From: Salpingoeca rosetta | Taxonomy: Eukaryota; Protista; Choanoflagellata | Reading direction: 5' to 3' | DNA length: 64,000 bases | Assembly: GCA_033442325.1 (NCBI GenBank) | Contig: JAWQFM010000023.1 | Coordinates: 1 to 64,000, forward strand | Shown here: positions 1 to 64,000 of the stretch, piece after piece | Layout of the letters: each line of letters opens with the position of its first letter | Position numbering within the stretch: the first letter of the stretch is position 1 | Program-made: the position numbers and the translations under genes | The notes under the pieces: generated by a model | The model's database searches: none | Told to the model about the DNA's origin: nothing | The model's input: only the letters and a program-made list of their open reading frames with translations

Positions 1-312
1 ACTCACCCGTGGCCAACTGCTGTTCCCACGGAACCTTGCTCCACTTCAGTCTTCAAAGCTCTCATTTGAATCGTTGCTACTGTCACCAAGATCTGCACTG
101 GAGGCCCCTCCACCCAGGCTCACGCCACAGGCTTCCACGGCTTGTTCAAAAGATTGCTCTCACGCAAACACCTCCACGCCCACCTACTTGTGTGTGGCTA
201 CATGTAGTTTTGAGACGCAACAAGCACGAATGCTCGCTTCGCTCGCTTTCTTCCACACACAGCGGAGTATAGGTACGACGCTTGAGCGCCATCCATTTTC
301 AGGGCTAGTTGA

Positions 313-346
<34 letters not shown>

Positions 347-588
347 ATTCCGACTTCCATGGCCACCGTCCTGCTGTCTATATCAACCAACACCTTTTGT
401 GGGTTCTCATGAGCGTCGATTCCGGCACCCTAACTCCGCGTTCGGTTCATCCCGCATCGCCAGTTCTGCTTACCAAAAATGGCCCACTTGAGACTCGGTT
501 ATTCAGCATTGCCCGCTTCATAAACAAAGAAAGCGCGCCGCCTTACCCATTTAAAGTTTGAGAATAGGTTGAGGGAAGTGGCTCCCCC

Positions 589-619
<31 letters not shown>

Positions 620-1572
620 AACTAACCACAGCAATAAAATAAGTCTCAGCTATCCTGAGGGAAACTTCGGTGGGAACCAGCTACTAGATGGTTCGATGAG
701 TCTTTCGCCCCTATACCCAAGTTCGACGACAGATTTGCACGTCATGATCGCTACGAGCCTCCACCAGAGTTTCCTCTGGCTTCGCCCTACTCAGGCATAG
801 TTCACCATCTATCGGGTCCTAACATCTGCGCTAAAACGCAAATCCTTCAGCGGAGGAGGGTGGATCCACACAAAAAGTGCTTTTCCCCCTCCCCCAATCC
901 AGATCGGTCGATGGTGCTGCGAGTGCTGCTGTTAAAAGTGTACTCACGCACACTTCCCAACACTGCATCCCACCTCTCACTTTCATTGCGCGCCCTAGCT
1001 TCATGCTCGCTAAAACACTCGCGCACATGTTAGACTCCTTGGTCCGTGTTTCAAGACGGGCCGTTTGCAGCCCTGTCGCCAGCATCTCCCCGGTGGTGTG
1101 CGCCAAGCGGCAAGCGCAACATTCCCAACACCGCCCGCACACACTCTGTCAACAGCACAAGAGAACGAGTCTCCCGTGCCAAAACAAGAGTCTGCGCAAC
1201 ACAATGCCGAGAACAGCACCCATGCCAAAGACCACATAACAAAGCCACCGCATCGATAATTTCCTCAGTCCCGCGTGCGACAGAAACATAAAAAGCAGAT
1301 GCGCCACGCACAAGGGCGCCCTCGCATCGCCGTCTCTCACACACAAAACTCATGCTGGCAGACACGCCCCGCGAGTGCAGGCAGCGCAGCACACAACAAC
1401 AGCAACGCAGCGGCGCACATGTGCAACAAGTACACACAATACACCCCCCGCACCACTGTTATGCACAACACCAACCCTGATCACAAGGCGCGCCCAGTCT
1501 CTGCTAGCTGCAAGCGATTCTCTGTCAACGGTTTCACGTACTGTTTAACTCTCTTTTCAAAGTGCTTTTCAT

Positions 1573-1606
<34 letters not shown>

Positions 1607-1854
1607 GTGCCAGTATTTAGCCTTGGATGCAGTTTACCACCCGGCTTTGGGCTGCATTCCCAAACAACCCGACTCAAGAGAATAAACGGACCACACACCG
1701 CACATCAGCGCAAATAATGTAGCACCAACGGGACTCTCACCCTCTCCGGTGTCCTCTTCCAAGGAAACTCGGTGCTGCGCCAAACAACAATGCACATTGC
1801 GAACACCTGCACCATCACAAAGACATGCGACGGCCCGCATCCCATAAAGACTAC
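1..1854 (-). rRNA. 28S (LSU) rRNA, internal fragment (about nt 152-2005), runs off the window edge and ends at an N gap
   Basis: Reverse complements of conserved LSU motifs: TCCTGAGGGAAACTTCG (LR5 site, ~652), CCGTGTTTCAAGACGGG (LR3 site, ~1044), TTTCCCTCACGGTACTTGTTCGCTATCGGTC (~1574). D2/D3 expansion segments are long and CA-rich on this strand. Confidence 0.98.
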
Positions 1855-1954
1855 NNNNNNNNNNNNNNNNNNNNNNNNNNNNNNNNNNNNNNNNNNNNNN
1901 NNNNNNNNNNNNNNNNNNNNNNNNNNNNNNNNNNNNNNNNNNNNNNNNNNNNNN
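1855..1954. other. Assembly gap (100 N)
   Basis: Run of N. Exactly 100 N often denotes a gap of unknown size. Confidence 1.
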
Positions 1955-1981
1955 AAAAAAACGAAACAAAACAAAGAATTG

Positions 1982-2169
1982 CCCTAACCCCTAACCCCTA
2001 ACCCCTAAACCCTAACCCCTACCCTAAACCTAACCCCTACCCTAACCCTAACCCTAACCCTAACCCTAAACCTAACCCTAACCCTAACCCTAACCCTAAC
2101 CCTAACCCTAACCCTAACCCTAACCCTAACCCTAACCCTAACCCTAACCCTAACCCTAACCCTAACCCT
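1982..2169 (+). repeat. Telomeric repeat (CCCTAA)n = (TTAGGG)n on the minus strand, about 30 units, oriented as a left chromosome end
   Basis: Perfect CCCTAA units from ~2070 to 2169. Variant units (CCCCTAA, CCCTA, CCTAAA) lie distally. Confidence 0.97.
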
Positions 2170-2170
2170 G

Positions 2171-2332
2171 AACTCGGTGCTGCGCCAAACAACAATGCAC
2201 ATTGCGAACAACATGCACCATCACAAAGACATGCGACGGCCCGCATCCCATAAAGACTACAACTCGCCACAATATGAAAAGTTTGTGGAGATTCCAATGC
2301 TTGAGCTCTTCCCGCTTCACTCGCCGTTACTG

Positions 2333-2366
<34 letters not shown>

Positions 2367-2411
2367 GTGATATGCTTAAGTTCAGGGGGTACCCTTGCCT
2401 GACCTGAGGTC
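2171..2411 (-). rRNA. 28S rRNA 5' end (about 241 nt), truncated and joined to the telomere repeat
   Basis: Minus strand starts GACCTCAGGTCAGGCAAGGGTACCCCCTGAACTTAAGCATATC...AAGGATTCCCTCAGTAACGGCGAGTGAAGCGGGAA. Positions 2171-2260 repeat 1766-1854. Confidence 0.95.
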
Positions 2412-3293
2412 AACAATGAGAAATGAGTAGAGGGGGAAGGGTTTGAGAGAGTTGCAAAGTGGAGTGGAGTGAGGTGGATGGATGCAGTCGTTTGTGCGCA
2501 TAGACTGCAACAAGTGCAGCGCTGTGCACACAAACTCAGTGCTCCGTCCATCACCATTCCAGCTTTCCTCTCTCTCGCAAGTACATTCCCTCTCTTCTTC
2601 ATCAGTGTTTTGCTCACATGACCAGTGTCACAAAAGCCACATAAAGATGCAAGCACACAAGTGCACATGCCTCTGCACACACACACACAGCATACACACG
2701 CTGCAGAACAACGATGCCAGTTGACACATCGCTCCACAGCTTGGTGTATCCTGCTGCATATGCAGATACAGCATGCGTGTGCTTGCCGTGGTCTCGCAAC
2801 AACGGCACCCACACAGCGACAGTGAGTGATGACAACAGTATGAGAATAAAGAAGTGGGATGTGTGTGTGAGTGAATCACATCAACAACAACAACACAACG
2901 CACAAGGCATCGTATCATCGTGCAATGCAATCCACATGCTCACACACACAAACACCCACTCCTTTCTTCGTCACAGTCACCATCACAGTTATCATCGCAA
3001 TGGAGTCGTAAGCTCTCCTCTTCAGGGTCCAGTCTCACACAATACACACACACAGCAAAAATGTGTGTGTGCACGCATCGACTAACACCCCATGGCCACC
3101 AACAATGCACAGTGTGCAAATGAGACATGAGGACATGCATGCATGGGCGCTTCATCATACTGCTACACAACAAACAAACACCACACCAACAAAGGTGCGC
3201 TGCTGCTGCTGCATAGTTGCAGTAATCAAATACACCCACACATACTCACACCCTCATAAGCACACAAAAACGCATTGTCAATGAGATTGAGTG
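2412..3293 (-). other. ITS2 (about 880 nt)
   Basis: Spacer between the 5.8S 3' end and the 28S 5' end. 5.8S CCTGAGTGTC can pair with 28S GACCTCAGG (proximal stem). Confidence 0.9.
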
Positions 3294-3477
3294 GCGACAC
3301 TCAGGCAGACATGCCCGCACGCACAGACACGCACACAATGGCGCATGCCCACACACACAGGCGCAATGTGCGTTCGAAGATTCAATGATTCACGGAATTC
3401 TGCAATTCACACTACATTTCGCGTCTTGCCACGTTCTTCATCGATGCACGAGCCAAGAGATCCACCGTTGAAAGTTG
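3294..3477 (-). rRNA. 5.8S rRNA (about 184 nt, enlarged 3' hairpin)
   Basis: Minus strand AACTTTCAACGGTGGATCTCTTGGCTCGTGCATCGATGAAGAACG...GAATTGCAGAATTC...TTCGAACGCACATTGCGCC...GCATGTCTGCCTGAGTGTC. Confidence 0.97.
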
Positions 3478-4128
3478 TCTCATGGTTATGAATTTGGTTG
3501 TGTTGAATGAGATGTTGAGATTGAAGTGAGGGTGGTTGCACTGTGCATGTGCATGTGTATGTGCATTCCAACGCACAATGTTTGTTGGCACACACTCCAC
3601 ACACAAGCACAACGCTCCCTCCCTCGCTCTCTTTCTCTCACTCACTCGTTTGTGGTTATCATGTGTGTATGTCCACAGCACGGCACGCATGCCTTTTGGT
3701 TGCTGTTGCTGCAGCAGAGATGCTTTCGCCCACACTGTCATGTGTGTGCAATCGCAGCCGCTGCCACAACAACAGTCCAAAACACACGCTTGCTTGCTGT
3801 GTTCATTTCTTCTTCTTCTTTGCACGAGGCAAACAATGTATACACACACACACACACGCAAGAGCACCGCCATCGCAATGCAACACACACAAGATGTGCT
3901 CCACTGCGACACACACAATGCTCATGCACGCATGCACATGCTTTTGCTTTGTTTTGTCTTCATTCACACAATGCTCACTCCCACACACAAAAGCGTGTGA
4001 GAGTGATTTGGTTGGTTGGCTCGGTTGGCTCAAGTTGACTCAGTCCAGTGTCTCCACCTTCCCTCACCAATTCTCACCAATTCTCGCCATCCCTCACCAA
4101 CCACGCTTTTCAACGTTTTCCTTGTTGG
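3478..4128 (-). other. ITS1 (about 650 nt)
   Basis: Spacer between the 18S 3' end (GGATCATT) and 5.8S. Contains four copies of a ~10-bp CTCACCAATT-like unit at ~4063-4100. Confidence 0.9.
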
Positions 4129-4185
<57 letters not shown>

Positions 4186-4278
4186 AATGATCAAGTTTGA
4201 CCAGGTTCTCAGCAAAGAAACACATGGGCAGCTGTTGCCAGCGCCCACGCGCCAATCCCGAGGCCTCACTAAACCATT

Positions 4279-4324
<46 letters not shown>

Positions 4325-4855
4325 ATCAACGCAATCTGTTGAATTGCGCTTACTAGGAATTCCTCGTTCAAGATGAATAATTGCAAGCATCTATCCCCAG
4401 CACGACGGGTTTTCACAAGAGTCCCCACGCCTTCCAGCGCAGGAATAGATGTCTGTCGTAGAAAAGCACAAGACTTTCCCCACCACAAACACCCAAAGCA
4501 TACTCGCTGCCCCCGTCAGTGTAGCGCGCGTGCAGCCCAGAACATCTAAGGGCATCACAGACCTGTTATCGCCTCAAACTTCCTTCGGCTTACGCTCAAT
4601 AGCAACGCCGAGTGTCCCTCTGAGTGGTGTGATGAGAGACACGCTTGCGCGTAATCTCCAACGCCTGCTAACGCAGGCGCACACCAATCAGCAAGTCAAG
4701 GTCTCGCCGTTTACCGTAATCAAACAGAGATTTCACAACAAAAGCTGGACGGCCATGCACCACCTCCCTTGGAATCAAGAAAGAGCTGTCAATCTGTCAA
4801 TCCTTCCCATGTCTGGACCTGGTGAGTTTCCCCGTGTTGAGTCAAATTAAGCCGC

Positions 4856-4902
<47 letters not shown>

Positions 4903-6220
4903 ATCTTGCGATCATACTCCCCCCGGAACCCAAACGCTTTGGTTTCCCTAAAGGTCCCGATGGCGCCACCACTTGATAAAAGTTTGTGCTGCCCACCGAG
5001 CCCTGGCCGGCATCGTTTATGGTTAAGACTACGACGGTATCTAATCGTCTTCGATCCCCTAACTTTCGTTCTTGATCAATGAAAGCGTCCTTGGCAAATG
5101 CTTTCGCAGTCGGCGGTCTTTCGTAAATCCAAGAATTTCACCTCTGACAACGAAATACCAGTGCCCCCAACCGTCCCTATTAATCATTACTTCAGACCCG
5201 ATGTGGTGAGGGAGGAACAAGAGAACCTTGCGGTTTCTCACTCCACACACCCCGCACCACACGCCAACAGTACAGGCCCAAAAGTCCTCTTCCGTTGTTC
5301 CATGCTAATCTATTCAAGCAAATCAAATGACTGCCTGCTTTGAACACTCTAATTTTTTCAAAGTAAAGCCCCCAACAGCGCCCCACCACTACGTGACTTG
5401 ACACACACCCAATCAAGGGCACGCGCCAAAGGCGCCACCAGGGAATATTAAAACTGCAGAGTGCAAACAGTGCGGGGCAAGGGCGAAACAGTGTCTCTCC
5501 CCCACCACACACCGCTGAACCCCGCATGAAATCCAACTACGAGCTTTTTAACTGCAACAACTTTAGTATACGCTTTTGGAGCTGGAATTACCGCGGCTGC
5601 TGGCACCAGACTTGCCCTCCAATTGTTCCTTGATAAGGTCTTTACATTGTTCTCATTCCAATTGCACAGTGCATAAAAACACCGTGCATTGGTATTTATT
5701 GTCACTACCTCCCTGTGTCAGGATTGGGTAATTTGCGCGCCTGCTGCCTTCCTTGGAAGTGGTAGCCGTCTCTCAGGCTCCCTCTCCGGAATCGAACCAA
5801 ATGTTCCCCGTCACCCGTTGTCACCATGGTAAGCCAATACCTTACCATCGAAAGTTGATAGGGCAGAAATTCGAATGAGACACCATCACACACAAAAGTG
5901 TGACGGTCAGCAAAGTTATTCTGATTCACCAGTCATGTTCCTGCTGGCTTTATACCTAACAAATGCAGCCCTCGAAAGGAAAAATGTGCATACACACACC
6001 TCTCTCTCGGGCCTTGTCGCACGTATTAGCTCTAGAATTACCACGGCTATCCGTCTAGCACAACACCGCTCCGAAAAACGAGTTGCAAACTATCAAATAA
6101 ACTATAACTGATTTAATGAGCCATTCGCAGTTTCACAGTATCAAGAATACTATTCATACTTAGACATGCATGGCTTAATCTTTGAGACAAGCATATGACT
6201 ACTGGCAGGATCGACCAGTT
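4129..6220 (-). rRNA. 18S (SSU) rRNA, complete, about 2090 nt
   Basis: 5' end AACTGGTCGATCCTGCCAGT; internal CCAGCAGCCGCGGTAATTCC, AAACTTAAAGGAATTGACGG and GTACACACCGCCCGTC; 3' end GTAGGTGAACCTGCGGAAGGATCATT. Confidence 0.99.
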
Positions 6221-9030
6221 ATCTCTCCATAGAAGGCGAGTGGCTGTTCGTGGTGTGTATTGAGTGCGTATGAATGCGCGAATACATGTGTAGATGTATG
6301 TGAATGCGTGTAGGTTGTAAGCCCAAAACACATTGCACACACAACACACACAAACACACCACATTTGCACACACAAACACACACAGCTGCCGCCCAGCTA
6401 TGGCTGTCGAGGATTCAGAGAAGAGACGAGATACACAAGCAAAGGGAAAAGAGAGAGAAGAAACACACAACAATGCAATGAATGTCATGCATCTTCCCTT
6501 CTTCTTCCCCTCACTGTCCACTCACTAACTCCTCCTGCACCCCAACAAACAAAGCTTCCACAAGCAACACGCACATCGCTGCACGTGCCACTCGGGTCGT
6601 TCTGTTTTTCTTTTTGGTTTTGTTCTTGTGGCTATGCACACAACAACAACCCCAGACACACACACAAAAAAGGTGTGTGAATAAAGCAGTTTCATTCAAT
6701 GCAAATACACAACGTGTGTGCTGTTTCCTATGAGCGCCAGTGACAACAACCTGCTCTGCCAACAATACACACACACCACCATTGTTTCACATGTGCATGC
6801 ATGTGCATGGTGTGTGTGTGCAAACAACGCAACGTTGCTCACACAACACACAACACAGACAGCGCACACAACTACAATGGCAGCACGTGCCCATCAGCAG
6901 CATGCAGTGCGCATGGCTCTCTTTCGAAACAACACACAACACTGTTTCGCATCAAATATACTTCATCCACGCATGTGTGCGTGCCCAACATCATCATCGT
7001 GCTCACAGCACAGTTTGCCTCCACTCATGATAGAGTGTTGCTCAAGGCACCCTCTCAAGAAGAACAATCCACACCGCTCTCACGGCGGGATTGCCTCCTG
7101 CATGCGCAAGCTTGGTGTCATCAAGGACAGTCGCCACCTGCCGTTAATCAATACGGCAGACAGCGCCCACCCTCTATCAGAGATCACAGCAGGTATACAC
7201 ACATATGTGTGCCTTGCCGTCACTCCGCCAGCGGCTTGCAACTTGCTTCAACATCATAGACTTTTGGCTCAACAGCAGCAATCCATGCAAAGCTTTGCTT
7301 GCTCTCGCTCGCAATACTTCATCGACCCGCATGTCACAGCGGGCTGCGTCTTGCCTCCAAAGGCAACCACAGCCACACCCACAACACACAGCTGACAACG
7401 TTTTCGTTTCACTGTGCCACATCCACGTGTGCAGCAAAGCAACTGCCAGCCATTCCTCAACACACAAACACATATTGGCTCATCGCCCTTCTCCCAACGC
7501 ACAGCTACACACACAAGGAAAATGCAAGCCCATTCATGCGCACACACGTCATCTACGCGCCAGGCACATCGCTGTGCCCGGGTCTCAATGCACCATGCGT
7601 GCAGGCTTGCTTCCTGCGTCTCGCTGCGTCACATCACTGTGAGGAGAGAAGAACAATCAAGAGCCAACAATGCGTGTTCATGTGAAAAGAAATGTCCAGC
7701 GCTTCACACTGTCACACTCAGAGGAAGCTGAACAATCAGCTCGCCCTCTTTCCGCAAACACAGTCGTTGCTCGCCACAAGCGCATGTCGTGTGTTGCTTT
7801 GCTTCTGTGTGGTAGAGATGCGTTTGCTCATGCGAGTGATCACAAGAACACACACAGAGACACGAGCAATCGCTTGCTCGCCTCCCCACATGTGCCTCAT
7901 CACACCCACACAATGCTCACGCATCACACACACAAGCATCCACACACAAGCACGCGCCCGTGCTGTTCTCATTGCATGCGCTGTTCATGCATGTGTGCTC
8001 GTGCAAGCATTGCTCACAACACAATCAAGTGTCGCTTCGCTTTGCCTGCACTCACACACACACTTCACACACGCACACGCAAATGAAGAGAGAGGTCGCT
8101 CAGAACACAGCAGATCCAAGACCCAAGAAGAAATAGAAGTTGTAGCTGCAAGGGCGCAGACGCGGCTTTTCGTGCCCGCAAGCAATCCTGCTCAGCGACA
8201 ATCGCCTTGCTCTCATGCTTGCGCCTCTACTCAGCGGCTCTTTGCCTTTGCCTTCTCTTTTCCTTATTTGTCTTGCTCATTTGCATCCTTCCCCTCATGT
8301 ATGCCAATCCATCGAGCGGCAGCTGTTTGAACCGCTGCTTTGCCCTCGTGCACTTTGCCTGCAGGCACCGCAATCTAGATTCAGTGATTCTGCTAGATCT
8401 GGATTTGTGACTGGATCTAGCAAGCACGCACAGCTTCACTGCATCAAGATTGTTCACACTGCTCACACCCCAGATTCCCCTGGCCCGTGACCAACCAATG
8501 CTTGCATGCATGCAATGCCCTTGCGCTTGGGCTGCACAGCTGCACAGCTGCACTGGTGCCTCGCGACGCAGTGTTCAGACACTACTCATCACAGTGTTCA
8601 GCCTTTTTTCATCACAACATCGCACTTTTTCTGCACCCCTTTTTGACTTCCCCACTCCAGTCTCCCTACTCCGGTGATCAAGTGAGCAAACGAGCAAACG
8701 TCACTGCGCCATGCCATGAGCTGCAGCAACAGGCACAAGACCACGTGGCTGGCTCGCAGGCACACGTGCGCGCGAGCACACTGCGCTGTGCGCACTTCTA
8801 CTTGCCTGCAGGCACGCATCGCTGAAGCAAGAAGGAGCAAAGCAGAGGAACTGCGGAGTAGAGCAGCGAGGATGGATTCCTTTCCGTGTGATTGCACAAG
8901 AAATAAGTAAGCAGGCAGAGAACGACGAGGAGCAGCGCAAGGGACACGTGTGCATGTGTGTGTGTGCATGCATTTGTGTGTAAATGTTGCCTGCAGGCAC
9001 GGGAACGTGTTTCTGATTGAAGCGGAATGG
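6221..9030 (-). other. 5' ETS and probable Pol I promoter region (boundary unknown)
   Basis: Lies immediately upstream of 18S, shares the UG-rich composition of the ITSs and has no credible ORF. Start site not identifiable by eye. Confidence 0.6.
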
Positions 9031-9034
9031 ATGC

Positions 9035-9345
9035 GTAGCAATCCTCTGCTCACTGCAGACACACTTCCATGCGATTGTGCAGTGTTACTGTGTGCTTACA
9101 AGCATTGGCAGCTTCTTCTACTTGCATTGGATTCACTGCACGACGATCCCTCTGCTCACTGCAGACACACTTGCATGCGATTGTGCAGTCCTGCTATGTT
9201 GCTCGCGAGCATTGGTTAGTTCTCCTAATTTAAATGGATTCGATGAGTAGCAATCCTCTGCTCACTTCAGACACACTTGCATGCGATTGTGCAGTGTTAC
9301 TGTGTTGCTCGCAAGCATTGGTAGCTTCTCCTGCATTGATTGAAT
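9035..9345. repeat. rDNA IGS subrepeat A, ~106-bp unit, at least 3 copies, running into the gap
   Basis: CCTCTGCTCACT(G/T)CAGACACACTT(C/G)CATGCGATTGTGCAGT recurs at ~9043, ~9149 and ~9255. Confidence 0.9.
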
Positions 9346-9494
9346 NNNNNNNNNNNNNNNNNNNNNNNNNNNNNNNNNNNNNNNNNNNNNNNNNNNNNNN
9401 NNNNNNNNNNNNNNNNNNNNNNNNNNNNNNNNNNNNNNNNNNNNNNNNNNNNNNNNNNNNNNNNNNNNNNNNNNNNNNNNNNNNNNNNNNNNNN
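9346..9494. other. Assembly gap inside the IGS subrepeats
   Basis: Run of N flanked by tandem repeats. Confidence 1.
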
Positions 9495-9960
9495 CATCCG
9501 TCTACTCACTCGCAACTTCTCCTGCTTGCATTGGATCCACTCCACGACATCCGTCTACTCACTCGCAAACACTCACAACTTCTCCTGCTTCGATTGGATT
9601 CACTCCACTGCATCCGTCTACTCACTGTTGTGTTACCTGCAAGCACTCACAACATCCCCCTGCTTGCATTGAATTTCACTCCACGACATCCGTCTACTCA
9701 CTCGCAAACACTCACAACATCTCCCCACTTTGCATTGGATTCACTCCCACCACATCCGTCTGCAAGCACTCACAACACCTCCTGCTTCCATTGGATTCAC
9801 TCCACTACACCCGTCTACTCACTCGCAAGCACTCACACCATCTCCTGCTTGCATTGGAGGGACTCGAAGACATACGTGTAGTCACACGCAGGCGATCACA
9901 CCTTCCTTCTCTTGCATTGGAGCAACTCTACTACAAATCCGTCTACTCGGTGCAGACGCT
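9495..9960. repeat. rDNA IGS subrepeat B, degenerate ~55-75-bp unit, about 7 copies
   Basis: CATCCGTCTACTCACTCGCAA...CTCCTGCTTGCATTGGATTCACTCC recurs at ~9495, 9548, 9611, 9687, 9753 and 9808, decaying by ~9940. Confidence 0.88.
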
Positions 9961-12900
9961 TCATGCGTACGCTTGCTTGCTCTGTGCGTGTTGCTTGCAA
10001 GCGCCCACAACTTTCCTTGCTTCCACCCTGTTCACTTCACAATAATCCTCCACTCACTCCCCACTGCTCCACAGCATCACCCACCATGCCTGCACGTACC
10101 TGCAATCGACCCTTTATCAATCTACACCATCACTCACACACCGCTCTGTCACCCCCCTCGCCACTTCACTCCACTCCACTCTACTTCACTCAGCAGCATC
10201 ACCTCCCGTCTTGGATTCACTCCCCAACATCACCTGCGCTTCCTTTTTCTCGCCGCCAGTAGCGACATGGTCAGGTGCGCAAGAAGCTCGCTGCGATGAT
10301 CTTCTCCTCTTCCCACTTTACCTTCTCTCTTCGTGCATGTGTGCTATTGCTTGCAATATTTGTGCTTCTGCTTCCTTCGCTCCACCGCCACAATCACAAC
10401 CCAACCCAAAACACAACACAACAGCACATCCATGCATGTGCCGCTTTGTTCCTTCTTCTCACACTTCACTCACTTGCGCCTTTCTCTCTTCCGTGTGCCT
10501 TTCCAGATTCCATGTGTTGCTTTGTTGCTTTGCACTTGTTGCCACATGCTTCATTCACCCTTGGCCCTCTTTCTCTCTTCCATCCACTCACCACCACACA
10601 GCACATCTCCACACAACATCCTTCACTTCACTTCACTTCACACAACACAACACAACACCACATACAACACACTGTGTGCATTCGTGCTTCCCTTCGTCCC
10701 TTTCTGTCGCCACCTTGTCACCACAAGCCTTGTTTGTCCATTTCACCTGCGTTCCACCACCCCTCCTGTCTTGTTTCAATTCTTGCCACTGCTGCTGTTG
10801 TTTCCACGTACTTGCATGCCTACCCTTGTCTCTGTTCACTACTTTGTGTCGCCACTCCTTCCCCTTCCCTCCCCTTTCCTGCCTCGTTCATGTTTCATGC
10901 TGCATGTGTTACAACACATCATAAACCCATCAAGCCCACACTGCCGCCTTCTTCACCATCAGCCCTGTTCACCACCACCATCACCACTCGCTGCCACCAT
11001 TACTCACTCGCTTCATCCTTTCCCACCCACTCCCACGTTCACAGCAGCTGCTGCTGTCCTCACCTGCATGCAGCACCCACTCCACAGCCACACGCCTAGC
11101 TCACCACCAATCCAATCCACATCACATCATACACACACACTGTGCTGACTTCACTGCACCCACCAGCACCCATCCACACCACCACCAGTACCACACGATA
11201 CACACAGCTGCACACGCGTGGTGCATTGTATGATTCCACTTCACTTCAGCAACACGACAGCAAGCAAACACACACGCGCACACACGTGGCAAGAATAAGC
11301 GAGAAAACATCCCCATATCAACTGCAAGCAACACACACACACACACACGCAACAAGCGACAGCTCCATGCTACGCCACACCGCTTCACGGCTTGCATCCA
11401 CTGGTCCATCCATGCAGTAGTGGTGATGGCAGCAGAGGAGAGAAGGAAGAGTATGCCTTGCCCTGCCTTGCCTGCCTGCCTTGGCTGTGTGTGAGGATGT
11501 GTGCCTGCACACCCACTCACTCACTGTGTGTGTGTGTGTGTCACCATCCAAACACACACAGGTATGTGAGACAGAGGGAAGCAAGCAGCCACACATACAC
11601 ACACACACACAGTGTGAATCACAAGCAGACACAGCATGAACGACATACACACAGTCACAGTCACGCACATGCAAGTGCAACGCACCGTGAGGTAGGCATC
11701 AGACTGCCTGTCAGCGTGCGTGTGTGTGTGTGTGTGTTCACACACTCATGTGTGTGGGTCGATGCAGCCCATCATCCCTCTGTGTGTGTGTGTGTCTGTG
11801 CGTGTGAGCCAAATGCATCCACAGCAGCAGGAGAGCGTGTGAGGTCACAACACCCACCACAGCCACGTCCCACTCTCCCTCCTTCACATACACAATCACA
11901 CGCACCCACACAGCAGTCAAACCAATTGACAGAACTCACCCAAACTCACGGTGCCAGCGTGGCATGGGCCTGTGCAGCACATATGTCAGCCTCACTGACC
12001 GTGGGCAACGCCTTGCATGCCTTTGGCCCTGCACACATCCATGGTGTGGTCGCTGCTGTGCGTGTTCTCTGCTTGCACCTGCGCACCATCACAACATCAC
12101 CCACCACACCCCACACAGTCCATGGAACCAAACGAGACCACCCACAACAGGACCGCCAGTGAGTGCCCGTCACAACGCGCACCCTCTCCCTCCTCTCCAC
12201 CAACCCTGCGCCAGCCACGCACACGAACAACGCAACCCACCACCTCCCACTCAAACACACACACCTTGATTCGTGTTTTCGCCTGTCGCTTGTCGCTTGT
12301 TTGTGTGTGTTTGGGCGATTAGTGGAAGATGCCACAAATAATCGCCCACTGCTGCGGTTGTGCGGCAACTGCTGTTTGCTTCTGCGTTTGCTTGTTGAAG
12401 GGCGGACTTGCTTGGTTGTTTGGTTGCTTGGTTGGTTTCAATGAGACAAGAAGAAGGGGGAAGGGGGAAGGGGAACGGCACTGCGTGTGAATGCAACGCA
12501 GGCTCACAGGCCTTGCAGGCTGAGGAGGGAAGGGAGAAGAAGGGGAGAAGAAAGGGGGATGGAAAAGAAGAAGCAACAAACACACAACACACACACACAC
12601 ACACAGCTGTGCACAGCATGCATCCCCTCCCCTTCTTCTCTTCTTCGCTTCTTCCTCCTCCTCACAGTCATAACAGACAACCAACAGCCACAAAGGGCCG
12701 GAAGAGAAAACAAACAAGGGGGAGGGGGCAACAGCCGCCCAGCCAGATCGCCATGGAAGAAAGAGGCGAGGTGATAGAGGGGGGGGGGGAGGAAGTAGAA
12801 CACCGCCCATCAACACACACACACATCTGTTGGGAGCCCCACGTCTTGTGTCCTTGCTTCCCCTCTTCCTTTCCTTGGCCTGGGTTGAGTTGGGTTGGTT

Positions 12901-14798
12901 GAGGTGGCACAGCTCGCCATGGCGTGTCATGCGTGGTGGGTGTGGGCATGGGTGTTGGATGTGGATGGGCTCCTCTCTCTGCGTGTGTGTGAAAAGGAAG
13001 GGTTGGAGGGAAACAGTGGAAGGGGTGGCAGCAGCAGCAGGAGAGGAGGAAGAGGGAGAAGAAGCAAGGGAAGGGCGGTGGATGTGAGCATGTCATGCAT
13101 GAGTGGACAATAACAACACATGGGGCGCAGCGATGATGATGATGTAGTTGTTGTTGTGTGTGATGGCACAAGCACACAAAGGTCAACCCCAATCACACAC
13201 ACACCTCGTCGTCGATCAACGCGTCTGCCTGACATATGCGCACACGCGCGCACACATCTGCAGTCATACACACACACATAGTCACACATGGCATTGCAGA
13301 GTGAGACGGTACAACACCATGCACACGCATACACAGCAATGCAACCACAATCACCACAACCACCACAACGACAACATCTCTCTCCCCATCTCCATCCACC
13401 AAATGCACGGTCACATGACCAGGTGCACAGCCGTGGTGGTGATGGTGGCCATGATGAACGCCTTCCTCCCACTTCCCATCAACGCTCTTCCACCAAACAC
13501 ACACACAGCATTGCGTGCCCTCACCTCGTGCATCGTGTTGCTGTCGGCGTGGTCGATGGCGACGCACACACGCACACGCACACATCGCTGTGTGTTCCCA
13601 GTTGAGACGAGCAACGAAGAGAGAGAAATGGGCGACACGACACAACGGCCAGTCAACCCCAGCCAATCCAACCCAGCATCCACTGCCGTGTGTTGCCTGC
13701 TGCAGTCATCATCACAAACAATCACAATCACAATCACAGGTGCAAGCAAAAGGAATAAGCCACTGACGTGTGTCTCATTGTCATGTGATATGACCACAAC
13801 CACACACCATTCACGCGCATGTGTACACGCACACCCCATCCCCCAACCAACATCATCGCCCTCCATCCCTTCCCCTCCCTCTCCCTCCTTTCGCTCTGCA
13901 CTCCCACGTCGCACCACCATCACCGTGTTACTTCCCCCCTGCTTCCCACCACTCGACACAACACAGCCCACCAACCAGCAAACCAACCGCCAACGATCAT
14001 CCTCACCTGTGCTTGATGCAGCCAGCCAGCCAGCCGATGTGCCACAGCGAAGCCAGAAAAAGGAAGCGCAATCACACGCCACGGCCACCATCGTCATCGC
14101 TGATGGAGCAGAAAGAAAAGATGAAGGGGGAAGAGTGGTGGGCACGGGCCGTGTCCTTCCTGGTCTTCATCGGTGCAGCCCCAAACACGGTGCACCGCGC
14201 ACAGGCACACGCAGGGTCATCATCACAGCAACAGCAACAGCAGCAGCGACAGCGAGCCTGCCTGCCTGTGAGGCAAGAAGAAACCAACCAGAGACGAACA
14301 ACAACAACCGGTGATGGTGAGGACAGGAAAGGAGGTACACAAGGGACCACGCATGGGAGTATGCAGCATGTTGTGGGCGGGGTGCACCAGATGCACACAA
14401 GAACAACGAAGCAAGCATCCAACAAGCAAGCAAGCAGGCAGGCACAAAACATCACCACATCCACCATATCCACCACTGCTGCAATACCTGTGTTGGCCGC
14501 TGTCTCGATCACGCCTCAACAGCTGCACATCACATGAGGAAGGCTGACGATGATGATGACACAGAGCAAAGGCGATTGGTTGGGAAAAGGGGAATGAAAT
14601 TCGGTTGGGAACCCGCACACATCCGCCTGCAGCCACGCACACACGCACATTTGAGTTGTGTGATTGACTCATGTGAGACACACGTCAGTGCAACCACCCA
14701 CAGCCAATGACTGCTGTGGTGTGTTGGCATACATGTGTACATGCGTGCATGCGTGTGTGTGCGTTTGTGTGTGTGCCACCACTCTACCCATCACCCCA

Positions 14799-14842
<44 letters not shown>

Positions 14843-14857
14843 TTCTTGCACATTTGT

Positions 14858-14980
14858 GTGTGCGTGTATCGCTCTGGTCGTGTCATGAGGGCTTGGGAAG
14901 AGATCGGTCACCGTCATTTGTGCGTGCGTGTATCGCCCTGCTCGTGTCATGAGGGCTTGGGAAGAGATCTGCCACCGCCC
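14858..14980. repeat. Tandem duplication of about 63 bp (2 copies)
   Basis: GCGTGTATCGC(T/C)CTG(G/C)TCGTGTCATGAGGGCTTGGGAAGAGATC occurs twice in succession. Confidence 0.85.
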
Positions 14981-17900
14981 TGTGCAAAATCACACACATG
15001 TACACATGCGCAAGCACAAACAACCAAATCAGCAAGAATCACACGACGCAGTGAGCCAGCATGGCAGAAACAAACCGCATCCACCTCCTTGTGCCACATT
15101 CACATCACTCACATCATCACCTGTGCACGCACAATTCACACCCCACACACAGATACGCACCACCACCACCACCACAAGCAGCACACCTGCACATGCGTGT
15201 GTGTGCGCCGTCCACATCCACCACAAACCACTCACCACCACAATCATCGTCGTCATGCGAGGCAACGGCACATCGACGCACATCACCTCCTGTGTGCGTG
15301 TGAAGAAAGAGGTGAGTTGTCACAGAATGAGGCTGTCACCGACAACACACCCTATGTCCACCACCAACAGACCCAACGACATCCATTCATCCCTTCACAA
15401 ACACACATATACATGCTGTTGTTCACACCCAACACATCACACACCACCCACATCACCACAACTACCACCACCATTTAACTCACCTCCACACCCATGGTCG
15501 CAGCCGCTGCTGTTGGTGACCAGTGACGACGACGAGGGAGGAGGAGATGGGCGAGATACAGAGGGCCAGTTCATCCACAATGCAGCCACACATTAGCTGT
15601 TGCTGCTGTTGCTGCTGGTGGTGGTGAAACGGTGAAAACAAACGGCCCCTTGCCACGCCGTGTCCTTTGCTCGCTCGCTCGGCTGTTTGGTTGGTCGGTT
15701 GGACGGAGACGGGATGCATGGCCCTGTGTCCAAATTAATCGAAAAAAAGGGGGAGAAGAAGAAGAGCAGACACGTGAGTGGACAGAACAGACAAGGAAAG
15801 AGGGAGGCAAAGAAGGACACACAACGTGTGAACCACGCACACACACACACACATCTCAGTCGGCCTCTCACCTGCATCACTCGTCATCGTCATCGTCGTT
15901 GGTTCCAGCGCTTCATGTGCCTCGCCAACGCTGTGAAACGTGTGTGCACGGACACAAGATGGGAGAGAATGCAGGTGGTGAGGTTGACAGCGAAGCATCA
16001 TCAACCACACGCCAGCCCCATCCAACCACAAGCATTGACACACATCCGCACGCACACATCTTGTCCCCACTCACTACCACAACACACACACACACACACA
16101 CATATGCTCACCTCTTCGTGAGAACGACTGACATGTGCAATGTCTGCCTCACGCCAGATGGCAGCTGTGCGGGCGATGATGATGATGGTGATGATGACAG
16201 CGGAGCTGCGGTGGAAGAGAGGAAAAGGAGAGAGAAATGGGGAAGGTTGATGATGATGATGATGATGATGGGTCGTTCATGGCGGCTGCTTTCCCCTCCT
16301 CTGATGTGGCCCTGGTGTCCATGCAACCAACACACAACGACAAGATACAACGATATCATCACACAAAGGCACAGGCATGGCATGTGAGCACAGCAGGCGT
16401 GTTCACCTTCCTGCTCCCTCCTCTGCTTTCCTCCACCTCGCCCCACCACACACACATACACACACACGCACATGACTGCGTCGCACACACACACACGCAC
16501 ACACTCACTCACTCACTCACACACACACACCTGCGCATCGCTGCGTCGCTGTGGTAGGATGTGCCCGCCATGACCATGGACGTGTGTGTCCACAGCTGCT
16601 CCTCCCAATCCATCATGTGTGCATCGCCCATCATCCTCAAACGATCCTCACGCAGTCGCCGCTGCAGCCACAAGCATACATACATTGCGTGTGAGCTACG
16701 CTGCTGTACGAGACACAGCAGCAGCAGTAACACCAAACACCCAGAGCAGCAACACCAACACATGCGCCATGTGCCAACTAAAACATCCATGATGGGCTCA
16801 CCTTGCTCACGCATATGGGAATACTGCATGAGCACAGCAGTGGCAGCCGAATCGGGGGAGTTGCAGCTGCAGCAGCAGCATCCGGCATGCGAGCCCGCTT
16901 CCACCAACATCCTGATGTGTGCTGGTACCTCACCACCTGTGTATATGTGTGTGTGTGCGTATGTGAGTGGTTGCAAGGAACGTGGATGGAAACAGAACAC
17001 AACAGGCACAGAGCAAGCCATCATGTCAGCACAGCAGAACGAGTTATTGATATCACACGCACCACGTGTGTGTGTGTGTGTGTGTCGGTGCGTGATCATC
17101 ATCCCCATCAACCCCTCTTCCTCTTGTTCACTTCACCCCATCACCACAACCCCATCCCCACACTCCATCACACACACACAACCAACCACCCATCACCACC
17201 CACATACCATGTGTGAGGCGAGTGCACCTGGCATGCGTGACAAGTATCCTCGACATTTCCCTCATCCTGATGCTTGTGCGTGCGCATCACCTGTAAGTGT
17301 GTGGTTGTGTGCGAGCACCAGCATGGTGAGTGAGTGGGAGGGAAGAGGGAGCATGGATATGTGCACAGCTACACTGCTGCTGCCACTGCTGGTGTTGTGC
17401 ATGCATTTGTGAAGGAGAAGAAGGGGGAGAGAGAAAACAGAAAACAGAAGGGAGGGAACAAGTCATGCTGCACCCCATCCATCCATCCATCCCTCTTCCT
17501 CACACCACCACCACACACCACCATCCTCTGTCACCAGCCAGCCACCACACCACACCACACCACACCACACCACACTCACCCAGCACCCCCCACCGCACCT
17601 CATCCATCCATCCAACCATCCAGCCAACACACATCTCCTCTCCGTTTTCCATCTTCTTCTCGCCCTCACCTCTGCTGCTGCTGCCCAGCCGAAAATGCAA
17701 CTTGTGCTGTCACCACCTGTTCCCAGCCGCAAACAGCCAGCTTCCGCCAGCAGCAGTGGGCGATGGGTTGGTTGGTTGGGGGATGTGTTCAGCAGCAAGT
17801 GATGGTGGTGGTGCATTCTCTGCTGCTGCTGCAGCATCGGCGGTGGAGGGTGTGTTGGCTGCTGCTGCTATTGGTGGTGAGGCGGCGATGGCCGCGAGGG

Positions 17901-18492
17901 AGGGCGAGAAAGAGAGGGGAATATAAGCAGCAGCTGCAAGGTGGGGAATGTGCAGGTGTGCAGGCAGTCGTGTGTGTGAGAACGACGAATGAGACAGCGC
18001 ATCAAGCAAGGCAAAACAGGCAGTCGCACCACACACATGCACACATTGATGTGGGACAACAAGGGGAGACAGGAGCAACAGAGACAGCGATCACAAAACA
18101 TGTGATGTTGTGCTCATCACACACATGCACACATGTGCAGTGATGCACTCACGTTGCTCATCGCTCGCTTGTTTGTGGTGTGGTGTGTGTTGGTGTTGCT
18201 GCTTCCACAGCCGCATACAGCGTGGCTGGATGGTCATCACATGGCAGCGCCCGTCTGTTCATCCCACCAGAGCGGTGTTGGTTGGTGGAAGGGGAGGGGG
18301 TGACAACAGCTGGCTCAAGGGCCCTCTGTGTGGCGACAGCAGAAGGAAGGAAGGGGAAACGAGCAAGTGTGGAGGGTGGTGGTGTTGGCGGTGTTGAGGG
18401 TGGGAAGGGAAGGATGTGAGCAAACACACAAGAAAAATGAGGAGGTGGTGATGATGGCGTGTGGATGGGTGGAGAAGAGAACATGCACGTCG

Positions 18493-18580
<88 letters not shown>

Positions 18581-18691
18581 GTCTGGGTGATGCAGTGGTT
18601 TGATCACCATTCATCCGTCAGCATGTAGTCATTTGTTGGTTGGTTGGTGGAGGTTGCCCACTGGCTCACGCATCAGCCAGCACCTGCTGCT

Positions 18692-18722
<31 letters not shown>

Positions 18723-18847
18723 ATGAAATACATCCATCTGCACGCACCACCACAAACAAACAAGCAAACAACAGCAGTGAGCAGCGTGTCACAGACGCAG
18801 AAAGGAGGAGACAGAACGAAGGAGGATGAGCAGAAACACAACCCCGT

Positions 18848-18889
<42 letters not shown>

Positions 18890-19911
18890 TGGCTGTGATG
18901 TTGGTTGATGTCATTTCCCCCTCTCTCCCATGTGTGTGCTGCTCACTGGATGAGAGGTTGCATGATCCATTCTCAGGGTGGCCGCTGCATGACGGTGGCT
19001 GATGGCAGCTGTTCTGTCACCACACAACGGTGAGCAAGTGCGTGTGTGAGTGTGAGTGTGTGCATTTGTGAGTGCCACACGCTGCGGTGTGTGTTGGTTG
19101 TGATCCACACAACCATGTACGGATGCGTGGATGGATGGTGGTCCACATGTGTGTGCGTGGCTGTGTGTGCACGATGACAGCGTGCGCTGTGTTGTTGTTG
19201 TTGTGGTTGTTGTTGTTGTTGATGTTGGTTGTTGCTGCTGCGCACTGTGCGAGGAGAAAAAAGGGAGAAGGAGGAGAACGAAGTGGGAGGAAGAAGTGGG
19301 AGCACTCAATCTCACCATCACCTGTCGATGGATGGGTCATTCATGTGGTCGTTGGTTGGTTGGTTGGTTGGTTGGTTGTGCGTGGTTCATCACAGGAGGA
19401 GGAAATGGACAACGATGAATGGAAGGATGGAAGGGAGAGAGGGAGAAGGGAAGGAGAAGGAAGAAGAGAGACGGTGCGCACATCCTCCCTGCACATGTGC
19501 GTGTGTGTGTGCGTCAGCGAGGACGACGAAGGGAAGGGAAGGAAGGGAAGAGAAGGAAGGAACGTGGCACGCACAACCACCAATGTGTGCGTGTGTGTGT
19601 GTGTGCACGAACCAATGACACATCCCCCTCACCTCATCTCACCTCACCTCACATCACCCTCACCTGCCTGTCAGCAGTATCGACGACGACCATGGTCACC
19701 ATCACCATTCCCACCACCATCACACCAGCTGCTGCGCAGAAGAAGAATGAAGCAACGGCGAGTGGGTTGGTTGGTTGGAAAGCAGAATCGGTTGTTTGCT
19801 CGTTTCTGCTTGCTGCTGGTTTTTGGTGTGTGTGCGATTTTCCTCTTCCTCTTCTTTTCTTGCTGGCTTGCTGGCTCTGCCTTGATAAATGGCATGTCTT
19901 GCTTTATAGTC

Positions 19912-20030
19912 GGCAACGTTCATTCCAACGGGATCACGCCCGCTCTCGTCCGATCGCGGAAGCTAAGCCCGTTTGGGCCCGTTCAGTACTGCCGTGGGTG
20001 ACCAGGCGGGAATCACGGGTGATGTTGCTC
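19912..20030 (+). rRNA. 5S rRNA (119 nt)
   Basis: GGCAACGTTCATTCCAACGGGATCACGCCCGCTCTCGTCCGATCGCGGAAGCTAAGC...AGTACTGCCGTGGGTGACCAGGCGGGAATCACGGGTGATGTTGCTC. Box A (AGCTAAGC) and box C (TGGGTGACC) present; terminal helix GGCAACGTT/GATGTTGCT pairs. Confidence 0.95.
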
Positions 20031-20038
20031 TCCCTTCC

Positions 20039-20047
20039 TTTTTTTTT
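20039..20047 (+). terminator. Pol III terminator (T9) of the 5S gene
   Basis: T run about 8 nt after the 5S 3' end. Confidence 0.8.
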
Positions 20048-20263
20048 CTCTCTTCCATATGGTGCTGCTGTGGTTGCTGTGGTGCTGCTGCTGTGGCGCT
20101 TGCTATCTCTCCTTCACTCCCCTCTTCTCTTCGGTTTACCTCTTGTTGTGCTTCTTCTTTGCTTGCTGACTTGCTTGCTTCCACTTGGGGGTGAAGAGGT
20201 GGTGGCGTGTGTTGGCTCACCTCCCCTCTTCCCTCTTGTTGCTTGTCTTCAGCGTTGCTGTGC

Positions 20264-20324
<61 letters not shown>

Positions 20325-20540
20325 ATCTATCGCTGTTTCAGAAGGGGGTCTATTTACTGCCAGTGGGTGACAGGCCTAACGCAAGTTCAAAAGAAGAAAC
20401 CAAAACCATGGCAGCTGACACAGCAACGGCAACGTCGTGGAAGCGGGGAGAAAAGGCTGACACGTCCGAGGACGAATCTGAGGGAAAACAGGTGGCGGTG
20501 GATGGTGTGATGTGAAGGGCATGAAACAATGGCGATGGCA

Positions 20541-21109
20541 TCAAGCCGAGTCTGCGAAGGAGGCGATGCGGTCCACCTCTGACGGGAGCAGGGACTCGCG
20601 AGACATGAACGCCTTGAACGCGAGCTGTTTGGCCTCCTGTTCACAGGGATGTTTTGTCAGAGAAGAAGGAGGAAAGCGACGGCAGTGACAACCGCATGTG
20701 CGAGCAAGCTGTGAGCGAGCTGGCGCAGCTGGCATGCCAACACGGTCAATGCAGACGCAGACACAGACGCAGAGAGCATCGACACAAAGCACACACACAC
20801 ATATTGTAACAAACAACACAACACAACACAACACAACACAACACAACACAACACAACACAACACAACACAACTCAGCACACGCGTCTACACCTTGAGTTC
20901 GTCTGCGAGCTGGTCAATCTGCTGCTGGAGGCCGTTGTTCTGGGCCTCAATCTGCTGTGAGCGCTCCCGTGCCTTCTCGCGCGAGCGCTTGACAGAGCGG
21001 TTGTTGCTGTCGCGAATGCGACGCCAGCGGCTCCAGTCGGCGAGATACTCCTCCGTCGTCGCGTAGTCCGCACGCTTCGGCTCCTTGCGCCGGCGCCGGC
21101 CCTGGACAT

Positions 21110-21158
<49 letters not shown>

Positions 21159-21356
21159 TCGGTGCACAGTGGAAGGTGGTGCAAAGGTCACACGTGAGCC
21201 GCAAGAATGTTGAGACAAGGGTGAACAAGGGAGCCAGGTAGGAGCGGGTGCGCATGCAGAGAATTCGCACACGTGTGCAGGCACATGCACGCGCGCATGC
21301 AAGTAGACACCTACGCACACACGCATGCACACACAACACAACACATGCACACACAT

Positions 21357-21398
<42 letters not shown>

Positions 21399-21786
21399 GC
21401 GCGCGTACATCAGCAGTGCGGGAGCCCCAGGAGGAAGCACGCTTCTTCTTGGACTGCTTGGCCTTTGTTGCCTTCTTCGATGGTTCGGCTGGAATCACAG
21501 GCTCTTCTTTGGCAGGTACTGCGGCGTGCACTGCCGCTGAGACTGCAGGCGAAGAGGAGGCGGACGCATCTGGCTGAGCAGCGTACGTGCCTGTGGCAGG
21601 CAGGTAGTTGAGCATTTCGTCGCTCAATGTTGGGGGTGGCAGCAGCGAAGCGTCCTGCTGCGCGGTGCCCTTGGAGAAAGCATCGAGCAGGAAGCTGTCA
21701 AAGGCTGGGTCCGGTGGTGCCGCCAAGCCGAGCACATCCTGAAGCAGCTTCTCGTCCGACAGCGTCGCCTGTGCACCCATCGACAT
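20541..21786 (-). CDS. bZIP transcription factor, C/EBP- or PAR-like basic region
   Basis: Exons 21786-21409, 21101-20892 and 20636-20541, all GT-AG and in frame. Basic region and zipper WRRIRDSNNRSVKRSREKARERSQQIEAQNNGLQQQIDQLADELKEAKQL. Confidence 0.88.
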
Positions 21787-21977
21787 CGACAAGAAGAAAA
21801 AAGAAAGGGGGGGCCCAAGGATGCGGCGGCAGGGCATTTGGGTGAGACCAGAACGGTGTTCAGGATAAGACGAGAAGACCCGCGAGAATGAATGGCGATG
21901 CGGCGATGCGGCGATGCGGAGGGCAGAAACACGGGCTATGTATGACGCACGTCACAAGAACAGGCCATGTGTGCCGC

Positions 21978-22078
<101 letters not shown>

Positions 22079-22266
22079 GCACGCACACGCACGCACGCAC
22101 CGGTGGGGCAATCTGTGGGTTGGGAAAGTGCCCCATGAGGAAGGAGTCCCCCTGTAGTGGTTCACGTGATGCAGGAGGTAAGGTGAGTAAGTAAGAAGCA
22201 AAAAGGGTTGTGAGTGCAAGTGGTGCAAGAGAGGTATTCGGCAAACGCACAAGCGAGGCATGTGTC

Positions 22267-22316
<50 letters not shown>

Positions 22317-22667
22317 CACACACGCACAAGCACACACACGCACAAGCACACACAAAACACATATAAGCTCACTGTCATGTCATTGGACTGGGCCATGCTG
22401 GGGGTGGTGATTGGTTGTGGTGATTGGTTTGGAGCTGGGTGGGGGTTGCCCCTTGGCTGCGTCCACAAAGGGGTGCAGAAGGAGAATGGCGATGTCTGCG
22501 CCCTCACCAGCTGCGTGTGACGAAACCCCTCCGAAGATTTCGTCCAATTTTCTACACCCACGAGGCACACCATCCACGCGCAGCCAGCCACCTGCACGCA
22601 CGCACACGCGACCGCACGCGAAACACACACACCTGTACCTTCATCTCTTCACACATCTGCCGCCACC

Positions 22668-25124
22668 ATGAGCAGTGCCAAGCCGCGTAAAGCTCTTGGC
22701 GAGGAGTACATCGGCGATGGCGGGGTGCGGTCGCGACCAAGAAACAAGCGGGCCAAGGCAGAGGGCAAGCAGTTCACGTACCTGGATGCCTTGACGTCGC
22801 AGAAGATTATCGATCAAGCGCGGCAGCAAGTGGAAGAAGCAGAGCAAGATGAGCGCAAGCAGGCTGCTCCTAGACCACACGTGGAGGTGTCCACCACTCG
22901 AGACAGCGAAGACGAGGACGATGACAGCAGGCGACAGAGGAAGAAGACGGCGGCACGCACCAAGAAGAGCGGAAAGAAAGGCGAGCCCGTGCACGTCTCT
23001 GGGAACGTCTACCTCCGTGAGCGCTTTGCGGTTGATGACGATGATGACACAGAGGATGCTGCGATCGATCCACAGGGTGCAGACGCAGACTATCAAACGC
23101 TCTCCAGCGAGATGGGCATTGATGCAACGGACGAGGCATCCGTTGCAGCCTTCATGCCGGAAGAGGCGCCTGCTCGCATGACGCTGGCAGATGTCATCTT
23201 GGCCAAGATTGAGGAGAACAAGACGGAGATTCAGACTCAGCTGTCTGAGATGGACCACACGCCAACTTTGCCACACAATATCGTTCAGCTCTATCGTCGG
23301 TGAGTGTGTGTGTGTATGTGTGTGTGTGTGCGCGTGTGCGTGCGTGCGCGCGTGTGTGTGTGTGTGCGTGCGTTCGTGTGCGTGCGTGCCCTCGTGTGCG
23401 TGTGTGTAATGGTGAGAGAAGGCCGTCATGATGTGGAGACACTGCTGCTTTGCTCGCGTGTGCGTGTAGCTGTCTGCCTCACCCCTGCCATCCCTTGGCC
23501 AACCCTCCACTTGCACACGTGGGTCCATGGCTCACATCGCCGCTTGGTGCCCGCCCCCCCCCCTGTTCCGGTCCCCGGATTGTAGCGTGGGCCAGTTTTT
23601 GTCCACATACAAGTCGGGAAAGATGCTCAAGGCTGTCAAGCGCATGCCTACGCAGGCCAACTGGGAAGAGGTGCGCCCTTCCCTGCTCTGCCTGCTCTTG
23701 TGCACATGACCATGTGCCACACCATCCCGCACACACGTGCACACGCATGAAGCGTCCACATAGACCTGTTGCTGCCATTTCTCGTGACCATGTGTGTGTG
23801 TGTGTGATTGCATGTGCCTGCAGTTGATGTACTTGACTCAGCCGGAGACCTGGAGCGCCGCGTCCATGTATCAGATTACTCGCATCTTCTCCTCAAACCT
23901 CAACGCCAAGAAAGTCCAGCGGTGCGTGCGTGTACACTGTGCGTGCGTTTGTACGTGTGCACGTGTGTTTGCTGTCTTTACCTGCGTGCGTGCATGTGCA
24001 CATGTGTGTGTGTGTGTGTGCCTGCTCCAGCGTCCACGTGTCATTGCTGTGCATTCACACAATGGTGTCTGCACCCCACGATCCCTACCCTGCGTCTTTC
24101 GATGCCTCTGCAGCTTCTACAACCTGGTGCTGCTGCCGCGCGTTCGCGATGACATTGCCGAGTTTGACAAGCTCAACTACCATCTCTACCGCGCCCTGAT
24201 GCGCGCCCTGTTCAAGCCGCGCGCGTTCTACCTGGGCATTGTGCTGCCGTTGTGCCAGAGTGGAGACTGCACCCTGCGCGAGGCCGTCATCATCAGCAGC
24301 GTCTTGGCAAAGAAGAGCATCCCGCCTGCAGAGTCCGCTGCCGCCATGATCAAGATTGCAGAGATGCCATATGCTGGTGTGTTTGTGTGTGTGTGTGCGC
24401 GCGCGCGCGTGTGTGTGTGCATGTGCGTGTGTGTGCATGTGCGTGTGTGTGAGCGTGTTCTCATGTGTGTGAGTGGTCGTGTGCGCGGCAATGCACCACG
24501 CACGCCCCAGCCCTGATCTCTGCAGCTCATTCTCACCACGTCTGGCACTGTTACTGCTGTGCGCAGGTGCGAGCAGCATCTTCCTGCGCGTGCTGATTGA
24601 CAAGAAGTACGCCCTGCCCTACCGCGTCATCGATGCGCTCGTTGCCCATTTCGTGCGCGCAGAGCACGACAGACGCGACCTTCCTGTGTTGTGGCACCAG
24701 TGCTTCCTTGTCCTCGCCCAACGGTGAGCGTCTTTGCCTGCCCGTGACTGTGATCTGTTTCCTGGCACCCATGCACCCGGATTGACTCGCTCACTCACTC
24801 ACTCACTCACTCACTCACTCACTCACTCACACACTCACTCACCCACACACTCACTCACTCACTCTCACGCACACACTCACTCACACACACTCACTCACTC
24901 ACTCACGCACACACTCACTCTCTCGCACACACTCACTCAATCACACACTCACTCAATCACACACTCACACACACTCTCTCTCCAGGTACCGACGATACAT
25001 CTCTGATGAACAGAAGGAGGCGTTGAAACAAGTGCTGAAGGTGCACAGGCACCACAAGATCACCCCGGTCATTCTCCACGCCCTCATGGCGCCCGACAAG
25101 AGGCGCGGTAAGCAGCAGTCGTGA
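22668..25124 (+). CDS. BYSL: Bystin / Enp1, 40S ribosome biogenesis factor
   Basis: Exons 22668-23299, 23586-23670, 23824-23921, 24114-24376, 24567-24723 and 24986-25124. Motifs [63 protein letters not shown]. Confidence 0.96.
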
Positions 25125-25550
25125 TGTGCAACAACACCCCCTTCAACTTCTTTTCGTTGTCCTATTCACATCCGCCCTGATTATACCACACTTAGCTTCT
25201 GCCCCATCCTTGCTTCATCTTGTTTGTACATGTAAGTGTCTTTGTCTGTGTCTGTGTGCGTGTGTGAGTGAGTGTGTGTGTGCGTAGCTCTGTGCATCTA
25301 CCTCTTGCATCTACTGTGTGTGCGTGTGCGTCTGCTCCAACAACCACACGCCGACTGTGCCCATAAAAGGAAAATGTGTTTCTGATTCGATGCACGCCAC
25401 CACCACCGACAACAACAAAGCGAAAACGAAAAGAGCAGGACCACCACATCCACGCCCACCAACTTCACCATCCACCACCACCACACCCTCCTGCTCGACT
25501 CATCCACAACGCACGCCCGATGCTGCTGCGTTCAAGGGCACCACATCACC

Positions 25551-34766
<9,216 letters not shown>

Positions 34767-35398
34767 CACGCCCGGTCACGTGGGCGTGGTGACATTGTTA
34801 CAGTGCTTACGGTACCGTTTTGTGCCGCTGTGTTGTGTGTCGTGGCAAGCGACTACTGTTGCGACGTGCGTGTGACGCCTGCATGCTTACGCGCTGACCT
34901 GGCTGTTGCTTGGCCCTGTTACATTCTCGCACGCCCCTCTTTTATCCCTTCTGTACTTACATCCATGACTCTGTGGACGTGCCTTTGCGACCTGTCTTTC
35001 GTACTACGTTAGCATTGCTTTTTCGTGATGGTATTGACATGAATGCATGATGACTGTATTTGGAATTATCTGCTCTGCTTTGTTTTGTGTGTGTGTGTGT
35101 GGTGTCTTTGCGCGCCGATTCAACACAGAGCGTAGCTGGTGGTGCTGGCGATGTCTTTCGTGTGTATAGTCTTCATGGTTGACAGTGAACATTTGATGAA
35201 CAGGCAATGGAAGTGTCATGCGTGTGCGAACAGCAGCAGCTACATGAGGGGATGGTGGACACACACACACACACACACATACGCTGCTTGCTCAATTTTT
35301 GTGCTGTCGCCATCCAACCGCGACCGCTGGCCCCCGCTGGCTACACAACGATCGACACCAAGCAAACAAGCAAGCAACACACCGAGCGAGTAGCAGCC

Positions 35399-38259
<2,861 letters not shown>

Positions 38260-38643
38260 CTGCAAGAACAGCTTGCATGCCATGTCGTCTACCTGTCTGT
38301 CTGTCTGTGTCTGTCTGTGTGAATCACCAACCATCGCCCTCGCTCGTCTTTCGTTCATCTTTCCCTCGCCTTTCGTTCATCTTTCCCTCCCTCCCCTTCC
38401 TTGCCCTTCGTCAATCCGCTGCGTTCTTCGGACCCGCGTGCCGTGTCCCTTCTGGTCTGTTACATCTCGCCCCTGAGTACCGTTCGTCACCGCTCCTCTT
38501 GTTCTCATTCCCGTTTCCCGTTATGACATTGGCCATCGCCGTAACACATCAGGTCGACCACACACGAACACGAACACACGAACGGACATGCCTGGCCAAG
38601 AGGAGGGCGCAGGATGGGTGACAAAGGCACACAAAGCACACAA

Positions 38644-38710
<67 letters not shown>

Positions 38711-39080
38711 CACACACACACAAAGCACACAAAGCACACACACAAATCCAAACAACAAAACAAGAAGCAAGCAAGAGAAGAGAAGAAGAACAGCGCGCAA
38801 CAAACAAGCAGCAGTTACAGCCCCCTCTGTTCTTGTCTGTCTTGCTTCTTTTGCTGCTGATGATCGTGGACCTGGGCTCACCGTCAGCACCTGACACGCG
38901 TTCAAGAAGCCAAACTGGGGCTGCTTTGAGCCAACGACTTGAGTTGGCTTTGTATCCACGCCCTTCCACCTGTCCTCTGTGTGCTCACGGTGATCTGTTG
39001 CGGCCTGCTTTCTTCCCAGCGCCACAGCGTTGCATAACACAGGCGACAACGGTCTGCCCAGCACTTACACGCGTGTGGTG

Positions 39081-43876
<4,796 letters not shown>

Positions 43877-44487
43877 CGTTGTGCGGGATTGCTCTAATCG
43901 CCTGTGCCTGTGCGCGTGTGCGTGTGTGCGTGTGTGCGTCTGTGTGTGTGTGTGTGTCTGTGTGTGTGTGTGTGTCGTGTAAATGTTGTGTATTTGTCAT
44001 TTGTCTTGTGTTTGTGTCTGTGTGTGTGTGTGTCTGTGTATGTCGTGTATATGTTTGGTCGTGCTTGAAGGACAGTGCAATAAACGTATGATTGAACCCA
44101 ACTGATGTGGTGGTGTATGAAAGTGTAATCGCTGGTGGTGAAGATTCATGTCAAACAACAAGGCAGCACAGCTCAACAATGGGCGAAGAGGAGGAGGGGG
44201 GCAGTTCAGGCAAGAGGACCAAACAAAACAAAACAAAGAACACACGCAAGCTCACACATACACGCATACAGCGGCAATCAACAGCGGCCGCAATACGGTG
44301 CATGCCAACTTTGTGAGGCAGGACTGTGTGCACATGTGTGCAAGCGAGTGGAAAATGGCACAGCTGGGGCTTACACAGGCAACCATTTGTATGATGAACT
44401 CAACGCACTGACCAATGCAACCAACCGCACGTGTGTATGTATCACCAGCAGCTGCATGCATGCGTGTGTGTGTGTGTGTGTGTGTGC

Positions 44488-46391
<1,904 letters not shown>

Positions 46392-46748
46392 CTTGCTGGT
46401 GTTGGACAGTTTGCTCGCAGTGGAGAAGAATGGGACAGTGCGGGTTGGCACAGAACGCGGGAATGCGGGCTGGAGGAAGGCTCGTGTTTGAGGCCGGAGG
46501 CAGCGGGCGGATGCAGCAGCGAACAGCGGTTGAGCGACCCTCAATCGGGAAGCAAGAGACAAGCAAGTCGTTAGGGGCGCCAGCGTCACGTCTACAGCAC
46601 AGAATCAGGCAATCGTGTGCACGCGTGTGGTTTGTATGTGAGTCAATGGTGGTGACAGGCGATGGTGCTGTGCATGTGGAAGAGAGAGAGAGAGAGAGAG
46701 AGAGGGCGGGTTGCTTGGTTGGTTGTACATGCACGCAAAACAACCAAT

Positions 46749-46881
<133 letters not shown>

Positions 46882-47282
46882 CACACACGCGCGCGCGCGC
46901 GCGCGCTCACGAGAGAAGAAAGAAAATGAGAGCTGACATGTGTGTCATACCACAACACACAGCGCAGGCGCCAGTGTGTCCACGCCGCCACCAACCACCA
47001 CTGTGGCTCTTCCTCACCTCGAGCACACACAACTTCACAACTTCGGAGGTGCAATTGGCAAATGACACGCTGTATGCAGTGCAATTTGCAACGCACCCAA
47101 ACATCGCCGCTGTTGCGCACTTCCCCACCACCCACGTGCACCAACAACACGCCCAAACTACATCATACCTCGTTCACACACATCCACGCGCGCGCACACA
47201 CACATCCACGCATACACGTCCACGCACGCCCACATCCACGCACACACTCCGATCTCCACATCACCACACACCACAGCGAACC

Positions 47283-48423
47283 ATGTCAACGAGGAAAGAG
47301 CCCACGGATCTGCTCGAGGAAGAGCTGCAGGAGCTGCGGCATGAGCAGGCCGCGTTGCCCTCCCACAATCTCAAGGATGAGGACTTTGACGATGAAGACA
47401 ACGCTGATGATGATGACGATGATCATGACTACAACGAGGATGGTGGCCACGATGACGACTACGATGACGACGGTGATGACTATGATGACGATGGCGATGC
47501 CCGCAACGCAGGAAAGGCCGGGCGACACAACGGATGGGTGCCGCCGGGGGCTGACAACCAGGGCGGGGATGAGGATGTGTTTGGAACAGACCTTGATGAG
47601 CACTTCTACATCCCACGCCGGCTTGAGGACAAGTGTGCTTCCCTCGTCGAGGCCGTCAACGACTTCCACTTTGCCATGCTCAACGACAGCCAACGCAACG
47701 ACTTCTACCGCCAGGCGCTCGCGCGCCAAGTGAAGCCTGGCGATGTGGTGCTCGAGATTGGCACGGGGTCTGGGTTGCTGGCCATGCTTGCGGCCTCCGC
47801 TGGCGCCAAGCACGTGTACACAATCGAGGCCAACCGCCACCTTGCAGCGCTGGCCCGCAAGATCATCCGCGCCAACAACCTCCAAGACAAGATCACCGTC
47901 ATCAACAAGCTGTCCACCAACGTGCACGTTGGCCACGACTTTCCGGAGCGCTGCGATGTGCTCGTGTCGGAGATCCTGGGCACGCTGCTGCTGGGCGAGA
48001 GCGCGCTGCAGTTTGTGGCGGACGCGCGCCGGCGGCTGCTGAAGAAGGACGCGGCCATCATCCCGCGGGCCGGGCGCCAGTTCATCTCCCTCGTGCAGTC
48101 CAACGAGCTGCGGCAAATCACCTCCGTGCAGAAGTGGGAAGGGTTTGATCTGCACGAGTTCAACGCACTCCAGGACACGGTGTCACTGGTGTTCACTAAG
48201 CAATATGGGTTCCGCTTCAGCTCTGTCAAGCACGACCTGCTTGTTGCGAAGCAGCAGGTGTGCGACGTTGACTTTACCCGTGATGGGCCAGGCTCCCTTG
48301 GCGAAGAGGTGATCATCCCAATTGTTGCCGAGGCAGACGGCACCGTGGATGCCGTGCTCACATATTGGGAGGCATACGGCGACAAGGACGAGCAGCTGGT
48401 GTGTCACTGCGTGTGTGTGTGTG

Positions 48424-48520
<97 letters not shown>

Positions 48521-48891
48521 ACCTGCTATGACATGATTGCGTGCGTTTATATCTAATGCGCCTGTCCCATCTGTCCATACTTGCCTTTCTTCCCCCAAAC
48601 TCCTTGCCACATCTTGTGCTCACCCCGGACGTCCGGCACCCCCCCCCCCATTTCCTTCCGCCACACCACGAGCAGGTCATGTCGACGGAGCCCGAGGCAA
48701 CAAAGGACAACTTTGCGCGGGACATGCAGTGGGGCCAGGCGCTGCAGCTGGTGGAGGACCTCGACAACGAGGGCGACGAGCCAAAGCCGTTTGTGGTGTC
48801 AAAGGGCGAGAGGATTGATCTCATCGTTCGCTTCTCAGAGGACAGCGCCGTCATGCAGTTTGCCCTCTCCCGCCCACAGCACGCCGCGTGA
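47283..48891 (+). CDS. PRMT7: Protein arginine methyltransferase 7, single-core type
   Basis: Exons 47283-48398 and 48676-48891. [23 protein letters not shown], double-E loop [12 protein letters not shown], and MQW in place of the THW loop ([10 protein letters not shown]). Acidic N-terminus. Confidence 0.9.
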
Positions 48892-49338
48892 CACATGAAC
48901 CCGTGCCTGTCTGTGTGTGTGTGCCTGTGTGTGCGTGTATGTGTGTGCCTGTGTGTGTGTGCCTGTGTGTGCGTGTATGTGTGTGCGTGTGTGTGTGTGC
49001 GTGTGCGTGTATGTGTGTGCGTGTGTGTGTGTGTTCTGTGTTCTGTGTGTATGTGTGTGTGTGCGTGTGTTCTGTGCGTGCGTGTATGTGTGTGTGTGTG
49101 ATGCGACACGTGTTGCCACCCACCGTGAATTCCCCCTCTCTGAGTTGCTTCCCGCGTCACCTTGCCTGCCTGCCTTGTCTCTCTCCTCTTGTACAGCCAA
49201 TGCCTTGCTTGCTCGCCCGTCTGCGCCAATGAAACCAATGAAGGACAAGGAATGTGAGGAAAGAAAGGAGTACACCATCTTGACCACTTTTAACAGCCCG
49301 CAACCAACAAACAACAACACTGATCACCACCAGCGGAT

Positions 49339-50286
49339 ATGCTGACAAGTGTTGTGGCGAGTGTGGTGGAGTGGGCGCAGAGCCGCCCCTTTCTTGCCTT
49401 CAGCGTGGCCGTGCCCACGGCGCTGTACCTGTTTGATGAGGTGTACGTGCACAGCCGGCGCGTCGCCGCCACGCGCGTGGACACCCTGCCTGAGCGCTTC
49501 TCTGCCCTGATGACCCAGTCCGACTTTGTGAAGGCCCGCAACTACCGCCTTGACCGTCTCAACTTTGCTTTCTGGTGAGTGCAGCTATCGTTTTGTGTGT
49601 ATGTGTGTATGTGTGTGTGTGTATGTGTGTGTGTATGTGTGTGTCTGTCTGTCTATGTATGTGTGTGTGTGTCTGTACCTGTGGCTGTGTCTGTGTCTGT
49701 GTCTGTGTGCCTGCCTCTGTCCTAGATCTTGCACTGCCTGCCATCACCCGCCACTCACCGCACCATTGCGCTCAAACGTACACACATACGCACACACATA
49801 CGCACACACACACGCCCACACACACACACATACGCACACCGCACACACACACACACACAACATGTAGGCACAATGCGTTTTCGTTCACCACGTCCATGGC
49901 CAAGCTTGTGCTTGGGTGGCTGCCATTCGTGTGGGGTGTCTCTGCGAACGTGCTTGAGTGGGCCGGCTTTGAGGCATCCGCTTCTCCGGGGCTGCACGCG
50001 TTCCTCTTCTTCCAGATCATGACCTTTGCTGATCAGATCATGCATCTCCCATGGACCATCTACCACACCTTTGTCCTCGAGCAGAAACACGGCTTCAACA
50101 AACAGGTGCACACGGAACATGCACTGCTGCGGTGCACATGTGTGCATAGGGGGTGTTCGGGAAGAAGGCACATGCAATGCTGCTTTTGCCATCTGCCTCA
50201 CTCGCACGCGCATACACACATATACACACATACACACACTCGCATACACCTGCATGCACTCACGTACATACGCACTCAAACACCCA

Positions 50287-50321
<35 letters not shown>

Positions 50322-50975
50322 TCATTCATTCATTCATTCATTCACACATTCATTCATACACATGTACACGCACGTGTGCAGACTGCAGGCTTCTTCATCA
50401 AGGACCAGCTGAAGGGGACTGTGCTCACGTCTGTGCTCATGTTCATGTTTGTGCCGGCCTTTGTGCGCATCATCGTGTGGGCCGGGGACGCCTTCTACTT
50501 CTACGCCTGGCTCTTCTCCATGCTCTTCAGCCTCTTCACCATCTCCGTCTACCCAGACTTCATCGCCCCGCTCTTTGACAAGTACACCGACCTCCCCACC
50601 GGCCCCCTGCGCACCGCCATCGAGGCGCTTGCATCCTCCCTCGACTTTCCGCTCACCAAGCTGCTGGTGGTGGAGGGCTCCAAGCGCTCTGCCCACAGCA
50701 ACGCCTACTTCTTCGGCTTCTTCAAGAACAAGCGCATTGTGCTCTTCGATACACTCATGGGCCCGGACTCTGGCGTGCCCAAGGACGCGGTGCCGGCAGC
50801 AGCAGCGACCAACAGCAGCAGCGATAGCAAAGGCTGCACCGTGCCTCAGATCACCGCTGTTGTTGCACACGAGCTTGGCCACTGGTACCATAACCACGTG
50901 CTGAAGGGGTTTGTGCTGCAGCAAGGCATTCTCCTCGGCATGCTCTGGGGCAGCGGCCTCCTCCTCCACAACCAG
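49339..50975 (+). CDS. STE24: CAAX prenyl protease 1 (M48 zinc metalloprotease), 3' part lost in the gap
   Basis: Exons 49339-49574, 49868-50105 and 50382-50975. YHTFVLEQKHGFNKQT, FIAPLFDKY, GSKRSAHSNAYFFGFFKNKRIVLFDTL, HELGH. Confidence 0.96.
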
Positions 50976-51085
50976 GTGCGTGTTGGGGAGGGGGCAGAGG
51001 GGCTGTGTGATTGTGTGTTTTTGCATGTCTGTATGTGCGTGCGTGCGTGTGTGTTTGTCTGTCTGTCTGTCTGTATATATGTGTG

Positions 51086-51553
51086 NNNNNNNNNNNNNNN
51101 NNNNNNNNNNNNNNNNNNNNNNNNNNNNNNNNNNNNNNNNNNNNNNNNNNNNNNNNNNNNNNNNNNNNNNNNNNNNNNNNNNNNNNNNNNNNNNNNNNNN
51201 NNNNNNNNNNNNNNNNNNNNNNNNNNNNNNNNNNNNNNNNNNNNNNNNNNNNNNNNNNNNNNNNNNNNNNNNNNNNNNNNNNNNNNNNNNNNNNNNNNNN
51301 NNNNNNNNNNNNNNNNNNNNNNNNNNNNNNNNNNNNNNNNNNNNNNNNNNNNNNNNNNNNNNNNNNNNNNNNNNNNNNNNNNNNNNNNNNNNNNNNNNNN
51401 NNNNNNNNNNNNNNNNNNNNNNNNNNNNNNNNNNNNNNNNNNNNNNNNNNNNNNNNNNNNNNNNNNNNNNNNNNNNNNNNNNNNNNNNNNNNNNNNNNNN
51501 NNNNNNNNNNNNNNNNNNNNNNNNNNNNNNNNNNNNNNNNNNNNNNNNNNNNN
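51086..51553. other. Assembly gap hiding the STE24 3' exon(s)
   Basis: Run of N flanked by TG repeats. Confidence 1.
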
Positions 51554-51633
51554 TGTGTGTGTGGGTCAGTCAGTAAACGGAAAGCACAAAAACGTTTCCA
51601 CAACAATCCAAGCAAGCAAGCAACACAACGGCG

Positions 51634-51678
51634 ATGAGCGAGCGGGAAGGAGCAGGTTGGTCCACCAGCCAGATCGAT

Positions 51679-51722
<44 letters not shown>

Positions 51723-52492
51723 GTGTGTGTGTCTGTTGCTCGTGCAACCTGCACACGCCAGTGGACACTGGTGGTGCAGCTCAGCTTTGATCTCACTCAA
51801 CCCTGTGTTTGCTTGCAACAAGACTACTCTGCGCTGCAACAGCGCATGAACATGGTGGTGGCCGCATCCAAATACGCCCGTGCAACGACGTAATGTCCAG
51901 CATGCGTGGCAAGCACTGCTGCTGCTGTTGTTGTTGTGTAGTGTGTGTCTTCGAGTGGCTGTCGGCGTCCTCCCTGCTTGCTTGCTTCCTTGCTCCCTCC
52001 TTTGCCTCGCTTGCTCCCCTTGCCATCTCACCGGCTGTCACATACTGCACCCACACCCCGCGCACATGCACCAATACAGGGCGGAGGAGCTGATGGCAAC
52101 TGTGAGTGTTTGTGCTCCGTCTCAGGGTGCTTGTCGGGCGCATCTTCCCGTGTGCCTGGCTGACGCCATGTGTGCCTGTGGGTCTGTGTGCTGTGTGCAT
52201 GCGCAGGCACATCCGCATTACACGAGAGTCACGCGCCTGGCCTGCCTTGCTTGTGTCGTGCCACGACGCCTGTGTACCTTGCAGAACGAGCTCAAGCGTG
52301 GGTACGTCCGAGACGCATCAGAGATGATGGATGATGACGATGACGAAGATGAGGAAGAAGCGGCTGCCAACCTGGTAAGACTTTCATGCAAGCACGTACG
52401 CTCGCCTTCCTTCTCTGCTCGACTGCTTCGATGTGTGTGTGCTGGTGACGACTCCTTTGATACGTGCGTTGGTCGGCTCCCTTGCGTACTTG

Positions 52493-52560
<68 letters not shown>

Positions 52561-52590
52561 CCCCAGAAGCAAGGCCGCAAGCTGCAGTGA
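51634..52590 (+). CDS. Small 76-aa protein of unknown function (5 exons)
   Basis: Exons 51634-51655, 51823-51889, 52080-52101, 52285-52374 and 52561-52590 join through four GT-AG introns with matching phases into 231 nt: MSEREGADYSALQQRMNMVVAASKYARATTAEELMATNELKRGYVRDASEMMDDDDDEDEEEAAANLPQKQGRKLQ*. Confidence 0.7.
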
Positions 52591-52871
52591 AGTGCACACA
52601 CACACACACACACACACACAAGCATCTTAAGATGGCTGTGCGCCCAGTGTTCATCTCTTCCCTTCCACTTCCAACTTGCTCCCGTTCGTCTTGATTGTTG
52701 TCTGTGCCCTGGTTACACTCTCTGGGTGGTTGGTCTGTGCCGTGTTGGTCTGTGCAGTGCCACATGTCACTGAAGTGGTGCGTGCGAATGGTACCATGAT
52801 GTATGGAAGGAAGGTGGGATTAAAAGAACCCGCAAACAAGCAAGGATACTACCATCAGCGTACCACAGCAT

Positions 52872-52916
<45 letters not shown>

Positions 52917-53118
52917 CACACACATGTTCAGCTACAAGGGGATTACGCATGTCGGGGTGAAGTGAGGGCGTCATAGGTGAGCAAGCAACAACTACAGCAC
53001 ATTATATGCCGTGCATGCGTGTGCAAACAGGGCGGGTGCACATGAAGGCAACAAGGCAGAACGTTTCAGGTGCGCTCGCTTGATCCGCTGGTGTTGCCAC
53101 ATTCGTATCCGTCAGGGC

Positions 53119-59405
<6,287 letters not shown>

Positions 59406-59953
59406 CGCCGGTCTCTCCTGTTTGTTGCGTTTTCCTCTCCAAACGACAAAACAGCACACGCGCGCCCGTTGTCTCTCTGCACTGCTTGTCGATGTGTGCC
59501 AATGGCAAGGCGTCCACCAATCAACAACAAGGAACAACAAGGAAGGAAAGACAAGGAAAGACAGCACAGCAACTCACAACAAGCAACAGGCGGCGCAGAA
59601 AGCGAACCCGCCACCATTGATGCGCCTTTGGAAATTTCGTCGGTGTTATCAACAGATATCTCACCTACACCCGCTGCGTGCACTGGAGTTGTGTCCTCTG
59701 CACTGTGGTGTATTGGTTGGTAATGTGTAACAAGCCGCAGCTTCTGTGAGAAGATGCAGGGGGGAGAGATGCGTTCCACAACATGCAAGCGAAGTAGGAA
59801 ACATAAGCACGAGAAGCACGATGTGTACAAAGTAACCCCAAAAGGTCAAAGAAACCTGGAAACAGACGCCTGGCGATCGTTCACAAGTCCACAGGAAAGA
59901 CAGGAATCATGCAAAGAAATCAAGGAGACAAAGGAAAAGGGCTACGAGCAGCA

Positions 59954-61819
59954 TCAAAAGCAACCGAGTTCACGCCAGACAACATCCACAACAGACTGTG
60001 GTAAACAGCGCACAAAGGAAGAAGCATCCATCTCTCCCTTGTGAAACGCCACGCACTGCTTCACGCAACCACCAAGCACAGCCTCAGCGCTGTCTCCTCC
60101 ATGCAGCTCTTCCAGGCACTCGAGCACACGCAGGGACACATTGCATGATGTCTGCGCAACGCACACGGAGTCGCTCATCACTTCATCAAAGCCAGCCCCC
60201 AACAACGCCTTCACATATGCAACACAGCCTGCACGCCCATCCTCAAAGTCGAACGTGCGCTCTTCTGCATCGCTGTCGCTGCTGTCGTGTGCAAGCAGCT
60301 GCACAGCTTGCGTGTCCTGTTGACCCGCCAAGGCGTGCACGATGCTGGCGCTGAGTAGACGTGCGCCAAGGTAGGCGCGGCCTCGCTGCAGGTTGCGCAC
60401 GGCCTGCTCCTCCAACTGCTGCTGTTGCTCTGGCGTGCGGCAGCCGTCAAAGTGCGGGAAAATGAGTGCTGGGTTGTGTTGCAGGAAGCCGAAGAAGCCC
60501 CAGTTGCCCGCCAACGCCGCCATCCAGTCCTGGACGGCGATCGCCTTGGTGTCCCGCAGGGCGGGATTGAGCTCAGGCAGCAGCTTCCACGTGTTGGCCA
60601 GGAACCCGCGCGTGTCTGCATACGCGAAGTTCCCCACGTCGCGGGCGGCCATTTGACACGCGCTGTGCATCATGCGGCGCGCTGCCAAGGCAGCATGCGC
60701 AGGGGCAAGGAGCAGGTCCTCTGTTGCCACGGCCACGCACCGGGTGTACAGCATGTCAACACTGTGCTGAGTGCGGAAGGGAATGGTCGCCTCAATGCAC
60801 ACGCACAGATGCAGCAGCTGCATCTCGTCCAGGAAAGGCGCAAGCATGTCCACAGCAACGACGCAGCTCAGGAACTCGTTGAGCCCCTGCGCGCCAATCT
60901 CGAACGGCAGTGTCTCGCCAGGCACGTGCCCGAACACCTTGTAGCAGATACGATGTGCTGCCGTGCGGCGTCGTGCAGATACTGCTGCAACGTCAGCGCT
61001 GCTGTCGTCCTGGCTCCACCAAGACTGTGTTGTTTGCAGGGCGCTGCTCATTGTGTTCTTCGATGCGAGCGTGGCCGCATCCTGGTTGTCGATTGTTGTG
61101 GTTGTGGTTGTGGTTGCGGTTGCGTCAGAGTCTGAGCTGTCCACACTCGCTGCCCTGCTCAAGCCTCTGGTTGAGGGTGCACTTGGTTGAATTGGGGGAA
61201 GCGTTACGTCGGTTGTGTGCTCGCCTTGGAAAGAAGTGTCACTGATGGCCCCGCCTGCCATGAGGGCGAGATCGGCGGGGTTGCTCAGGGCAAATGCACG
61301 CTGCAGCGTACCAGCAGGCGAGCTCGCGAGCAGCTGTGGAGATGACACAATGACCTGCACACTGGAGGTGTCGCTGCCCCGCTCCTGCGCTGCTATTGTT
61401 GTTGTTGTTGTGTGTCGTCGTCTTGTTGTGTGTTTTGTTGTGGTGGTTGTTGTGGTTGTGCGTTGCTCACTGGTGATGAAAGAGAGGTTGTGGGCGTGGG
61501 GCACGGGCAGGAGGCGTGCACGCTGGAAGATGGGCAGGAAGAAGGGCGCAATGCCGCCGTCCAGCTGCAGATAGACGACGTCGTGGAAGATGGCGGCAAG
61601 GTAAGCCACGGGGTCTTGTGTGATGTCCTTGGGTGCGACGTCGAAGACATGTGCAACGGCATGGTACACGCGGTGTGGCCCCATCATTGCAGTCACCACG
61701 AGGTGGGCCATGTTGTCGATGGCGTTCGAGGGCACACGAACAAGGTCAAGCGCATCAAAGGCGCACTTGAGGCCCGCGATGAGGCGCTGGCGCTGTTGTT
61801 CTTGGTCTGGGGTCGCCAT
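59954..61819 (-). CDS. Intronless 621-aa HD-superfamily-like protein with a Thr/Ser-rich insertion
   Basis: Uninterrupted ATG-TGA ORF. HD-type motifs RVYHAVAHVF and AAIFHDVVY; downstream NEFLSCVVA, IEATIPFR, RDVGNFA, FLANTWKLLPE. Confidence 0.8.
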   Translation of the reverse strand: MATPDQEQQRQRLIAGLKCAFDALDLVRVPSNAIDNMAHLVVTAMMGPHRVYHAVAHVFDVAPKDITQDPVAYLAAIFHDVVYLQLDGGIAPFFLPIFQRARLLPVPHAHNLSFITSEQRTTTTTTTTKHTTRRRHTTTTTIAAQERGSDTSSVQVIVSSPQLLASSPAGTLQRAFALSNPADLALMAGGAISDTSFQGEHTTDVTLPPIQPSAPSTRGLSRAASVDSSDSDATATTTTTTTIDNQDAATLASKNTMSSALQTTQSWWSQDDSSADVAAVSARRRTAAHRICYKVFGHVPGETLPFEIGAQGLNEFLSCVVAVDMLAPFLDEMQLLHLCVCIEATIPFRTQHSVDMLYTRCVAVATEDLLLAPAHAALAARRMMHSACQMAARDVGNFAYADTRGFLANTWKLLPELNPALRDTKAIAVQDWMAALAGNWGFFGFLQHNPALIFPHFDGCRTPEQQQQLEEQAVRNLQRGRAYLGARLLSASIVHALAGQQDTQAVQLLAHDSSDSDAEERTFDFEDGRAGCVAYVKALLGAGFDEVMSDSVCVAQTSCNVSLRVLECLEELHGGDSAEAVLGGCVKQCVAFHKGEMDASSFVRCLPQSVVDVVWRELGCF

Positions 61820-62460
61820 ATCTTAGGGTGGGTAAGCACACTCGCAACAATCGTGCACGGTGCCGGTTGGATGTACAGAGGTGAGATGGAAAAATGATTG
61901 TCGCAACGAGGGACGCGCTCAGTCGTCGCCATCGTCGTCATTCGCCAGCTTCGCTCTATTGCTGTCGCCATCTCGGAACTCCTCTGCCCACTACGACTTT
62001 GCTGCTGCGTAAGTCACCAACCCGGTGCTGTGACATGGGTTCTGTGTGCAAAAAAGAAAAGCCCACAGAGCCCGACTTGCTCCACTTATGCATCACAGGG
62101 ACATGAATGCCAAGCATCGAATTCAGTGGAAGTCGCCACTAATGCGACAGTGATGGCAGATCGGGCACACGGGCCGTTACGCCTTCGCATCAGTGCGCAC
62201 TGGCGACTTGTCACAAGGATGACGCCACACAGCATGCGAATCTTGACTTTAGGTTAGACTGAGCTGTGTTGTCAGTCTGCTCTTCATGAGCTCGCTATCA
62301 TCTTCAAAATCAAAGTCACAGTTATCATTACGACGCGTTTGTGCTCTTGCCAGTGGCTTCTATTCACTTTGCACGGACCGAGTCTCGGCACAGTGTAATG
62401 TGATGTCGGGAGCCGGAGACGACGGGGGCCTTAGCGTTGACATTGCGACGTTGTTACACA

Positions 62461-62575
62461 TTATGCAGGCGTCGGTGGCACGTGCGCAAGGAACCACTTG
62501 AGCAGGCGGAGGTCGCGGTCTCGCTGGTACACGGGGTTCTCAAACCCGTGACCCTCTCCAGGATAGATGATGCAG

Positions 62576-62673
<98 letters not shown>

Positions 62674-63356
62674 GGGAAGGTGAGGGTTGTCGGCGTATGA
62701 GAAGCAGAGCAAACGCGCGAGTGAGTGAGTCAGTGAAAGGGGGAAAAGTGCAAGCGCAGTTGGTGGTGGGAGCACATGTGGCTGACGTGTAGACCCAGGC
62801 CTCAGCCCCACCTGTTGGAATGCCACGCGTGTGGAGGGCGCGGTAAGCGACGAGAGACGACGACTTGAGGCAGATGTCATCCTCATCTCCATGCAACAGC
62901 AGCTGACACACAACAGCACATGCATGCACACATAACATGGTGAGATTTTGGTTGGTAGGAGGAGTGGCTGCGTGTGTGTTTGCGTGCGCGTGTGTCTACG
63001 TGTCTATGCGCCTGCGTGTAAGGGCATCTGCACGTGTGTCTGTGTATCTGCGTGTGTGTGTGGTTGTTACTATCAGCTGAACACAATGTTCACATACACG
63101 AAAACACATCGAGGTTGATTGAGGCATCTCGCACGTGAGCAGGCTGTACCGTTGGCGCGGTGATGTTTCCGAGTTGGTGGAACACGTCGCTGTCCTGTAA
63201 CGTGACCGCGTCAAACGAAGCGCAAGCTGATGAGGGGGCACGCGCATGCACACCAAGCATCCACACACACACTCACACACACACACACGCACTCACTTAC
63301 GTGGAGCATTCCTACATGCACGCATGCACACACACACACGCACACACACACACACA

Positions 63357-63388
<32 letters not shown>

Positions 63389-63605
63389 CATCCGCACAAC
63401 AAGCCTTGCCACTCACGATGGTTGCGTCTGTGATTGGCCACGCCTGCTTGCCAACATACTCGTCCTCCCACGTGACCTCCCACGTGAAGTCGCCCCCCTC
63501 AAGCGACATGAACCGCCCATGCACAAACCCGTACATGGCAACGCCAGCCTGCATTGGGAGAGGTGGTGGCGTGTGAGGTAGGGTGGGTGCTGATGCGTAT
63601 TTGTT

Positions 63606-63643
<38 letters not shown>

Positions 63644-64000
63644 TTTGTTTGTGTGTTTGTGTGTTTGTGTGTTTGTGTGTTTGATTGTTTGTTTGTTTGT
63701 TTGTGTGTGTGTGTTTGTGTGTCGAATCAAAGAACGTCCGCCAGGATCAACCTTGAAGGTGTCTGTGATGGCGAGGGAGCGCAGCGTCATGTACCCGCCT
63801 GATGGCCGCCGGTCACATGCGCGTAAACAAGTATATATGTGAGGCATAGAGAGCGCACTCGTGTAGGCTTGTGTGGTAGAAAAAGGACGAGCGACACACA
63901 CACACACACGCACACGCACACGCACACGCACACACACACACTCGCAAAGCTCTGTTTGCTGCACTGCTGACCGTAGGAGCCGCCGAAAATGCCAATGCGA
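62461..64000 (-). CDS. Prolyl oligopeptidase family S9 peptidase (acylaminoacyl/dipeptidyl peptidase-like), 3' portion
   Basis: Spliced [13 protein letters not shown] (catalytic Ser), [11 protein letters not shown] (Asp) and [10 protein letters not shown] (His). Stop TAA at 62461-62463. The 5' part lies beyond the window. Confidence 0.93.

What the first reader, a model, noticed from the sequence alone, without database searches (positions are those of the whole stretch)
1766..2411. Telomere added directly inside the 28S gene: a telomere-capped, truncated terminal rDNA unit
Seen: within one contig, (CCCTAA)n abuts 28S sequence with no subtelomere. On the transcribed strand the intact gene reads CCGAGTT-TCCTTGG (left contig), while this copy reads CCGAGTT-C-AGGGTTAGGG. 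The break end GTT matches the repeat register (GTT-AGGG) apart from one extra C, as expected for telomerase healing. The 90 nt after the junction (2171-2260) repeat 1766-1854 but differ locally (GAACACCTGC vs GAACAACATGC), so they look like different rDNA copies. Inference: the chromosome ends in an rDNA unit broken at 28S nt ~241, and contig 1-1854 comes from intact units scaffolded outside the true end. Telomere-capped truncated rDNA is known from e.g. Giardia and some fungi; I do not know of it in choanoflagellates. A fixed break site would suggest programmed fragmentation or linear rDNA minichromosomes.
Basis: partly seen in the sequence, partly recalled or inferred. Interest (0 to 1): 0.82.

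Follow-up and report, generated by a model that had tools for sequence, protein, structure and literature searches.

The report
Telomere-capped, broken rRNA gene unit
In this assembly a chromosome end of the choanoflagellate (very probably Salpingoeca rosetta) stops inside the large-subunit rRNA gene and is capped directly by telomere repeats; this is an ordinary healed break, one of at least six in a genome where rRNA genes sit next to most chromosome ends.

Summary
(CCCTAA)n at 1981-2169 abuts the first ~243 nt of a minus-strand 28S gene (2170-2412). ITS2, 5.8S, ITS1 and a full 18S follow. The repeat has the right orientation for a left chromosome end.

The N gap is not a simple gap. Its two sides overlap by 89 nt of non-identical 28S, so contig 1-1854 comes from another rDNA copy placed outside the end.

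All 10 other rDNA copies compared are intact across the break point. I verified five more telomere junctions in rDNA-unit sequence on other scaffold ends, each at a different place:
- ITS2
- 18S nt 1399
- 845 nt upstream of 18S
- 28S nt ~2180
- 28S near helix 69, with a satellite between gene and telomere

All six have the G-strand running outward. A fixed break site, programmed fragmentation and an rDNA minichromosome are therefore not supported.

Best reading: terminal breakage or erosion of a subtelomeric rDNA unit, healed by telomerase.

The kind is known (Chlamydomonas, Giardia, Arabidopsis). The 2013 genome paper called the assembled telomeres "aberrant or newly formed". This scan had already noted the ITS2 and 18S cases on other DNA.

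More notable is the context: 45S units point outward at 17 or more scaffold ends, and 5S genes lie near about 28 ends.

The parts
1..1854 (-). 28S rRNA gene fragment (about nt 152 to ~2000 of the gene) from another, intact-type rDNA copy. It was placed outside the telomere by scaffolding.
   Evidence: Rfam LSU hit. It is 99% identical to C7:1-1752 and 97-98% to C3, C25 and C30. Its last 89 nt duplicate 2171-2260 with 1 indel and 1 mismatch.
1855..1954 (.). Scaffold gap of 100 N. It is a join of two contigs that overlap as paralogues, not missing sequence of known length.
   Evidence: The same pattern, a gap just outside a telomere tract, is seen at C5, C17, C24 and C12.
1955..1980 (.). 26 nt of A-rich non-telomeric letters at the contig tip, most likely a low-quality read end.
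   Evidence: No other match in the genome with up to 3 mismatches. A similar A-rich, homopolymer-rich tail of 240 nt precedes the C12 tract.
1981..2169 (-). Telomere tract: (CCCTAA)n on the + strand, so the G-rich strand runs 5'->3' toward the left end. The inner 95 nt are perfect. The outer units carry homopolymer-type errors.
   Evidence: TRF; sequence; pattern search.
2170..2412 (-). 28S 5' stub of about 243 nt. Position 2170 is the ambiguous junction base.
   Evidence: Rfam LSU model starts at 2412. Aligned with 10 intact copies, all of which continue past the break.
2413..3294 (-). ITS2, specific to this copy (92-94% identical to other copies).
   Evidence: At least 55% of the sampled words of 2150-3300 are held by 14 runs from 7 studies.
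3295..3476 (-). 5.8S rRNA gene: 100% identical to eight other copies over its full length, to C9 over the 109 nt aligned, and 99.45% to C3.
   Evidence: Rfam, 144.6 bits, full model.
3477..4127 (-). ITS1 (87-90% identical to other copies).
4128..6221 (-). 18S rRNA gene, full length.
   Evidence: Rfam SSU, 1594 bits, model 1-1831.
6222..11800 (-). Region upstream of 18S (5' ETS, promoter, spacer) shared with other chromosome ends. Identity is 93% at first and falls to ~82%. It holds 106-nt and 63-nt tandem repeats and a 149-N gap at 9346-9494.
   Evidence: The C5 telomere abuts the equivalent of position 7066.
19912..20030 (+). 5S rRNA gene pointing away from the telomere. It belongs to the shared subtelomere architecture.
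   Evidence: Rfam, 94.9 bits. About 30 copies of the gene and its flanks lie near scaffold ends, oriented according to the end.

Best explanation
The left end of this chromosome (scaffold C23) carries one of the genome's many subtelomeric rRNA gene units, transcribed toward the telomere. The end was lost by breakage or erosion up to about nt 243 of the 28S gene. Telomerase then added (TTAGGG)n directly to the broken end (de novo telomere addition, 'chromosome healing'). What remains is the upstream spacer, 18S, ITS1, 5.8S, ITS2 and a 28S stub, so this unit can no longer make 28S rRNA. Contig 1-1854 belongs to other, intact units. The scaffolder put it beyond the end through read pairs in the repeated rDNA.

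Shown: the junction, its orientation, that other copies are intact, and the recurrence of such junctions at different sites.

Inferred: that telomerase did it, that the tract is physically terminal, and that the left contig is a false join.
For: 1. Junction and orientation: C-strand repeats at the left of the contig, with the rRNA sense strand running into them.

2. All 10 other copies compared are intact across the break.

3. The stub is contiguous with copy-specific D1 and ITS2 sequence.

4. rDNA units lie at or near 17 or more scaffold ends, and all but one of them have 28S pointing outward (C30 near 795 kb points inward). A telomere is therefore expected right here.

5. Five further junctions between telomere repeats and rDNA-unit sequence, each elsewhere in the unit, all with the G-strand outward:
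- C36: ITS2, with the tract at scaffold position 1-395
- C17: 18S nt 1399
- C5: 845 nt upstream of 18S
- C25 left end: 28S nt ~2180
- C24: 28S near helix 69, then a 39-nt satellite, then the telomere

6. Junctions sit at 1-2 nt matches to the repeat: TT at C5 and C36, A at C17, and GGGTT in the C24 satellite. This fits telomerase priming better than blunt chimeric ligation.

7. The 18S-to-5S spacing of 13.48 kb in C23 equals that at C25R, C17R, C19L, C4R and C9L (13.1-13.6 kb). The unit therefore belongs to this chromosome end.

8. [quoted passage not shown] Fosmid mates confirmed four of the six as terminal.
Against: - No read-level support could be obtained.
- The tract lies at a contig tip. 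Its outer part has homopolymer-type errors and 26 nt of non-telomeric letters, so support may be only one or a few reads.
- The junction has an odd base (C) that the telomere repeat does not explain.
- The scaffold as deposited places DNA beyond the tract.
- At C17 the tract is followed by 72 nt that match C10:9302-9374 at 97%. At least one such tract may therefore be interstitial or chimeric.
- I could not map C23 reliably onto the paper's Table S3. A supercontig of similar size (1,216 kb) is listed there as 'TTAGGG assembled: No, about 5 kb missing'.
Confidence: 0.75

Rival explanations
1. Assembly or cloning artefact. One chimeric Sanger clone or 454 read joined telomere repeats to a 28S fragment and extended the contig tip. 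On this reading the real C23 unit has an intact 28S.
For: - The tract is at a contig end.
- The distal repeats are error-laden, and 26 nt of junk precede them.
- The junction has an odd base.
- The assembly is a hybrid of 454/Newbler and Sanger/Arachne with manual edits.
- No read check was possible.
Against: - Six such junctions exist, on six scaffold ends and at six sites. All have the orientation expected of a true end, which by chance alone would be 1/64.
- Short matches to the repeat occur at the junctions.
- The position is exactly where a telomere is expected.
- The assembly holds no intact 28S with this copy's D1 variants.
Confidence: 0.12
2. Interstitial telomere tract. The healed end later acquired more DNA distally (subtelomere capture, or an element that inserts at telomeres). 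On this reading the scaffold order is right and the tract is internal.
For: - The deposited scaffold order.
- Non-telomeric letters beyond the tracts at C23 (26 nt) and C17, where 72 nt match a subtelomeric place on C10.
- The C25L tract is interrupted by (GT)n.
- C1 has a short, genuinely internal tract.
- Earlier notes report virus-like elements next to telomere tracts.
Against: - The supposed distal contig repeats 89 nt of the stub and runs in the same orientation. That is what a false join through intact copies predicts.
- The 26 nt match nothing else in the genome and look like a low-quality read end, as at C12.
- At C36 the tract is the scaffold terminus.
- The contigs outside the C5 and C24 tracts are unrelated and end in microsatellites.
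Confidence: 0.09
3. Programmed fragmentation at a fixed site in 28S, or linear extrachromosomal rDNA molecules with telomeres, as in ciliates or slime moulds.
For: Only the resemblance: a telomere directly on rDNA. One break site near helix 69 is shared by C24, C14 and C35. Their common ~20-115 nt flank makes shared descent or an inserted element the likelier cause.
Against: - The break positions differ at all six junctions.
- There is no palindrome and no second telomere.
- The unit is joined to a 1.22 Mb scaffold with family-typical 18S-to-5S spacing.
- All other copies are intact at this site.
Confidence: 0.02

Closest known systems
Chlamydomonas reinhardtii class D subtelomeres (Chaux-Jukic et al. 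2021, PMC8287924)
   Same: Telomere repeats cap rDNA directly with nothing in between. One junction interrupts the 18S gene, and one end carries a truncated rDNA array. The authors invoke telomere healing.
   Different: There the rDNA is in long tandem arrays on three ends. Here single units lie on many ends, and six different truncation points are seen.
Aurantiochytrium limacinum 'universal subtelomeric rRNA genes' (bioRxiv 10.1101/2023.06.15.545109)
   Same: The 18S-5.8S-28S cluster is transcribed toward the telomere on every chromosome end, with a linked 5S gene nearby. This matches the architecture seen here.
   Different: In Aurantiochytrium the units are homogeneous and separated from the telomere by LORE-TEARS repeats, and no truncated, healed units are reported. 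Here the spacers differ by 6-13% between ends.
Encephalitozoon cuniculi subtelomeres (PMC4704409)
   Same: One rDNA unit near each chromosome end.
   Different: 5S is not subtelomeric there. Telomere-associated repeats lie between the unit and the telomere. The genome is a tiny parasite genome.
Giardia telomere-rDNA junctions and Arabidopsis NOR2/NOR4
   Same: Telomere repeats joined to rDNA, including truncated units in Giardia. This rests on my own knowledge (Adam et al. 1991; Copenhaver and Pikaard 1996). Both organisms are also cited.
   Different: Only a few chromosome ends are involved.
'Aberrant or newly formed telomeres' of the S. rosetta genome paper (Fairclough et al. 2013, PMC4054682)
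   Same: Same organism and assembly lineage. Six supercontigs with assembled TTAGGG were judged newly formed telomeres that lack the usual subtelomeric repeats.
   Different: The main text never mentions rDNA (0 occurrences), junction positions or the 5S/45S architecture. My mapping of C23 onto its table is uncertain.
Linear rDNA minichromosomes (Tetrahymena, Physarum, Dictyostelium)
   Same: Telomere repeats adjacent to rRNA genes.
   Different: Those are short, often palindromic molecules made by site-specific breakage. None of these features is present here.

Membership tests
De novo telomere addition at a terminal deletion (chromosome healing) | Telomere repeats, G-strand outward, directly abut sequence that is internal in intact copies | tested here: met
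   Ten intact copies continue past the junction.
De novo telomere addition at a terminal deletion (chromosome healing) | No subtelomeric element between the break and the repeats | tested here: met
   at most one ambiguous base between the 28S and the repeats.
De novo telomere addition at a terminal deletion (chromosome healing) | Short match to the telomerase template at the junction | tested here: inconclusive
   C23 ends in TT but is followed by an unexplained C, or else by a 28S-derived C with a shortened T-run. The match is clear at C5 and C36 (TT) and at C17 (A).
De novo telomere addition at a terminal deletion (chromosome healing) | The tract is the physical end of the molecule, supported by many reads | not testable with these tools
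All listed runs are kept only as contigs.
Universal subtelomeric rRNA genes (Aurantiochytrium / Encephalitozoon type) | 45S units at most chromosome ends, transcribed toward the telomere | tested here: met
   About 20 loci. At least 17 lie within ~40 kb of a scaffold end, and all but one of those point outward. This is assembly-level evidence only.
Universal subtelomeric rRNA genes (Aurantiochytrium / Encephalitozoon type) | Single units rather than tandem arrays | tested here: inconclusive
   No second unit lies within the 64 kb window, and 5S follows 13.5 kb upstream. Collapsed or unassembled arrays cannot be excluded. One search scored only 3 candidates.
Universal subtelomeric rRNA genes (Aurantiochytrium / Encephalitozoon type) | Linked 5S gene in the subtelomere | tested here: met
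   28 of 30 full copies lie 2-60 kb from a scaffold end, on the + strand at left ends and the - strand at right ends.
Linear rDNA minichromosome / programmed fragmentation | Fixed breakage site shared by all molecules | tested here: not met
   Six junctions at six positions.
Linear rDNA minichromosome / programmed fragmentation | Short molecule with telomeres at both ends, or a palindrome | tested here: not met
   The unit continues into a 1.22 Mb scaffold. No inverted copy is present in the window.

The most novel reading that the evidence does not exclude
This choanoflagellate has a 'universal subtelomeric rRNA gene' architecture. [quoted passage not shown] The spacers are not homogenised between ends (6-13% divergence), while 5.8S stays identical. 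The ends are unstable: seven of the eight terminal-type telomere tracts that I examined in the reference assembly are joined to rDNA-unit sequence. Six of these are neo-telomeres healed onto truncated rDNA-unit sequence at different sites. The seventh, at C30, is inferred from coordinates only and was not read. The C23 junction is one member of this natural deletion series. Until now such an architecture has been described only in a thraustochytrid, in microsporidia and in nucleomorphs. Here it would occur in the closest living relatives of animals.
Probability: 0.6. Interest if true: 0.6.

Novelty: new member of a known kind. Interest (0 to 1): 0.42.

Why it matters
The junction itself is an ordinary healed chromosome break. 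It matters in three practical ways.

1. The reference scaffolds of a major model organism for animal origins carry foreign contigs beyond true telomeres, at C23, C5, C17 and C24. These should be trimmed.

2. Six healed ends inside one repeated unit form a natural series. It shows that this organism's telomerase readily seeds new telomeres on 1-2 nt of match. That is useful for chromosome engineering and for telomere biology in the closest living relatives of animals.

3. The junction points to an rRNA gene layout that appears not to have been described for choanoflagellates: single units and 5S genes at most chromosome ends, with spacers that are not homogenised between ends. This bears on how nucleoli, concerted evolution and chromosome ends are organised.

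Tried and rejected
- **Read laying on window 2140-3294 with four runs from four studies:** The tool described this as a filter that can also trip by chance, and the call was counted.
- **Second read-laying run beside those places (2140-2314):** There is therefore no read or contig evidence for or against the junction.
- **The look-up of sequencing runs:** gave only contig-kept runs. It shows that the copy-specific ITS2 stretch is held by 14 runs from 7 studies. It says nothing about the junction.
- **The search for homologous proteins on the junction-spanning ORF (2040-2297, minus strand):** run in the hope of finding predicted peptides from independent assemblies. It came back blank, which is uninformative.
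- **Bulk fetch of 20 scaffold ends:** I used small fetches instead.
- **Rfam scan on 14 loci at once:** failed internally.
- **Mapping C23 onto Table S3 of the genome paper:** failed because the scaffold sizes and numbers differ between versions.
- **Rejected readings:** a fixed break site, a minichromosome, and a telomere-like repeat native to the 28S (it is absent from the 10 other copies).
- **28S break near helix 69 shared by C24, C14 and C35:** earlier notes attribute it to a Polinton-like virus with an I-PpoI-type endonuclease. I did not test this.

Full report
**What is in the window**

The window is the first 64 kb of scaffold C23, which is 1,220,055 bp long. The assembly is 55.4 Mb in 68 scaffolds. 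Its size, its TTAGGG telomeres and earlier notes point to Salpingoeca rosetta.

Rfam places an rRNA gene unit on the minus strand:
- 18S at 4128-6221, matching the full model
- 5.8S at 3295-3476
- 28S starting at 2412 and running leftward

At 2169/2170 the 28S stops. A tract of (CCCTAA)n extends from there to 1981 (TRF: 30.7 copies). Before it lie 26 A-rich letters (1955-1980), 100 N (1855-1954), and a separate contig (1-1854) that is again 28S on the minus strand.

C-rich repeats at the left of a contig mean that the G-rich strand runs 5'->3' toward the left end. That is the orientation of a true left telomere. The rRNA sense strand runs into it.

**The gap**

I tested this first, as asked. 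The two sides are not continuous. 1766-1854 and 2171-2260 are the same 89-90 nt of 28S (about nt 152-243 of the gene), with one indel and one mismatch.

The left contig is therefore a paralogous copy that overlaps the stub. An intact unit would imply a negative gap. The left contig is 99% identical to C7 and 97-98% to C3, C25 and C30. In the D1 region the stub matches C8 and C4 instead.

The scaffolder, fed by read pairs from the repeated rDNA, is the likely cause. The assembly was made from 454/Newbler and Sanger/Arachne data with manual edits. The same habit is visible elsewhere:
- At C5 and C24, unrelated contigs ending in microsatellites lie beyond an N gap next to a telomere tract.
- At C17, 9.7 kb follow a tract and a gap.

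**The junction**

On the rRNA strand it reads ...GCACCGAGTT-C-AGGGTTAGGG. Ten other copies read ...GCACCGAGTTTCCTTGGAAGAGG. There are two ways to read this:
- The break is at ...GAGTT and one extra C precedes the repeats.
- The C is the 28S-derived C of GAGTTTC and the T-run is one base short. With 454 data in the assembly that could be a miscall.

The outer repeat units (1981-2075) show CCCC/CCC and AAA/AA errors, whereas the inner 95 nt are perfect. The tip of the contig is probably thinly covered. The 26-nt tail matches nothing else in the genome, even with three mismatches allowed. It resembles the 240-nt A- and G-run junk before the C12 tract. I read it as a poor read end.

**Where the rDNA lies in this genome**

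Searches of the whole assembly with the ITS2/28S stub, the 28S body and ITS1/18S, combined with scaffold lengths, give about 20 rDNA loci.

At least 17 lie within about 40 kb of a scaffold end, most within 25 kb, and all but one of those have 28S pointing outward. They are C23L, C4L, C7L, C9L, C14L, C19L, C24L, C30L, C32L, C35L, C36L, C8R, C17R, C22R, C25R, C36R and C4R.

The exceptions:
- Two convergent units about 14 kb apart inside C3. This looks like two ends joined tail to tail.
- One unit at C30 near 795 kb, 30 kb inside an internal telomere tract at 764,104.

The 5S gene at 19912-20030 (+) and its flanks have about 30 copies. Of these, 28 lie 2-60 kb from a scaffold end, always on the + strand at left ends and the - strand at right ends.

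The distance from the 18S 5' end to the 5S block is 13.48 kb in C23. It is 13.1-13.6 kb at C25R, C17R, C19L, C4R and C9L (computed). This supports the join across the 149-N gap at 9346-9494, and hence the place of this unit on this chromosome.

Copies are not homogenised. Against ten other copies:
- ITS2 is 92-94% identical.
- ITS1 is 87-90% identical.
- 5.8S is 100% identical to eight copies over its full length and to C9 over the 109 nt aligned; C3 is 99.45%.

**Other telomere junctions**

A census of tracts with 132 nt or more of perfect repeat finds six: C5, C17, C24, C25, C30 and C36. Shorter tracts are at C23, C12, C1 and C7.

| Scaffold end | Where the tract abuts | Junction (G-strand) |
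|---|---|---|
| C36, scaffold position 1-395 | ITS2 | ...CTGGCTT/AGGG |
| C17 right end | 18S after nt 1399 | ...AAACTCA/GGGTTAGGG |
| C5 | 845 nt upstream of 18S; the whole 45S gene set is gone | ...GGATTGTT/AGGG |
| C25 left end | 270-nt relic of 28S, at about nt 2180 | not tabulated |
| C24 | 39-nt satellite whose unit contains GGGTT, about 370 nt beyond a 28S broken near helix 69 | satellite between gene and telomere |

With C23, that makes six junctions on six scaffold ends at six different positions, all with the G-strand outward.

Random chimeras would have the right orientation only half the time each. They would also not favour junctions at TT or A that match the repeat register. I take the class to be real, and C23 to be a member of it.

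Of the eight terminal-type tracts, seven are joined to rDNA-unit sequence. The C30 case rests on coordinates alone, because I did not read its flanks.

The likely reason for this bias is ascertainment. Untruncated ends share long repeats and did not assemble, whereas a truncated end has a unique junction next to copy-specific spacer.

This fits the genome paper. [quoted passage not shown] It confirmed four of them as terminal by fosmid mates. Its main text does not mention rDNA.

**Mechanism**

Best reading, about 0.75: terminal loss by breakage or erosion within a subtelomeric rDNA unit, followed by de novo telomere addition by telomerase.
- Shown: the structure, the orientation, that other copies are intact, and the recurrence at varied sites.
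- Inferred: the enzyme, the terminal position of the tract, and the false join of contig 1-1854.

The unit keeps a full 18S and a 5.8S that matches the other copies, so there is no sign of decay in the mature-rRNA parts compared. It cannot make 28S. If it is still transcribed, Pol I would run into the telomere. I could not test this.

**Rivals**

- A chimeric read at the contig tip (about 0.12) is not excluded for this one junction, because I have no read evidence.
- An interstitial tract with real DNA beyond it (about 0.09). The best argument for it is at C17, where the tract is followed by 72 nt that match C10:9302-9374 at 97%. I cannot explain this. For C23 the 'distal' contig is just what a false join through intact copies predicts.
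- A fixed break site, programmed fragmentation or a minichromosome (about 0.02) is contradicted by the varied break points and by the linkage to a megabase scaffold.

The only shared break is near helix 69, at GGAAGT|AACTATGAC, next to the R2/I-PpoI target. It is common to C24, C14 and C35, together with 20-115 nt of shared flank. The 28S 3' third was found only at C3, C8 and C30. Earlier notes ascribe this break to a Polinton-like virus carrying an I-PpoI-family endonuclease. I did not test that.

**What could not be done**

All runs found are kept only as contigs. A peptide search with the junction-spanning ORF was blank.

**Comparison and novelty**

Telomeres directly on rDNA, including inside rRNA genes, are known:
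- Chlamydomonas: three junctions, one of them interrupting 18S.
- Arabidopsis NORs and Giardia: from my own knowledge, and cited.

Units on every chromosome end, transcribed toward the telomere and with a linked 5S gene, are described for Aurantiochytrium. There the arrangement is called highly unusual, and Encephalitozoon and nucleomorphs are named as the nearest parallels. My literature searches found no such description for choanoflagellates.

The given finding is thus a new member of a known kind. This scan had already noted sister cases (ITS2, 18S, helix 69) on other DNA of this genome. I checked those three directly, assuming that the C36, C17 and C24 junctions I read are the ones those notes describe. 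The surrounding architecture is the more interesting lead.

Noticed in passing
window 19912-20030 (+) and about 30 other places: The 5S rRNA gene with about 500 nt of flank is a subtelomeric element. 28 of 30 full copies lie 2-60 kb from a scaffold end, on the + strand at left ends and the - strand at right ends. The spacing from 18S is 13.1-13.6 kb at six ends.
   Followed up: partly
window 2413-4127 compared with L002-L011: rDNA copies are not homogenised. ITS2 is 92-94% and ITS1 87-90% identical between chromosome ends. 5.8S is 100% identical to eight copies over its full length and to C9 over the 109 nt aligned, and 99.45% to C3. Concerted evolution seems weak for spacers in this dispersed family.
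   Followed up: partly
L018:545-600 (C24), L020:476-590 (C14), L024/L056 (C35), C12:1392500-1392964: The 28S is broken at the same nucleotide near helix 69, beside the R2/I-PpoI target, in at least three ends. They share 20-115 nt of flank. The 28S 3' third was found only at C3, C8 and C30. Earlier notes suggest a Polinton-like virus insertion.
   Followed up: partly
G000:C3:1866861-1889725: Two rDNA units face each other, 28S ends inward, about 14 kb apart in the middle of a 2.8 Mb scaffold. This is either a false join of two chromosome ends or an old end-to-end fusion.
   Followed up: no
L058:429-501 (C17:1385378-1385450) and C10:9302-9374: 72 nt of good-looking non-telomeric sequence follow the C17 telomere tract. 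They match a place 9.3 kb from the left end of C10 at 97%. The cause may be a chimera or a captured subtelomere. It is unexplained.
   Followed up: partly
L064:72-120 (C25:72-120): The telomere tract at the very start of scaffold C25 is interrupted by (GT)18 plus 13 other letters. After it, only a 270-nt relic of 28S remains before unrelated sequence begins.
   Followed up: partly
window 9016-9332 and 9507-9948: Tandem repeats of 106 nt (3 copies) and 63 nt (about 7 copies) flank the 149-N gap, about 3 kb upstream of 18S. They may be spacer or enhancer-type repeats.
   Followed up: no
L025:1500-1547 (C1:2745611-2745658): A short (48 nt) telomere-like tract lies inside a contig, far from any scaffold end and with ordinary sequence on both sides. 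It is a genuinely interstitial tract.
   Followed up: no
window, whole: (CA)n/(GT)n microsatellites are extremely dense, roughly one per kb. This probably explains why so many contigs end in them.
   Followed up: no
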